From: a virus
Taxonomy: Duplodnaviria > Caudoviricetes
Strand: one strand, 5' to 3'
DNA length: 50,179 bases
Virus record (IMG/VR): IMGVR_UViG_3300043652_000004
Location: 1 to 50,179 of that record
Shown here piece by piece: positions 1 through 50,179 of the stretch; positions within the stretch are counted from its first letter, which is position 1; every line of letters starts with the position of its first letter. The translations under genes and the position numbers were made by a program. The notes below the pieces were generated by a model. That model had not been told where the DNA came from and searched no databases. It saw only the letters and a program-made list of their open reading frames with translations.

Positions 1-26
1 TGATGGGGATGACCACGGGGAAGTCC
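1..26. repeat. Terminal direct repeat (copy 1; circular assembly overlap)
   Basis: TGATGGGGATGACCACGGGGAAGTCC is identical to 50154-50179. Confidence 0.95.
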
Positions 27-358
27 TCACGCACGTACACGGTTACTTCATAAGTGAACATCTTACTCTTGGGCTTGGCTTTTAATTCATATACGTGTAC
101 CACGTAGCTGTCATCCGTCTGGCAGGTGCCAATGTAATATTCAGCATCCTTCGGCAGCTCGCCGCCCGTGGTCGCTACAAAGAATGTACGTTCTTCACAT
201 TCGTCGGCACTGTCTCGGGTGCTGGTGGGGTTGACCTGCACCCACAAGAATGGGGCGTTGTCCTGCATCTGCACGCTTAGCGGCTTGGCCCTTGGCGGTA
301 ATTGCAGAGTAATCAGGCCGCACATTGGCAGGCGGTACTTGAAGATTGTCTCACTCAT
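1..358 (-). CDS. Conserved phage hypothetical protein spanning the circular junction (358->1, continuing 50153->50047; 154 aa)
   Basis: Manual translation MSETIFKYRLPMCGLITLQLPPRAKPLSVQMQDNAPFLWVQVNP...YIGTCQ...VVHVYE...KVENPDAL*; frame stays open across the junction; GAGGAG RBS upstream; missing from the ORF track. Confidence 0.8.
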   Translation of the reverse strand, partial: MSETIFKYRLPMCGLITLQLPPRAKPLSVQMQDNAPFLWVQVNPTSTRDSADECEERTFFVATTGGELPKDAEYYIGTCQTDDSYVVHVYELKAKPKSKMFTYEVTVYVREDFPVVIPI

Positions 359-368
359 TTCGTTCTCC

Positions 369-1088
369 TCAGTATTTGCATGGGCCGGGCATTTTCTTGC
401 CCGATACTTTGTCTACGAAGTTTTTGCTGAATGGGCACCACTGGCAGTAGAATCCTGGGCGCGGTGCCCATCGCCGCTCGGCCAGCATCGGCGCGAACCG
501 CTTGTTCCATTCCTTCTGCTTGCGCCTTGCCTGCACTGCCGTCACCAACACCGGCTGGGCCGGGTACTGCATCCCTAAATCTGTGTACAACAAGCGCGGG
601 CGCACGCCTTTCAGGGTTGGGTACTGGGCTATTCCTGCGGCACAGTACAGGTCTAGCTGCAACTCGTACTTGTCTTTATCCCGCTCGTTGTACTTACCGG
701 TCTTATTGTCGGTAAACTCCAACACGTTGTTCTCGATGTAACCTACGTCGATCTTCGACCGCAGCTTGCACTTATCCCAGTCGTAGTAGCCCACAGGTTC
801 CCACTCGGCCGTAAAGCCCCACTGGCTCTCTACGATTAACCCCCTTATATTCCGCAGCCTGCCAAACTCCTTGGCTACCGGCTTTAACTCTGGCGCCAGC
901 TTGGCAACTTCTTTCTTCAAAAACTTCTCGCCTGCCTCTGCCACTGCCGCGCCGCGAAGCATTGCGCTCGACTTGGGCTCCGGCAATTTGTCTATGTGCT
1001 TGTACTTGGCGAAGGCAGGGCAACGATCCCAGTCCGACCACCGAGTCCAGCTCCAGCTTTTGTACTTGGCCACCGTGTTAAAGGACAT
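369..1088 (-). CDS. PD-(D/E)XK (RecB/Cas4-like) exonuclease
   Basis: RSKIDVG...FTDNKTGK...QLDLY motifs, N-terminal CP and C-terminal CQWCPF..C cysteines; probable start MSFNT. Confidence 0.85.
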   Translation of the reverse strand: MSFNTVAKYKSWSWTRWSDWDRCPAFAKYKHIDKLPEPKSSAMLRGAAVAEAGEKFLKKEVAKLAPELKPVAKEFGRLRNIRGLIVESQWGFTAEWEPVGYYDWDKCKLRSKIDVGYIENNVLEFTDNKTGKYNERDKDKYELQLDLYCAAGIAQYPTLKGVRPRLLYTDLGMQYPAQPVLVTAVQARRKQKEWNKRFAPMLAERRWAPRPGFYCQWCPFSKNFVDKVSGKKMPGPCKY

Positions 1089-1096
1089 GTTGATTC

Positions 1097-1351
1097 CTAA
1101 TAAGTGTTGATGTGGGCTTTCTTGCCGTGTATGGATAGCCATTGGCTGCACTTGGTACAGACCCATTGGCAACCACCATCGGAGAGCCTACCTGTGTAGA
1201 CATAGTGATGCCTACACCCTCCTGTGTAGACATAGTGATGCCTACACCCTGCGCCCCTTCTATGGATATCTATAGCAGTACGGCTCACAACCAAAAGGAA
1301 GATGAAGCCCAGCGATGCTTCCAGAGCCCATACATACCAAGGCATGTTCAT
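1097..1351 (-). CDS. Small membrane protein with Cys/His motif
   Basis: ATGA overlap with polymerase stop; N-terminal hydrophobic helix; duplicated GCRHHYVYTG; CTKC. Confidence 0.55.
   Translation of the reverse strand: MNMPWYVWALEASLGFIFLLVVSRTAIDIHRRGAGCRHHYVYTGGCRHHYVYTGRLSDGGCQWVCTKCSQWLSIHGKKAHINTY
1191..1250. repeat. Exact 30-bp tandem duplication
   Basis: CCTGTGTAGACATAGTGATGCCTACACCCT x2. Confidence 0.95.
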
Positions 1352-3222
1352 TCTTCGTACTCCTTTATCGCCGCCCAATTCGGCCCCAGTTTGGGGGTAC
1401 TTGTCATGGGTAGGTCAAAGGCTACGGCCGCCATCGCCTCACCCAGTATCTTCAATTCCTGCTTCGCTGCCTTCTTCGGCACACTTATGTTCACCTCGTC
1501 GTGCACCTGTACCATGAATCGCCCGTCGCGGCATATCGCGTCGTAGTTTATGACTGCTTGCTTGGTACAATCTGCCGCGCTACCTTGTATAAGATAGTTG
1601 AGTAGTTTGTAGCCAAAGTCGATGCGGCGACCGTTCAGCACTATCGACGGTTCCTTGTAATACAATCTTCCACCCCACGTTACAATCGGCTCGTCGTTGC
1701 GCGCTGCTAGCTTTATCGTTTTCTCCAGGTCGCGTACGCCGGGCATGGCCGCTCGCCGCGCATCCATAACTTGCTTGGCATGGTCTATATCGGTGTTCAT
1801 ACCTATAGCGAGCTTGCCAAGGCCCATACCGTAGATCGTGCCGAAGTTAAGGATCTTCACCGCTTTGCGCGGTAGCACCGTGCCGATAACGTTTGCGATG
1901 GCCTGCTGCACGTAAGCGTGAATGTCCATTCGTGGATTCGCGTTGTACGCCGCTAGCAAGGGGCCATCTTCGAAATGCGCCAAAATCCGTAGTTCCTGTT
2001 GGTCGTAGTCTCGGCCGGCGAATACGTGGGCGCGGTCGTCGGGCAGCACGTACTGGCGCACCAGTGGCAGCGGGGGCAGGTCAATCATCGTTGGATGTTC
2101 ATACCCATCGCCCTTACCATCCCATTCCGTGGGTATGTTCATAAAGTTTGGGCTGCACGACATACGCCCGGTTCTGCTACCGGCCTGCTTGCCTTCTGTG
2201 TGCTTTACTTGATTCCAATTCGTATGCAGTATTCCACCTGTCCGCGCTATGGCCTCGGCCCACGGTTGCATGAATGTACCTAGCGCGGTGTTCAACCTGT
2301 TGCGGTAGCCAAGTACGTAGAACACTCGCTTATCCTTAAACAGGTCTATCGTCAGGTTCGCCTTGCTTACGCTCTTTTGGCCGGTCGGGGTCATTACAAA
2401 GTCTGTTACTACCCCGGCTTTTTCTAAGGCGTCGCCTACCTGTCGGTCCTTATCTAGTTCTAGGTCGGGCGCCTTTAACCTCTTACGCAGCCATGTTTCC
2501 GACTTCGACATGGCCTCTTGATAAATCTCGATATCCTTATTCAACACCGATTGGTCGATGCGTATGCCCTCGCGCTCATTCCTTAGCATTATCGGCATCA
2601 ACTGCCGCTCGCGGTCGTACGCGCCGCCCATGCCCTGCGCTTGCACGATTGGGTAGAGTTTTTTGAATAATCTCAATGTACGCACTGTGTCCCCCACTGC
2701 GTACGGCGCCACAATTTCCACCGGGGCTTCGCTTATGTGCTGGCCCCAATCCTTTGGGGTGAACCTGCCGTACTTCGCCTCGATCTCTGCTTTGTGGGCT
2801 AGTACCCAGTTTTTCACCTTGTCCTGCTCTTCCGGCTTCATGCCGAGTATTTCTTCCGACATTGGTTTCAGCGACAAAGTCTTGCTGTGGGGGTACAGTA
2901 GAAACAGCAGGTAAAGCGTATCGTGAACACGTTGCCACGGCGGCAACTTTAAGCCCATGTGCACTTCCGCTACGTCAAGGTCAAACTTCGCGTTCTGGAA
3001 CAGTAGCGGCACCTTGCCATTCCATAAGTCCTTCAATCTTGCCTTCGCCTGCGACAGCGTACAGTTATTCTTGCCATTGGGGTGGCCCCATGCGTAGTAC
3101 GTACCTGACCGCGAACCCGGTAGAATAATACTTACGCCTACCGGGCGCGGCGGGTAGTTCGGCCTGCGAGCGATGCCCTTCGTCTCGAAGTCTATTGTTG
3201 CCACGGCAGGGCAGTTAGGCAT
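1348..3222 (-). CDS. polA: DNA polymerase, family A, with 3'-5' exonuclease
   Basis: ExoI IDFET, ExoII QNAKFD, ExoIII YAVGD; RTGRMS; motif A DYDQQELRILAH; motif B KILNFGTIYGMG; motif C VHDE; probable start MPNCP. Confidence 0.95.
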   Translation of the reverse strand: MPNCPAVATIDFETKGIARRPNYPPRPVGVSIILPGSRSGTYYAWGHPNGKNNCTLSQAKARLKDLWNGKVPLLFQNAKFDLDVAEVHMGLKLPPWQRVHDTLYLLFLLYPHSKTLSLKPMSEEILGMKPEEQDKVKNWVLAHKAEIEAKYGRFTPKDWGQHISEAPVEIVAPYAVGDTVRTLRLFKKLYPIVQAQGMGGAYDRERQLMPIMLRNEREGIRIDQSVLNKDIEIYQEAMSKSETWLRKRLKAPDLELDKDRQVGDALEKAGVVTDFVMTPTGQKSVSKANLTIDLFKDKRVFYVLGYRNRLNTALGTFMQPWAEAIARTGGILHTNWNQVKHTEGKQAGSRTGRMSCSPNFMNIPTEWDGKGDGYEHPTMIDLPPLPLVRQYVLPDDRAHVFAGRDYDQQELRILAHFEDGPLLAAYNANPRMDIHAYVQQAIANVIGTVLPRKAVKILNFGTIYGMGLGKLAIGMNTDIDHAKQVMDARRAAMPGVRDLEKTIKLAARNDEPIVTWGGRLYYKEPSIVLNGRRIDFGYKLLNYLIQGSAADCTKQAVINYDAICRDGRFMVQVHDEVNISVPKKAAKQELKILGEAMAAVAFDLPMTSTPKLGPNWAAIKEYEE

Positions 3223-3427
3223 TGGTAGACTCCCCCAGTGCGGCAAGCTCTGCATTTTCGCGCTGCCTGCGAAGTTCCCGAACACGGCCACGGGCTTTTT
3301 CCAGCCAGCGGTGTCTCTTCGGCCCGGCAAACTCCTTATCGTAGATTGCTTGGGCTTCGGCCTCGGTGCGGCAGTCGCGCAAGGCGTTTATTGTCTCGCG
3401 CCATGTTGGCTGCTGGTTCTGCTTCAC
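3215..3427 (-). CDS. Hypothetical protein (70 aa)
   Basis: AGGAG RBS; overlaps polymerase start; operon context. Confidence 0.7.
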   Translation of the reverse strand: MKQNQQPTWRETINALRDCRTEAEAQAIYDKEFAGPKRHRWLEKARGRVRELRRQRENAELAALGESTNA

Positions 3428-3505
3428 GATATTTCTCCTTTGGTTTCGCCACTGGGCGAACCGGCACGATTACCGGCCCGCCCAATGCCGCTACGTGCGC
3501 CAACG

Positions 3506-4360
3506 CTAGGCTCGCGCCCGCCTTGGCGCGGCCCTGCGGCCCGCTGGTGCCTGTTCGCTCGCCTTGGCGCTGCCCTTGCGGCCCGCTGGTGCGCCCTGCC
3601 CGCTGCCCCTGCGCTGGGTTGCCTTGCTGGGCTTTTTGGCCGAGTCGTCTTCCTCCGCGTAGGTGTACGGGGCCATCATGTCTCCCACTACGCCATCGGC
3701 CTTTGCCAGTAGGTCCCCGATGTACTGTTCATCCACATCGCCAATGATGCGGAACTGCAGAACGAATTGGTAGTCGGGGTGCCGCTTGATTTTGATGCCG
3801 ATGATAAATGCCAGTGGCGGCTTTTTCAACACCGTAATCTTCTTCACCAAGTCGTTCCATGCCTTGCCGCTAGTCGTCGGCACGGTAAGCATGTGCGGCT
3901 CGGCTTCGTCGATATTTTCCAGGTCGTCGGGGGTAATAAGCATCAGCCTGTTCTTGTCCTTACAGGCTTTGCCCTTGCCAGTGTCGGCGCTGTTCCATTG
4001 ATTCCACTGGCAGGTTTTGCAGATGTCGTTTTGCAAGTCCTTTACATCTTCTGGCACTGGGGCGAGCAACTTCGCGTTGCGATTTATCGCATAGCAGTCG
4101 GGCGGCACGATGTTATCCGGATCGTACTTTTCCTTGAACCAATTTTTCTCGGCGCAGCTATCCAGTACGATGCACTGTAGTTCCTCGGTGTCGATTTCGT
4201 CACCGCCGATACTAAATGCTCCGCCACGCAACGAAATCTTCTTGCTGCCCATCGCTTGCGATTCTGCAGTTTCCTGTGCTATCGCTGCGCGCTTGGCCAG
4301 CTCCTCATCCCACTTCTGCATCTGCTTGCCGCTATCAGCGGGCTTTTTCTTTACTGCCAT
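3506..4360 (-). CDS. Putative ssDNA-binding/annealing protein
   Basis: PDCYA...CKTCQWNQWNSADTGKGKACK motif typical of the protein found upstream of polA in such phages; charged C-tail. Confidence 0.65.
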   Translation of the reverse strand: MAVKKKPADSGKQMQKWDEELAKRAAIAQETAESQAMGSKKISLRGGAFSIGGDEIDTEELQCIVLDSCAEKNWFKEKYDPDNIVPPDCYAINRNAKLLAPVPEDVKDLQNDICKTCQWNQWNSADTGKGKACKDKNRLMLITPDDLENIDEAEPHMLTVPTTSGKAWNDLVKKITVLKKPPLAFIIGIKIKRHPDYQFVLQFRIIGDVDEQYIGDLLAKADGVVGDMMAPYTYAEEDDSAKKPSKATQRRGSGQGAPAGRKGSAKASEQAPAGRRAAPRRARA

Positions 4361-4365
4361 GTCAA

Positions 4366-4818
4366 TCACTCCTTTTGTTGGGTGGGCACCATGTCAATAA
4401 CGATGCCTTTTAGGTAGGTGAGTACAGCTAGTAAGTCAACTGCGCGGCCCTCTATACCTTGTACTACGCGATTGAGTCTTGTATAGCCTTTCTTCTTCTC
4501 CTCCTCGGTTTGGTCGGTGGGTTTCAGCACCACTAGATGCAGAATACATAGCACTTCGTTTTTCTCCACACTGTCGATAGTTTCGCGTAGCGATTCTAGT
4601 GAGTCACTACCTACGTTCGACGGTATGCCCTCGTCCGATAGACCGGATAAATGCAATGCGCTCGCGTACATTTCCATGTGCAGGTCATCCCCTTCCAGCA
4701 TGGCCTCTATCATTTTCAACTTGTACTGGTTGGCATCCTTCTCTATATACTTGTCCTCGCGGGTAAGACAATCCGCACCTGCGGCCAGTGCCTCTGCTTT
4801 GTTAATGTCGTCGTTCAT
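4366..4818 (-). CDS. Hypothetical protein
   Basis: ATGA overlap with upstream gene; acidic 150-aa ORF. Confidence 0.65.
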   Translation of the reverse strand: MNDDINKAEALAAGADCLTREDKYIEKDANQYKLKMIEAMLEGDDLHMEMYASALHLSGLSDEGIPSNVGSDSLESLRETIDSVEKNEVLCILHLVVLKPTDQTEEEKKKGYTRLNRVVQGIEGRAVDLLAVLTYLKGIVIDMVPTQQKE

Positions 4819-5240
4819 AGTTTTGTCAGACTCACCTTTACGTTGTTGAATTTGCCAACGCCGGGGATGGTCTTGCCATTTTCCCAACGCTCCCTTACTG
4901 CAACGCGGTTCAGCGCGCGGTTAAGCAGGTCGAATTCCCCCGTGCGCTTTATGTGGCGGTGTATCTTTAGCCAGTCTTCGGCTACAGGCTCTACCACTAC
5001 GTTCAACTGGGCGCGGGCCAGTTTACCGCTCGCCCCCGTGGCGTCACTTTTCGGCAAAGTGTCCAGTATGTAGTTCTTTAGTTCCGTCTCGCGGGCTTGC
5101 AGCGCGTCCACCTGCTTTTGCATCGCCAGTCGCTGCGCGCGCACGCTGTACAGCATATCCGCCGCTTGCGCGGCATTCTTGGGCTTGCCCGACAGCTTTA
5201 CCGTACTAGTGCCGTTGTTCTTGGGCTTCTTCGTGGCCAT
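4815..5240 (-). CDS. Conserved coiled-coil phage replication-module protein
   Basis: Coiled coil plus DW...I..TGEFDLL.R...PGV pattern; RBS present. Confidence 0.7.
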   Translation of the reverse strand: MATKKPKNNGTSTVKLSGKPKNAAQAADMLYSVRAQRLAMQKQVDALQARETELKNYILDTLPKSDATGASGKLARAQLNVVVEPVAEDWLKIHRHIKRTGEFDLLNRALNRVAVRERWENGKTIPGVGKFNNVKVSLTKL

Positions 5241-5241
5241 G

Positions 5242-5664
5242 CTAGTTACTCCCAGCAGGGGCGGGCCTTTGCGACCGCGTAGCTTCGAGAATCGGTAGCT
5301 GCGCTTCGGTAGGCACGTAAATAATCTGATCCTTCGTATCCTGCAGATTATTTACGAACAGGTATCGGAGGTAAGCCTCGTTGTTCTTAAGGCTGTTGCC
5401 GATAATCAGGTTGGCTCTGGCGACGCCGCCTGCCCGGATAACTTCTGCCTCGGCTAGCGACTGGGCCGATTCCTTCTTCGCCAGCGCATCTTGCACCATG
5501 ACTTGCTTGCTGCTGATACTCTCGGCCAACTGCGCCTGCCCGCTTATGCGTGCACGGTACAGATTGTAGCGTGGCCACATCCAAAAAATACTGATAATGA
5601 TAAGCGCGATCCCTACGACCACAATCAGCATGCCGATCTCGCCTTCGCCTTTTTGCTTATTCAT
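5242..5664 (-). CDS. Membrane-anchored band-7/SPFH-like protein
   Basis: One TM helix followed by AEAEVIRAGGVARAN...YLRYL...IIYVPTEAQLPILEA. Confidence 0.7.
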   Translation of the reverse strand: MNKQKGEGEIGMLIVVVGIALIIISIFWMWPRYNLYRARISGQAQLAESISSKQVMVQDALAKKESAQSLAEAEVIRAGGVARANLIIGNSLKNNEAYLRYLFVNNLQDTKDQIIYVPTEAQLPILEATRSQRPAPAGSN

Positions 5665-5763
5665 ATTCTTCGCTCCTCGGTTAAATGGTCCCCAACCTAT
5701 TCGACAGACACCTGCTGGGGTAGGTGCCGGTGCCTGCACCCTAGTTAAAGAGTACAAACTGTC

Positions 5764-6234
5764 TTATTGTTCCAGGTACGTCGTTTCCAGGCCAAATTCT
5801 TGGCACACGTGCACCAACAACAAGCGCATACCGCCTTTCGACGTATCATCGTGCGCAGTTTGCAATCGGCTGATAAGACTGTAGTGGTTATACGACACTA
5901 ACCCTTCGTCCACCAGTGCTTCCCACGGCTGGCCCTCGATGGTGTTAGCGGCAAGGTCGGTTTTGCTAAAGGTGCGATCTGCGGCTACCTTTGTATTCAG
6001 ATCTGTGTATTCCTCATCGGTCATACAGTGCCCGGCGGCGCAACGTAGCGGCTTGTTCATTAGCAGGTGCCCGTTACTGTCTTCCTCGAAGCCGCGGTAC
6101 CCGCAAGACTCCTCGGCGTTGATCAAGGACCGTTTGTAATCCTGCCGCGCCAGTCGGTAGCAAATGTGATCCGCCACTTGCTGCGCCGTACACTCGGCAA
6201 GGTTCGCCAACGTCACTACTTTGGGTTCTGTCAC
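5764..6234 (-). CDS. Hypothetical protein (CxYRG...CAAG type)
   Basis: GTGA overlap with upstream stop; CGYRG/RCAAGHC/LQTAHD motifs. Confidence 0.7.
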   Translation of the reverse strand: MTEPKVVTLANLAECTAQQVADHICYRLARQDYKRSLINAEESCGYRGFEEDSNGHLLMNKPLRCAAGHCMTDEEYTDLNTKVAADRTFSKTDLAANTIEGQPWEALVDEGLVSYNHYSLISRLQTAHDDTSKGGMRLLLVHVCQEFGLETTYLEQ

Positions 6235-6683
6235 GACACGATCTCCTTTTCGAATGCTTTGTTCCAATCCACTTCGCCGGTCGCTGCCAAGTGGCGCAAA
6301 ACCCTAGCCGCCTGTTGCGGAGTGATGTCGTAAGGACCGGGGCCACTGTAGATTACAGACGTCGACGAGGGCATGAATAACTCGATAGCTTGGTCGCAGG
6401 TAAGTTCAAGAATTTCCTCGGCTTCTTCGGCTATATGGGCTGATTCGGTAATCTCCCTATATGGGTACTGCATGGCTACTGCACAGCCCGCGATGCAGCC
6501 CGCCGTGCCGCATTTGTGACCATTGGCCCAGTGGACGCCGTACTTTGCGGCCAAGTTTTCTTCACCTCGTTGGTACCTACACGCGAAGTCCCCCATCTCG
6601 AAGCCCTGTACTTGGCCGATGCCGTCGATTTCGTCCCAGTGCTCCATCTTTTCGGCCAATGCGTTAATCTTGTCGATGTTCAT
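6231..6683 (-). CDS. Hypothetical protein, paralog A (CGTxxCIxG family)
   Basis: GAGGAG RBS; shares several motifs with 7932..8306. Confidence 0.75.
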   Translation of the reverse strand: MNIDKINALAEKMEHWDEIDGIGQVQGFEMGDFACRYQRGEENLAAKYGVHWANGHKCGTAGCIAGCAVAMQYPYREITESAHIAEEAEEILELTCDQAIELFMPSSTSVIYSGPGPYDITPQQAARVLRHLAATGEVDWNKAFEKEIVS

Positions 6684-6724
6684 GTTCGTTGCTCCTCGCT
6701 GTTTGCCCGACTGGGCACGCCCAT

Positions 6725-6764
6725 TGTAACCGATTAGGTGCAAGCGTGCAACTAGCCAGTTACA
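6725..6764. promoter_or_regulatory. Inverted pair of 17-bp operator-like motifs
   Basis: TGTAACCGATTAGGTGC and GCAACTAGCCAGTTACA; related copies at 10712-10767 and 40191-40207. Confidence 0.5.
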
Positions 6765-7044
6765 AAATCACAACGCCGGGGTTAGCTACCAGCCACGCAT
6801 CTCTACAACGTTTTAATTCCACACGTATGAAGTTACGGGTTTGATTTTTAGTGGCTTGATCAACACGCCACAATGTATCGGCACTCTTGAAATCTTCCGG
6901 TGTTGTCGGCACTGCCCCGTGCACTTTTTTGAATATGGCAGCGCGCTCAACTAAGTAACGATGGAACCTAGCAGCGTAAACTTCTTGCATATCAGGATCT
7001 GGCTTCGCGTATTTTTCATACAAAGCCATTATTTCAGCGCGCAT
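6760..7044 (-). CDS. Hypothetical protein, visibly lower GC
   Basis: Fills the gap after the ligase gene; probable start MRAEI. Confidence 0.55.
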   Translation of the reverse strand: MRAEIMALYEKYAKPDPDMQEVYAARFHRYLVERAAIFKKVHGAVPTTPEDFKSADTLWRVDQATKNQTRNFIRVELKRCRDAWLVANPGVVIL

Positions 7045-7057
7045 AGTTCTGGGTAAA

Positions 7058-7942
7058 TCATAAATCCTCCCTAAACCCCCGAAACGTGGGGAAACGTGGG
7101 GCGGCTTTCGACCCGGTGGGGAAGTAACGGTAAGTAACAACGCGGCCCGGTAGTGATTCCTTCAGCATCCACAGCCTCGCCCGCTCGCTGGCGGTGAATC
7201 CGCTGCCTATGCCGAATGCTGCGCCCGTCGCCACGTCGCGCACAGTCAACGCACCGAGTACGCCGCCCGCACGCTTGCCCGCCTTGTGGCTGGTGCGCTT
7301 ACCATCCTCACCCTTTGCGTTGTCGTTATGCTGCAACTCTTCTACGCCGTCGATCACGGCTTCGCCATCTTTAAACCGCTTTATCTTTATCAACCATCCT
7401 TCGTTCAAGGTACTGCGGCCTGCCTTGTATTCCCCATCTGTGCTCCGAAGCATCAAGCCCTCGAAGCCCTTGGCTAGCGCGTCTGCCTCTAAGGCATTCA
7501 GCTGGTACTCGTTCTGCAATAACGCGTGGGGCACGTACATTAGCGCGTTCGCTACCTTCTTGCCGATGGCTACCACGCGCTGCGCGGCCTTGCGTAAACG
7601 AAGTTTGTATGGATCTTCGGGGCGGGTAAAGTCATCAAATACGTGCAGCCTTACATCGTGTATCGGCTTGTCCCTACTCATTACCGTGCTCGCCGTGGTT
7701 CTGTACACGTCCTTACCGTAGGCCACCCCATCAATCAGTTCACCATCCAGTCCTTCATACATTGCCTTGCCGTAGCGGGTTTGCAGGGCAGCGTTGGGAA
7801 TCGGCTTGTTGTTGCGACTAACAAGCACGCCATCGACAACAGCGGCACGAATGCCATCAATTTTGAAACTTGCAAGAACTGGCCAGTCGATGCCCGAAAG
7901 GCTGTCAGGCGTTTTGGCAGCGAGCATGAACTTATGCGCCAT
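7058..7942 (-). CDS. ATP-dependent DNA ligase
   Basis: KIDGIR adenylation motif, LDGEL, FEGLMLR, IKIKRF, GSGF, PRFP. Confidence 0.95.
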   Translation of the reverse strand: MAHKFMLAAKTPDSLSGIDWPVLASFKIDGIRAAVVDGVLVSRNNKPIPNAALQTRYGKAMYEGLDGELIDGVAYGKDVYRTTASTVMSRDKPIHDVRLHVFDDFTRPEDPYKLRLRKAAQRVVAIGKKVANALMYVPHALLQNEYQLNALEADALAKGFEGLMLRSTDGEYKAGRSTLNEGWLIKIKRFKDGEAVIDGVEELQHNDNAKGEDGKRTSHKAGKRAGGVLGALTVRDVATGAAFGIGSGFTASERARLWMLKESLPGRVVTYRYFPTGSKAAPRFPTFRGFREDL

Positions 7943-8306
7943 GGGTCGGCTCCTCTTCAGCGGGTTCTGTACCAGACCAATCTACTTCGCCAGTTTCGAG
8001 CAGGTTACGCACGCAGGCCGCCGCCCATTCGCGGGTGATTGAATCTAAGTGATGCGCACCGCGCGCACCCCTCGCGTAAACCAGTTGACGGGCAGTATGT
8101 GTGTCTAGCCCAAGGTACTCCGCACTGATGCCACTATATAGCTGCTCGTCGTCGATGTTTCCACTCAACAAGGCCGCATAGCCACCGATGCAACAGACTG
8201 TACCGCAGGAATCCTCGTCGTAAAAGTACGTCATATCGAAACGCGGTTGCGTCGGTTCGGGGTGCTCTAACCATGCCAGCACTTTCTTTATGTTATCGAC
8301 GTTCAT
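7932..8306 (-). CDS. Hypothetical protein, paralog B (CGTxxCIxG family)
   Basis: GAGGAG RBS; FDM..F, CGTVCCIGG, TGEVDW. Confidence 0.75.
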   Translation of the reverse strand: MNVDNIKKVLAWLEHPEPTQPRFDMTYFYDEDSCGTVCCIGGYAALLSGNIDDEQLYSGISAEYLGLDTHTARQLVYARGARGAHHLDSITREWAAACVRNLLETGEVDWSGTEPAEEEPTHGA

Positions 8307-8604
8307 CTTTCTTACTCCTCTTGTAAGTGGTGCCTACCCGCTGCACCGATGGTACTAATGGCAACAAACGACTCCGCTTATCCGGCAGCATCGCCACCTT
8401 TCTGCTTACATGCACTATGCGGTCTGTGTAACCTTTGTTCTTAGCCACGTTTCTCTCCTCCCACTGCGGCGATAAGGGCCGTCGCCGCTTCCCATGCGCC
8501 TCGCGCGGCGCGTTAATTCATGGGTTAGGTCACAAGGGCGCATAAGTAACCGGCACGGTTCCGTTTGCGATCGCGTCCATCAGTCTCCAGCACCATCGGG
8601 GCGC

Positions 8605-8937
8605 TCACGTCAACTCTCCATTTGCGATCATCCCGTGCCAATGCGGATCAAGTCCGACACTCGGAGCAAGGGTTAACGTTTCAAACGTGTCACCACTGAC
8701 GCGATGATGGAATCCTTCATGTGGGAACGGCGTCATAAACCTGTCCTTCCAATTCGCTGGATCTATTGGCGGCCAAAATTGGACCGCAAGGCGCGTGCCT
8801 TTCTGGTGTCCACAAGTCGGGCATTTTTGCGTGCCACAATGCGGACACAGAAATGACACGCCGATATAGAACGATTCTTCCGTCGCCCAATTACCCGGCT
8901 GAATCCAGTGTGGCTCCAGATCGCGTAATTTCGTCAC
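8605..8937 (-). CDS. DUF6527-like Cys/His protein
   Basis: FLCPHC...TLTLAPSV...HWHGMIANG; GTG start with AAGGAG RBS. Confidence 0.6.
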   Translation of the reverse strand: MTKLRDLEPHWIQPGNWATEESFYIGVSFLCPHCGTQKCPTCGHQKGTRLAVQFWPPIDPANWKDRFMTPFPHEGFHHRVSGDTFETLTLAPSVGLDPHWHGMIANGELT

Positions 8938-8938
8938 G

Positions 8939-9490
8939 TCACTCTCCTTTCGCGGGCTGTGGGGCGGCGGCATCCGCCATTCGTTCGGCGTCAGTAACGT
9001 TGCGGTGGCCGCACAAGTCGCACACGCTCGGCTGCCCCTGTGCGCCTTGCTCGGGGCGCGGTTTGGATGCTCCGAATCGGCGTAACACGGATTTCGCAAT
9101 ATCCAGAAATTCATCTTCGCTGCAAAACAGCAAAAATTCTTCCTCGACTGCAAATCGTTTCAATTCATCGTCGCTAGGCTCCGCCCGCTCACCCTCGCGC
9201 GCTTGTGCATCACCGCTAGGCGGCGGGCACATCACTGTGTGATATTCAGACGTTCCGGGGTGAATTGAATAGTAAAACGGCGATTTGGCAGGATCACCCT
9301 CGCGCGCGTCGTGGGCGGCTAGAGCGTCAAGGGCAAATTGAAATCCTTGCTTGCCCGTGAACACGGGGCTTTCCCTGCCCTCGGAATCACACGGCAAGAG
9401 TTCCTGCGGATACGCGCCGCGGTCGGCCATACTTTTGAATATTTTGACGCAATGGCGCAACGCCTCGGCCAGTTTCGATTCGCGGGTCAT
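8939..9490 (-). CDS. Hypothetical protein
   Basis: AAGGAG RBS; ATGA overlap; 183 aa. Confidence 0.65.
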   Translation of the reverse strand: MTRESKLAEALRHCVKIFKSMADRGAYPQELLPCDSEGRESPVFTGKQGFQFALDALAAHDAREGDPAKSPFYYSIHPGTSEYHTVMCPPPSGDAQAREGERAEPSDDELKRFAVEEEFLLFCSEDEFLDIAKSVLRRFGASKPRPEQGAQGQPSVCDLCGHRNVTDAERMADAAAPQPAKGE

Positions 9491-9663
9491 GACACATTCT
9501 CCTTGTGTGCTTCCTCGATCTGCTCGGCCGTGGCCTCGATTAGAATACGCTTTGCGTACTGCTTCGGCACGGTGCCCGCCATCTGGGGCGGGCTATAGAA
9601 TACATCCCTCGTAACCTCGGTAAAAGGACAGTTCGGCGCGGCGATTTCGTATATCAGCTTCAT
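9487..9663 (-). CDS. Hypothetical protein (58 aa, not in ORF track)
   Basis: MKLIYEIAAPNCPF...HKENVS*; ATGA overlaps at both ends. Confidence 0.6.
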   Translation of the reverse strand: MKLIYEIAAPNCPFTEVTRDVFYSPPQMAGTVPKQYAKRILIEATAEQIEEAHKENVS

Positions 9664-10127
9664 CCCAGTAGCTCCTCGTAGATTTGGGGTACATGTACGG
9701 CCTCGAACGCTTCGTCACTCACTGGCCGGTCGCCTTGCGCAAGGTACGCATTGCACGCGCCCGATACCAAAAACTTGTCTGGATGGTCGAACGCACCCAT
9801 GTACTCGGCGGCACGTTCTATTAGTCGTGGGTAGTCGTCTACAAGGTCTACGCCATTGTTGCGCGCGTAGGCCGCCAGTAACACGACACACGGCAGGCCG
9901 TCTACCGGTACTTCCTCCGACGCTAACTGCTCCCCATCGCGCCACACGGCCTTTAGCATGTCACGCGTTTCGATAGAGCAGTTGCCGAGGAATCGCTCTA
10001 CCGTGAACCGTTCGATGGCGTGCTTGAAAAAGTCATCACTTGACATTGTGCGCACGGGGTTGTCGTCACGGGCCAAGCGCGGGCGACGTGGGGCTGAGTC
10101 ATCTTCCTGCCTGCGTCGGCGGCTCAT
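9660..10127 (-). CDS. Hypothetical protein
   Basis: ATGA overlap; 155 aa. Confidence 0.65.
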   Translation of the reverse strand: MSRRRRQEDDSAPRRPRLARDDNPVRTMSSDDFFKHAIERFTVERFLGNCSIETRDMLKAVWRDGEQLASEEVPVDGLPCVVLLAAYARNNGVDLVDDYPRLIERAAEYMGAFDHPDKFLVSGACNAYLAQGDRPVSDEAFEAVHVPQIYEELLG

Positions 10128-10291
10128 GACAATAGCCTCGTTAGTCCGAACCCTATGGCCATGCCCGCGGCTGCTATCGCCGCGCTCACTAGGTACCCAG
10201 TCATTTGGCCCACTTCGTACCCAGACTGCCAGTCCTGCGCGCTTGCGTTGTAATACATGTCACGCAGGTATTTCCGCCACAGGTAGTTCAT
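10124..10291 (-). CDS. Small membrane protein
   Basis: C-terminal hydrophobic helix; coupled overlaps; start uncertain. Confidence 0.5.
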   Translation of the reverse strand: MNYLWRKYLRDMYYNASAQDWQSGYEVGQMTGYLVSAAIAAAGMAIGFGLTRLLS

Positions 10292-10485
10292 CACGACAGT
10301 ACCCTCCCCATTATCACGATTGTGAGTACGGCGCCGCTGATAATCCATACTACGGCCATCAGTAATTGCCGCCCGAAGTGCTTGTTTCTACGTCTCGGCG
10401 TTGTGCCGTCGATATGGTGTAGCAATCCTAGCCGACTGTATTCTGTCAGTATGTCGCTTCCTCGCTTTGTCCTCATTTGGTTCAC
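10291..10485 (-). CDS. Small membrane protein
   Basis: Basic N-terminus and C-terminal TM helix. Confidence 0.5.
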   Translation of the reverse strand: MNQMRTKRGSDILTEYSRLGLLHHIDGTTPRRRNKHFGRQLLMAVVWIISGAVLTIVIMGRVLS

Positions 10486-10708
10486 CCCATCGCTGTTGTT
10501 TCACCCTTGCCCGATACTTCTTTAACTTTTCGTTTCTCCCGGGTATCTGCAAGTAGCGCAGTACCGTTATGTTCATCTGTAAATCACAATCGCTGCACAC
10601 TGGCCTCCAGCCGTTGTTGTCCGCGCATATACTCCATTGGTAGCGCGCTGGTGCGTTGCATCGCACGCATTTCATTTTCCGCAGGGCGGCTTCTGTGTAG
10701 GGTCGCAT
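10388..10708 (-). CDS. Zinc-finger-like protein
   Basis: CVRC...C...CSDC. Confidence 0.6.
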   Translation of the reverse strand: MRPYTEAALRKMKCVRCNAPARYQWSICADNNGWRPVCSDCDLQMNITVLRYLQIPGRNEKLKKYRARVKQQRWGEPNEDKARKRHTDRIQSARIATPYRRHNAET

Positions 10709-10711
10709 TCT

Positions 10712-10767
10712 TGTAATTGGGTAGTTGCATGGCCCGCCAAGCATAGCGGCGCACCTAAGCAGTTACA
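10712..10767. promoter_or_regulatory. Inverted pair of 17-bp operator-like motifs
   Basis: TGTAATTGGGTAGTTGC ... GCACCTAAGCAGTTACA, at the head of the accessory/replication gene block. Confidence 0.5.
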
Positions 10768-10840
10768 AGCGTGCCGGCCGCCAGCGGTCGCGACCCTGCT
10801 AGCCCGTGCTAGCAGGCTGCCGCAATGCCGCCTAGCAGGC

Positions 10841-10865
10841 CCGCGCGGGCCGAGCCGCTAGGGTA
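10841..10865. repeat. 25-bp dispersed intergenic repeat (copy 1)
   Basis: CCGCGCGGGCCGAGCCGCTAGGGTA; 24/25 identical to 41436-41460. Confidence 0.85.
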
Positions 10866-10934
10866 CCAGCGACCCTATGCCCGCGCGGGCCACTGGCACG
10901 CAGGCGTACGCGCTGGCGTAGCGTTAAACTTTCG

Positions 10935-11396
10935 TTAAAGCAGGTCTGCTGGCTGTTTACCCAGCCCGGCATGGTCGTGACTATGCAGGCGCGTGCGAAT
11001 GCTCGCCTTACTTAGCGCAGGGGCATGAATGGGATGGTCCCACAGCGGTCCAGTGTCTTCTTCACCCAATACGACCATCATGCAACTGTTTATCAGCTTG
11101 CGTACTCCGGCCTGCCTGTCCTCTTCACCAAGGTTGAGTAATTCTGCCTCGGTAGTAGTGTGGCGGAACTTGCTTACTTCGATACCCGGCACCGGCTTGC
11201 CAGCAAAATTCACTACCTTGGCCAGCGCGATTATCGTTAACTCACCCGATTCCTTCTCAACGATGGTATGGAATCCCACGGCCACGAATTCCCCAGTATT
11301 CAGCTTTACTACATGGGCGGGCACCCGAATCGGGTTTACCCCATCCAGGGTTGTGTCTATACCTACAACCGGCAGGTTTGTCTTTTCGTAGTTCAT
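10935..11396 (-). CDS. Hypothetical protein, last gene of the tail operon (possible tail-tip chaperone)
   Basis: ATGA coupling to the 1904-aa tail gene. Confidence 0.7.
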   Translation of the reverse strand: MNYEKTNLPVVGIDTTLDGVNPIRVPAHVVKLNTGEFVAVGFHTIVEKESGELTIIALAKVVNFAGKPVPGIEVSKFRHTTTEAELLNLGEEDRQAGVRKLINSCMMVVLGEEDTGPLWDHPIHAPALSKASIRTRLHSHDHAGLGKQPADLL

Positions 11397-14300
11397 TGTT
11401 TGTGTATCCCTGAGTTGTGCGATGCTACTCGGTGCGACGCTTCTCCACCGGCCATGTACGATACGCCGCCCACGTTTATTCTTACCAGCCAGCCATCGCC
11501 CGTTAGTGTCGCGCTTATCACCCTTTCCATGCCCCAGTCAGTTACTACCGACTGACCAAGCATTTCTGTTGCCAGCTTCGTTTCGCCGCTTGGCAAGTCG
11601 AATGGGGTATCTAAGCCGCCTATCCACGCCGCGCCACGATCTGTAATCAGGCGTATGCGTGGTCCCCAGTAACGCTGCAAGCCTTGTATTGTTCTGCTGT
11701 GCTTACCTGCCGACGTTGGCAAGTCGATGCAATCTATAACGCTGTAACCGGGTACGGCGTCCTTGGCTTGCAGCATACTGGTCAGCCACATTTCCTCACC
11801 TACGCAGTATCCGCCACCGCCGCCGCCGCCGCTACCACTGCCCGATCCACTTGCGGGTATCGTTACGTCACCCGATCCTATGTACACTACACCATCCGAA
11901 TCGACGAGATTACTTTGGTCTGTGGTGGCTATCAGCGTTTGCGAGCCGCCGATGCCGTAGGGGTCAACAAAATAGAAGTACCAAGTCTGCGTAGTACCGC
12001 GCGTCTGAGTCTTGGTAACGCTTGCCGTCGAGTACGATACCTGTGCCGAGCCACCCAGAAACGTACAAGCCGCACAAGTGAACACTATGCTGGCAGGAGT
12101 CGCCGTGTTGTACGTGTACGAAATGGGAGTAGCCGTAAGCAGTGACCGTACGCCAAGCCAGTTGATAGGCAGCAAGTTATTCTGGTCTCCCAATTTACTA
12201 CCACTGCCCTTCGTGTCGAGCTGACTGGGGCCGGGCACCCAGTGACTCGGTGCGGTTATACCGCCCTGCTGCTTCTCAACCATGAATCGATCTGTGTAGA
12301 TAACGCTGGTGCTGTCGCCCAGCCCAGCCCGGTTAGCCCGAATGAAAAAGTGACACCGCTTGGCATTGGTAGGCTGAGCAGAAGTGTCGATGACAGCGCT
12401 GTACCGCGTACTAGGATTGTTACCCGCCCCCACCTTGAACCCTGGGCTGAAGTAGTAGGTACCATCTTCATACATAAACCCTACGTCTACATTAGTCAGT
12501 CCGGCAAGCAGTGACGTAGCCACGGCGTAAAACGATACGATGTACTTGCCCGGATAGAGTTCGAGATTGAATGAAGAACCCGATGGAGCGAACCGGGTTG
12601 CATCTTGCGTGTAGGTACTTATCGACGTGAATGCGAGATACGACCCACCCGCTGCGTCGCCAAACGCGCTGGAAATGTAGTTGTGCGTACCCGGTGGGCT
12701 ACTCTTGATGATAAGTGGCAAGTTCGCGCCCGGCGCAAAGTAGGTGTATTGCGATGGAAGAATGTTCGCGCTGTTCATACCGCTTACTTGGTTTTGAATA
12801 AGCGCGCGGTTGTATATGGCGTCGAGCAGGCTCGACTTGGTAGTCCACACAGCTTGGAATTTAGACCGGAAGGTCGTGCCGACAATCGTGGTATTGCCGC
12901 TCATGTTGTTCCACGCTACCGGGGTGGTCAACGTGGCAAGGTACGCCGTTAACGCGGTAATGGCGTTGTCATAGGCTGTCTTTTCTGTGGCTGTACCCCA
13001 CGCATCCGCTTGGGCGTCGATACCCGACTTTTCAGCAATTATCACATTATAGTCTGTAACTACCGTGGTCTTTTCGGTTTTGCTCAGGTTGTTGTCGCTC
13101 GCAATCGTGGCCAGTGCCGCCGATGCGGCTGCCGCTGCCGCCGCTGCTTCGGTCACCGCTTCACCCAGTGCTGCTGTCACTGCACTAGGGTCCGTCTGGT
13201 CGGGCACCAGTAAGTCTTCACTCGTCGTCATTACGCTGCCGATACCCGATGCGTTTACCGCCGCGACGCGCGCGGTGTACAGCCCGGCTAGCACGTTGTT
13301 CAACTGATACATCAAGCCCTTTTGTGGCGGCAGAGTTATCCAGTTACCGTTATCCTTGCGATATTGCAACGTGTACTTGACTGCGTTCGGCGTACTGGCC
13401 CACGATATGAATAGCGTAGTACCAGCCGACACTTGATGCACAGTCGGGAATGCCTCGAGAATAACTACGCTGGGCGCAGCCTGCGCACTTGGCGGTACTA
13501 CACTAATGGGCGGGGTAAGAATAGGCGTGCCGAGATCGATGGCATCGTACTTACTTTGATTCACCGCCGCGGCGGTTACACTCACGACCATGCCCGCGCC
13601 CGTGTCGTCTGTACTGTCCTCCGATACCGACACGATTCTAAACTGCTGGGCTACCAGCGACGTTTTCTCGACCAGCCATACCGACTGCGGCAACGGCGCT
13701 ACGGTGAACGGTGTAGTAACGTGCAACGTGCGCCCGCCGATAATGCTGGTTATGGTGCGGCTTTGCGTAGTACCGTCTGGCATCACGCAAGTCAAGGTGT
13801 CCCCCACGCTTATCGACCCTACGCTTACGGCGCTCGCCAGTGCGGCGTTATCCAAATGCACGTTTACTGCATAGGTTTGTACTCCCTGCTTATGCAGGCT
13901 TGCTTGCAACGTGGTACCCGCTACTGCGAACGCACCCGTGTAAGTCTGCGTACTCGGTACGTGCGCGCCACCTATCGCAGCGGCCAGAGTCGTGGGGTCG
14001 AGAGTTATGTTGGCGGTAAGCGTGCGATGTACGTTGCCGATGGCAGCGGCTAACGTTGTATCTGCCATTGTCGCCAGCAGCGAAAAGTTTTCTGTCTCGA
14101 ACGTGCCGGTATCGTAGCTGTCCCGAATACTGCGCATTGTTGTTATGCTTTGCGTAGCTACTTCGCCACCTGTTGTGTCCTTCGTACGGAACACGATGCC
14201 GGCCATGGAATAGTCGTGCTTTATCCACACCACGGTGCCGAAGCTGCCAGCCATCCAGTAGTCGCCCGTTACCGGCTCGATCCAGAGACCCCACTCGTAG

Positions 14301-17107
14301 TGCCACGGCTCGTCCGGGAATATGGGTGAATGTACGACGCTGGTAGTGGGGAAGTATTCGCTCGCTTCGACGGGCACCCACGCAGGGTCATCCAGCAGCC
14401 TACGCCACTCTGTCAACGTACCATCCATCAACTTCTGCGCAATCGTTGTCAGTACCGGGTAGCTGCATTGCACGCCACCGGCAGGCATGGGGGATGAACA
14501 TACTAGCTGCGTGCCCGTGATACCGTAGAGCGTGCGGTACGCAACAGCCATGTCCGACCGCTTGTACAGCGGCAGGTTCATCTGCGTGTCCATGTGCTTT
14601 TGCAAGTGCATGGAGTCGTACGAGAACAAACCGATATCAGCCCCATTGCCCGAGCCGAATGTCGCCAAACACTGATCTACAGTTTGGTTGGGGTTCTGTG
14701 GGTCGCAAGTGCGCCCGTTAGCGGTATCGTAACCGCTAATCATTACGCAGTAGTTCCAGTCTGTTATTGTAAATGGGTTGCCCGCATCCGCACGAACCTG
14801 GCACGCCCAGCCCACGTATATAGATTTGGACACCGATGCGACCGCGGCTACGTCCGTATCCAACGGTATGGGGTGGGTTCCGTCGGCCACACCGCCGCTG
14901 CAAATAACTCCAGCTGTGTTGAATAGGCGCCAGTGGAAGCTATACCCGCCATCCGCATTCGCTGCCGCCGTTGCCGCTGCGATGCGCTGCGCTTGCGATA
15001 TGCCCGGTGCGACAGTAGCCGCTAGCGCCGTAGATGCGAGCGTGGCTGATAAGTCGTAGTCTTCCTCGAACGTATCGCCCAGTCCCTCGACGGCGCTCAG
15101 TAACGTGGTGTCTGCAAGGGTCTGTGCAAGCGTAAAGGTTCTATTACCACTGCCGCCCAGCGTAGCGGCTAGCGTCGCGCTAACGGTCTTGGCCAGCGAC
15201 AATGCGTGGCCCTCTACCATACCTGCCGCTACGCTCGCGCCCGCTAATGTCGCGGCTAGAGTAAGCTGCTTTATGCTCGCTATGGCCGCCGCGACACTCG
15301 CGCCCGCCGTCGTTGTCGCCAGCGAGTAAGTCTCCTGCGGTATCGGTATATACGTGATGACTATGACGCCTTGCGCACCATCACCAGTCACACCCGTATT
15401 GCTACTGCCGCCCGCGCCTCCGTACAGCCCACCATTGCCCGCTGCGGTCGTCGCATTGCCCGCGCCACCGCCACCGCCGCTACCTGCCGAGCCCCATTCA
15501 GTACCCGCCGCACCGTTGTTGAATGCTGTGCCGCCCGCACCACCAGCGCCCGCACCACCAGCGCCGCCCGCATTGGTCGCAGTAACACCGGGCTGCCCTG
15601 CACCACCCGGCCCGCCAGCGCCACCGCTACCGCCACCGGCCGCGCCCGCACCACCAGCATAGGTAATATCCCCCACGCTGGTAGCGCCGCTGCCGCCGCC
15701 TCGGGCAAGAACGGTACTGGGGGATACAAACCAAGTGTCCCCACCATCGTTAATATCTGTTGTCGTCGATCCCTCGCCACCCTCGCCAATCTGGTAACTT
15801 ATTACGTCACCGGGCGTCAACGACAAGGCGTCTACCCGTGCGTAATCGCCGCCTGCTACTCCCACTGGGGGTACACGCAACCGACCGCCGCGACCGCCGC
15901 CGATGCACTCTACCTTGGCAGTCAAACAATCCGACGGCACTGTCCAGGGTGTTGAGTCATCTGTCAGTATAATCTGGGTACCGCTCGGGTTAATGTCTAC
16001 GAACGTTGCTGCCAGCGATGCACCTACCGTCTTGGCCAGCGTGAATGTCGTGACTACCGGTGCCGTACCTGCCAATGCCGCTGCCAACGTGGCGTCTGCC
16101 AACGTGGCGGCGAGCGTGTTAGGGTGTCCCACCGCAGCGGCGGCTGCTAAGGCGGTACCAGCAGTAGTCACCGCCAGTGCGAAACCATGCCCGTTAATCA
16201 GGGCTACATTTACAGTGGCGTCAGCTAGCGTTGCGACCAGTGTGTCAGTGTACGAATGCGTCAAGGCCAACGCTGATGCGACTGTGGTGCCAGCTAGCGT
16301 TGCGGCTAGGGTGTCCGTAAGTTCCTTAATCAGCGATGCTGACACGCCTACTGGGTCAGTTGTTGCGTCCAGCGAGTAGTTATCCCCTTCGTTAAATGCC
16401 GCTGCCAATGCTGCGCCTGCCGTGGCACTGAATGTATAAGTCACTAGTGGGGTGTACTCTATAACAAGCAGGCCGTCACCACCCGCGCCGCCGTTATGCC
16501 CTTTCGATCCACCACCGCCCGCTCCGGGGCCACCTGCACCGCCGTTCGTGCTTAGGCTGCCCGCGCCGCCGCCACCGGGGCCGGTCGAGCCCCATTCACT
16601 GCCTGTGCCGCCGTTTGCGCCGCCTGTAGCGCCGCCTGCGCCGCCTGCGCCACCATCGCCAGCCCCGCCGACAATGCCCGCCCCACCGTTACTCCCGTTT
16701 GCGGCTGGGCCTGCCGCGCCGCCGCCGCCACTGGTGGGCGTGCCGCCTGTATGTACGCCACCGATGGCAGTGTCTCCACTGCCCGCGCCTTTGCCTAGGC
16801 ACTGGGTCGTCCCGGTATTGTCCTTAATCCAGGTACTTGTTCCGTTGTTGTGGGTCGTTAAACTTGCGGTGCCTGCGCCACCTGTCCCCACGTTAAAGTC
16901 TGTACCTGCCGACAATACCGCGCCGATGGTAAGCGCAAGGTTCGAGAACTCGGAGTAATCGCCACCGATGCCGCCGCCGCCACTAGCGGCGACGTTTATG
17001 CCAGACTGACCACCGCCAAGGCAGCGAATCGTGTTCGCTCCATTATTCCAGTCCGACGGCACTGTCCATGTGCCGTCTGCACTGGTAAGTATTACCCGAG
17101 TTGTCAC
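11393..17107 (-). CDS. Multidomain tail protein: 2 Gly-rich domains + Ala/Thr repeats + SxxK serine hydrolase + C-half of lambda-J-like tip protein (FN3, helical and CBM-like regions) + C-terminal Hint domain
   Basis: WTVPSD..GGG Gly-rich domains; ASVSK; GDTLTCVMPDG..QSRTI...PQSVW....L..QQFRIVSVSE (J-type); C...SHN Hint. Confidence 0.85.
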   Translation of the reverse strand: MTTRVILTSADGTWTVPSDWNNGANTIRCLGGGQSGINVAASGGGGIGGDYSEFSNLALTIGAVLSAGTDFNVGTGGAGTASLTTHNNGTSTWIKDNTGTTQCLGKGAGSGDTAIGGVHTGGTPTSGGGGAAGPAANGSNGGAGIVGGAGDGGAGGAGGATGGANGGTGSEWGSTGPGGGGAGSLSTNGGAGGPGAGGGGSKGHNGGAGGDGLLVIEYTPLVTYTFSATAGAALAAAFNEGDNYSLDATTDPVGVSASLIKELTDTLAATLAGTTVASALALTHSYTDTLVATLADATVNVALINGHGFALAVTTAGTALAAAAAVGHPNTLAATLADATLAAALAGTAPVVTTFTLAKTVGASLAATFVDINPSGTQIILTDDSTPWTVPSDCLTAKVECIGGGRGGRLRVPPVGVAGGDYARVDALSLTPGDVISYQIGEGGEGSTTTDINDGGDTWFVSPSTVLARGGGSGATSVGDITYAGGAGAAGGGSGGAGGPGGAGQPGVTATNAGGAGGAGAGGAGGTAFNNGAAGTEWGSAGSGGGGGAGNATTAAGNGGLYGGAGGSSNTGVTGDGAQGVIVITYIPIPQETYSLATTTAGASVAAAIASIKQLTLAATLAGASVAAGMVEGHALSLAKTVSATLAATLGGSGNRTFTLAQTLADTTLLSAVEGLGDTFEEDYDLSATLASTALAATVAPGISQAQRIAAATAAANADGGYSFHWRLFNTAGVICSGGVADGTHPIPLDTDVAAVASVSKSIYVGWACQVRADAGNPFTITDWNYCVMISGYDTANGRTCDPQNPNQTVDQCLATFGSGNGADIGLFSYDSMHLQKHMDTQMNLPLYKRSDMAVAYRTLYGITGTQLVCSSPMPAGGVQCSYPVLTTIAQKLMDGTLTEWRRLLDDPAWVPVEASEYFPTTSVVHSPIFPDEPWHYEWGLWIEPVTGDYWMAGSFGTVVWIKHDYSMAGIVFRTKDTTGGEVATQSITTMRSIRDSYDTGTFETENFSLLATMADTTLAAAIGNVHRTLTANITLDPTTLAAAIGGAHVPSTQTYTGAFAVAGTTLQASLHKQGVQTYAVNVHLDNAALASAVSVGSISVGDTLTCVMPDGTTQSRTITSIIGGRTLHVTTPFTVAPLPQSVWLVEKTSLVAQQFRIVSVSEDSTDDTGAGMVVSVTAAAVNQSKYDAIDLGTPILTPPISVVPPSAQAAPSVVILEAFPTVHQVSAGTTLFISWASTPNAVKYTLQYRKDNGNWITLPPQKGLMYQLNNVLAGLYTARVAAVNASGIGSVMTTSEDLLVPDQTDPSAVTAALGEAVTEAAAAAAAASAALATIASDNNLSKTEKTTVVTDYNVIIAEKSGIDAQADAWGTATEKTAYDNAITALTAYLATLTTPVAWNNMSGNTTIVGTTFRSKFQAVWTTKSSLLDAIYNRALIQNQVSGMNSANILPSQYTYFAPGANLPLIIKSSPPGTHNYISSAFGDAAGGSYLAFTSISTYTQDATRFAPSGSSFNLELYPGKYIVSFYAVATSLLAGLTNVDVGFMYEDGTYYFSPGFKVGAGNNPSTRYSAVIDTSAQPTNAKRCHFFIRANRAGLGDSTSVIYTDRFMVEKQQGGITAPSHWVPGPSQLDTKGSGSKLGDQNNLLPINWLGVRSLLTATPISYTYNTATPASIVFTCAACTFLGGSAQVSYSTASVTKTQTRGTTQTWYFYFVDPYGIGGSQTLIATTDQSNLVDSDGVVYIGSGDVTIPASGSGSGSGGGGGGGYCVGEEMWLTSMLQAKDAVPGYSVIDCIDLPTSAGKHSRTIQGLQRYWGPRIRLITDRGAAWIGGLDTPFDLPSGETKLATEMLGQSVVTDWGMERVISATLTGDGWLVRINVGGVSYMAGGEASHRVASHNSGIHKQ

Positions 17108-17123
17108 AGCCTACCCCTTGTTA

Positions 17124-17528
17124 TCAAGCGTTACCTTCGGTAAGGGTGAAGCTGGTGATTGTCTCAGTGTCGCCTACGCCAACGGTCGTGCTCGATGCGA
17201 TCATGTCGCCACCGCCGCCCGAAGTCGTGACCGTACCCTGCATGTGACAGGTTGTGGCGCCCGAATCAAGAATGCGGAAGTAACCGACAGTGCCCGCATT
17301 CGTCGCGGTACCAGTCCAGGAACCCGACAAGGACTTTACGCCGCCCGATGCGGCACTTAGCCAGTCCGACGGCAATGTCAATTCTGCAAGCAGCGTACCG
17401 GTCTGCGTTGCAGCGCAGTTTGCCGGGGCCGAACCTGAAAGCAAGCGCAGCTTGGGGGCAGTACCTATGGTGGACTCGGTAACATCCGCCCGAGCATTGC
17501 GTACCGCGGTTGAAAATTGCAAAGCCAT
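17124..17528 (-). CDS. Small beta-rich virion structural protein (134 aa)
   Basis: AGGAG RBS; RNA..D...LRLLSGSAPA...GTLLAELTL...GYFRI pattern resembling phage fibre-associated proteins. Confidence 0.7.
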   Translation of the reverse strand: MALQFSTAVRNARADVTESTIGTAPKLRLLSGSAPANCAATQTGTLLAELTLPSDWLSAASGGVKSLSGSWTGTATNAGTVGYFRILDSGATTCHMQGTVTTSGGGGDMIASSTTVGVGDTETITSFTLTEGNA

Positions 17529-17540
17529 GACTCTACACTC

Positions 17541-19115
17541 CTATTGAATCGCGTCAACGACGACGCTGGTGGTTGTTGCCGACACTACGCGGCCAGCTCT
17601 GCGTTTTCCAGCTCTTGCTGAATCAAGTATCTTTGCTACGTGCCCCGGCATTACCGGGGCGGTGTCTAGTCCTGCTCCGAACGTCACCAATTCTGAATCT
17701 AGTACCGACGTGTACAAAATCCACAAGCCGAACCGGCGAGCCTGTCCTTGCGACTTGCACCACATGGCGGTAACTTGAGTCTCCTGTATGCCGTAGCGGT
17801 CAATCACTTTTTGGTCGGGGTACTCTACATATTCCACCTTTTGCTGGCCGAAGTCATTATCGTCTATGTAGCTTACCAGTGCCGCCGTGTAACGAGTATC
17901 CTTCGACGTGCCTTGGTAATTGAACTCACCATTGACCACATTGGCGTCGCTGTACACCATCGTGGGGTCGGTCGGCATATCTGCGCTTGCGTTAATCACG
18001 CCGCCCGCCCAATAGGCGATGCCACGGAATACGCTGGCGAGATCGCTAAGCACTTGATACGCACTGGCCTGTTGCTGTAAGTAGACGGCGCACGTAAAGC
18101 GCGGCTCCATACCGCCATTACCATCGGGCACCAGTCCATCGCAATACTGCGCGATTGTGTAAAGACCCCACTTATTGACTTGGCTGGCGGTAACATAATT
18201 GCCAAGACCATAGCGAGTGTTAAGGATAAGGTCGTAGAACACCCATGCCGGATTATCTGTCCAGGCTATTTTGAATGTACCATCCCACACGCCTGTGTAA
18301 ACTCTGGTGAGAGGGTTGTAGTTGGTCGGCACCTTAATCACTCGGCCATAGAGATCGTAAGCCCGCGTAGGGATACTCGAGAATTGCTCGGCGTCGATAA
18401 CAATGCCGATGAGTGCCGTGTTCGGATAGCGATAAACGGAGTCAACTATTTCAGTGTAACTCTGTATCGTCGTGGTGTCCGCTATCGTCGCAAGGTTCGC
18501 GTTCGCAGTTAGTCTGCGCACACGCACAGTCCAACCGCTCGTCGCTGTGGGCAAGCTTATCGTATGCGCCCGCTCGTATTCGCCCGTCGCGTGGCCGTCG
18601 AAGGAACTGGTGATTTTCGTAACGTACGCGCCGCCATCAGTTGCTAAATCTATGGCGTAATCAATCCTGTAACCTACGATGTCGCCTGTCGTCGTGTCGT
18701 CCTTACTCAAACTCGGTATTCCCAACCTTATGCGAAGGCTCGTTAGAGTAAGGTCATTTATCGCCTGCACCCACGGCGCGGTCGATTTAAGTTCTAGCCC
18801 TACACCGATTTCGTTCTGCACACTGGGGAAGCCCGCCATAGCGGATTGAGTTTGCGTACCAAGGCGGCTGTCGATGACTACGTTTTTAAAGTTGAGCGAA
18901 CCGTCGGCGTTCGCCACGGGCGTTCCATCTAAATAAATGTCTTGTAGACAACCCGCCGTGCCATGGGCGAAGCCCAGTATCTGGCCTTCACTAACTACGT
19001 CTACAATCCTTGCCAGCGCGGTGCTGTGCAGGCTGTTAGGTGCTTCGGTTGCGGCATGGGGCGTGCTGTCACCACCCTTATAACCGCACCACGGCATTGT
19101 GTGACGGGTAATCAT
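17541..19115 (-). CDS. Tail tip attachment protein J, N-terminal half
   Basis: DVVSEGQI, IYLDGTPV, YPNTAL, WTDNPAWVFYD, EPRFTC, SQGQARRFGLW; stops just after RRAGRVVS. Confidence 0.9.
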   Translation of the reverse strand: MITRHTMPWCGYKGGDSTPHAATEAPNSLHSTALARIVDVVSEGQILGFAHGTAGCLQDIYLDGTPVANADGSLNFKNVVIDSRLGTQTQSAMAGFPSVQNEIGVGLELKSTAPWVQAINDLTLTSLRIRLGIPSLSKDDTTTGDIVGYRIDYAIDLATDGGAYVTKITSSFDGHATGEYERAHTISLPTATSGWTVRVRRLTANANLATIADTTTIQSYTEIVDSVYRYPNTALIGIVIDAEQFSSIPTRAYDLYGRVIKVPTNYNPLTRVYTGVWDGTFKIAWTDNPAWVFYDLILNTRYGLGNYVTASQVNKWGLYTIAQYCDGLVPDGNGGMEPRFTCAVYLQQQASAYQVLSDLASVFRGIAYWAGGVINASADMPTDPTMVYSDANVVNGEFNYQGTSKDTRYTAALVSYIDDNDFGQQKVEYVEYPDQKVIDRYGIQETQVTAMWCKSQGQARRFGLWILYTSVLDSELVTFGAGLDTAPVMPGHVAKILDSARAGKRRAGRVVSATTTSVVVDAIQ

Positions 19116-19792
19116 GCTGGGCCCTCCACACGGCCGTTCATCATATCGCCACCGCCACCCATGCCGCCTGTTGATCCACCGGTTACCGGCGGGGCTACGG
19201 CCAAGGAACTGTCCTGTACGTCTATCCCCGCACTTGCCACGGCGCTGCCGACCTTTAACCGACCGTAGAGCAACGGTACGGGGTGACCCTGTGCCTCGGT
19301 ATTGACAATACCACTGAATGCGTAGCTGGGAGTGCTGTCTGCATTCTCCTTGGTCGATAAACTCTTAGGGTGGGGTGCAAGTAATTGCACGATACCGCCA
19401 GCAATCAACCCTATGCCGGCGATAACTAAATCTTGGGCTACTATTCCCGCCAGCCCGCCAGACCCAACGCCGATGTAGAGTCCTACTACGATAAGCACAA
19501 TTCCAAGAATAATGTTTATGATGCCGCCGTTCTTCTTGCCCATATACACGGGCGCGATGCGAATATCGTCACCACCTATATCGAACAACAGCTCATCTTC
19601 GGTAAGGTTATTCTTGCCGGCGAACACGGCATAGGCCACGCCGAAGTTATGGGATTCACTCATCCACTTGCGAAAACCCTTTAGCTGGCTATCCAAAGCC
19701 GCTATCGCTTCGCGCGGCGATGCGACGTCCATGCGAAACACCCGGCCAAACTTTCGGCCCAGTGTTCCATACAACCGAATGTTCCTAACCAT
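19112..19792 (-). CDS. Tail assembly protein I (lambda gpI-like)
   Basis: IRLYGTLGRKFG, SYAFSG..NT..QG.PVPLLYG. Confidence 0.9.
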   Translation of the reverse strand: MVRNIRLYGTLGRKFGRVFRMDVASPREAIAALDSQLKGFRKWMSESHNFGVAYAVFAGKNNLTEDELLFDIGGDDIRIAPVYMGKKNGGIINIILGIVLIVVGLYIGVGSGGLAGIVAQDLVIAGIGLIAGGIVQLLAPHPKSLSTKENADSTPSYAFSGIVNTEAQGHPVPLLYGRLKVGSAVASAGIDVQDSSLAVAPPVTGGSTGGMGGGGDMMNGRVEGPA

Positions 19793-20531
19793 CGTCCTGC
19801 CCTCTATATCGCACGATCTTCCTAGTCATCTCGGCCCATTGCCCGCCGTACACGTCGATGCACGAAAGTCGGCCATAAAGATGATGAACGAACTTGCCGT
19901 TACCGAGATACACCCCGGCATGGTTCACTTTATCTGACAACACCTGCATAAGAATCACATCCCCTACCTGCTCTAACTGGGGCACTTCTACAAACCCGGC
20001 CTTGGCGAAGTTTTCTAGGTACAAATCTCCGCCTTTGTGCCACCAGTTATCTTCCCGCTCGAAGTTTGGCAAGTCAATACCACGCACTTCTCGATACCAG
20101 TCTCGAATCAACGTATAGCAGTCCTGTACGCCGTGCACAAATTCTCGCCCCAGCAACGGGGGCTTTTCACCGGTCGGTACTATATCTAGCACTCCGACCA
20201 CTTTCGGCGAAGCGTCCGGCTCTGCTGGGTCCTTATGCACTGCTACTATTATCCACGGCAGCTTCGATGCTTCGCACGCCGCTTTGTCGCCTGCGCTTGG
20301 CCGTACCGGACCATCGGGGTGACTATGTACGATGGCAAGTATCTGGCCACGATCCTCGGCGTCTGCCGACTGCGCTGCTGGTATGCTAAATGCCTTGGTC
20401 GGCGTTTCGTGCGCGTTATCACACGGCACGTAAACTTCCTTACCCTTCACATTCAGTAACAACCCGCACGATTCTTTCGGGTATTCTGTTATGGCGTGTT
20501 CCGAAACCTTGGCTAGCGTTTGTTCGTTCAT
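19785..20531 (-). CDS. Tail tip protein K (JAB + NlpC/P60)
   Basis: YPKESCG, VHSHP...PS..D, DCYTLIRDWY, NHAGVYLG. Confidence 0.92.
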   Translation of the reverse strand: MNEQTLAKVSEHAITEYPKESCGLLLNVKGKEVYVPCDNAHETPTKAFSIPAAQSADAEDRGQILAIVHSHPDGPVRPSAGDKAACEASKLPWIIVAVHKDPAEPDASPKVVGVLDIVPTGEKPPLLGREFVHGVQDCYTLIRDWYREVRGIDLPNFEREDNWWHKGGDLYLENFAKAGFVEVPQLEQVGDVILMQVLSDKVNHAGVYLGNGKFVHHLYGRLSCIDVYGGQWAEMTRKIVRYRGQDDG

Positions 20532-21217
20532 GTTGTTCTCGTTATGCCCGCGCCGACGAATCCACCGAAGGGCAGCGGCTTGCGCGCGCCGAAACGAAGT
20601 ATGCATCCGCTTGGGCGGTGACTGCAAGCATCTTGCGTGGGGTCGCTTGTGGGCGTGTCGTCTATCTTCGCTACTGGCCCGCCCGCGTAGCTGCATTCTG
20701 CACTACGGTAAATCCAGGTGCATTGATTCGCCACGATCTTGCGACGCGGCAACTGCACGTTGCTAAAGTCTAGTGCCGAGCGAAGTTCAAACTGCACCAC
20801 CTTGTTATTCTCTGCTGCTTTGCGATTGATAATCCATGCTTCTGGCGGTAACGATTGCGTGGGGTCGGCCGTAGGGTTCACACCGCCGAAGTTTGCAGCA
20901 TCGAGATACTTACCGAGCGTGCGAATACGGGTGACAGTCGCCCCCACGAGATCGTTGAACATAAGGCAAAGAGCAGTTATGCTGCCATCTGTATTGCCAA
21001 CAGACAGTGTGGGGACGGGCTGTTGCTTGCCCGTGCGCGCGAAGCCATCGGCCGCGATGGGCCAAGGTGAATATTGATTCGCCGCCCAGACGATGTTGCC
21101 GACTTGCGTATACCCGTGAAAACGCTCCAGGCTCGCGCCCAGCGCAAGCGCGTCGAGAATCCACAGCTCGACCAGCGCGCCGGGTTCGAGTTTTTGAATA
21201 TCGCTAAGGACAGTCAT
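20528..21217 (-). CDS. Minor tail protein L
   Basis: QKLEPG, RTLGKYLDAANF, CTWIYRSAECSY..C..C Fe-S cysteines, LPFGGF. Confidence 0.92.
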   Translation of the reverse strand: MTVLSDIQKLEPGALVELWILDALALGASLERFHGYTQVGNIVWAANQYSPWPIAADGFARTGKQQPVPTLSVGNTDGSITALCLMFNDLVGATVTRIRTLGKYLDAANFGGVNPTADPTQSLPPEAWIINRKAAENNKVVQFELRSALDFSNVQLPRRKIVANQCTWIYRSAECSYAGGPVAKIDDTPTSDPTQDACSHRPSGCILRFGARKPLPFGGFVGAGITRTT

Positions 21218-21555
21218 GGCGAGAACTTCTCGACGAACGTGGCGGTAATGGTGTTCCAACCCGCGCCGTGGGGTATGTGATGATAGGTAACAACCTTGAA
21301 CAGTGCTGCTACGGTATTCAATGGGGGCGTCCAATTAAACGCAGCGAAGCCTTGATGCGCGTCGAAGAAGGCCATAATGTCCGTAGCATCGTCGTCATTG
21401 CACACGAACGTTAGTGGATAGCTGCGGGTTCTGTTATTTATTCCATCGGCAACCTCTTGGCTGTACCCGTCGCCAAATTGCGCCGCGCGAACGCGAAAGT
21501 TGATCTCGGCCTCGGGATCGACCTGTGGAATCCACCCGAATGTTGCAATGGGCAT
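21214..21555 (-). CDS. Minor tail (distal tail) protein M
   Basis: FGDGYSQ...DGIN, F.WTPP. Confidence 0.9.
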   Translation of the reverse strand: MPIATFGWIPQVDPEAEINFRVRAAQFGDGYSQEVADGINNRTRSYPLTFVCNDDDATDIMAFFDAHQGFAAFNWTPPLNTVAALFKVVTYHHIPHGAGWNTITATFVEKFSP

Positions 21556-24500
21556 TATGCTGCACTCCAGAGTACGCCGCCGGGCCGCTGCTGGTCCTTA
21601 ATGACCTGCAAAACTTGCGCCTTTATCAACGCTGCCAGCTTGGCCCCAGCCTTGCTGGCGTCATCGTTCGACGCGCCTTGCTTCGTGGCACCCTTATTAT
21701 CTACTATCGTGGTGATGTTTATGCTGCCGATGTTCAGACCACCACCGCTCATACCGCTGGCGTTAACGCCCAGCTTGCCGTTTACTCTCGTTAAGGGCAG
21801 TATGCCTTCGTCCCCTGCCTCGCCCATTACTCCACGACCGCCGCCAGCGTAAGCGAACGCCGTGGGCCGGCTCACTACGCCACCGGTTGCGAACGCAGTG
21901 ATCTCGCCCTGCGCACCGTAGGCCCGGCCATTGGCAGCGTAGCTAGCGTAGGTACCTGCGCCACCTGTATCGAGATCGACACTAACCCCGCTGCCCGCGT
22001 TGCCAACGCCGCTACCCAATAATGCCCCCAGTATCGCAGTAATCAATTTCGACGCCGCTATCTTTATAGCCATCTGGGCGAGGTCGGCCAGTATCGACGA
22101 TATCAACGACTTAAAGTTCAACTTGCCCGTCGTTACGAAAGTAGTCAGGGCATCGGTCATCTTACCGAACGCCCCAGTTACGAAGTCTTGGGTTGCACCA
22201 GCTACGTTCTGCCCTTCCTCCTGTATGCTTATTAAGGCTTTCTTCGCGCCTAGTGCCCAACTACCTTCCTCCGTTGTAAGATTCTTGTAGTATTCATGTA
22301 CTTGGTCGATGGCCTGCTGGCGCAGATCACTTTCTTGGTTTAGAAAATCGACTGCTGCGTCATGTACTTTCTGGTTGGCCGAACCCAGGTCTTGCTTGGC
22401 CTGTATATCTGCACGGTCAAACCTTGTCTGTGCATTACCAAGGTCCTGTAATTCTTCTAACTGCTGCCCGCTCGACGTGTAATACTTCAGATTCGCAGCC
22501 GCGTTGGCCGCGTAATCCTGGTTCTCAATCTTTAGTCGCTCAAGGGTACGGGCTAAGTCATCCTTAGCCGTCTTAGCTTCTTGGTCTGCCTTTATCGACG
22601 CACGCTGGGCCTGTACGCTGTCATTCAGTGGCTTTACCGATGCTAAATCTGCAAGTATTTTCTTCCTCTGGGCATCGTTAAGCTTATCACCAGCCTTAGC
22701 AAGCTGATTCTTTACATTGATTGAATATTTCTCGAAGTCCGATACCTTTTTGTTAGTATCTAACTCTTGCTGCAAATTATCCTTGTAGTCCTGTATCTTG
22801 GCTATAAGTTCTTCGTACTCATTTGCCTGCGCCTTTATGCCGGGGTCGGGCTTTATGGCGTACTTCTTCAATGTATCCGTTACGTTGCGGGCGTAGGTTC
22901 CACCTTGGGGATTACCCTGCGCATCTAGAGTTATTCCCTCTTTCTTAGCTTCAGCGGCGTTATTCTTTACTAACTGCGTGGCGTCGTATTTCAGCTTATT
23001 TAATTCAGCCTGCTTCTTGGCATTCTTATCTAGAGCTTCGGAGTCATCATTCCAAGCCAAGGTGGCCCTACGTGAAGCATCGGCCGCAGCCTGCTGCGCA
23101 GCGGCGGCGTTCTTGGGGGCGTTGCTCGCCGCCAGCTTCGCCACAGCATCTTGGTAATCTGACAATGCTTTTGTCAGTTCACGACGAGCTAGGGTGGCGC
23201 CTAAGGATTTTGGCGCTTCCTTCGCCCAAGAATCAAATTCTTGCCTAGCGACGGTTAATGTATGCAGTGCATCATCTGCTGCATTAGCTAGGGTATTAGG
23301 ACGGCCCACGTTCCCCAACGTGCGCATCATGTTATTCCAGGCGTAACCTATATCATGCGCCCAGGTTATTAGTGTTCCAGAATCTTTCCCTACATCGGCA
23401 GTACGCTGGTGCACCGCATCCGCAAGTGCCTTTACCGCTATCTGCCCCGCCGCGTAGGCATCCCCCAACTTCTCCAGCGAATCTATTTGATCCTGCTGGG
23501 CATTGGTAAGCATGTGATATTGCTGCTGAGCTTCCTCAATGGCGCCCTTACTACCCTGCTGCAACTTGAGGAATAGTTCCGCCGACTTGTCAGTAGCCTC
23601 GCCCGAAAGTGTGGATAGATCAGTGACTGCTTGAATAAGCATCTGGTACTGTCGGGGGTCGAACGCCCCGATAGCTGCAACGCTCTTCGCTGCATCCTTG
23701 GCTGTACTTAGCGATTCTCCCTTACCTTGCGCGGCATCTGCATACATCTGTAAAGCATCTGCACTACTTTGTGCTGCGCGACCTGTCAGCAACAACGACT
23801 TATTCAGTGCATCTGTATAGTTCGCAGCTTTTATCTGTGCAGTAATGAATATTCCGAGCGCCGCAACTATTCCCGCAATAATAGCGCCAGTCCCGCTAAA
23901 TGCAAGACGGAGCAAGCCCGTGCGGTTTGCTAGCGTCGCGGTCGTGCCGAGTAGGCGCGTATAATTACCACGCAAGCCTTCTGCTAGTAGCGCGCCGTAT
24001 TCTGTAACCGCCCTGCCGCTTGCCAAGGCTTCGAGTCTAAATCCCGCCTGCATCGCGGTCGCAGTCTTCGCCGCTGCGGCTAGCCCACCCGTTGCTTTGG
24101 TCGTTGTTGTTAAAGCTCCTAGCTGCCCTTCCAACGCGGCCTTCATCGCTACGATCTGGGGCTTGGTCGTACCCATCGCGCCGAGCTGGGCGATCATGCC
24201 CTTTATCTTGCCCGCACTCAGACCACTTAGATCCCCCAGACTTGCTACCGCCGCCGCCGCCGCTGCACTGTCCTTCGCAAATTGTTGCCCTGCTGCCGCC
24301 GCCTTCCTGGCGGCTACTTCTTCATCCGATATCTTACTGGTAGCCGCTGCCGAGTAGTTACCAGATATGGGCGGGATAATGCCCGCCCCAAAACCCGGCA
24401 TCGCCGCCACCGCTGCGCTACGCTGGGCTGCTGCTGCGGCTTGTGCCCCTGCTGCTTCTTGCTCTGTTAATTCTGCGAAATACTGTTTATTCAGGCGCAG

Positions 24501-24902
24501 TCTGTTTGCCAGCGTAGCCTTCCACGAACCTTCTCTGGCGAGCTGAGCCAGCCGGTCGATAGAAGATATTTCTGCTTCGCCCGTTTCTTCTTGGGCGGCA
24601 AGCTGGGCGTAGTAAGTTCTGCTCGCCGCTACGCGGTCTTGCAGGGTTTTCTTCCAGTTACCTGTCGATGCTAGGTCTGGTAAGCTGGTCTTGGCCAGCT
24701 TGTTCATATCTTGCTGCATCTGGTTCAGGGCGCTGCGCACGCCCCGGCCCGACACAGCGAGCTTATCCATATCTCGCTGCATCGTGCTCAGTACACCTTG
24801 CGTACGCACGCCCGATGCCGTAAAGGCATCCATATCGGCTCGCGCGGCCTTTACGCTGGTACTGTCTACACTTACCTTAAGACTAGCGACTTCATCGACC
24901 AC
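21555..24902 (-). CDS. Tape measure protein
   Basis: ~1115 aa Ala-rich helical protein; TTGKLNFKSL and MGEAGDEGILPL C-terminal motifs; follows the chaperone genes. Confidence 0.92.
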   Translation of the reverse strand: MVDEVASLKVSVDSTSVKAARADMDAFTASGVRTQGVLSTMQRDMDKLAVSGRGVRSALNQMQQDMNKLAKTSLPDLASTGNWKKTLQDRVAASRTYYAQLAAQEETGEAEISSIDRLAQLAREGSWKATLANRLRLNKQYFAELTEQEAAGAQAAAAAQRSAAVAAMPGFGAGIIPPISGNYSAAATSKISDEEVAARKAAAAGQQFAKDSAAAAAAVASLGDLSGLSAGKIKGMIAQLGAMGTTKPQIVAMKAALEGQLGALTTTTKATGGLAAAAKTATAMQAGFRLEALASGRAVTEYGALLAEGLRGNYTRLLGTTATLANRTGLLRLAFSGTGAIIAGIVAALGIFITAQIKAANYTDALNKSLLLTGRAAQSSADALQMYADAAQGKGESLSTAKDAAKSVAAIGAFDPRQYQMLIQAVTDLSTLSGEATDKSAELFLKLQQGSKGAIEEAQQQYHMLTNAQQDQIDSLEKLGDAYAAGQIAVKALADAVHQRTADVGKDSGTLITWAHDIGYAWNNMMRTLGNVGRPNTLANAADDALHTLTVARQEFDSWAKEAPKSLGATLARRELTKALSDYQDAVAKLAASNAPKNAAAAQQAAADASRRATLAWNDDSEALDKNAKKQAELNKLKYDATQLVKNNAAEAKKEGITLDAQGNPQGGTYARNVTDTLKKYAIKPDPGIKAQANEYEELIAKIQDYKDNLQQELDTNKKVSDFEKYSINVKNQLAKAGDKLNDAQRKKILADLASVKPLNDSVQAQRASIKADQEAKTAKDDLARTLERLKIENQDYAANAAANLKYYTSSGQQLEELQDLGNAQTRFDRADIQAKQDLGSANQKVHDAAVDFLNQESDLRQQAIDQVHEYYKNLTTEEGSWALGAKKALISIQEEGQNVAGATQDFVTGAFGKMTDALTTFVTTGKLNFKSLISSILADLAQMAIKIAASKLITAILGALLGSGVGNAGSGVSVDLDTGGAGTYASYAANGRAYGAQGEITAFATGGVVSRPTAFAYAGGGRGVMGEAGDEGILPLTRVNGKLGVNASGMSGGGLNIGSINITTIVDNKGATKQGASNDDASKAGAKLAALIKAQVLQVIKDQQRPGGVLWSAA

Positions 24903-25613
24903 GGCGTACTCCATCCAGCGCCATCAGTAACTCAATTTCCCACCGTGTAAAATGCTTCCCTGCCAATTTGCACCACGCTGCCAATTCTGAATAAGTTAAT
25001 GGGCTGGCCAAATCTACCAAAATACCTGACAAGTACAGTAGGTGCTCTGGTGGGTCTACTAACTCCATTAACTCCTTTGGCTTTATTCCTGTTTGCCGCC
25101 AGACCTGTTCTAGATGGTGCCGCTTGGGATATCCATTGCTGCCAAGCGGCACAGCTAGTTTTATCTCGCCTTTGAACCAGTCAACGAGCTGGCTGGCGGA
25201 TTGCTGAAAAAACGCTTGGCGTCGTCGGCTACTCCCGATACCAAGTCCTGTAGTTGCGGTGCATCACGCAGTAATTCCACCACTGCATCCTGCGTACATG
25301 GCGTATCGAAACTCCAAGCCGTTACCAGTGGCGCTAGCAACCGCAGTACACTTTCCCGAGCAAACTCTGCTCTTGCCTCGGGCTTCGGGTTGGTGGCCGC
25401 AAACTCTGCAATTCTGCGGCGGTTGTCGTCGTTGGCATTGCGAAAAGCGTCTGACAGGCTCGAGATTACTTCGATCCAATCGCCAGTTTCTTCACCCGTT
25501 GCCGGGTCAGGTAGCTGTACTCGCACGGGCACGCTCGCACGATCGCGGGTTTTGTATCTACTCATTGCTGCACTCGCCACGTTGGGGATTTCCACTTGCT
25601 GCGGCTTGTTCAT
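24892..25613 (-). CDS. Tail assembly chaperone GT (-1 frameshift product)
   Basis: The -1 frame is open from the slippery site (FFQQSASQLVDWFKG...) into the 24892..25152 ORF. Confidence 0.8.
25161..25613 (-). CDS. Tail assembly chaperone G
   Basis: Lies between tail tube and tape measure; LVTAWSFD..CT...V.ELL..APQ. Confidence 0.85.
   Translation of the reverse strand: MNKPQQVEIPNVASAAMSRYKTRDRASVPVRVQLPDPATGEETGDWIEVISSLSDAFRNANDDNRRRIAEFAATNPKPEARAEFARESVLRLLAPLVTAWSFDTPCTQDAVVELLRDAPQLQDLVSGVADDAKRFFSNPPASSLTGSKAR
25206..25212 (-). other. Programmed -1 frameshift slippery heptamer T TTT TTC
   Basis: cgT TTT TTC near the end of G; frame arithmetic matches a -1 shift. Confidence 0.8.
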
Positions 25614-25637
25614 AGTAGCGCTCCTCTGTTAGGCCGA

Positions 25638-26543
25638 TCAGGACGACCGGGTGATTTGCAGGTTGGTACCAGTAACGCTGTCATACAACCCTTGGAAGTT
25701 CATCGAGATACTCACTGGACCTTCGTCGTTAGTCGGTACGTCGCCCGAAGTGTACTTGAGTTTCGGTACCAGAAAATCGAAGGAATTAGTGCCGTCACTA
25801 CAATGGAACGCGAGAGACGAAATGGTTTCCTGGACAAACTTGTTGTAGAGTGCAGCCGTCTCGAAGTATGCAACCATCGAGCCCGTTAAGTCACTGCGAC
25901 CGATACTCGGCTCGAGAGACATGTTGGACCCAATGACGTTGCGCGCCGCAAGGCCGTTCTTGAGCGAAAGATTTACCTCGCTCACTACTGCGATGGCCGA
26001 GCCGCCTTCCTGCACTGTTCCACTCAGTGCGTTCATAGGCTGGGTTACGCCCGCCGCCGGGTAGGTCGCGCCAGCGATGATCGCTTCAGCTACTGCCACG
26101 GATTGGCCCATGAACCCGAAATCGGAAGTGACGATGCCGCCGACAGTGGCCTTTAAGTCCCACGTATCAATTTCCATACCGAGGTAGCGAATATACTCGC
26201 CAATATCTTGGAAATCGCGCTCGATGGTAAATGACTTGCGCAGGATGCCGTTCTTCAGAACGTTGGTTGTCCAGGTGCCGCCCAGCGCAGCTTCCATGAA
26301 GTCGTCGTGTGAATGATTTGACAGCTCGGTGTTGATGCTGCCCTTGGCCGAGATAAGGCCGTGGGTAATGCCGGGTATCTGTCGATCCGCCCTCAGTTCT
26401 TGTGATTGAAAGATAGTCTTGTCGAGCGCAAGACTGTTACCGTTGTTACGAAGTGCCTTGAACACGGGCGTAGCGGGAGTGACGCCGTAGGCAGTCTCCG
26501 CGATGTACCCGATGCTTTGGCGAGAACCAGAAGCCTGACCCAT
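25638..26543 (-). CDS. Major tail tube protein
   Basis: YIAET.YGVTPATP, SQELRADRQ, KSFTIER.F.DI. Confidence 0.9.
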   Translation of the reverse strand: MGQASGSRQSIGYIAETAYGVTPATPVFKALRNNGNSLALDKTIFQSQELRADRQIPGITHGLISAKGSINTELSNHSHDDFMEAALGGTWTTNVLKNGILRKSFTIERDFQDIGEYIRYLGMEIDTWDLKATVGGIVTSDFGFMGQSVAVAEAIIAGATYPAAGVTQPMNALSGTVQEGGSAIAVVSEVNLSLKNGLAARNVIGSNMSLEPSIGRSDLTGSMVAYFETAALYNKFVQETISSLAFHCSDGTNSFDFLVPKLKYTSGDVPTNDEGPVSISMNFQGLYDSVTGTNLQITRSS

Positions 26544-26552
26544 GACACACTC

Positions 26553-26975
26553 CTATCGTTGAGTACGAGAATACCAGTAAACCGAAACGCTGCACACGTA
26601 GCCCGCCGTTGCCTCGCTTGTTCGGACAGATGACGGCGAGCTACGCCGAACATAAACCGTCTGTCCGTTTTTAGTCAATGCTATGCCTGCTTTGAAAGCA
26701 TCCAGCACTTGTTGAACATAGTCGTAGATAGCCTTTATACCTGAATCAACCGGGGCCACAATATCGACTTGGAACACGCCTGAGTATTCATCCATACCAC
26801 CGTCGCCAAGTGATATAGTCATGCGCTGGGCATTCAAGTTGTATGTGCGCGCGTAGAAACCTTCCTGTGGGTCGAAGGACACTGCCTCGTATGCAGTAGG
26901 TAGATTCATACCGATGGCGATGTAATGATCGACCAGAGCGCCGTTTATATTGTTGAGTACGCTATCGTTACTCAT
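26553..26975 (-). CDS. Tail terminator-like protein
   Basis: GVFQVDIVAP..SG motif; synteny. Confidence 0.75.
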   Translation of the reverse strand: MSNDSVLNNINGALVDHYIAIGMNLPTAYEAVSFDPQEGFYARTYNLNAQRMTISLGDGGMDEYSGVFQVDIVAPVDSGIKAIYDYVQQVLDAFKAGIALTKNGQTVYVRRSSPSSVRTSEATAGYVCSVSVYWYSRTQR

Positions 26976-27388
26976 GGGTGCATCCTCGCCGCTACGCCCC
27001 GTACGATAGTCTTCCACTTGGCGATGTTTATGCGGACCATGCCAAATGGAGCCTGCTCCTTGCTACGACCGTATTCCAGTTCAATAATGTAGTAGAGATT
27101 ATTAGTCAGCCATGCCTTTTGCGAAGCGTCGGGCTGGATAGTCTGTAGTACCGCCGCCTTGGCATAACTGCGCGTAGGGTCTGCAAATTCATTTACTCCT
27201 GGTACGGGCGCACCCATGCTCGGCTGCCAGTTAGTCACGGCAAGGCCAGTCTTTACCGGCGTAGCGTCGATAATGTCGGTGAACACCGCTATCGAAATCT
27301 GGCGATGAGCTTCATCTAACGTAGCACCAGCCTTCTCAGCAAACGCCGCTAGCTGCCCGCCAAAATCTGTACCGAATCGTCTTCTCAT
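26972..27388 (-). CDS. HK97 gp10-like tail completion protein
   Basis: TPVKTG....NW, NNL.YI.ELEYG.S.QAP.GMVR. Confidence 0.85.
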   Translation of the reverse strand: MRRRFGTDFGGQLAAFAEKAGATLDEAHRQISIAVFTDIIDATPVKTGLAVTNWQPSMGAPVPGVNEFADPTRSYAKAAVLQTIQPDASQKAWLTNNLYYIIELEYGRSKEQAPFGMVRINIAKWKTIVRGVAARMHP

Positions 27389-27774
27389 GACCGCACCTGA
27401 AATATAAAGAGTACCGGCGTACCCGTGGGGCTAAGTATCTGCTTGTTGATAATCTTCCAAATCTCTTCGTTCGACTCGCCTTTATTGAGTATGATTACAT
27501 CGGTGATGGCGGGCACCAACCCCGGCAAGGCGTCTGTATAGATAAGTTCATCGTTCGATTGTATATTCTCCAAACCTACTTCCTGTATGTACTCTTCAGT
27601 AACATTCAGTTTAACACCATGCAAGGTGTAGTCTGTATCAGCCGCGCTGCCCGTGTACTCACCTGCACTGGGGTCGTATGTCCTCCCCGCTGGGCGGCGA
27701 AGAGTAATTTCCATACCTTCATCCTGCATCGTTGCCGATACATCGGCGGCGATCTGGGGGTAGTCAGTACTCAT
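27385..27774 (-). CDS. Head closure/head-tail joining protein
   Basis: YDPSAG, P.G..VL...QVR; synteny. Confidence 0.75.
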   Translation of the reverse strand: MSTDYPQIAADVSATMQDEGMEITLRRPAGRTYDPSAGEYTGSAADTDYTLHGVKLNVTEEYIQEVGLENIQSNDELIYTDALPGLVPAITDVIILNKGESNEEIWKIINKQILSPTGTPVLFIFQVRS

Positions 27775-28277
27775 CCACGCACCGCCCTTACTCCGTTACC
27801 GGCAGCGTACAGTTGCGAAAGCAGTTGATCAACATACGGTATGGTCGGCAGCGGATTGGCAGCTATGGAGCTATCGTACTTGAATTCCAATGGACCGATC
27901 TTCTTATCGGTGAGCGCGCCAGCTACGTTCGCTTGAATAAGCGGGTAAAAATCTATCGTTTGCGCGGCGATAGCAAGTTCCATCTGGGCAGTCTTTAGCT
28001 GCGCCGGTATCGCAGTGTTGGAGAAACACCCAGTGTCGTCCAGCCATACATAGTTCCTGGGCCAACTCAATGCTTGATCAGTGTAGGTACGATTCCCTCT
28101 ATACCTCGATGCCCGCGCCTCGATATAACGCATTGCCTTTACCAGCAGGATTTCTCTAGCCGCGCCATCGCTGGGCAAGGTCGCGCCGATAGTCGCCGCG
28201 TAGGCTGTAAGGTCACCATCCGACACGTAACTGTTAGCGTTGGGAACATCCGAGCCATCTTCCACTACCAGCGCCAT
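27771..28277 (-). CDS. Head-tail adaptor (DnaT-like family)
   Basis: MALVVEDGS.VPNANSYVS, QALSWPR, IP.QLK.AQMELA. Confidence 0.85.
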   Translation of the reverse strand: MALVVEDGSDVPNANSYVSDGDLTAYAATIGATLPSDGAAREILLVKAMRYIEARASRYRGNRTYTDQALSWPRNYVWLDDTGCFSNTAIPAQLKTAQMELAIAAQTIDFYPLIQANVAGALTDKKIGPLEFKYDSSIAANPLPTIPYVDQLLSQLYAAGNGVRAVRG

Positions 28278-28292
28278 TTCGTTCTCCCGAAA

Positions 28293-28317
28293 CTGCCCCG
28301 GCACTACACCGGGGCAG
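28293..28317 (-). terminator. GC-rich hairpin after the capsid-region genes
   Basis: CTGCCCCGG-7nt-CCGGGGCAG with a short U run on the minus strand. Confidence 0.5.
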
Positions 28318-28334
28318 TGATCCGTACCACCCAG

Positions 28335-28676
28335 TTACTCTGCTTCCTGCGCTGCCTTGTTGGCCGGGCTACCCGGATGATCCGGGTTGTTAGCCTTAAA
28401 GGCATCCAGATGCTCGGCAAACGTGGGACCATCTTCACCCCACTTCGCCTTGCTTTCGTGGGTCCACGCCTTGTCCTGCTTGGCACTTTCCACAAACTCG
28501 CGGTCGCCCGTGGTCATATCCTCGGGGTAGAACTTCTTGCGCCGCGATTCCTCCAACTCCTGCTGCTGCTTCTCGGCAGCGAGCTGCTCCGGACGCTTCC
28601 GCTGCTGTTGCTGCTTTTTGTCATCAGCGGGCTTGGACGTATCGCCATTGTTGGCGGTTTTGTCATTAGTTGCCAT
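28335..28676 (-). CDS. Charged hypothetical protein downstream of the capsid gene
   Basis: AGGAG RBS; 113 aa. Confidence 0.7.
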   Translation of the reverse strand: MATNDKTANNGDTSKPADDKKQQQQRKRPEQLAAEKQQQELEESRRKKFYPEDMTTGDREFVESAKQDKAWTHESKAKWGEDGPTFAEHLDAFKANNPDHPGSPANKAAQEAE

Positions 28677-28702
28677 GTTGCGTACTCCTATTGCGGCGTC
28701 GA

Positions 28703-29722
28703 TTATGCGTTGACGACCAAGAACGCCATCGGGATGATCTTGCGTGCAACCACGCGCTGCCAGTTAGTAGCGAGTTTGAGATCGGCCCATGTGGGGGAGA
28801 TGCCGGGACCGGTGATCGTCGCACCCAGCCACTTATAGCCGAACGGGTGGATCACCCACGTCCTACGACTCCACAGCGTTTCGATGCCGCCACCATTACC
28901 ACGATCAGGCGAACGGTAATACTCGAACGGAACCTTTACCGTACCATTGCCGTAGCCGAAAGCACCCTGACCATACAGCGCGCACAGATACTGCAGATTC
29001 GCACCCGTGCCCGTGCCGACGGTTGGCATTCCATCATCCACCAGCAGCACCTTGCCCATGTATGTGGGAATGACGAGCTGGCCGAGCGCGTTCGGGATGA
29101 ACTGAATCAACTGCTGCTTCACCAGCGAAGCGTAAATCACGCTGTGCATGGCGATAGCCCCGATCTTGTTCAACCGATCACCCAGCGTCATGACGCCACC
29201 GACGAAAGCGTTGGCGCTGAACTGGTTGGCACTTGTGACAGTGCCGGTAGCGAGCGAGATGTCGTAGATCATATCGCTGGCGTTGTCGGCCTTGTTGTCG
29301 TTGTAGATGCCGATGGTAGTTGAGATCAATCGCTTCTGGAGCTGTTCTACCCAGTATTGATCGATGTGCGTCGCCACGAAACGCAGCGGATCACTGCCTG
29401 CCAGCGCCGCCACGAGATCGGCAGCCTGGAAGCCCTCGGCCAGAAACGCCTTGCGGGCGATCTGCTCGGCCGCGCTGACCTTTGCCGGGGTTGCGATGTC
29501 AGTGTAGACGTCGTTCGAGTAGCTGGGCTCGGTGCTGGAATCGAGCGGCAGCCAGAACGGCATATCGGTGAGAGAACCAGGACCGCTAGCCAATTCGTTC
29601 ATCTGGCCATTCGTGACCATGATGCCCGACTTGACGAATGCAGTGCTGACGATGGAGTCTTCTACCTGATACGAAGCGAAGATCTCAGGTACGAAGACAT
29701 CCGAGAGTTGCGTAGTTGCCAT
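28703..29722 (-). CDS. Major capsid protein
   Basis: TTQLSDVFVPE, MPFW, AGSDP, GNGGG.ETLW.R..W.IHP.G, NWQRV..RK.IP. Confidence 0.92.
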   Translation of the reverse strand: MATTQLSDVFVPEIFASYQVEDSIVSTAFVKSGIMVTNGQMNELASGPGSLTDMPFWLPLDSSTEPSYSNDVYTDIATPAKVSAAEQIARKAFLAEGFQAADLVAALAGSDPLRFVATHIDQYWVEQLQKRLISTTIGIYNDNKADNASDMIYDISLATGTVTSANQFSANAFVGGVMTLGDRLNKIGAIAMHSVIYASLVKQQLIQFIPNALGQLVIPTYMGKVLLVDDGMPTVGTGTGANLQYLCALYGQGAFGYGNGTVKVPFEYYRSPDRGNGGGIETLWSRRTWVIHPFGYKWLGATITGPGISPTWADLKLATNWQRVVARKIIPMAFLVVNA

Positions 29723-29745
29723 AACGGCTTACTCCAAGTTGGTGG

Positions 29746-30516
29746 TTACAACCCCATGAATGGGGCGTCTGCAGCTTTTTTCTCCGCCTCTTTCTTCGCT
29801 ACGGCTACCAGCCGATTGAATTCTTGAGGGTTCTTTTTCAGCAGCTCTGCACGTTCTTTTGAGTTCATCTCGTTCAGAGGTTTGGTAGCACCGCCACCTT
29901 TCTTACCGGGAGTAGCATCAGCACCGCTGCCGCTTCCACCCTGCGCACGCATTATAGGCGCATACTTTTCATTTTTGTAGTACTCTTCTTTCAGCTCGTC
30001 AATGGTAACTGCCGATGGCTTACCATCCCTAGTCAATACGCGAGTCACCGGCTCGCCATCGACGATTTCCACCTGCAACCTTTGCTTCATGTCGGTAGCG
30101 ATCAGGTCGGGCACCGTACTTATGTCTGCCGCGGCCTGCATAGCCACATCATCGACAAATACCTTGCGCAACGTTTTCTCTAACGACTGGATTCGAGTTT
30201 CGTACTGGGCCTTGGACTCGCCCAGCTTGCGCTCGTAATCCTTTTCGAGACTGGCCCGCGCCACCTGTACGTCGCCATTCTGCTGCGACCGCAGCGTCTC
30301 TACTTCCGACTGCAACGACAACGCTTGCGTGCGAGCATCGTCGCGCTCTCGTTCTGCAATCTTCCGCAGCCCAGCTTCGTGCTCCTTCGCCCTCTTCAAT
30401 GGGCCAGCATCGTCATCTTCGATCTGCAGGTGATACTTGCCATCGGCTTCTTGCTTGTACTCACCCTTGACCACGTCGTTGAGGCCATCCAAGTTATCGA
30501 GGATCTTCTTTAACAT
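29746..30516 (-). CDS. Capsid scaffolding protein
   Basis: Coiled coil; LKRAKEHE, RVL..DGKPSA.TIDEL; immediately upstream of the capsid gene. Confidence 0.85.
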   Translation of the reverse strand: MLKKILDNLDGLNDVVKGEYKQEADGKYHLQIEDDDAGPLKRAKEHEAGLRKIAERERDDARTQALSLQSEVETLRSQQNGDVQVARASLEKDYERKLGESKAQYETRIQSLEKTLRKVFVDDVAMQAAADISTVPDLIATDMKQRLQVEIVDGEPVTRVLTRDGKPSAVTIDELKEEYYKNEKYAPIMRAQGGSGSGADATPGKKGGGATKPLNEMNSKERAELLKKNPQEFNRLVAVAKKEAEKKAADAPFMGL

Positions 30517-30551
30517 GATACGTTACTCCTAGGGCACCGCCCTTTAGGGGG

Positions 30552-32291
30552 TCACCGACCCGTTGATGGTTTCCGAGGTATCTGCCCCGGCGACTTCTTT
30601 TGCATCTTCGCTGCCTTCCTACGTTTGTTCGGGGCCAGTGGGCTTACTGGGTCTCCGTTCACATTCGACACCGGCGGCTCCGTCTTATTGCCCGGCGCAC
30701 CCGGCTCTACTCCCAGCGGGGCTGGGTATTCTTCTAATTGATCCATAGCTTCGTCGTCATCTACAGTGGCGATATTGCCCTTGCGCAGTATCGACCGCGC
30801 CTCGGGGAATGTGATAAGGCCAGCCTGCCACTCCAGCAACAACTGTTGCCGATCCAACGTGCTCATACGCAGCACGTCGAAGTTTGTATTCACCAAGTAC
30901 GCAGCATCCTTCACCAATACGCCTACATATGCGCCCGCTGCACGTAGCGCGAACGCATAGGCTTTGGTGATATTCTTCGCTGCGGTCATCAGCAGCGAAG
31001 TTTCCGATTCGTCGTCCAGGCCCGCTTCCTTCGCTGAACGCTGCACGTAGTTACCCTGCACCAGTCGCGCACCCAGCGAAATGGCATCCTCTTTTTTCTG
31101 CTTCATCGCTTCCAGGGATAGTTGCGATTCCTGCAACTGCAACAGCTTCGCATCTGCTTTCTCGGGTAGTAATATAGGATTGGTGCTACCCAGTACCACT
31201 GTGCCGCCCATCACTTCGTCAACCCAATTCTTACTTAGCCCTATCAGCACCGGCGTGGGCTGACCCAGAACATACACCATTTCCTCAAAGTCACAAGAAT
31301 TACGAAAGTGTGCGATGTTCAGATTGGCCAGGTCCAGCAGCGGCATGGGGCCAACATCCGAATCATTGTTCTTAGCGCCCACAAATGTGAATGGTATGTA
31401 CTTGAAAGGTTTACGGCTCTTACCGGTAAGCGGCTTGACTAACTTGCCTACTTCCATAGCGCTGGTGTCCACCTTCTGCCTGTACACCTGTACGGTATAC
31501 TCACCAGCATCATCCAACCGCAGTACCCGCCACTGTGGGCCGTAAGTCACGGCGAAGCCATCGTCATCCACTGGGTACTGTTCCAGTAACACCACCAACG
31601 ACAACCTCTTTATGCCGTTGATCGTTGTCGTGCGCCAGTTGATAATTTCTTCCGCCCGATATGTAATCAAAGTGGGGCGAACCTCCCCCGACAATTCTTG
31701 TAACCGCGTTGTATCAGCATTAGTTTGCGGGTAATCAACGAATATGCCGACGCGGCCCGTGGTCAGTACCTCAGCCAACAATCCCTGCGCCTGCTGATCC
31801 ATAGTCAAGCCGCTACCATCTACATCGTTGTACAACACCAGCAATTCTTCAGGAAGCGTAACGATAGGCTCTTTACTGAACACGGTGCCGACCATACCGT
31901 CACGAGTACGCCCAGTGAAATTATAGTAGTTGCCGCGGGTCAGATAATCCCTGTTACGCTGTAAGTTATCGAGGCTGCTATCCATCGGGTTGATAGCGGG
32001 CACGTACGGACTAATGGAAATGGGCTGCCCCGAAACCGGCATGAGCGATGGATATTGATTCGCCGCTGCCGCGATAGCCTGCTGCCCCGCACATGCGTCA
32101 CGCATTAACTGCCATGTGAGCAAATTGTCGTTAACTTCCGAGCGAACATAATTCACATTCGGCGTCGGCTCGGCGGCCTTTTTCTTCTTGCGCTTTGTAC
32201 CAGTGCTGTCTACATTCGACGTAGACTGCACTTGATTGCTGGGTGTGGAACCCGCAAGGTAGGGCTGATTTGGCACGTAAACAGTAGACAT
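30552..32291 (-). CDS. Portal protein (DUF4055-like)
   Basis: YYNFTGRT, DVDGSG, GRVGIFVDYP, IINW, IPFTFVG, PLLDLANLNIAHFRNS. Confidence 0.9.
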   Translation of the reverse strand: MSTVYVPNQPYLAGSTPSNQVQSTSNVDSTGTKRKKKKAAEPTPNVNYVRSEVNDNLLTWQLMRDACAGQQAIAAAANQYPSLMPVSGQPISISPYVPAINPMDSSLDNLQRNRDYLTRGNYYNFTGRTRDGMVGTVFSKEPIVTLPEELLVLYNDVDGSGLTMDQQAQGLLAEVLTTGRVGIFVDYPQTNADTTRLQELSGEVRPTLITYRAEEIINWRTTTINGIKRLSLVVLLEQYPVDDDGFAVTYGPQWRVLRLDDAGEYTVQVYRQKVDTSAMEVGKLVKPLTGKSRKPFKYIPFTFVGAKNNDSDVGPMPLLDLANLNIAHFRNSCDFEEMVYVLGQPTPVLIGLSKNWVDEVMGGTVVLGSTNPILLPEKADAKLLQLQESQLSLEAMKQKKEDAISLGARLVQGNYVQRSAKEAGLDDESETSLLMTAAKNITKAYAFALRAAGAYVGVLVKDAAYLVNTNFDVLRMSTLDRQQLLLEWQAGLITFPEARSILRKGNIATVDDDEAMDQLEEYPAPLGVEPGAPGNKTEPPVSNVNGDPVSPLAPNKRRKAAKMQKKSPGQIPRKPSTGR

Positions 32292-32302
32292 GTTGTAGGT
32301 TC

Positions 32303-33820
32303 CTATCGCGCCCGTACTACCTTGATGTTCTTGGCTGTTCTATCCACGCCCGCAAGTATGCGGTAGCGAGTACCATCCCAAGGATGATCTTCTGCATCCG
32401 AATCTACATCGTCTGGGTCATCTTCGTCACGGGGCAACACGGGTATCGTACCAGTGGCTCCGGCACAATGCGACATAAAGTAGATGCCCGGCCCCTCGCC
32501 GGTTATCGACGCTTCTAGGCGATCTCGCATCAACTGCACGCCGATAATTCTACTGCCCGCGCCCTTGTCGCTCACATCCCAGTACACATCCTCATCGCTC
32601 ATCAACTTTTCAATTGTTTCTGTCTTACGCTCGTACACGTTGCGAATCTGATTATCAGCTGGCCCCAAAGCTACCTTGCCTGATATCCACCTACCTTCTC
32701 GCAACATTTTTTCCTTCGAGTTGATGCCTACGGCTACATCCTTGGCCGACATCAACAATCCTTTATTCGTACCGATTTCTCTTGTACCGTACCATTCATG
32801 CACCAATATGAGCGAGCCACGTTGTGGGGTAAACGTGGTGCCATCCGGCATCTTTACTTCCTCACCGTTTGCTACCGCCCACCAGCCAACCCAGAATGGG
32901 TGGGTCGAACCCCAATCCATCGAACGGTCCACGTACCAGCCGGCAGGAATCTTGAAGCGCGGCTTGATGTGAACCTCAGGCCTCCATACGTCGTCGAACG
33001 CGCCACCGGCTACGACATCCCAGTCGCCCCAGAGCCATGCCTTGCGCTTGTTGTCATCCGTAATGCTTTCTAGCTCGGCCACGTACTCGGGAGATAGAAA
33101 TATGTTCTCTTTATAGCTGCCGAATATGCGAATCTGGGTACGCGCTATGTCCTCGCGTTGCTGCGTGCGCGGGTTGAACACATTCACGACCTTGGCAGTA
33201 ATCTCGCCGGGCGCAGACACGTCGATAAACCGACGCTTGACCCAGTTATGCCCAGGACCGAAAGGGTTTGTTGTACTGAATACTTCCAGCGGTATTTCTG
33301 GTAGCAGCTTACCATCCGGTAATGGATATTGGCTTGGTATGAACGATGTACGATTGCACGACATCATGGCATCGTAGAGTTCACTTGTCGGGTATTTCGT
33401 TAACTCATTCCAACCAAGGTAAGGGTATTCATGGCCATGGTAATTCCAGTAATCAGCGAGCCGTTTTATGTGCCGGAACAAAAGTTCCTCACCTGTCGGC
33501 CACATCCACCTGCCGCCGCCGCCAGCACCGCTGAATCGTGCACCGTCGTTAAATTCTGTAAACCAACGCTGGCTCTTACCAATAAGGTCATCGAGATTCT
33601 TATACTGCCGATCGAAAATAATCCCCCGCCAGAATCGGCCATAGCCCAGCCCGACTCTACTGCGAAAGCGCATCAACTGCACGTCGGTCTTGCCCGGCCC
33701 ACGCGTGCCCTCGAATAGAATGTGATTACACGGTGCCGTCAACGCAATTTCCTGGCTGCCCCGCAAGGGAGCCCAGACTACGCGGGGCATTACCGCTGCG
33801 CTGGCGTTACTTGCGAACAT
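32303..33820 (-). CDS. Terminase large subunit
   Basis: GTRGPGKT Walker A, WNELT Walker B, TTNP.GPGH.WVK, MDWG and EDH.WD..RY nuclease motifs. Confidence 0.95.
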   Translation of the reverse strand: MFASNASAAVMPRVVWAPLRGSQEIALTAPCNHILFEGTRGPGKTDVQLMRFRSRVGLGYGRFWRGIIFDRQYKNLDDLIGKSQRWFTEFNDGARFSGAGGGGRWMWPTGEELLFRHIKRLADYWNYHGHEYPYLGWNELTKYPTSELYDAMMSCNRTSFIPSQYPLPDGKLLPEIPLEVFSTTNPFGPGHNWVKRRFIDVSAPGEITAKVVNVFNPRTQQREDIARTQIRIFGSYKENIFLSPEYVAELESITDDNKRKAWLWGDWDVVAGGAFDDVWRPEVHIKPRFKIPAGWYVDRSMDWGSTHPFWVGWWAVANGEEVKMPDGTTFTPQRGSLILVHEWYGTREIGTNKGLLMSAKDVAVGINSKEKMLREGRWISGKVALGPADNQIRNVYERKTETIEKLMSDEDVYWDVSDKGAGSRIIGVQLMRDRLEASITGEGPGIYFMSHCAGATGTIPVLPRDEDDPDDVDSDAEDHPWDGTRYRILAGVDRTAKNIKVVRAR

Positions 33821-34253
33821 CTTCTTTCAGTTTCCGTTGGCTCTTGATAGCCATCTTTTCCCACTCTTCCTGAGTCGTGCCGAACGGCACCAACATCACA
33901 CCGCGTACATTGTCGTCGCCGGGGTCCTTATCCTCCGGGTACATGTCATAGATTTCGGCCAGCTCGCGCAGCGCAGTATTCCGAGCGGCGTGGGTAGCAT
34001 TCTTGTCGAAAGCTATGTCGATCCAACCCGCGATGATGCGCTGCGGGGTGATCATATCTTTTAGGTCGGACTCGTCAGTACGGCGTTTGATCTCTTGCAG
34101 TATGTGTTCATCAGCCATCCACACCTGCACCTGCCGCTTGACTGTGATACGACTGACCCCCACTCGCAACGCCGCTGCATGGGCGTCGCGATCCACCAGG
34201 AATTCGTCTATAAAGCGTTCCTGCGGATCGGGTTTCTGGCTGCGCTTAGTCAT
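33807..34253 (-). CDS. Terminase small subunit
   Basis: F.DEFLVD.DA..AA.RVG helix-turn-helix; directly upstream of TerL. Confidence 0.85.
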   Translation of the reverse strand: MTKRSQKPDPQERFIDEFLVDRDAHAAALRVGVSRITVKRQVQVWMADEHILQEIKRRTDESDLKDMITPQRIIAGWIDIAFDKNATHAARNTALRELAEIYDMYPEDKDPGDDNVRGVMLVPFGTTQEEWEKMAIKSQRKLKEDVRK

Positions 34254-34271
34254 ACCACACTCCTTCGGGGT

Positions 34272-34296
34272 CCTAGCCGCCGCAGTGGCGGCTAGG
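34272..34296. terminator. Perfect 10-bp stem hairpin between lysis genes and terS
   Basis: CCTAGCCGCC-GCAGT-GGCGGCTAGG; short T run on the plus strand only. Confidence 0.45.
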
Positions 34297-34309
34297 TTTG
34301 CCGATGCGC

Positions 34310-34483
34310 TTATCTCTGCGCCTTACCAGCGTCATCCCACGCTTGCTTGCCCGCTGCGTACTGTGCCTGCGCCGTCGCCCACGCAGCCGGGTCGTTCGCC
34401 TTGACCTTGTTAGCCAAGTCAATCACGCCTTCTGCCAGCGGCAGCAACTTCAACAACGCTTCGATCAGCTCGGTGGTTTCCAT
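34310..34483 (-). CDS. Small protein (57 aa, not in ORF track), lysis-cassette associated
   Basis: METTELIEALLKLLPLAEG...AGKAQR*; TAATG coupling to the lipoprotein gene. Confidence 0.65.
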   Translation of the reverse strand: METTELIEALLKLLPLAEGVIDLANKVKANDPAAWATAQAQYAAGKQAWDDAGKAQR

Positions 34484-34803
34484 TACTGGTTACTCCCATA
34501 CTTGGCGGCGAGAGTCGTGAGTTCTGACAATGCCGCGGTGAATGCTTGCGACTTCAGTTGTTCGGAAGTCGGTGGATTGGGGGCCGTACAAACCGGCGTG
34601 GTCACTGCTAGGGCTTGGTCCACCGCCGAAACTTCGGTAGGCGATAGCTTGCTGCGCTGCATCGCCAGCACGCTTGTTGCCGTGCCGATGCTTCCACAGG
34701 CTAGCGTAGCGTCTTGCTGTGTGCTCATGTTACTGCACGACGCGCCCATCGTTACCAGCCCTACTAACATAAGGGCTGCGATCATATACTTCAGTTTCTT
34801 CAT
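34483..34803 (-). CDS. Lipoprotein, possible spanin-like lysis accessory
   Basis: Signal peptide with GASC lipobox. Confidence 0.65.
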   Translation of the reverse strand: MKKLKYMIAALMLVGLVTMGASCSNMSTQQDATLACGSIGTATSVLAMQRSKLSPTEVSAVDQALAVTTPVCTAPNPPTSEQLKSQAFTAALSELTTLAAKYGSNQ

Positions 34804-35102
34804 TGCTGCTGCTCCTTCTGAGTGGCATTTTCTGCATCTGCAGACACCTGTGCCACGTTGGGGTTAGCGGATGGTGTAGCCGCTGACATTCGACTATTGG
34901 CGACCGCCGCGTCGCGGCTACTGCCAAAGAAGAAACCTACCACGTCGCCAAACTTCGCGGCCAGGATTCCGAATATGATGTTTGCAAGATCTCGGTTATC
35001 GACCGGTATAGCGTGGAACACCAGCAAGTACACAAGTCCGCAAAATGATAGAGTTGTGACTGTGCCTACCGCGAAACTCAAACTATCATTCTTGGTGATC
35101 AT
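34800..35102 (-). CDS. Putative holin (two TM helices)
   Basis: IP..NRD..NI.FG.L......VV.FFFGSS. Confidence 0.65.
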   Translation of the reverse strand: MITKNDSLSFAVGTVTTLSFCGLVYLLVFHAIPVDNRDLANIIFGILAAKFGDVVGFFFGSSRDAAVANSRMSAATPSANPNVAQVSADAENATQKEQQQ

Positions 35103-35463
35103 AGTCTTCCCCTAAATCCGGTAATTCTACTGTTTTACCAGCCAATGCGTGCGTGCAATCAGTAAGAAACTCAATTCGCCCCTCGCGTACGAAGCTATGG
35201 CAGACTTGCGGCTTACCCGGTATGTCGTGCCCTTGCCACTTACTAAGTATTGAGGGTAAAAATGTGGGCTTTTCCATATCGCCATTGAACTGCCACCGCG
35301 GGCCATCGTTACTTGGGTCGGGCTCTACTCCAGGTGGGGTCCAATACACGGGCAAAATTACGTGACCAGCAGCCTGCCTTTTCAAAAGTTTGCAGCCGGG
35401 GCAGATAAACAGAATACCGTAGATTTCATTAGTGCCTGCGTACTTGATTATCCGCGCTTTCAT
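35086..35463 (-). CDS. DUF6527-like protein
   Basis: FICPGC, WQFNGD.EKPTF.PSIL, CHSFVREGRIEFL.DCTHALAG. Confidence 0.8.
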   Translation of the reverse strand: MKARIIKYAGTNEIYGILFICPGCKLLKRQAAGHVILPVYWTPPGVEPDPSNDGPRWQFNGDMEKPTFLPSILSKWQGHDIPGKPQVCHSFVREGRIEFLTDCTHALAGKTVELPDLGEDYDHQE

Positions 35464-35993
35464 TTCACATTCCCCATGTAGCCCGGTAGCCAGCCTTTCG
35501 CCAATCGCAACCTAACTAAGTCTGCCGCCTCGTCCTTCGTAATCTTGCCGTCCGAATTCTCATCGAGCCGGCTGTTCTGGCGATATGGGGTGCCGCCACT
35601 GAAGAGGATAGCGTCGCCGCTCGCGCCGATGTAATGCGGGGCCAGAATCGCCATGTACATATCCCCAAACCCGCGAATGCGACCAGCATAAGGCTTGAAG
35701 TATTCATACACCGGCCCGAGCATCTGCTCGACTGCGCTCATTGCTTCTACCTGTTCTACGGTGTACCCAAGCCCCGGTATAGTAGTCTTGGGCATGAATT
35801 GAATGAGGCCTATTGCACCGCTGCCCGCTAAGTTTTTCACGGTGGGGCTGAATGTTTCGGCACTCTCGAATGCTACGCACGTCAGCAGCCAACTGCCGAA
35901 GTCCGTCGGCATGGCCAGCTTTTGCACCGTCTCGAGCGTTGCCATTGCCAATGCGTCGCCCGCCTTACCTGCCCATGCCATTAACATTGTCAT
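35460..35993 (-). CDS. Endolysin (lysozyme-like/lytic transglycosylase)
   Basis: FES..TFSP...N..GSGAIGLIQFMP.T, Y.QN..LD.N.DGKIT..E. Confidence 0.85.
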   Translation of the reverse strand: MTMLMAWAGKAGDALAMATLETVQKLAMPTDFGSWLLTCVAFESAETFSPTVKNLAGSGAIGLIQFMPKTTIPGLGYTVEQVEAMSAVEQMLGPVYEYFKPYAGRIRGFGDMYMAILAPHYIGASGDAILFSGGTPYRQNSRLDENSDGKITKDEAADLVRLRLAKGWLPGYMGNVK

Positions 35994-36002
35994 AATTCCT
36001 GT

Positions 36003-36078
36003 AAAAGAAAGTGCAGCGGCGTGGCGTTAAGCCTAACCTTGCCTTGGACTAATCAGCAAGTTGCCCGCCGCCGCACTT
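36003..36078 (-). terminator. Long branched stem-loop with U tract upstream of the endolysin
   Basis: 13-bp outer stem AAGUGCGGCGGCG/CGCCGCUGCACUU running into UUUCUUUU. Confidence 0.5.
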
Positions 36079-36087
36079 ATTCTTCAC

Positions 36088-36447
36088 TTACTGCTGCGGC
36101 GCGGCCGGGGTGTTCGCCGTGATGGCGTCGGCCAGAGCTTGGTCGTTCGCACCGATCTTGTCGCTGAGTGCTTGAACCTGCGACATGTCGCCCGATGCAA
36201 TCGCGGCGTCGAGTTCTGTCTTCAACGATTGCAGCAGGGCGATAGCCGAGCCGGTGACGGTGGTGTTCTGCTCGACGTTTGTCTTGAGACTATCGATTTC
36301 GCCTGACATTTCCTTCTCCTGTTTTGCAAGTAGCCGCAGCAACCCTGCGGTTTCACGGGTGTTCGCGAGAATTGCATCCATCTTGCCGTCCATCTCTCGC
36401 AGTAATTGACGACTGGATTTCCTAAGTGGCCACATCTTGTTCTCCAC
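36088..36447 (-). CDS. Coiled-coil hypothetical protein
   Basis: L...V..NTTV..SAIALL..L...L.AA...LA.AI.ANTP pattern; start uncertain. Confidence 0.7.
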   Translation of the reverse strand: MENKMWPLRKSSRQLLREMDGKMDAILANTRETAGLLRLLAKQEKEMSGEIDSLKTNVEQNTTVTGSAIALLQSLKTELDAAIASGDMSQVQALSDKIGANDQALADAITANTPAAPQQ

Positions 36448-36718
36448 TTTGTTTGTAGCGTTTACAGCTTTCTCTTGCTGCCCAGCGAAATAGCTCGGGG
36501 TCGGTGATCTTCACTGCATCTTTCGGGCCGATTGTAACCGAATTAGCCAAGGTCGATGCGATAAGGCCCAGCTCACCCATTTTTGAGTCTACCTGTACCA
36601 TCATATTCATGGCGTGCCTCGCGAGTTCTTCTATTCGTTCTGGAGAACCAGGAATATTCATCCTCTCGGCCAGCGAAATGATGCGCTGAAGGTTTGCACG
36701 TATAGCCTGTCTTTCCAC
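36422..36718 (-). CDS. Hypothetical protein
   Basis: Operon context. Confidence 0.55.
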   Translation of the reverse strand: MERQAIRANLQRIISLAERMNIPGSPERIEELARHAMNMMVQVDSKMGELGLIASTLANSVTIGPKDAVKITDPELFRWAARESCKRYKQSGEQDVAT

Positions 36719-36734
36719 TTCATTGGTCCTATCC

Positions 36735-36956
36735 TCAGTTCTTTCCGAATAGCGTCATCAGTGCGCGACCGAACAACGAAAGCGCACCGACCAAAACACT
36801 CATCACCAGCACCAGCATCCTCCAGCCGCCGCGTGTGCGCGCCAACGCATCCACTACGGGGTCGAGCTTCTTGTCAATGTCCTGTAATCGCAGCTCGACC
36901 GCGTTAATCCTCCCTTCGAGCCTCCCCAATACTCGTTCTTTAGACTCGGTTGTCAT
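36735..36956 (-). CDS. Holin/antiholin-like protein (coiled coil + C-terminal TM)
   Basis: LGRLEG...RGGWRML followed by a hydrophobic helix. Confidence 0.6.
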   Translation of the reverse strand: MTTESKERVLGRLEGRINAVELRLQDIDKKLDPVVDALARTRGGWRMLVLVMSVLVGALSLFGRALMTLFGKN

Positions 36957-37059
36957 GGCCGCAGCCACATGTAGATAAGCGCCATCACACCCATGCCGCA
37001 TAAAAATGCCAGCCACAGTTTCCAGGCACTCGCATGATCAGTATGACGGCGCTTGTTCA

Positions 37060-37500
37060 TTATGCGTCCTTCGGTGCTTGCGGGGCTGCTTCGTCCGGCT
37101 GCCAAGCGCCGATATTGCTACCGTCGCCCGTGCCGCCACCCGCTGCTTTTACGCTAACGGTTTGCTTGGTCATGTTCGACTCGCCCGATACATCCAGCGC
37201 CGTCAACGTTACTCTGTAGTCTCCATCGGCGGGGTAATCTACTTCTACTTCGCCCCCTACCACGCCTTCGTGGCTGCCGGTGTTGTCGCCATAATCCCAT
37301 ATCACCCGGTTTATGGTGCTGCCGTCGTCGGTCGAAGTGTCTTTTAACGTCGCCTTTAATCCATCCGTTGCTACGATAAAGCTCGCCTTGGGGTTGCCCG
37401 GTGGGGGCGGCGGTGGCGCACCGGCGGCGTGCTGAATAAGTACGTCTGGGTAGGTGCCGTCGGAGTTCTGTTGCAGCACCACTGTAATTTGCTTGCTCAT
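37060..37500 (-). CDS. PKD-domain protein
   Basis: P.ASF....DGL.....DTSTD.DG.I....WDYGD...Y...G.Y.VTLT; poly-Pro linker. Confidence 0.85.
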   Translation of the reverse strand: MSKQITVVLQQNSDGTYPDVLIQHAAGAPPPPPPGNPKASFIVATDGLKATLKDTSTDDGSTINRVIWDYGDNTGSHEGVVGGEVEVDYPADGDYRVTLTALDVSGESNMTKQTVSVKAAGGGTGDGSNIGAWQPDEAAPQAPKDA

Positions 37501-39116
37501 GGCTGTGCTCCTCCTACTGCTGGTGGCGCGCCTATGCCCGCGCCCGCTGCCGGGCTACCGCTCTTTAGCGACCAATCAAAGGCCGAGATATCTTCGTTTT
37601 TCAACAGTGGGTCGATGCACTTCAGGCCCGGTGTGGAGCAGTCGGTGTTACGGGTCTGCCAGACTATGTTGTTGGCGTACTGCACTAGCGCCTTGTTCGC
37701 CGGCGGGTCACCAAACCATGTGAAGCAGGCTTGGCCCTGTCCGTTATAAGCGGGCTTGCCGACGAAGATATTGTTGTTTATGTCGTAGACGTCGCTGGAG
37801 TCCACTGGCGGTCGCGGGTCGTCGCCACTACCATACTCCGGGTCGCCTTCTAATAGGCAGTTGCCTTCGCCTACTAGGGTATTCCAAGCGAATGTAATCT
37901 TCTCGTTCTTACCGGCGAAGTCCAGTACCTCACTACCCGTTGCGCGACACGGGTTCGGCGCGACTGGCATCGCAGTGCCCTTGTAGCGCGTGCAGCGGTT
38001 GATGAATACATTGCTGGTGATGCTGGCGTTGCCAGAAACTTTGAAGTCGTTGCCGACATTCCCATAGAACCAGCAATGATCAACCTTGACAGAGCCGGTA
38101 CCGTTTGCGTATAGCGTGTCGATGCCGTCGCTGGTGTTGCCATAGATTGCACAGCCAGTGCCGAGTGGGCGGGTACCCTGGAATATGTAGGTGCCACCTG
38201 TCCATGCAAGGCCGAATCCGTCACCGTAGCCGCCTTGGGTGCCGGCAGTTTCCTGATTAAAGCATCCAACCGCTACGGTACTGGGCGGGATTTCGCTGCA
38301 ACCGTTGTATTTGATTACCGGGTCAGTGAATATCGTGGTGCCGTCGCTGGTGCTGTTCTTGTTATTCCCGCCTAAGTCACCATTCCAGCCCGCGCTGCTG
38401 TTGTTACTCAGTACGATGTTCGGTACGTTTACTATGCCGTGGGTTCTACCGGCATTTATTCCTGTCACCAATCCGTGTACGAATAGTCTATCTAGCGTCG
38501 GGTTCGTGGCATCCTGTATGTGGATGCCTGTTTGCGCCCATGTGCCGACATCCTTACCCCAACTTCTACTACACGCCGTTATTCCTGGTACTGCGGGGCT
38601 GGGGCTGTAGCCGGGGATGCACGAGCTGTGATCGGTTATTTCGAGACACGACAGCTTTACGTTGCTGGTATTGTCGAGATTCAGTACCCACTGTGCACCC
38701 TCGGTGCCCCATAGCTGGGTCTGCTTGGTGCAGTCTCCCTGCATGGTCACGCCGCTGGGTAAGGGCTGGGGTACGCAGGCGTACTCGGCGGCGGGGTAGC
38801 AGATTTGTGGGTTGAGTGATGCGTTAGTAGCTGAGTACCCGATAAGGTACTGGCCCGCGCCGATGTGCAGAGTATCACCGGATTTGATGAGTGCCTTGGT
38901 AACGCCATTTGAAACACTGGGTGGAAATACCTGCATTGGGTTATTCCAGGCACAGTGCTTGCTGGAATTGATGCCGGTGTTCGTAGTGCCGTCGCATTGC
39001 GTGGCGGTGCCGCCGGTTGGTAGAATGTAGTAGTCTGTGGCGTGGACGTTCTGTACTAACAGTACGCCTAATGCGCTTGTTAGTGACAGCAGTAATGTCA
39101 GTATTCGTGGATTCAT
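37497..39116 (-). CDS. Signal-peptide-bearing right-handed beta-helix (pectin lyase-like) protein
   Basis: Sec-type signal ending VHA|TDYY; GDTLHIGAGQY, GDGFG, NTSDGID, NNNIFVG; 18 Cys. Confidence 0.8.
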   Translation of the reverse strand: MNPRILTLLLSLTSALGVLLVQNVHATDYYILPTGGTATQCDGTTNTGINSSKHCAWNNPMQVFPPSVSNGVTKALIKSGDTLHIGAGQYLIGYSATNASLNPQICYPAAEYACVPQPLPSGVTMQGDCTKQTQLWGTEGAQWVLNLDNTSNVKLSCLEITDHSSCIPGYSPSPAVPGITACSRSWGKDVGTWAQTGIHIQDATNPTLDRLFVHGLVTGINAGRTHGIVNVPNIVLSNNSSAGWNGDLGGNNKNSTSDGTTIFTDPVIKYNGCSEIPPSTVAVGCFNQETAGTQGGYGDGFGLAWTGGTYIFQGTRPLGTGCAIYGNTSDGIDTLYANGTGSVKVDHCWFYGNVGNDFKVSGNASITSNVFINRCTRYKGTAMPVAPNPCRATGSEVLDFAGKNEKITFAWNTLVGEGNCLLEGDPEYGSGDDPRPPVDSSDVYDINNNIFVGKPAYNGQGQACFTWFGDPPANKALVQYANNIVWQTRNTDCSTPGLKCIDPLLKNEDISAFDWSLKSGSPAAGAGIGAPPAVGGAQP

Positions 39117-39249
39117 GGTTTGCTCCTCTGGTGGTGAGTGTCATGGTGACTTTGTGCCACGGTGACTCTGGATTTGGGATTTTGGACTTCGTGTGTAAGG
39201 TACATGAGGCAGCTCGAAAGCGACGTACTTGGGCATATAGGGGTGACAC

Positions 39250-39350
39250 TTATGAACAGGATGTTAGCAGGATACCCACAGACTTATACACAGAGTTATG
39301 AACATTCTATACACAGAGTTACTAAGTTTCCTCACGCTGGGTTATGCACA
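39250..39350 (+). promoter_or_regulatory. Cluster of DnaA-box-like 9-mers
   Basis: TTATGAACA 39250, TTATACACA 39284, TTATGAACA 39296, CTATACACA 39307, TTATGCACA 39342 (consensus TTATNCACA). Confidence 0.65.
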
Positions 39351-39596
39351 AGTATGTTGTCACTATAATACAGTTATCTAAGCATTATCTTTTCCGATTA
39401 TAGTGCGCGACGTGCGTGGTGCATTGTTACGTTGCGCGAGGAGCATACGAAACGAAGGACACCACGCACGCGCGCGGGCGCATATACGCATAGCACGCAG
39501 CACAATGCAACGTTGCGCTATGCGGTCGAAGTGTGCTATTCGCGTGCGCAGCGCGAAGGTGACTGGTAACGTGGTGACTCGGTTATTTCGTAACGG

Positions 39597-39892
39597 GGCC
39601 AATGGGTTAGGCCAACATGTAGCAAATGCGAAACAACGAAATGTTGTAATGGGGCGGGTTTGGCGGTCTTGTTTCAGTATTTCAGTATTTCAGTATATTT
39701 ATAAAGGTATAGTAAGGTTGCAATTCCACTGGAATTAAGAATAATGGAATTTTGAATAGTAGAACTAATAACTATAGTTATATGCTTGGCGAACCTGAAA
39801 TAGTGTAATAGCGAAACAAAGACCAAAATAACCGCGCCACTATGCGGTTTCGCCGTTTCGCATTGTGCTCGCATTCGCCTAACCCATTGGCC
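39597..39892. repeat. ~300-bp imperfect inverted repeat enclosing an AT-rich core
   Basis: Perfect 16-bp outer arms GGCCAATGGGTTAGGC / GCCTAACCCATTGGCC plus further matching inner blocks. Confidence 0.8.
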
Positions 39893-40037
39893 AGCTTAAC
39901 AATTTTACAAAAAACTAGGGACATCGACCTAACCCATTGTTTTTTCTAACTTTTCGGCCGATTATTTTTGTTCCATCAGATGACCGCCGCGAAAATTGTG
40001 TAGCAACTCGACCCATGCGGGCCCAAATTGTTCCAAA

Positions 40038-40094
40038 AACGTTACAATGTAACATCGCCGCGCATACCCAAAGCGCCAACGTTACAATGTAACA
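40038..40094. promoter_or_regulatory. Two palindromic operator-like sites
   Basis: AACGTTACAATGTAACA twice, 40 bp apart; core GTTACA-A-TGTAAC. Confidence 0.65.
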
Positions 40095-40272
40095 AAACAC
40101 CAGAATTTGGAACAAATATTGCAACGCACGCGCGCCCGGTTCGCTTACCGGCCCCCATTGTACGAACCTTAACCGCAGTTAAACAGCCTTGCACCTAGCC
40201 AGTTGCAGGGGACCAAAACCTGTTATGCTTCGTGCCGCTGGAAATTCCCAGCCCAATGCGAGGCATACGAAA

Positions 40273-40695
40273 ATGGCAAAGCAGGCGAAAAACGCGAAGG
40301 CCGCTAAAGGCGCGACGAAGCAAGCAAGCACGGGTCGCAAGGTCGCCAAGTTGCAAAAGCCCGCCACGAAGTCGGCACAGTCGTCGCAGCAGGGCAAGGC
40401 GCGCAAGGCACCGGCCACGAAGCAAGCAAAGCGTGCACGCTCGGCGCAAGCCGGCACGATGCAATACAACCCGGCCAACGTAGCCGCACGCGAAGCACGC
40501 GCTGCGACGAAGGCGAAGCACGGGTATGCAAGCATTGCCGATGCGCTGCCCGACCTACGCAAGCTGCTGGTGAAGGGCGGCGTTACCGTCGATGGTGCGC
40601 GCGACACGCTGGGGTTGTGCCGCAAGTCGGTGCGCAAACTACTTGCCGAAGCGAAGGCCAAACGCGGCGACGACGGCACGTATAGCGCCAAGTAG
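40273..40695 (+). CDS. Lys/Ala-rich histone-H1-like DNA-binding protein with possible C-terminal HTH
   Basis: AKxAK/PATK repeats; TVDGARDTLGLCRKSVRKLL; GAGG RBS; terminator follows. Confidence 0.7.
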   Translation: MAKQAKNAKAAKGATKQASTGRKVAKLQKPATKSAQSSQQGKARKAPATKQAKRARSAQAGTMQYNPANVAAREARAATKAKHGYASIADALPDLRKLLVKGGVTVDGARDTLGLCRKSVRKLLAEAKAKRGDDGTYSAK

Positions 40696-40723
40696 CCCAC
40701 CCATGCAGCACGCACCATTAGTA

Positions 40724-40757
40724 CCGGCCCGGCTATCGTAGCGGGCCGGCTTTGTTT
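40724..40757 (+). terminator. Intrinsic terminator
   Basis: CCGGCCC(G)GCTA-TCG-TAGCGGGCCGG followed by CTTTGTTT. Confidence 0.7.
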
Positions 40758-40822
40758 GCCTAGGCAACAAAACACGCGGCCCGGCGCGCAACCGTGCAAC
40801 CCCACGAAACGAGGCAACGACA

Positions 40823-41182
40823 ATGCAATACGAAAGCACACTGCAATACGATGCGCTGCTCGCGTGCACGCCACGCACCGATGCAACATTCGCGCATCGC
40901 GCAGCATGGCAGGCATTCGACACTGCGACCCGCCACGCCGATGCGACCTTGCGCGAAGCGCTGGCGATTGCCGACTACAATGCACCGAGCGGCATCGCCT
41001 ATCGGCACCTATGCAACGTCGCGCACGCGCACCATCGCAGCGCCATGTTCGCGGCCATAAATACGCTGCGCTGCACGCTCGCCGCAATCGAGCGGGCTGC
41101 ACGCTTGGCCGCTGCATCGCCAATGCCGACCGCTTGCAAGGTTGTGCGGCACGGCACCAGCATCGGTTTGTCGCACCGGTAA
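40823..41182 (+). CDS. Hypothetical protein (probable early gene)
   Basis: GAGG RBS spaced as for the preceding gene; terminator downstream. Confidence 0.55.
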   Translation: MQYESTLQYDALLACTPRTDATFAHRAAWQAFDTATRHADATLREALAIADYNAPSGIAYRHLCNVAHAHHRSAMFAAINTLRCTLAAIERAARLAAASPMPTACKVVRHGTSIGLSHR

Positions 41183-41250
41183 TGGCCGCGATCGAGCGCC
41201 ACCCAAGGCCGGGCCGCGAGCTTTAGCGCGACCCATCGGCAACGGTACCC

Positions 41251-41280
41251 AAGCCCGCCGCAATGGCGGGCTTTTCGTTT
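41251..41280 (+). terminator. Intrinsic terminator
   Basis: AAGCCCGCC-GCAAT-GGCGGGCTT followed by TTCGTTT. Confidence 0.8.
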
Positions 41281-41435
41281 GCAGCGCCTAAGCTTGCACG
41301 TGCGCCTGCCTGGTATCGAAGCCGCACCAATGCCCGCCGAACCGGCGCGCGGCCCATAGCGGCGAGCCTGTGCAGCCTATAGCCAAGGCCCGGCGCCACG
41401 ATGCCCGCCAAGCTTTACCATTTGCGCCACAAGCG

Positions 41436-41460
41436 CCGCGCGGGCCGAGTCGCTAGGGTA
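41436..41460. repeat. 25-bp dispersed intergenic repeat (copy 2)
   Basis: CCGCGCGGGCCGAGTCGCTAGGGTA. Confidence 0.85.
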
Positions 41461-41750
41461 GGCTAGGCCAATGCCGCGACGAGCGCCTGCACGAGCTGGC
41501 GAAGCCTGCCACTGGGGCGGGCATCGCCACTAGGCCGCGCCGACCGGGCCGCGACGCCATACGCCACCGTATAGCCCTGCACCTATACTCTTTCGTATCG
41601 TTGCATCGCAGCAAGACTAGTGGGTGAGAACAGACTTTGCGGGCCAAGTACAGCGCAAGTCACATAATACCAGCATTCCTATTTCGCCGGGCCATGTATG
41701 CGAGCGGGTTGTGTATCGTCTTGGCGTGTATCGACGTTGTACTTTATAAC

Positions 41751-42095
41751 TCAATTCTTTGGCGTGTATCCACAACCTTTGCATGTCGCGCACGTTGTGT
41801 AGCCGATAACACGGAACTTGCGCTGTTTAACGTGTGCGCCTTGGCCACTGCACGCATTGCATATATCCCCATAGATATCGAGCTCTACAAATAGCTTGCG
41901 GCGCAAATCAAGCTGCGACAACATTCTGTAGGCCAACGCCAGTCGTGCAAACGCATGTGTATCGCCCCCACGGTCGGGATGCGCTTGCGCTGCGGCACGT
42001 TTCCATGCCGCCTTTATATCTTCGAAGCTGCTTTGTGTATTGCAGCCCAACAACTCAAACACTTCGAACACCGTTACTAGCGGTTGTGTATTCAT
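41751..42095 (-). CDS. Mini DnaJ-domain protein with zinc finger
   Basis: EDIKAAWKR..AQAHPDRGG; CNACSGQG and CATCKGCG. Confidence 0.85.
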   Translation of the reverse strand: MNTQPLVTVFEVFELLGCNTQSSFEDIKAAWKRAAAQAHPDRGGDTHAFARLALAYRMLSQLDLRRKLFVELDIYGDICNACSGQGAHVKQRKFRVIGYTTCATCKGCGYTPKN

Positions 42096-44191
42096 CTCTG
42101 CTTAACTCCCATTCTACGCATGTTTCTTGCACGCTCGTTATCGTAGTGCGCCGCCAGCTCGCGCAACGACATATTTTCCAGCCCCTTTATGGGCCTTATC
42201 GACCACAGTCTGTGCTGGCCATCTGCCGTACGTATTGGCATACCATCACCCACTTTGGCGAAGCCCTGCCTTGTAAGTTCTCGCGACAGGCCATTCACCG
42301 TTACCTTGGTGCTCTTGCCATTTTCGTATAGTACCAACAGGTCCTCACTCCGCCATAAGGCGAACGGCGCCACATGGCCGTCTACCGATAAGGCTCCATC
42401 GGGGTTTTCCTTTAGCTGGCTTACCCAATACGCCAGGTCACTACGTCCTGCGTCCATCATATCCCGCTTGCTTTTGGTCATCATCGCCCGGCCACTTGGG
42501 TTAAAATCGCCAAGGTCGAGCGTAAGTAAGTGGTGGAACAGCGCGGGTATGCCCGGCCCTACTGTTAGCTTGGGTCCCATCCAAGGCTCGTATACTCCAC
42601 TGTACCAAGGTTCGGGCAGCGCAGGCGCGCGGACTTCGTGAATAAAGTAGCGGCGGTCGTTGTCTTCGAGGAAGAACGAGTCGGGATGGTTGCTCGTAAA
42701 GTAGTAGTTGATAACGTCGGGCACGGTGTAGGCGGGGATGAACTTGGGGTTGAGCCTTAGCAACTGTCTTGTTATCATTGACTTCATTTTGTCCGACATA
42801 CCCCGCTTGTCGCCAGTGGTTATTTCGTCCCCCATTATGAATTGTTTGTTCTCGGCCCACTCGTTGTGCACCTGCTTTAGTTCTTCGTCGCCAATTTCCG
42901 TAGCGTTGCGGCCGTATATCTTCATCAACGTGTAGCCTATTAAGCTCTTGCCCGTGCCTTGGGCCAGCCCCCATATTACCGCGCTGCTGTACAGCTTTAC
43001 TCCTGGGTGCTGCAATGGGTAGGCACACCAACGTTCGAACCAGAGTCTGCTGTCAGGTTCTTTGTGGAATATCATGTCGAGCAGCATATTCCATGGTGTT
43101 ATGTCGCCCGGCACCGGTTCGCAGCCCCAGCCCGGCCAAATGTTCAACTCGCGCTTTTCTGTAACCTTCGGCTCGCCCGGCGCGTAGGTTATGCGCGGCA
43201 CTTCGGCTCTGCTCGGCCATTGTATCCATTCCTTCGGTGCGCTCTTGCGGGTTTTTACCGTACCCTTCTTACTCTGTGTTTCCTCTACAAACGTGCGTGT
43301 GCTGAATGCATGGTCGGTAAATGCGCGCGGCGACATGCGCTGCATATTGTCCATGCGGAATATAAGACCGGGGTCGCGTACATACACGACATCTTCATTT
43401 AGCCTGTGCAGTTCTTTCGCGTTCGCCCATATTTCTGCTTCTTCGAGCAGGCGTTCTAACGACGGTACACCCTTCTTTACTATGTAGTCGTCCAGACCCA
43501 TCTTCTCATCTTCGTCCATCGGCAGCCTTACGATGTGTGGCTCTGCACCACGTTCCGTTAATGCCTTTGCCAAAGCATTCTCTGCCTGCATTACCATCGG
43601 ATTGGTAACAGCGTCGCTGTCGTACACAATGAATACCGGTCGTTGCTCCCATTTAAAGTCGTCGAACGCGGGCAACATGTCCATCTTTCTTTTACCTGCG
43701 CGCCAGCTCCATACACCACCCAAGCCCACGCACGCATATTCTGTATTAAGGCACGCCGACGCGGCCTTGAACTCGCCTTCGGTAATGAGTATCGGCAGCA
43801 ACTGTTCCTCAGCTACTTGTTCCCAATCAATTACCGGGGGTAGGTACAGCTCATTCAAACTGTTCGGTGGTTGACTGTACTTAACCGGCTTTTTGTCTAT
43901 TAACGCAGAGAATCCGGTACGTGGGGGCTGACGCAGATAGCGGTATCGCTGGAACTTCGTAAGGTTGCCGGTGATGGAAAAGTACGGAATAACAATGCCC
44001 GGCTGGTCGATGGCCACCCATGCGGGCGGCTGCTTTACTGGCTGTAACTGCAACGTTGCTCCTTCTTTCTTAGGTATACCACTTTCCGCCAGCTTCGCTT
44101 CGTAGGCCGCTAGCAGGTCGAACCCGTTTGCGTGCGGCACCGTTGTATCTGTCTTGTGCGGCTTCCCTGCCGCCTTCTTTTGCTTGCCCAT
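42092..44191 (-). CDS. Primase-helicase (DUF3854/Toprim-like + DUF5906-like helicase)
   Basis: ITEGEFKA, GLGGVWSW, IVYDSD, GLDDY; Walker A QGTGKS; FTSNH, DRRY. Confidence 0.88.
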   Translation of the reverse strand: MGKQKKAAGKPHKTDTTVPHANGFDLLAAYEAKLAESGIPKKEGATLQLQPVKQPPAWVAIDQPGIVIPYFSITGNLTKFQRYRYLRQPPRTGFSALIDKKPVKYSQPPNSLNELYLPPVIDWEQVAEEQLLPILITEGEFKAASACLNTEYACVGLGGVWSWRAGKRKMDMLPAFDDFKWEQRPVFIVYDSDAVTNPMVMQAENALAKALTERGAEPHIVRLPMDEDEKMGLDDYIVKKGVPSLERLLEEAEIWANAKELHRLNEDVVYVRDPGLIFRMDNMQRMSPRAFTDHAFSTRTFVEETQSKKGTVKTRKSAPKEWIQWPSRAEVPRITYAPGEPKVTEKRELNIWPGWGCEPVPGDITPWNMLLDMIFHKEPDSRLWFERWCAYPLQHPGVKLYSSAVIWGLAQGTGKSLIGYTLMKIYGRNATEIGDEELKQVHNEWAENKQFIMGDEITTGDKRGMSDKMKSMITRQLLRLNPKFIPAYTVPDVINYYFTSNHPDSFFLEDNDRRYFIHEVRAPALPEPWYSGVYEPWMGPKLTVGPGIPALFHHLLTLDLGDFNPSGRAMMTKSKRDMMDAGRSDLAYWVSQLKENPDGALSVDGHVAPFALWRSEDLLVLYENGKSTKVTVNGLSRELTRQGFAKVGDGMPIRTADGQHRLWSIRPIKGLENMSLRELAAHYDNERARNMRRMGVKQR

Positions 44192-44206
44192 TGCCCTGCT
44201 CCCACG

Positions 44207-44656
44207 TTAATCCTGGTTTACATATCCTGCGCCTGCCTTGTGGGCCTGCTCCTGTTGTTCTTGCTTTCGCTGCTTTTCGACAAGTGTGTCCAGCTTTTCT
44301 CCGATCAGGTTTAAACTCCCATTACCTAGCCACTCCGACACGCTGGCGATAATCGACGTCTGCTGTTCGTCTAGCTTGTAGTTACGCACAAACCCGGCAA
44401 AGTCGAAGGGCTTGCGGCGGCAACGACCCAGTGGAGTAGCCCAGCCTTCGTTGTATACTTCCTTCAACTTCTCTACAAAGTGCCGGGCCTTGAGTAAATC
44501 CTGCAATGGCGTGCCTTTTGTCTTGTATCTTAAAACGTACTTTGTAATAGCTCCTTCTAAATACCGATTCTGCAACTGCCGCACTACGAAGTCCCAATGC
44601 TGCACTTGCGCCCCCTTGTAGTGCTCGCCACCTATCTGCATTTCATTCGCGTTCAT
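44207..44656 (-). CDS. DUF3310-like protein (putative nucleotide kinase family)
   Basis: QIGGEHYK...QHWD...YLEG.ITKY..RYK.K....DL.KA.H. Confidence 0.8.
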   Translation of the reverse strand: MNANEMQIGGEHYKGAQVQHWDFVVRQLQNRYLEGAITKYVLRYKTKGTPLQDLLKARHFVEKLKEVYNEGWATPLGRCRRKPFDFAGFVRNYKLDEQQTSIIASVSEWLGNGSLNLIGEKLDTLVEKQRKQEQQEQAHKAGAGYVNQD

Positions 44657-45213
44657 CTTTGTGCTTCCTTCCAGTTCTGGTGCAGTTGGTTGAATACGTT
44701 ACGCATACGTGCGGAGCTACCTATATTTTCTACAGCGTTGCTATGATTGTTAATCAAGTCATCCATGTAGCTCAAGTAGGTTATCGCTACTCTGCGCAAT
44801 CCTTTGTTGCCGCGCAGCAGCTCTTCCGTGCAGTAAATCAACCCGTCGGCGCTGTCTGCGAAGTGCAACCACGCATCTTCGTACAGGGTTAAGGTCTGCA
44901 GTAGGTCATGGTCGGCCAGCATTTCTAGCTCCATGGTGTTTATACTACTGCGAACTTCCCTACCCATTCTGCGCTTCGTGGGCGCGGGTATGTCCCCTAT
45001 TTCGCATTCCGGCAGGTCGTGTGCCAGTGCCGCCGCCAAAAGTTCTACACGCAGCGGTCCCAACACGTCTCTAGGCCACGTCGCAACAAGCAACAACGCC
45101 ACGCCCGCCGAATGCTGCCCCACCGTCTCGCGCACGTTTACTGCCTTGCCGTGGTAGCGCACTACGGCCAAGCCCGCCCGTATAAACGAAAGTATCTCGT
45201 TAAACGTCTTCAT
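44653..45213 (-). CDS. HD-domain nucleotidase (YfbR-like)
   Basis: RYH...ETVGQHS, ALAHDLPE..IGDIPAP.K, AD..D. Confidence 0.88.
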   Translation of the reverse strand: MKTFNEILSFIRAGLAVVRYHGKAVNVRETVGQHSAGVALLLVATWPRDVLGPLRVELLAAALAHDLPECEIGDIPAPTKRRMGREVRSSINTMELEMLADHDLLQTLTLYEDAWLHFADSADGLIYCTEELLRGNKGLRRVAITYLSYMDDLINNHSNAVENIGSSARMRNVFNQLHQNWKEAQR

Positions 45214-46247
45214 CGCTTTGCTCCTCCATAGTTGTGGTCTAGCCAAAACTTCATGGCCCAACGCCAGTCTGCCGCTTCGATGCGGCTCGCCTCGGCCTGC
45301 GCTGCGCCGTAATCTGTCTTGCGAAGTTCCCACGCACGCAGCATGGGGAACACCGTGTCGTGGAAGAAACGTAGCTTGATGTACTTGTGATAATTATACG
45401 ATGGAATGGTGAACAGCGCCGCGCAATCCCCACGAAACTGCTCATGGTCATCCATGGAATCGTATAGGGTCGGGGCGGCTTCTACGTTTTGGCTGTACGG
45501 GTTAAAGTCCAACTGCTTCGCTGTGTTCCTCGCCAGCTCGTTGCTAACAATGTCGGTGTATAGATGCAGGTCATTGCTCATCTGGCAGTACCAGCCCATT
45601 CCCACGCCTATGGCCAGCGCCATATATTCCTGCAACATACTCATATGCACCGCGTTCGCGCCGTAGCAGCCCCACCAGATATCGTTACTTCTACAACACA
45701 CAGTCATATTCAATTTGTCGTCGCGGCGGTCGAAGTAGATGTGCGTGTTGCACGGTACGTCCTTGCCGCCGTGGGTGGCCACGTACAGATCGGGATAGTA
45801 ATCACTGGCATCTCCATAGGTGTGCATGGCATTCCACATTGCCAGCACACAACGACGACTCTGTGGGTTTGCCTTCAACTCGTCGATAATCCAATCGAGC
45901 TGGTCGTAGCCGAAAAAGTTCCGCCATCTGTACCCGTACGCGCCCCACAAGGCTACTCCGTCATCGCTAAACTCTTTCATGCGCTTTACGTACTTGGTGA
46001 TATGGCTAACCCCGTTGAACCCTGCAAGCATCCACAGGCTTTCAACAAGGTGAAACACCGGGTTTGCATTGCGATGTTGCGGCGCCCCGATAACACGTTC
46101 CCAAGGATGGGTATACGTGGTAGCAACGGGTTCGTTGAATGCCATGACTTTGCCATTGCGACTGTCGCGCAGCGTGCCGCATTGGTCCAGCTTTTGCAGT
46201 GCTCTGCGCAGCCCTTCGTTTACGTTGCGGGCTTGTATGCTAATCAT
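45210..46247 (-). CDS. Thymidylate-synthase-family dUMP hydroxymethylase-like protein
   Basis: SRNG, ANPVFHL.E.LWMLAG, GAYGYRWR, KDVPCN, RSNDIWWG.YGAN (Asn indicates dUMP specificity), LHLY. Confidence 0.88.
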   Translation of the reverse strand: MISIQARNVNEGLRRALQKLDQCGTLRDSRNGKVMAFNEPVATTYTHPWERVIGAPQHRNANPVFHLVESLWMLAGFNGVSHITKYVKRMKEFSDDGVALWGAYGYRWRNFFGYDQLDWIIDELKANPQSRRCVLAMWNAMHTYGDASDYYPDLYVATHGGKDVPCNTHIYFDRRDDKLNMTVCCRSNDIWWGCYGANAVHMSMLQEYMALAIGVGMGWYCQMSNDLHLYTDIVSNELARNTAKQLDFNPYSQNVEAAPTLYDSMDDHEQFRGDCAALFTIPSYNYHKYIKLRFFHDTVFPMLRAWELRKTDYGAAQAEASRIEAADWRWAMKFWLDHNYGGAKR

Positions 46248-46264
46248 GCTCCTCGCTCCTCTGG

Positions 46265-47113
46265 TTAAATTCCGGGGTACAGCGACCTTGGTTTGCCTTC
46301 TCCCAGCCGTACTCTTTCGTACTTGTCGAACTCACACAAACAGTTCTGCAAGTCCTGGGCGTGTATCAGCTTTAGGTTCGGCGGCAGCTTGTCGTATACC
46401 TGCCTATGCACATAGTCCAAATGCTCCTTCCACTCTGCATCGTTCCAGTGCTGGTCTACCTCGCGCCCCATTACACGGTTTAAGCCCCGCCGGCTACCCG
46501 GCCCGCTTATGGCCCACGTTGCCCAGTCTTCAGCGTCCATTAATATCTTGGTCGCGTACTTGGTGTCTGCAATCATTTGGCCGACCATAAACCGGCCTTG
46601 GTTCTTAACCGCCACAACGCGCGCGGCGAAGCTGGCCAGTGTATCGCCTTTTCGTGGGCGTAGCTTGGCTCTATCCCGCCACAACGGCGTTAAAACATCG
46701 TCTGCTATAAAACAGGCTTTGTCCTTTTTATTCCCTTGCGTGCCGATCATGTACGCCCCAGTCCACACTTTCTCGCCCCTTGCCTGTCTGCTCTTGCAGG
46801 CTTCGATAAATCTGTGGGGCTTCCACGGTACCGGGTAGCCGATCTCGGCTAATGTGTCTGGGTGGTTATTCCACCTTGCTACCGCCATGGCGAACCAAAG
46901 GTCGGGTTCTAGTGCGTGCGGGCCGCGCCAGTTATCGCTAATCCATATAGTTACCTTGTCGTTTTCGCGGAATACGTTGCAGAATCTGTACCGCTGTAGT
47001 ATCGGGTCCTTAGTCCAGGGCTTTGCCTTGCCCGACGCGCGCGCCAAGTAAACGCCGTGGCGTGCTTTTATGAATTGGAACAGCCGCTTTATACCCTCGT
47101 CGATCTTGTTCAT
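46265..47113 (-). CDS. aGPT-Pplase1 family / 5-hmdU DNA kinase
   Basis: PWTKDPIL..YRFCNVFRE.D, GPGSRRGL, QNCLCEFDKYER. Confidence 0.88.
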   Translation of the reverse strand: MNKIDEGIKRLFQFIKARHGVYLARASGKAKPWTKDPILQRYRFCNVFRENDKVTIWISDNWRGPHALEPDLWFAMAVARWNNHPDTLAEIGYPVPWKPHRFIEACKSRQARGEKVWTGAYMIGTQGNKKDKACFIADDVLTPLWRDRAKLRPRKGDTLASFAARVVAVKNQGRFMVGQMIADTKYATKILMDAEDWATWAISGPGSRRGLNRVMGREVDQHWNDAEWKEHLDYVHRQVYDKLPPNLKLIHAQDLQNCLCEFDKYERVRLGEGKPRSLYPGI

Positions 47114-47676
47114 TACTTTGCTCCTCGTTTCAGGTACTTCAGTGTTTGTTCTAGGGCTTTCGTATGGTCGATATCCACAACATTAAAGCCCTCGCGCTTT
47201 GCCTTGGCGTAATTCCACTCTACGCGCTGGTAGTCGTCGATAACGTTTTGTTCTTTGAATGGCTTGGTATTTCCCCGTTCGGCGCGGCGGGCGTGTACGC
47301 GCTGCAAGCACACTTCCAATGGGGTATCCAGGTACGCCATTACCAACCTGTTCCCATACTTCTTTGTGGCCGCACCTACCGTGCCAAGGCAGTGCGATAT
47401 GAACAACCCCTCGTAGAACACAATGGGGTGCTTGTCGCAGTACCGCACTATTATCTCAGCAGCTTGTATGATGTCGGTGATTGTATCCATGCCACCGCAC
47501 ATGGTTGCATAGCTGCCAAGTATCACTAAGGGCTTGCCGTGCAACGTGCCCTTGTAAGCTTCTACCTTGTTACGCTTGCCGCGCCATGCAAAGGGCGATG
47601 CCTTGGACTTGCCGATAAGATTATGCGCCACGTAGCTTTTACCACTGCCGTTCGTACCGCGTAGGTTGAATATCAT
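47113..47676 (-). CDS. P-loop nucleotide kinase associated with T-modification clusters
   Basis: NLRGTNGSGKS, GSY...CGG.D, EGL, LDTPLEVCL.RV..RR. Confidence 0.85.
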   Translation of the reverse strand: MIFNLRGTNGSGKSYVAHNLIGKSKASPFAWRGKRNKVEAYKGTLHGKPLVILGSYATMCGGMDTITDIIQAAEIIVRYCDKHPIVFYEGLFISHCLGTVGAATKKYGNRLVMAYLDTPLEVCLQRVHARRAERGNTKPFKEQNVIDDYQRVEWNYAKAKREGFNVVDIDHTKALEQTLKYLKRGAK

Positions 47677-48353
47677 TTGTCTCTCCTAGCTAAAATTCTG
47701 GGTAGCTCGTTGGTCGTGGTACGGAACCCACTGCGATGCAGCGGTCGGGTCGTGTAGTACGCCGGTGTATTCCACAAAGCTGTTCTGCCCATAAGCAGCG
47801 GGCATGGATACCGCCCATTCTTGTATATGGCTATGTCCCTATGCCACTTCGGCGTGCCGTCGCTGTAAGTTTCTAGGTGGCGTACATGGCCTACGGGTTC
47901 TACATAATTTGCCGGGATGTACATTTCTGGGCCGTGTAGCGTGCGCTTCGGCACATAGATATCGCCCAACGGGTTCTTTGTAGTCAACTTCGGCAGTGCG
48001 ATACGGCCAAGGTGCATGGCAAGGTCATAATTATTCTCGAACGCCATACTCACCTGCGCGATGTACAGCAGATAACTCTGGCCATCGCCCACTGCCGCCT
48101 TTGGCAAGAATCCTGCGAACCACACACCTGCCCAGTCTGCAGGCTTGCGCGTAGTACGCAGATAATGCTTGCAGGTAGTTAAAGTCATTACGCTGCCCTG
48201 CCAATTCGGGCCGCTGCGAGTCTGCATTACATTGCGGCCATCGTAGTAGACTTCGTGGTGAGGATAGCAGTACACCGTCTGGTCGGGCGGCAGTTTTGGC
48301 AACGCGCCGTTGTAAGTGTAGAACGACCCTCGCTGTATCGGTTGATGTATCAC
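47673..48353 (-). CDS. Nmad2-like (nucleotide modification associated domain 2) protein
   Basis: SGPNWQG...TLTTCKHYLR, LLYIAQV, GDIY resemble the Nmad2 APN...TL.TCK..IR...GD.IY pattern. Confidence 0.65.
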   Translation of the reverse strand: MIHQPIQRGSFYTYNGALPKLPPDQTVYCYPHHEVYYDGRNVMQTRSGPNWQGSVMTLTTCKHYLRTTRKPADWAGVWFAGFLPKAAVGDGQSYLLYIAQVSMAFENNYDLAMHLGRIALPKLTTKNPLGDIYVPKRTLHGPEMYIPANYVEPVGHVRHLETYSDGTPKWHRDIAIYKNGRYPCPLLMGRTALWNTPAYYTTRPLHRSGFRTTTNELPRILARRDK

Positions 48354-49828
48354 TTAGTTCTCCTCGCTCGATAAGTTTTCATAGCATCCAAAAACGCCTT
48401 TTGCCGTTTGTCTTTTACCGACAGCATCGCCCGCTTTGCTACGTCTACCGTGCCCTTTGCCAATATGCGCGCCGCGAATACGTGCGCATTCGTGTTGCCC
48501 GACCTACGCAACCGCCGATTAGTCTGGTCGTACACGTCGAAGTCGTCGGGTAGTGAGAACCACAACAGATGCTGCGCGTTGCTGCCTTGCAGGTTCAAGC
48601 CGTGGCCGATGCTCTGGGGCTGGCCCAGTAGTACAGGCAGGTCACCGGCGTTCCAGCTATTCTCCATTACCCTGCCCTGCGCCAGCGACGCATCCGACAG
48701 GCACGGCACGCCCGCGCCCAGCCGCTTGCGAATGCGTATAAGGTCGTGCTTAAACTGGAATAGCACAAGCGTGGGCTGGCCATTGCGCTCTGCCAGGTAT
48801 TCCTCCAACGCATCCAGCTTCGCGTCGTGCAGTTCCTCGAAGTCTAGCTTGCCGCGCCGCTGCATTACTTCTAGCGGCTGGGTATAGACTGCCCCATTAG
48901 CCATCTGCGCGCACTTTGTTCTTGCGGCTGCCGCCGTGGGCGCTTCTATACCTGTACCGCTTTCGAGTATTGCCACCAAGTCATCTTCCATCTCGGTGTA
49001 ACGCAGGTACTCCTTGGGCGGCATGTCTACCCATATATCCTGCTCTACCAGCTTCGGCATGTGTATGTAGTCTTCTGCTTCTAGCCGCAGCACGTAGGGC
49101 TTCACTGCTTTGTAGATCGCTTGCTCTGTTGCTTTGGTACTGCCCTTGTCGTCCTTTTTTAACGCCCATGTGAATCCTCCGAACCCGGTGGGGTCGAAGT
49201 ATTTCATACGGTAGTGCGTTATGTACTGGCCCAGTGCTCTACCCAAGTCGATTATGTACATCTGCCCGAACAGGTCCATCAGGTTCCGCGCAGCGGGTGA
49301 ACCGGTGAGTATAAGGCGTCGTCGAAACTTGGGAAGGTAAGGACGGAGTAGTTTGAATCGCTTGGTCTGGGTATTTTTGAACTTCGAGCTTTCGTCAATG
49401 ACAAGCATGTCCGCGTCGAGTAGCCTGAAACGTTGCTTTGTGAATAGCCACTCGATACTATCCGGATTAGTGATATAGACGTCGATGCTTTCATCTTCCA
49501 ATGCCTCGTCGGTCTTGCCCTTGCCGTGCAGTACGCGGTACTTTAGGTGACGAAAGTCTTGCCACTTCTCGATTTCTGCTGGCCATACGTTGTAGCAAAC
49601 GCGCAGCGGCGCAATTACCAGCATTCGCCGTACTGCACCCTCCTGTTGCAATACTTTGAATGCCCCCAGTGTGATGCTAGTTTTTCTTAGGCCGGGGTCT
49701 AGTAGTAGCCCGGCGCATGGGTGCTCTAGTACCCACTTCATTGCGCGCTTCATGTAGGGCAGTGGGTTCCAGGCGAGCCCAGAGTATGCGAAGCCCGACT
49801 TCTTTATCCTCGACGACGTGGTGGTCAT
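48350..49828 (-). CDS. SNF2-family helicase
   Basis: LDPGLRKT, IDESS, LTGSP, GHGLNLQ, QTNRRLRRSG; start uncertain. Confidence 0.9.
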   Translation of the reverse strand: MTTTSSRIKKSGFAYSGLAWNPLPYMKRAMKWVLEHPCAGLLLDPGLRKTSITLGAFKVLQQEGAVRRMLVIAPLRVCYNVWPAEIEKWQDFRHLKYRVLHGKGKTDEALEDESIDVYITNPDSIEWLFTKQRFRLLDADMLVIDESSKFKNTQTKRFKLLRPYLPKFRRRLILTGSPAARNLMDLFGQMYIIDLGRALGQYITHYRMKYFDPTGFGGFTWALKKDDKGSTKATEQAIYKAVKPYVLRLEAEDYIHMPKLVEQDIWVDMPPKEYLRYTEMEDDLVAILESGTGIEAPTAAAARTKCAQMANGAVYTQPLEVMQRRGKLDFEELHDAKLDALEEYLAERNGQPTLVLFQFKHDLIRIRKRLGAGVPCLSDASLAQGRVMENSWNAGDLPVLLGQPQSIGHGLNLQGSNAQHLLWFSLPDDFDVYDQTNRRLRRSGNTNAHVFAARILAKGTVDVAKRAMLSVKDKRQKAFLDAMKTYRARRTK

Positions 49829-50057
49829 ACTCCAGCTCCAAAAGTTCTTGGTGACGTTTTGCTTGCAACGGCGACGTTTTGCCGCCGGGCCGCTTGAACT
49901 CGATTATGCACGGCTTACCGCCGGGTACGAAGAAGATACGATCCTGCCAGCCTGCCGCCCACAGTGGGTTCACCTTTAGTACCTTGCAACCTAGGCTGCG
50001 TGCGTAGGCCACGCACGGATTTTCGACGCTGGCCTTTTCGCTGCGCTTATAGGGCAT
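49677..50057 (-). CDS. VRR-NUC nuclease
   Basis: E..C...A...G....K...GWQDR.......IEFKRPGG..SPLQ. Confidence 0.85.
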   Translation of the reverse strand: MPYKRSEKASVENPCVAYARSLGCKVLKVNPLWAAGWQDRIFFVPGGKPCIIEFKRPGGKTSPLQAKRHQELLELEYDHHVVEDKEVGLRILWARLEPTALHEARNEVGTRAPMRRATTRPRPKKN

Positions 50058-50153
50058 CGGGGTTCTCCACCTTTCGACAGAATAAATGCTTTACACCGGG
50101 GAATATCTCCAGTAAATCCTTCGTATCCTCGGGGGTAAGTGGCGCGTTTACTT

Positions 50154-50179
50154 TGATGGGGATGACCACGGGGAAGTCC
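50154..50179. repeat. Terminal direct repeat (copy 2)
   Basis: Identical to 1-26. Confidence 0.95.

What the first reader, a model, noticed from the sequence alone, without database searches (positions are those of the whole stretch)
11393..19115. Tail-tip J gene split by a ~3.7 kb cassette whose product is fused to the J C-half
Seen: the J N-half stops at ...RRAGRVVSATTTSVVVDAIQ* (17541). J-like sequence resumes about 1,100 codons inside the 1904-aa ORF at GSISVGDTLTCVMPDGTTQSRTI (~13820). Joining DAI to GSISVGD gives the spacing I recall for intact J proteins, so little or nothing appears lost. The stop codon overlaps the RBS of the inserted 134-aa gene (caaTAGGAGt). Established: lambda-type J is normally one polypeptide and trimeric. 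Inference: a two-chain J whose new N-terminus tethers a long accessory appendage to the tail tip, an unusual way to graft a fibre module onto a siphophage tip.
Basis: partly seen in the sequence, partly recalled or inferred. Interest (0 to 1): 0.8.

Follow-up and report, generated by a model that had tools for sequence, protein, structure and literature searches.

The report
Split phage tail-tip J gene
In this soil phage the normally single tail-tip protein J is encoded as two pieces, and the second piece carries a long extra arm with an enzyme-like domain and two glycine-rich domains, which is an unusual but not revolutionary way to add an appendage to a phage tail.

Summary
The window is a complete 50,179-bp viral record with terminal repeats. 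Its J gene is cut into a 524-aa N-half (17541-19115) and a C-half that starts at residue ~1095 of a 1904-aa ORF (11393-17107).

Intact relatives align across the break with 0-12 residues missing.

The 3.7-kb insert holds a 134-aa virion-protein-family gene and a 1094-aa module. That module has two glycine-rich domains, Ala/Thr repeats and a beta-lactamase/DD-peptidase-fold domain with a conserved SxxK motif.

The break extrapolates to a loop of the beta-sandwich inserted in hub domain IV. Another phage carries an in-frame 200-aa insertion in that loop.

None of 130 distinct informative J loci, and none of 41 J-type proteins, is split there.

A second assembler's contig spans both junctions. 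A complex model with controls supports re-association of the halves, though possibly from memory of solved J structures.

Most likely this is a working two-chain J with three N-terminus-out side arms. That is inferred, not shown. It is a new variant of a known kind. The scan holds notes on this window only, none on other DNA.

The parts
17541..19115 (-). J N-half gene (P0001, 524 aa): FNIII-A and Phage-tail_3 hub domains. By extrapolation it ends inside the beta-sandwich that decorates hub domain IV. The stop is TAG at 17543-17541.
   Evidence: (PF24801 1.8e-40, PF13550 9.1e-19). A gene caller on record starts it 6 codons later (P0013, 518 aa).
17538..17543 (-). TAGGAG: the stop codon of the J N-half overlaps a Shine-Dalgarno-like AGGAG, 9 nt before the ATG of the 134-aa gene.
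   Evidence: sequence read directly.
17124..17528 (-). 134-aa gene (P0002), first gene of the insert. It belongs to a widespread ~135-aa phage family annotated 'virion structural protein'. It is in the same reading frame as the J N-half.
   Evidence: (phrog_3758, 1.1e-26). Frame.
13826..17540 (-). The 3715-nt insert relative to intact J genes: spacer, the 134-aa gene, and codons 1-1094 of the 1904-aa ORF.
   Evidence: No flanking direct or inverted repeats at the two junctions. No Rfam family.
11393..17107 (-). 1904-aa fusion ORF (P0003), GTG start at 17107 preceded by AAGGGG. No in-frame stop over 5.7 kb.
   Evidence: Homologues of the glycine-rich domain align from residues 1-4, which favours this start over the recorded one 15 codons later (P0004, 1889 aa).
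16448..17107 (-). Glycine-rich domain, copy 1 (residues ~1-220).
   Evidence: for example P0179 query 4-211, P0243 query 3-221, P0265 query 5-222. Not reported by Pfam.
15338..15982 (-). Glycine-rich domain, copy 2 (residues ~376-590).
   Evidence: PF21722 Gly_rich_2, 34.4 bits against a cut-off of 24.3, residues 386-586..
14093..15010 (-). Beta-lactamase/DD-peptidase-fold serine-hydrolase-like domain (residues ~700-1005) with the SxxK motif (ASVSK).
   Evidence: 19 stand-alone homologues of 294-397 aa. S and K of SxxK and a Tyr are invariant in 20 sequences; profile against PDB 5tgf_A, 6.8e-12; pLDDT 90.7. R61 DD-peptidase, E 4.6e-9, TM 0.59-0.62.
13826..14092 (-). Third block of Ala/Thr-rich repeats (residues 1006-1094), leading into the J C-half. 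Similar blocks lie at 15983-16447 and 15011-15337.
   Evidence: sequence printed. (DNA repeat families D2, D4, D10).
13148..13825 (-). J C-half core (residues 1095-1320): the rest of the beta-sandwich, the last hub-domain-IV strand, the linker and an FNIII domain.
11828..13147 (-). Distal part of the central fibre (residues 1321-1760): a repeat/helical region and a distal domain.
   Evidence: phrog_38688, residues 1326-1447. (repeats shared with P0005-P0009). (L044 J residues 1399-1486 match 1630-1716 at 40%).
11396..11827 (-). C-terminal ~140-aa segment after a poly-Gly run. It begins with Cys and ends SHN-S, so it is Hint-like by motif only.
   Evidence: sequence. No Pfam hit at E<=10, no intein among PDB sequences, and no named Atlas cluster.

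Best explanation
An ancestral single-chain, lambda-type J gene was interrupted in a surface loop. By extrapolation from the alignment to lambda gpJ, that loop lies in the small beta-sandwich ('OB' decoration) inserted in hub domain IV. The interrupting DNA is 3.7 kb.

The insert supplies a stop codon for the N-half, a 134-aa virion-protein gene, and a new start. From that start a 1094-aa module is translated in frame with the J C-half.

Inferred mechanism:
- The two chains re-associate by beta-strand complementation. The N-half supplies the first strands of the sandwich and the preceding HDIV strand. The fusion protein supplies the remaining strands and the following HDIV strand. A normal trimeric hub and central fibre therefore form.
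- From each of the three break points, the N-terminal 1094 residues of the fusion protein project outward as a side arm.
- Each arm carries Ala/Thr repeats, a DD-peptidase/esterase-like serine hydrolase domain, and two glycine-rich domains at its free N-terminal end.
- The 134-aa protein probably rides on or helps assemble this arm.

Shown here: the gene architecture, the colinearity with intact J, the common ancestry of the halves, the fold of the hydrolase-like domain, and the variability of the loop.

Inferred only: assembly into virions, the geometry of the arm, and the functions of its domains.
For: 1. Exact colinearity of the two halves with intact J proteins.

2. Common ancestry of the halves. 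The same 8 loci are the top 8 for both halves (five different J-N DNA sequences, as L007=L086=L087 and L044=L100), out of 144 loci that have both matches. The halves therefore derive from one J lineage.

3. Position of the break. The N-half residues 15-515 align to lambda gpJ 4-500. Lambda gpJ has a beta-sandwich at 483-569, inserted between HDIV strands at 477-482 and 570-578 (PMC10721106, passages read). The break therefore extrapolates to about lambda residue 505-510, inside that decoration. The decoration is absent from the minimal hub of phage LSH1 (PMC13243795, sections 13 and 18 read).

4. The loop varies in length.
- In 77 of 80 viral loci the two J parts are contiguous in one frame with a 4-40 nt gap.
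- L134, L135 and L137 have gaps of 79-121 nt.
- L005 has a 601-nt gap at the same point, an in-frame insertion of about 200 aa, inside one open frame of at least 1613 aa.

5. The genes look intact and expressed.
- The ORF is open for 1904 codons.
- SD-like motifs precede all three starts.
- The canonical H-M-L-K-I gene set lies upstream.
- There is one copy each of J-N and J-C in the genome.
- GC3 of the insert segments is 0.56-0.69, within the 0.56-0.73 range of 12 other genes.

6. Assembly. One 26,898-base Logan contig, at depth 13.6, covers 11000-19500 with 0 differences and 0 gaps. The run may be the window's own source. This is therefore a second assembler, not a second sample.

7. Complex model of the N-half with residues 1095-1320 of the fusion protein.
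- Score 0.77, best of 3 controls 0.00.
- The mark was reached by 58 of 80 solved complexes and by 2 of 110 mismatched pairs. These counts hold only roughly because my own alignments were used.
- The runs agree in at least 90% of contacts, and partner pLDDT is at least 78.
- The tightest contacts are strand pairings: N-half 491-496 with fusion-protein 1155-1158, and N-half 476-479 with 1177-1180.
- Single-chain J structures are solved (8iyk, 25vf). This is also a pair of halves of one gene. The pass may therefore come from memory. It shows likeness, not binding.

8. The arm is built from units that elsewhere are separate genes.
- All 19 homologues of the hydrolase domain that I collected are 294-397 aa.
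- Many glycine-rich domain homologues are 220-260 aa.
- In Pseudanabaena phage Pan4 a homologue of the 134-aa gene is followed, two genes on, by a Gly_rich_2 protein.
- In Mycobacterium phage Papyrus a homologue of the 134-aa gene lies three genes after a minor tail protein annotated as D-Ala-D-Ala carboxypeptidase.
Against: - There is one genome only. No close relative exists in any collection searched. The best J-N match is 62.5% identical. Conservation of the split therefore cannot be shown.
- None of 130 distinct informative J loci, and none of 41 J-type proteins, has the split. A one-off could be a recent, harmful accident.
- There are no expression or virion data. The only run found is DNA kept as contigs, and it may be the source sample.
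- The complex model is of the kind that passes by likeness to solved structures.
- The single-sequence model of the 134-aa protein was poor (pLDDT 52). Its role is a guess.
- The geometry is unusual. The free end of the arm is an N-terminus, and the three break points lie apart on the hub periphery. The arms would therefore be monomeric. No solved example of this was found here.
Confidence: 0.62

Rival explanations
1. The insertion is a recent accident that inactivated J. The genome would then belong to a defective or dying lineage, or one that survives only with a helper. The two ORFs would make no working tail tip.
For: The architecture is unique among 130 distinct informative loci and 41 J-type proteins. 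No relative shares it. No expression data exist.
Against: - A 5.7-kb ORF without a stop, joined in frame at the very residue where J resumes.
- Intact start signals.
- Every neighbouring tail gene is intact.
- The record is complete with terminal repeats and has an even depth of 13.6.
- The insert's GC3 is within the genome's range, so it is not obviously recent.
- The site tolerates a 200-aa insertion in another phage.
Confidence: 0.15
2. The TAG that ends the N-half is sometimes or always read through. The N-half would then continue into the 134-aa protein as one 663-aa chain. J would still be two chains, but its first chain would carry the small protein as a C-terminal domain.
For: The two ORFs are in the same frame, separated by TAG plus 4 codons. 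Among the nearest relatives, the J genes of L044/L100, L116 and L117 contain 3-6 in-frame stops, all of them TAG. Three of the six in L044 align with Gln in the window's J. TAG recoding therefore exists in this J lineage.
Against: - The window has no tRNA gene.
- Its long genes have no internal TAG (frames of 1122, 704, 679, 547 and 517 codons, and the 1904-codon ORF).
- 16 of 74 long minus-strand frames end in TAG.
- Another adjacent gene pair (26553-27017 and 25638-26543) is also in frame across a TAG, as expected one time in three.
- The 134-aa gene has its own AGGAG and ATG.
Confidence: 0.06
3. The junctions are an assembly chimera that joins a J gene to unrelated fibre DNA.
For: The record is a metagenome assembly. 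The insert contains Gly/Ala-codon repeats, where short foreign contigs from the same run also align (tables 5 and 7).
Against: - A Logan contig of 26,898 bases from a different assembler spans the whole of 11000-19500 with no difference, at the same depth as its flanks.
- Both junctions lie in unique sequence, not in the repeats.
- A chimera would need two precise breakpoints that restore J colinearity and keep the frame.
- Limit: the run may be the same data set.
Confidence: 0.03
4. The cassette is removed to restore a one-chain J. The routes considered are an intron, an intein-like element, a transposon, or site-specific excision.
For: A Cys...His-Asn-Ser motif lies at the far C-terminus of the same ORF. 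At least one J homologue carries Hint domains (P0068).
Against: - No Rfam family, and so no intron family, in 11000-19500 at E<=1.
- No direct or inverted repeats flanking the junctions.
- Stops and a frame change separate the ORFs, so protein splicing is excluded.
- No contig in the run joins across the cassette. Contigs drop rare variants, so this is weak.
Confidence: 0.02

Closest known systems
Lambda gpJ and the F2-pyocin fibre protein (solved single-chain J proteins: 8iyk, 25vf)
   Same: Same domain order and sequence family across both halves. Same gene neighbourhood H-M-L-K-I-J.
   Different: Those are one polypeptide. Here the chain is broken inside the beta-sandwich inserted in hub domain IV (by extrapolation), and 1094 foreign residues precede the C-half.
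J of viral contig L005 (IMG/VR): in-frame domain insertion at the same loop
   Same: Extra protein (about 200 aa, no Pfam match) sits at the same point between the two conserved J blocks.
   Different: It is a single ORF with no stop, no extra gene and no new start. The insert is five times shorter and unrelated.
Known divisions of the siphophage hub: lambda gpL plus gpJ against the single-chain hubs of T5 pb3 and LSH1 gp25. T5 also has a separate central-fibre protein pb4 (this last point is recalled, not from a call).
   Same: They show that the hub fold can be distributed over more than one polypeptide. The division point is described as a focus of hypervariability (PMC13243795, section 18; PMC10721106 passages).
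   Different: Those divisions fall between domains (HDI|HDII, or after the FNIII domains). This one falls inside a domain and comes with an inserted gene and a fused arm.
Tail-end cassettes containing the 134-aa family: Pan4 gp24-gp26, Caulobacter phage Seuss gp33, Papyrus gp31-gp34, KPP25 ORF006
   Same: A homologue of the 134-aa gene lies at the end of the tail module. It sits near a Gly_rich_2 protein in Pan4 and near a minor tail protein annotated D-Ala-D-Ala carboxypeptidase in Papyrus.
   Different: There the genes are separate and lie downstream of the hub genes, not inside J. Neither Papyrus gp31 nor Pan4 gp25 is detectably related by profile to the window's hydrolase domain (E 0.24 and 0.58).
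R61 DD-peptidase, class C beta-lactamase and family VIII esterase fold (1hvb, 3i7j, FmtA 4gdn, EstG 7u1b, 5tgf)
   Same: Fold match with TM 0.5-0.62 and probability 1.00. The SxxK motif and a Tyr are invariant.
   Different: 10-16% identity. No Pfam model reaches it. It is embedded in a tail protein. The substrate is unknown.

Membership tests
Lambda-type tip attachment protein J (TipJ) | N-terminal hub block with FNIII-A and Phage-tail_3 domains | tested here: met
   (PF24801 138 bits, PF13550 68 bits). (lambda gpJ, 5.5e-102).
Lambda-type tip attachment protein J (TipJ) | Directly following block: rest of the beta-sandwich, last HDIV strand, linker, FNIII | tested here: met
   Present at residues 1095-1320 of the 1904-aa ORF..
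Lambda-type tip attachment protein J (TipJ) | Both blocks on one polypeptide | tested here: not met
   TAG at 17543-17541, a 134-aa gene and a frame change lie between them. All 41 J-type proteins and all 130 distinct informative loci have them on one chain.
Lambda-type tip attachment protein J (TipJ) | Position after tape measure, M, L, K and I genes | tested here: met
   (phrog_24, 14, 18, 30, 32 in that order upstream).
Lambda-type tip attachment protein J (TipJ) | Trimer that closes the tail tube in the virion | not testable with these tools
   There is only a heterodimer model with controls.
Serine beta-lactamase / DD-peptidase superfamily | SxxK active-site motif conserved | tested here: met
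   S69 and K72 are invariant in 20 sequences. The window reads ASVSK.
Serine beta-lactamase / DD-peptidase superfamily | Overall fold | tested here: met
   Model pLDDT 90.7. Foldseek gives 347 PDB chains at E<=0.001, led by R61 DD-peptidase. Profile against 5tgf_A gives 6.8e-12.
Serine beta-lactamase / DD-peptidase superfamily | Second (Tyr/Ser-x-Asn) and third (K/H-T/S-G) motifs; hydrolytic activity | tested here: inconclusive
   An invariant Tyr (Y141) and His (H145, at least 90%) exist. I did not map them onto the active site of the model. Activity is not testable here.
Pfam Gly_rich_2 (PF21722) | Match above the gathering score | tested here: met
   Residues 386-586, 34.4 bits against 24.3. 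The first copy (1-220) is seen only through HMMER hits.
Hint / intein domain (C-terminal 140 aa) | Match to a Hint-family profile or a solved intein | tested here: not met
   No Pfam family at E<=10. No intein among PDB sequences at E<=10. No named Atlas cluster. Only the Cys...His-Asn-Ser motif is seen.
Mobile insertion (intron, transposon, invertible or excisable segment) | Terminal repeats, target duplication, or an intron RNA family | tested here: not met
   (no repeats at the junctions). (no Rfam match at E<=1).
TAG-recoded phage (amber read as an amino acid) | In-frame TAG codons in several long genes; a suppressor tRNA | tested here: not met
   (no tRNA). (no internal TAG in the long genes; 16 of 74 long frames end in TAG).

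The most novel reading that the evidence does not exclude
The beta-sandwich loop on hub domain IV acts as a natural docking port of lambda-type tail tips. Here a whole gene cassette entered it. The hub is now completed by fragment complementation between two polypeptides. This ties three monomeric arms, each with its N-terminus outward, directly into the hub fold. Each arm carries a DD-peptidase/esterase-like enzyme and two glycine-rich adhesin-type domains. Such attachment by splitting a domain, rather than by an adaptor or a fibre-binding site, would be a new way to mount side appendages on a siphophage. It would also mark a ready-made site for engineering.
Probability: 0.45. Interest if true: 0.65.

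Novelty: new variant of a known kind. Interest (0 to 1): 0.55.

Why it matters
J decides host recognition and triggers DNA ejection in lambda-like phages and F-type tailocins.

- A natural J that works as two chains would show that hub domain IV and its decoration can be assembled from separate polypeptides.
- It would point to a loop that accepts anything from 200 residues (L005) to a full cassette.
- It would give a concrete example of how separate small tail genes become welded onto the hub. Here those are a glycine-rich domain, a beta-lactamase-fold enzyme and a 134-aa virion protein.
- That is useful for understanding mosaic evolution of tail tips and for designing phages or tailocins in laboratory strains.

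It does not open a long-standing question, and it rests on one metagenomic genome.

Tried and rejected
Close relatives.
- Megablast of the region against 50,697 phage records found no match.
- Peptide-pattern scan of IMG/VR with the 1904-aa protein found none.
- The 5.8-billion-protein search found only the protein itself plus 8 partial hits, mostly to the repeat region 1298-1454.
- tblastn of the 1098-aa N-part against phages found no match.
- No relative with or without the cassette could therefore be compared.

Other split J genes.
- None of 160 loci is split. These are 138 distinct J-N sequences. 8 loci are cut by a contig end, which leaves 130 distinct informative.
- None of the 148 HMMER hits stored contains J-N, J-C or the distal part.

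Short J-N candidates.
- Three clusters of short J-N proteins (P0055, P0058, P0071; 532-535 aa; 71-82% identical to each other) end about 20-30 residues past the same point with an acidic tail.
- They might be a second kind of truncated or split J.
- Scans of viral, metagenome and genome contigs found only relatives of at most 57% identity, all single-chain where readable. This is unresolved.

Other checks.
- TAG recoding of the window was rejected.
- Intron, transposon and excision were rejected.
- The single-sequence fold of the 134-aa protein was too poor to search (pLDDT 52.1). The Atlas gave only unnamed phage clusters and a weak CBM_4_9 lead (12% of members).
- The C-terminal Hint idea found no support from Pfam, PDB sequences or the Atlas.
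- Profile comparison of the hydrolase family with Papyrus gp31 and Pan4 gp25 was not significant.

Literature.
- A search for a split J ('tail tip', 'host specificity protein J', 'split', 'two genes', at least 3 of 4 terms) listed 12 of 79 papers. None was relevant by title or abstract. I found no printed description, but this one search is thin.
- The search gave two listings that I did not read.
- Supplementary figures with lambda gpJ domain maps (S10 of PMC10721106, S3 of PMC11101478) were not seen. The domain limits used come from the main text.

Full report
**What the window is.** The window is a whole IMG/VR virus record of 50,179 bases with direct terminal repeats, rated 100% complete. 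Almost all genes run on the minus strand. Upstream of the finding lie homologues of the lambda tape measure, M, L, K and I genes in that order. The finding therefore sits exactly where J belongs.

**The observation.** There are three ORFs, all on the minus strand.
- P0001 (17541-19115) has 524 aa and ends ...VVVDAIQ followed by TAG.
- P0002 (17124-17528) has 134 aa.
- P0003 (11393-17107) has 1904 aa.
- The DNA reads ...caa TAG GAG tgt aga gtc ATG. The stop overlaps an AGGAG that sits 9 nt before the next ATG.
- After TGA TAA and 13 nt, with AAGGGG in between, a GTG opens the long ORF.

P0001 carries the FNIII-A_GpJ and Phage-tail_3 domains. It matches J profiles over positions 7-509 (phrog_2589) and 264-765 (phrog_31). 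Residues 1100-1312 of P0003 match positions 514-708 and 772-973 of the same profiles.

Against intact proteins the picture is the same.
- Ralstonia phage Dina J: residues 2-512 and 517-725.
- The solved F2-pyocin fibre: 6-506 and 519-724.
- The nearest relative found, the J frame of contig L044: 9-526 and 526-860.

Little or nothing is missing at the break.

**Is the DNA real?** One public run holds all sampled words of 13300-17800. It is a soil metagenome, kept as Logan contigs, and it may be the source sample. One of its contigs, 26,898 bases at depth 13.6, covers 11000-19500 with no difference or gap. The only other alignments are short pieces on Gly/Ala-codon repeats. A second assembler therefore reproduces both junctions. 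An independent sample is lacking.

**Where the break lies.** P0001 residues 15-515 align with lambda gpJ 4-500. The main text of PMC10721106 places an extra beta-sandwich (residues 483-569) between HDIV strands at 477-482 and 570-578. PMC11101478 calls this the OB domain, adorning a loop of HDIV. By extrapolation the break falls near lambda residue 505-510, inside that decoration. The decoration is absent from the minimal hub of phage LSH1 (PMC13243795, section 13).

The loop varies in length among relatives.
- The usual gap is 4-40 nt.
- Three loci have 79-121 nt.
- L005 has 601 nt, an in-frame insertion of about 200 aa inside one long ORF.

**How unusual it is.** I surveyed 80 viral and 80 metagenomic loci.
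- These hold 138 distinct J-N sequences. 8 loci are cut by a contig end, which leaves 130 distinct informative. None has a stop plus other genes between the two J blocks.
- Of 43 non-self proteins that match the J-C block, 41 have the J-N block directly before it on the same chain. The other two are RHS-type proteins with partial matches.
- The same 8 loci are the top 8 for both halves, so the halves come from one ancestral J.
- Three clusters of 532-535-aa J-N proteins end just past the same point. They remain an unresolved lead because their contigs could not be fetched.

**What the insert encodes.**
- P0002 belongs to phrog_3758, annotated 'virion structural protein'. It has homologues at the end of tail modules in Pan4, Seuss, KPP25, Papyrus and others.
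- An exhaustive HMMER search with residues 1-1094 of P0003 found 758 proteins at E<=0.001.
- Residues ~1-220 and ~376-590 are two copies of a glycine-rich domain (PF21722). Elsewhere this is often a whole 220-260-aa protein, or an N- or C-terminal domain.
- Residues ~700-1005 match stand-alone proteins. All 19 that I collected are 294-397 aa. Those scanned have no Pfam or PHROG family (4 of the 19 scanned).
- In their alignment the Ser and Lys of an SxxK motif are invariant.
- The profile hits PDB 5tgf_A at 6.8e-12, then 6-aminohexanoate-dimer hydrolase and R61 DD-peptidase.
- A model with pLDDT 90.7 matches R61 DD-peptidase, a mycobacterial beta-lactamase, FmtA and family VIII esterases (TM 0.5-0.62).
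- Ala/Thr-rich repeats separate these units.
- PMC13243795 (section 18) describes polyglycine-rich 'brush' domains as antireceptors on other hubs. I did not test whether PF21722 is that fold.

**Rivals tested.**
- TAG read-through. P0001 and P0002 share a frame. The J genes of L044/L100, L116 and L117 carry only-TAG in-frame stops, three of six aligning with Gln. But the window has no tRNA and no internal TAG in its long genes. It also has 16 of 74 long frames ending in TAG, and another gene pair in frame across a TAG.
- Intron or mobile element. There is no Rfam match and no flanking repeats.
- Recent foreign DNA. GC3 of the insert segments (0.56-0.69) lies within the range of 12 other genes (0.56-0.73).
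- Chimera. See the section on whether the DNA is real.

**Do the halves fit together?** I modelled P0001 with residues 1095-1320 of P0003, using alignments of 23 and 24 rows.
- The complex scored 0.77 against 0.00 for the best of 3 controls.
- The mark was reached by 58 of 80 solved complexes and by 2 of 110 mismatched pairs. These counts hold only roughly with my own alignments.
- The runs agree in at least 90% of contacts, and partner pLDDT is at least 78.
- The tightest contacts are cross-chain strand pairings: 491-496 with 1155-1158, and 476-479 with 1177-1180. This is what completion of HDIV and its sandwich in trans would look like.
- Single-chain J structures are solved, and these are halves of one gene. 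The pass may therefore be from memory.

**Verdict.** The gene split and the fusion are real features of this genome. The most likely reading (0.62) is a working two-chain J whose second chain brings three side arms. Each arm would carry an enzyme-like domain and two glycine-rich domains. This is a new variant of a known kind. It is interesting to tail-structure specialists and for engineering, but it rests on one metagenomic genome without expression or virion data.

Noticed in passing
L044 (=L100) 8986-13457; L116; L117: Among the J genes nearest to the window's, these contain 3-6 in-frame stop codons, and all of them are TAG. Three of the six in L044 align with Gln in the window's J. This suggests amber-recoded phages in this lineage. 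No tRNA gene lies in the fetched parts.
   Followed up: partly
L035 9016-10527: A J homologue has one in-frame TGA exactly at a Trp position that is conserved in the family alignment (VALVS*TDP). This is either a pseudogene in a prophage or TGA read as Trp.
   Followed up: no
window 11396-11827 (-): After a poly-Gly run the last ~140 residues of the 1904-aa ORF begin with Cys and end Ser-His-Asn followed by Ser, like a Hint or intein domain. No Pfam, PDB-sequence or Atlas support was found, and no fold was predicted.
   Followed up: partly
protein P0068 (851 aa, JGI): A J homologue with PT-HINT and Hint_2 matches near its N-terminus, and with its FNIII-A domain matched in two stretches. It may be an intein inside J.
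   Followed up: no
proteins P0055, P0058, P0071: Three clusters of 532-535-aa J-N proteins, 71-82% identical to each other, end 20-30 residues past the window's break point with an acidic ...TDESG...-type tail. They may be a natural class of short or split J. Their context could not be fetched.
   Followed up: partly
L005 10495-11094: A roughly 200-aa in-frame insertion with no Pfam match sits in the same J loop of another viral contig. The same protein has further long C-terminal extensions.
   Followed up: partly
window 17352-17379, 17039-17066, 15917-15944: A shared DNA motif encodes (T/L)-(V/L)-P-S-D-(W/C) in the 134-aa protein and at the start of both glycine-rich domains (repeat family D9). 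This hints that the small protein is related to the start of that domain.
   Followed up: no
window 17107 and 19115: Gene calls on record start both proteins later: P0004 has 1889 aa and P0013 has 518 aa. For the long ORF, homologues align from residues 1-4, which favours the upstream GTG.
   Followed up: partly
L086 (2.5-Mb metagenome contig) and L088: J genes 60-61% identical to the window's N-half lie in long bacterial contigs, so they are probably prophages. L088 has a tmRNA gene about 6.7 kb downstream of the end of the J N-half match (17219-17570), possibly marking an integration site.
   Followed up: no

What the first reader, a model, noticed from the sequence alone, without database searches (positions are those of the whole stretch)
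45210..48353. Thymidine hypermodification cluster with an Nmad2-like gene where the amino-acid:DNA transferase is expected
Seen: a contiguous, mostly coupled run Nmad2-like > P-loop kinase > aGPT-Pplase1 > dUMP hydroxymethylase > HD. Established: in M6/ViI-type pathways hmdU in DNA is phosphorylated by the aGPT-Pplase1-family kinase, then substituted by an aGPT-Pplase2 amino-acid:DNA transferase, with PLP or radical-SAM tailoring enzymes. I recognise none of those downstream enzymes in this apparently complete genome, and to my knowledge Nmad2 has no demonstrated activity. Inference: either the DNA retains 5-phospho(or pyrophospho)methyl-dU, or Nmad2 catalyses or directs a different substitution, giving a possibly undescribed base.
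Basis: partly seen in the sequence, partly recalled or inferred. Interest (0 to 1): 0.8.

Follow-up and report, generated by a model that had tools for sequence, protein, structure and literature searches.

The report
Phage thymine-modification operon with Nmad2 enzyme
A complete soil phage genome carries the genes that make and phosphorylate hydroxymethyluracil in DNA, but in place of the usual transferase it has a distinct branch of the uncharacterised Nmad2 family, so its DNA probably holds a thymine derivative made by an enzyme nobody has studied.

Summary
On the minus strand of a complete 50,179-bp phage genome lies a translationally coupled run: SNF2 helicase, Nmad2-like protein, P-loop 5-hmdU DNA kinase, aGPT-Pplase1, TS-family dUMP hydroxymethylase, HD nucleotidase, DUF3310.

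No ADDT (aGPT-Pplase2), PLP, radical-SAM or glycosyltransferase gene was found anywhere in the genome.

The 226-aa protein misses Pfam's Nmad2 cut-off on its own (13.4 vs 26.1 bits). It is a family member by transitive evidence: 78 of 99 homologues hit Nmad2.

- The protein belongs to one clade found in 16 distinct phage or metagenome contigs.
- The gene lies beside the kinase gene in all 16, in shuffled gene orders. None of the 16 has ADDT.
- Among 80 kinase-centred viral loci, 59 have ADDT, 3 have Nmad2 and none has both.
- Cellular Nmad2 genes (80 loci) stand alone.
- The phage clade has lost two residues of a CxC…HxH motif and gained invariant Arg46, Arg158 and Lys169.

Best reading (about 0.45): the Nmad2-like enzyme acts on phosphorylated hmdU in DNA. 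Two earlier first-reader notes of this scan describe the same gene set on other DNA.

The parts
48350..49828 (-). SNF2-family helicase, first gene of the coupled run
   Evidence: PF00176 5.6e-19; phrog_62 2.2e-122. Its stop overlaps the Nmad2-like GTG start.
47673..48353 (-). Nmad2-like protein, 226 aa, member of the kinase-linked clade
   Evidence: Own Pfam hit to Nmad2 is only 13.4 bits. 78 of 99 homologues hit PF18753. 373 relatives at E<=0.001. AF2 model pLDDT 96.2. Clade support 100. Clade-specific R46, R158 and K169, with Thr at position 59.
47113..47676 (-). P-loop 5-hmdU DNA kinase (5-HMUDK type), 187 aa
   Evidence: PF18748 6.6e-10, 39.2 bits against cut-off 27. 32% identity over the full length to the phi_M6 homologue of gp54. 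Walker A motif GTNGSGKS.
46265..47113 (-). aGPT-Pplase1 / HMUDK_hel helix-hairpin-helix protein, 282 aa
   Evidence: PF18723 9.4e-39. C260, E261 and K264 are invariant in 44 sequences. C260 aligns with the ADDT catalytic Cys.
45210..46247 (-). TS-family enzyme, predicted dUMP hydroxymethylase, 345 aa
   Evidence: PF00303 8.9e-20; phrog_5131 9.2e-102. 43% identity to the phi_M6 homologue. Motifs KDVPCN and RSND..WG..GAN, Asn type.
44653..45213 (-). HD-domain 5'-deoxynucleotidase-like protein, 186 aa
   Evidence: PF12917 YfbR-like 2.5e-09. Its ATG overlaps the TS stop.
44207..44656 (-). DUF3310 protein, candidate nucleotide kinase, 149 aa
   Evidence: PF11753 2.5e-08; phrog_5839 2e-27; PHROG 'nucleotide kinase' families such as phrog_236 1.1e-13.
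1348..3330 (-). Family A DNA polymerase that would incorporate the modified nucleotide
   Evidence: The Pfam scan of alignment A1 lists DNA_pol_A 1.6e-47 for one member. This ORF matches the PolA ORFs of related loci.

Best explanation
This is a post-replicative thymidine hypermodification operon of the hmdU type in which a phage-specific branch of the Nmad2 family takes the place of the amino-acid:DNA transferase.

Steps inferred from homology with characterised systems:
1. The TS homologue makes 5-hmdUMP.
2. The HD nucleotidase and the DUF3310 protein shape the nucleotide pool.
3. The phage PolA puts hmdU into DNA.
4. The P-loop kinase phosphorylates hmdU in DNA to 5-PmdU.

Steps inferred here, none shown:
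5. The Nmad2-like protein binds the phosphorylated base. The clade-specific Arg46, Arg158 and Lys169 hold the phosphate.
6. The invariant Cys61, with His156, Asp131 and Asp173, promotes loss of phosphate and capture of a nucleophile at the C5 methylene. The nucleophile is unknown.
7. The result is a thymine derivative that has not been described.

aGPT-Pplase1 has a more general role tied to hmdU, because most of its close relatives occur without any kinase.
For: Gene set and completeness.

ADDT is absent here, and the positive controls work.

Linkage to the kinase:
- The Nmad2-like gene is next to the kinase gene in 16 of 16 distinct contigs. These are the window, L001-L006, eight metagenome loci and L238.
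- Three different gene orders occur.
- Pplase1 is present in 15 of 16; the exception, L178, is a 1.9-kb fragment.
- ADDT is present in 0 of 16.

Kinase-centred sample of 80 viral loci:
- ADDT 59, Nmad2 3, both 0 (hypergeometric P = 0.016).
- With at least 5 kb on both sides (34 loci): ADDT 30, Nmad2 1, neither 3.

Pplase1-centred sample of 80 loci:
- 65 loci have no kinase. None of these has Nmad2 or ADDT.
- Nmad2 therefore follows the kinase, not hmdU synthesis.

The 15 kinase-linked rows then known form one clade with support 100 and contain no cellular rows.

Active-site remodelling in the 14 clade members of alignment A3 against the other 85 rows:
- G46 to R, 14 of 14.
- H158 to R, 14 of 14.
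- Position 169 Lys, 14 of 14.
- C59 to T, S or A, 14 of 14.
- C61, H156, D131 and D173 are kept.

The known ADDT mechanism also uses a cysteine and phosphate departure (PMC8989533 passages; PMC13458397 sections 37 and 40).
Against: No activity is known for any Nmad2 protein.

Cellular Nmad2 genes have no kinase, Pplase1, TS or ADDT nearby: 0 of 80 loci for Pplase1 and ADDT, and one weak kinase-HMM hit. The family's basic chemistry is therefore not tied to 5-PmdU.

Loss of two residues of the CxC…HxH motif could mean loss of catalysis, leaving a binding or reader protein.

Foldseek found no significant structural neighbour. The weak top hits are base-reader folds (EVE, ASCH, YTH-like) with probability at most 0.28.

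Pplase1 keeps the catalytic-type Cys.

SP10 makes a hypermodified base with a kinase-Pplase1 fusion and neither ADDT nor Nmad2.

Some kinase-bearing loci have neither ADDT nor Nmad2: 3 of 34 well-flanked loci in the kinase-centred sample, and L120 and L133 in the Pplase1-centred sample.

Most of the 16 contigs are fragments. Only five are rated 100% complete and one 87%.
Confidence: 0.45

Rival explanations
1. aGPT-Pplase1 is the group-transfer enzyme acting on 5-PmdU, as it may be in SP10. The Nmad2-like protein is an accessory: it tailors the appended group, supplies the nucleophile, or sets sequence or substrate specificity.
For: C260, E261 and K264 of Pplase1 are invariant in 44 sequences.

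C260 aligns with the catalytic Cys of ADDT in M6 and Pam3, and the Cys is also present in SP10 gp186C.

SP10 gp186 is a PF18748 + PF18723 fusion. The SP10 genome has no PF18724 at E<=1, yet SP10 DNA carries alpha-glutamylthymidine (PMC8989533 introduction passages).

Pplase1 is present in 15 of 16 Nmad2 contigs.
Against: The ADDT metal ligands (Glu and Thr at positions -4 and -3 from the Cys; PMC13458397 section 37) are replaced by Gln/Glu and Asn/His in Pplase1.

M6 gp55, the phage's other aGPT-Pplase, was not needed for GlyT formation in lysates (PMC8989533).

65 of 80 close Pplase1 loci have no kinase within 10 kb, so Pplase1 does not generally depend on 5-PmdU.

If Pplase1 alone were sufficient, the strict exclusion between ADDT and Nmad2 would be unexplained.
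Confidence: 0.27
2. No substitution occurs. The DNA keeps 5-PmdU, or a mixture of hmdU, PmdU and T. The Nmad2-like protein is a non-catalytic or hydrolytic partner that recognises the modified base, for example to protect it, to limit phosphorylation or to counter a host defence.
For: Two independent models, of the phage-type and the canonical Nmad2, give the same weak top Foldseek hits to base-reader folds: THYN1 EVE domain, ASCH, YTH, McrB N-terminal domain.

The clade has lost two residues of the CxC…HxH motif.

Phosphorylation alone already blocked NcoI cleavage in vitro (PMC8989533 passage).
Against: None of the Foldseek hits is significant: best E 0.14, TM at most 0.43.

Cys61, His156, Asp131 and Asp173 remain invariant, which suggests retained chemistry.

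Mutual exclusion with ADDT fits replacement of an enzymatic step better than an unrelated accessory.
Confidence: 0.18
3. The Nmad2-like protein works on free nucleotides, shaping the pool for hmdUTP synthesis, and has no role on DNA.
For: It sits in an operon with TS, HD and DUF3310 nucleotide-metabolism genes.
Against: It is absent from all 65 kinase-less Pplase1 loci, many of which carry TS, HD and DUF3310 genes and so need the same pool. It is present only where the DNA kinase is.
Confidence: 0.05

Closest known systems
Thymidine hypermodification clusters of Pseudomonas phages M6/YuA and PaMx11 and cyanophage Pam3 (5-HMUDK + ADDT/aGPT-Pplase2 + tailoring enzymes)
   Same: Collinear core of P-loop kinase, aGPT-Pplase1, TS homologue and an HD-type gene (annotated 5'-deoxynucleotidase in Pam3), followed in Pam3 by a 'nucleotide modification' gene. 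The kinase is 32% and the TS 43% identical to the phi_M6 proteins.
   Different: M6 has aGPT-Pplase2, a PLP enzyme and a radical-SAM enzyme upstream of the kinase, and an Nmad5-labelled gene after Pplase1 (label from PMC9476957, and the Pam3 annotation). The window has none of these and carries an Nmad2-like gene instead.
Bacillus phage SP10 gp186 (kinase fused to aGPT-Pplase1); alpha-glutamylthymidine
   Same: Kinase plus Pplase1-type domain with the CE..K motif. No PF18724 ADDT in the genome.
   Different: The domains are fused in SP10 and separate here. SP10 has no Nmad2. In SP10 the enzyme that attaches glutamate is not identified in the passages I read.
Pfam PF18753 Nmad2, canonical cellular members (mostly Planctomycetota and Chloroflexota MAGs)
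   Same: Shared invariant or near-invariant P49, N50, G53, T57, T60, C61, K62, R66, W74, G130, D131, P135, P153, H156, W170 and D173.
   Different: Cellular genes stand alone with no conserved neighbour and carry CxC…HxH. The phage clade has T/S/A59, R158, R46 and K169 and is always kinase-linked.
Kinase-less TS + aGPT-Pplase1 modules of marine and soil phages, some with TAGT glycosyltransferase (noted for pelagiphages in PMC9599517)
   Same: Same adjacent Pplase1-TS pair, with HD and DUF3310 genes downstream in many of the loci.
   Different: They have no kinase, no Nmad2 and no ADDT. 36 of 86 loci hold a member of a BLAST cluster whose one tested member is PF20691 TAGT.
Bacterial defence system with TS, dNMP kinase, 5-hmdU kinase and an NMAD domain (DefensePredictor, PMC13092281)
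   Same: Combination of TS, 5-hmdU-kinase-type and 'nucleotide-modification associated' domains (figure-legend passages seen).
   Different: It is a cellular anti-phage system. Which NMAD family it holds is not stated in the text I saw. Not compared by sequence here.

Membership tests
M6/ViI/PhiW-14-type thymidine hypermodification pathway | TS-family dUMP hydroxymethylase | tested here: met
   PF00303 8.9e-20 and phrog_5131 9.2e-102. 43% identity to the phi_M6 homologue, Asn-type pyrimidine pocket motif. Hydroxymethylase rather than methylase activity is inferred, not shown.
M6/ViI/PhiW-14-type thymidine hypermodification pathway | P-loop 5-hmdU DNA kinase | tested here: met
   PF18748 39.2 bits against cut-off 27. 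32% identity over 186 aligned positions to the phi_M6 gp54 homologue.
M6/ViI/PhiW-14-type thymidine hypermodification pathway | Amino-acid/diamine:DNA transferase (ADDT, aGPT-Pplase2, PF18724) | tested here: not met
   0 six-frame matches at E<=1 in the complete genome. A custom HMM built from 8 ADDT sequences found nothing in the window ORFs. Controls were positive.
M6/ViI/PhiW-14-type thymidine hypermodification pathway | Tailoring enzyme (PLP decarboxylase, radical SAM, FAD lyase, acetyltransferase) | tested here: not met
   Pfam scans of 77 ORFs at E<=0.01 list none.
M6/ViI/PhiW-14-type thymidine hypermodification pathway | Hypermodified thymidine in virion DNA | not testable with these tools
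   Uncultured phage. Only one assembled soil-metagenome run holds the sequence.
Pfam Nmad2 (PF18753) | Score above the family's gathering threshold | tested here: not met
   13.4 bits against 26.1, E=0.055, residues 46-75 only. The six-frame search gave 13.8 bits.
Pfam Nmad2 (PF18753) | Homology to bona fide members over the whole domain | tested here: met
   phmmer found 373 relatives, with alignments spanning about residues 20-220. 78 of 99 of them hit PF18753. The Atlas gave 25 of 30 hits in Nmad2-bearing clusters.
Pfam Nmad2 (PF18753) | CxC…HxH motif of canonical members (a motif defined here from the alignment, not from the literature) | tested here: not met
   The window has T59 and R158. 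Canonical members have C59 in 75 of 85 and H158 in 79 of 85.
aGPT-Pplase1 / HMUDK_hel (PF18723) | Full-length profile match and conserved Cys-Glu..Lys motif | tested here: met
   133.9 bits, profile positions 4-278 of 281. C260, E261 and K264 invariant.
ADDT family, as a homologue | Sequence or profile similarity of the Nmad2-like protein to HhH Pplase proteins | tested here: not met
   hhalign of the Nmad2 alignment against the Pplase1 alignment gave probability 0.2%. Any replacement of ADDT would be by analogy, not by homology.

The most novel reading that the evidence does not exclude
The kinase-linked Nmad2 clade is a new enzyme class, unrelated in fold to the helix-hairpin-helix ADDT. It displaces the phosphate of 5-phosphomethyl-dU in DNA through Cys61 chemistry, with an Arg/Lys phosphate pocket that evolved from a metal site. 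It installs a substituent not yet seen on thymine. A second, independent solution to post-replicative thymine hypermodification would then exist in uncultured soil and marine phages.
Probability: 0.35. Interest if true: 0.85.

Novelty: new variant of a known kind. Interest (0 to 1): 0.7.

Why it matters
Every thymidine hypermodification whose transfer step has been reconstituted (M6, ViI, PaMx11, PhiW-14, SH-Ab 15599) uses the same transferase family after the DNA kinase.

A recurrent phage lineage keeps the kinase but swaps that transferase for an unrelated, uncharacterised protein. This points to an unknown DNA base, an unknown enzyme chemistry on DNA, or both.

It also gives the orphan Nmad2 family its first testable substrate hypothesis. 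It offers a small three-gene set (kinase, Pplase1, Nmad2-like) that can be reconstituted on hmdU-DNA without culturing the phage.

New DNA-modifying enzymes of this type have been useful as tools and for understanding how phages escape restriction.

Tried and rejected
Structure-based naming. The AF2 model of the window protein (pLDDT 96.2) and of a canonical Nmad2 (pLDDT 87.2) gave no Foldseek match at E<=0.001 in PDB or BFVD. The recurring weak hits to EVE, ASCH, YTH and ATP-sulfurylase N-domains are kept only as a lead. A profile search of PDB sequences gave one chance-level row.

Complex prediction. Pplase1 + kinase + Nmad2-like returned 'no answer' (score 0.00, controls not folded). It counts neither for nor against binding.

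Fusions. Searches for longer proteins, with the single protein and with the clade alignment, found none. This is weak evidence. Pfam on ten longer homologues showed only one DUF6508 fusion.

Cultured relatives. tblastn of the Nmad2-like protein against 50,697 phage records gave no match. No cultured phage is available for chemistry.

NCBIfam gave no name for the Nmad2-like, Pplase1 or DUF3310 proteins.

Expression and reads. One DNA run, kept as contigs and possibly the source sample, holds the stretch, and no RNA holder is listed. Read laying was not used, because contigs cannot show base modification.

Literature:
- 'Nmad2' returns 3 unrelated papers.
- 'Nmad5/Nmad3/Nmad4/Pplase1/HMUDK' returns 17 papers, none on Nmad2 function.
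- '5-PmdU' and related terms return 4 papers.
- Iyer et al. 2013, the source of the aGPT-Pplase names, is not held, so I could not read what it says about Nmad domains.
- Supplements were not opened. Supplementary figures of PMC8989533 and PMC13458397 may bear on the role of Pplase1.

Rejected idea: that the Nmad2-like gene is a mis-called ORF. It has 373 relatives, a confident fold and a conserved N-terminus (Gln4).

Rejected idea: that ADDT was missed through divergence. phmmer with M6 and Pam3 ADDT did miss divergent ADDTs in other loci. I therefore rebuilt an HMM from 8 sequences and relied on the Pfam model in six frames. Both were negative for the window, and the Pfam six-frame searches were also negative for the full records of L001-L006.

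A wrong accession recalled from memory (PF18725, which is HEPN_SAV2148 and not aGPT-Pplase3) wasted.

Full report
WHAT IS THERE

The window is a whole virus record of 50,179 bp. It has a 26-bp terminal direct repeat and is rated 100% complete. Nearly all genes are on the minus strand.

The finding's region holds a run of overlapping or closely spaced genes:
- SNF2 helicase, 48350-49828.
- A 226-aa protein, 47673-48353. It has a GTG start preceded by GAGGAG, and the start overlaps the SNF2 stop.
- A 187-aa P-loop protein, 47113-47676 (ATGA overlap).
- A 282-aa protein, 46265-47113 (TAATG overlap).
- A 345-aa TS homologue, 45210-46247.
- An HD protein, 44653-45213 (ATGA overlap).
- A DUF3310 protein, 44207-44656.
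- A primase-helicase, 42092-44191.

Pfam and PHROG assign the following:
- P-loop protein: PF18748 '5-hmdU DNA kinase', 6.6e-10, above the cut-off.
- 282-aa protein: PF18723 (formerly aGPT-Pplase1, now 'HMUDK_hel'), 9.4e-39.
- TS homologue: PF00303, 8.9e-20, and phrog_5131, 9.2e-102.
- HD protein: YfbR-like 5'-deoxynucleotidases, 2.5e-09.

The kinase is 32% identical over its whole length to the phi_M6 homologue of the characterised kinase gp54. The TS homologue is 43% identical to the phi_M6 one. It has the catalytic KDVPCN cysteine and an Asn-type pyrimidine motif.

IS 47673-48353 AN NMAD2?

On its own it is not, by Pfam's rule. The only hit is Nmad2 at E=0.055, 13.4 bits against a cut-off of 26.1, over 30 residues.

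A full HMMER scan of 1.84 billion representative proteins gave 373 relatives at E<=0.001. Of the 99 I aligned (99 of the 150 listed), 78 hit PF18753 at E<=0.001. The ESM Atlas gave 25 of 30 feature hits in clusters that carry Nmad2.

The protein shares the family's invariant positions: PN at 49-50, T57, T60-C61-K62, R66, G130-D131, H156, W170 and D173. It is therefore a divergent member of the family.

IS A KNOWN DOWNSTREAM ENZYME HIDDEN IN THE GENOME?

PF18724 (ADDT, the former aGPT-Pplase2) gives no six-frame match at E<=1. The same search finds it in phi_M6 (2.4e-48) and Pam3 (6.1e-20).

Single-sequence phmmer had missed divergent ADDTs in other loci. I therefore built an HMM from eight ADDT sequences. 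It also finds nothing among the window's ORFs.

Pfam scans of 77 ORFs (10, 27, 30, 10) list replication, recombination, lysis and structural families only. There is no PLP enzyme, radical SAM, glycosyltransferase, flavin lyase or acetyltransferase.

COMPARATIVE EVIDENCE

(a) Viral contigs found with the Nmad2 alignment
- There are 6 loci. All 6 have the Nmad2-like gene directly beside the P-loop kinase and Pplase1 genes.
- Three orders occur: Nmad2-kinase-Pplase1, Pplase1-Nmad2-kinase and Pplase1-kinase-Nmad2.
- 5 of 6 also show the TS homologue. The sixth ends at the contig edge.
- None of the 6 records has ADDT. Four of them are rated 100% complete and one 87%.

(b) Metagenome contigs found with the clade alignment
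- There are 24 loci. Twelve are close relatives and twelve are distant.
- Eight are new, and all eight have the kinase adjacent. Seven of the eight also show Pplase1; the eighth is a 1.9-kb fragment.
- One close relative is a 1.4-kb fragment without flanks.
- The 12 distant ones have none of these genes.
- No ADDT hit appears in any of the 24.

(c) Kinase-centred sample
- This is the 80 best of at least 435 kinase-encoding viral loci.
- ADDT is in 59, Nmad2 in 3 (one of them a new contig, L238), both in 0 and neither in 18.
- Among the 34 loci with at least 5 kb on both sides of the kinase: ADDT 30, Nmad2 1, neither 3.
- The chance of no overlap is 0.016.

(d) Pplase1-centred sample
- This is the 80 best of at least 584 loci.
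- TS is in 70, the kinase in 15, ADDT in 6 (all kinase-positive) and Nmad2 in 0.

Altogether 16 distinct contigs carry this Nmad2 type, always beside the kinase and never with ADDT.

(e) Cellular Nmad2
- 80 loci came from bacterial and archaeal genomes, mostly Planctomycetota and Chloroflexota MAGs.
- They show no Pplase1 or ADDT (0 of 80), one weak kinase-HMM hit and no conserved neighbour at all.
- The apparent neighbour clusters are shadow ORFs on the opposite strand of the gene itself.
- 46 of the 77 ORF-level genes have at least 3 kb on both sides.

(f) Tree
- A FastTree of 155 rows puts the 15 kinase-linked rows then known into one clade with support 100.
- That clade has 33 rows and contains no cellular row.
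- FastTree local support is not a bootstrap.

ACTIVE-SITE COMPARISON

Canonical members carry a CxC…HxH pattern: C59 in 75 of 85, C61 in 84 of 85, H156 in 84 of 85 and H158 in 79 of 85.

The 14 clade members in the alignment differ as follows:
- Position 59 is T, S or A (no Cys in 14).
- Position 158 is R (14 of 14).
- Position 46 is R (14 of 14, against Gly in 78 of 85).
- Position 169 is K (14 of 14).

C61, H156, D131 and D173 are kept. That the canonical motif binds a metal is my inference. So is the idea that the new basic residues bind the 5-phosphomethyl group.

STRUCTURE

The AF2 model is very confident (pLDDT 96.2, pTM 0.91). Foldseek finds no significant neighbour in PDB or BFVD.

An independent model of a canonical member (pLDDT 87.2) gives the same weak top hits: THYN1 EVE domain, ZmASCH, McrB N-terminal domain and ATP-sulfurylase N-domain. 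Probabilities are at most 0.28 and TM at most 0.43.

These folds are PUA-like, and several read modified bases. This is a lead only. The VIA-align libraries were not available.

In the characterised systems the DNA kinase is the P-loop protein: M6 gp54, ViI gp67 and gp243, PhiW-14 gp37 and SP10 gp186 (Table 1 and results passages of PMC8989533). The aGPT-Pplases are helix-hairpin-helix proteins. Clade 2 is the transferase. M6 gp55, the phage's other aGPT-Pplase, could be left out of the lysate mix without loss of GlyT.

Pfam's present name for PF18723 probably reflects the SP10 fusion. SP10 gp186 is PF18748 plus PF18723.

Two further points weaken 'no transferase'.

First, Pplase1 keeps a cysteine that aligns with the catalytic Cys of ADDT:
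- C260, E261 and K264 are invariant in 44 sequences.
- The Cys is also present in SP10 gp186C.
- The catalytic Cys and the Glu/Thr metal ligands of ADDT are described in sections 37 and 40 of PMC13458397.
- In Pplase1 the two metal-ligand positions are Gln/Glu and Asn/His.

Second, SP10 carries alpha-glutamylthymidine yet has no PF18724 and no PF18753 in its 143,986-bp genome.

MOST LIKELY MECHANISM

The pre-replicative part and the phosphorylation step follow from homology.

For the step after phosphorylation I favour the Nmad2-like protein as the enzyme that acts on 5-PmdU in DNA, with confidence about 0.45. Its presence tracks the kinase exactly as ADDT's does. It excludes ADDT. It is absent from kinase-less hmdU modules, and its conserved site has been remodelled in this clade alone.

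The main rival (0.27) is that Pplase1 does the transfer and Nmad2 tailors or assists. A third reading (0.18) is that the DNA stays phosphorylated or partly converted and Nmad2 is a reader or hydrolase. A pool-enzyme role is unlikely (0.05).

None of these can be settled without chemistry.

KNOWN OR NEW

The pathway type is known.

The association of Nmad domains with nucleotide-modification genes is implied by the Pfam name. Its origin in the Aravind group's work is recalled, not checked: Iyer et al. 2013 is not held.

I found no paper in the held library on Nmad2 function.

New here, as far as these searches show:
- The delimitation of a kinase-linked clade.
- Its exclusion with ADDT.
- Its altered motif.
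- The contrast with stand-alone cellular members.

Two earlier first-reader notes of this scan (e1-6262953, e1-5894234) describe the same gene set in other genomes. I did not test those genomes.

Noticed in passing
L148:11650-12432 and the BLAST cluster it belongs to (36 of 86 Pplase1 loci): A TET-associated glycosyltransferase (PF20691, 1.7e-23) recurs next to the Pplase1-TS pair, mostly in loci without a kinase. This suggests sugar-type hmdU modification without phosphorylation. Only one cluster member was scanned with Pfam.
   Followed up: partly
L130:4443-5387, L131, L140, L141, L144: Five kinase-bearing loci lack both ADDT and Nmad2. They share an unknown 314-406 aa protein with no Pfam hit. 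It sits beside a radical SAM/SPASM enzyme (L130:6006-7037) or a SAM methyltransferase (L140:12537-13127). It may be a third alternative downstream enzyme.
   Followed up: partly
L121:12320-13429 and L121:13417-14469; also L162: A myo-inositol-1-phosphate-synthase-like gene (PF01658, 8.1e-36) lies directly upstream of a divergent ADDT (1.4e-15). This hints at an unusual donor molecule.
   Followed up: no
L016-L095 (cellular Nmad2 loci): Canonical Nmad2 genes of Planctomycetota, Chloroflexota and others stand alone with no conserved neighbour and carry a CxC…HxH motif. A 284-aa upstream ORF recurs in 7 of 77 loci and was not identified.
   Followed up: partly
L201 (Bacillus phage SP10, NC_019487.1), gp186 at L201:12383-14296: SP10 gp186 is a kinase-Pplase1 fusion. 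The whole SP10 genome has neither ADDT nor Nmad2, so the glutamate-attaching enzyme of this classical phage is still not assigned by family.
   Followed up: partly
window 41751-42095 (-): A 114-aa phage protein has a DnaJ J-domain (2.5e-09) and a CXXCXGXG zinc-finger segment, just downstream of the primase gene.
   Followed up: no
L096-L175 (Pplase1-centred loci): 65 of the 80 closest Pplase1 loci have no detectable 5-hmdU DNA kinase within 10 kb, although 70 of 80 have the TS homologue. Pplase1 is therefore tied to hmdU synthesis rather than to the kinase, despite its current Pfam name.
   Followed up: partly
window 47113-47676 (-) and L012:5411-5974: PHROG labels this kinase family 'terminase small subunit' (phrog_800). 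GenBank records of phi_M6 and SP10 carry that label on the 5-hmdU DNA kinase gene, which is an annotation error that propagates.
   Followed up: no
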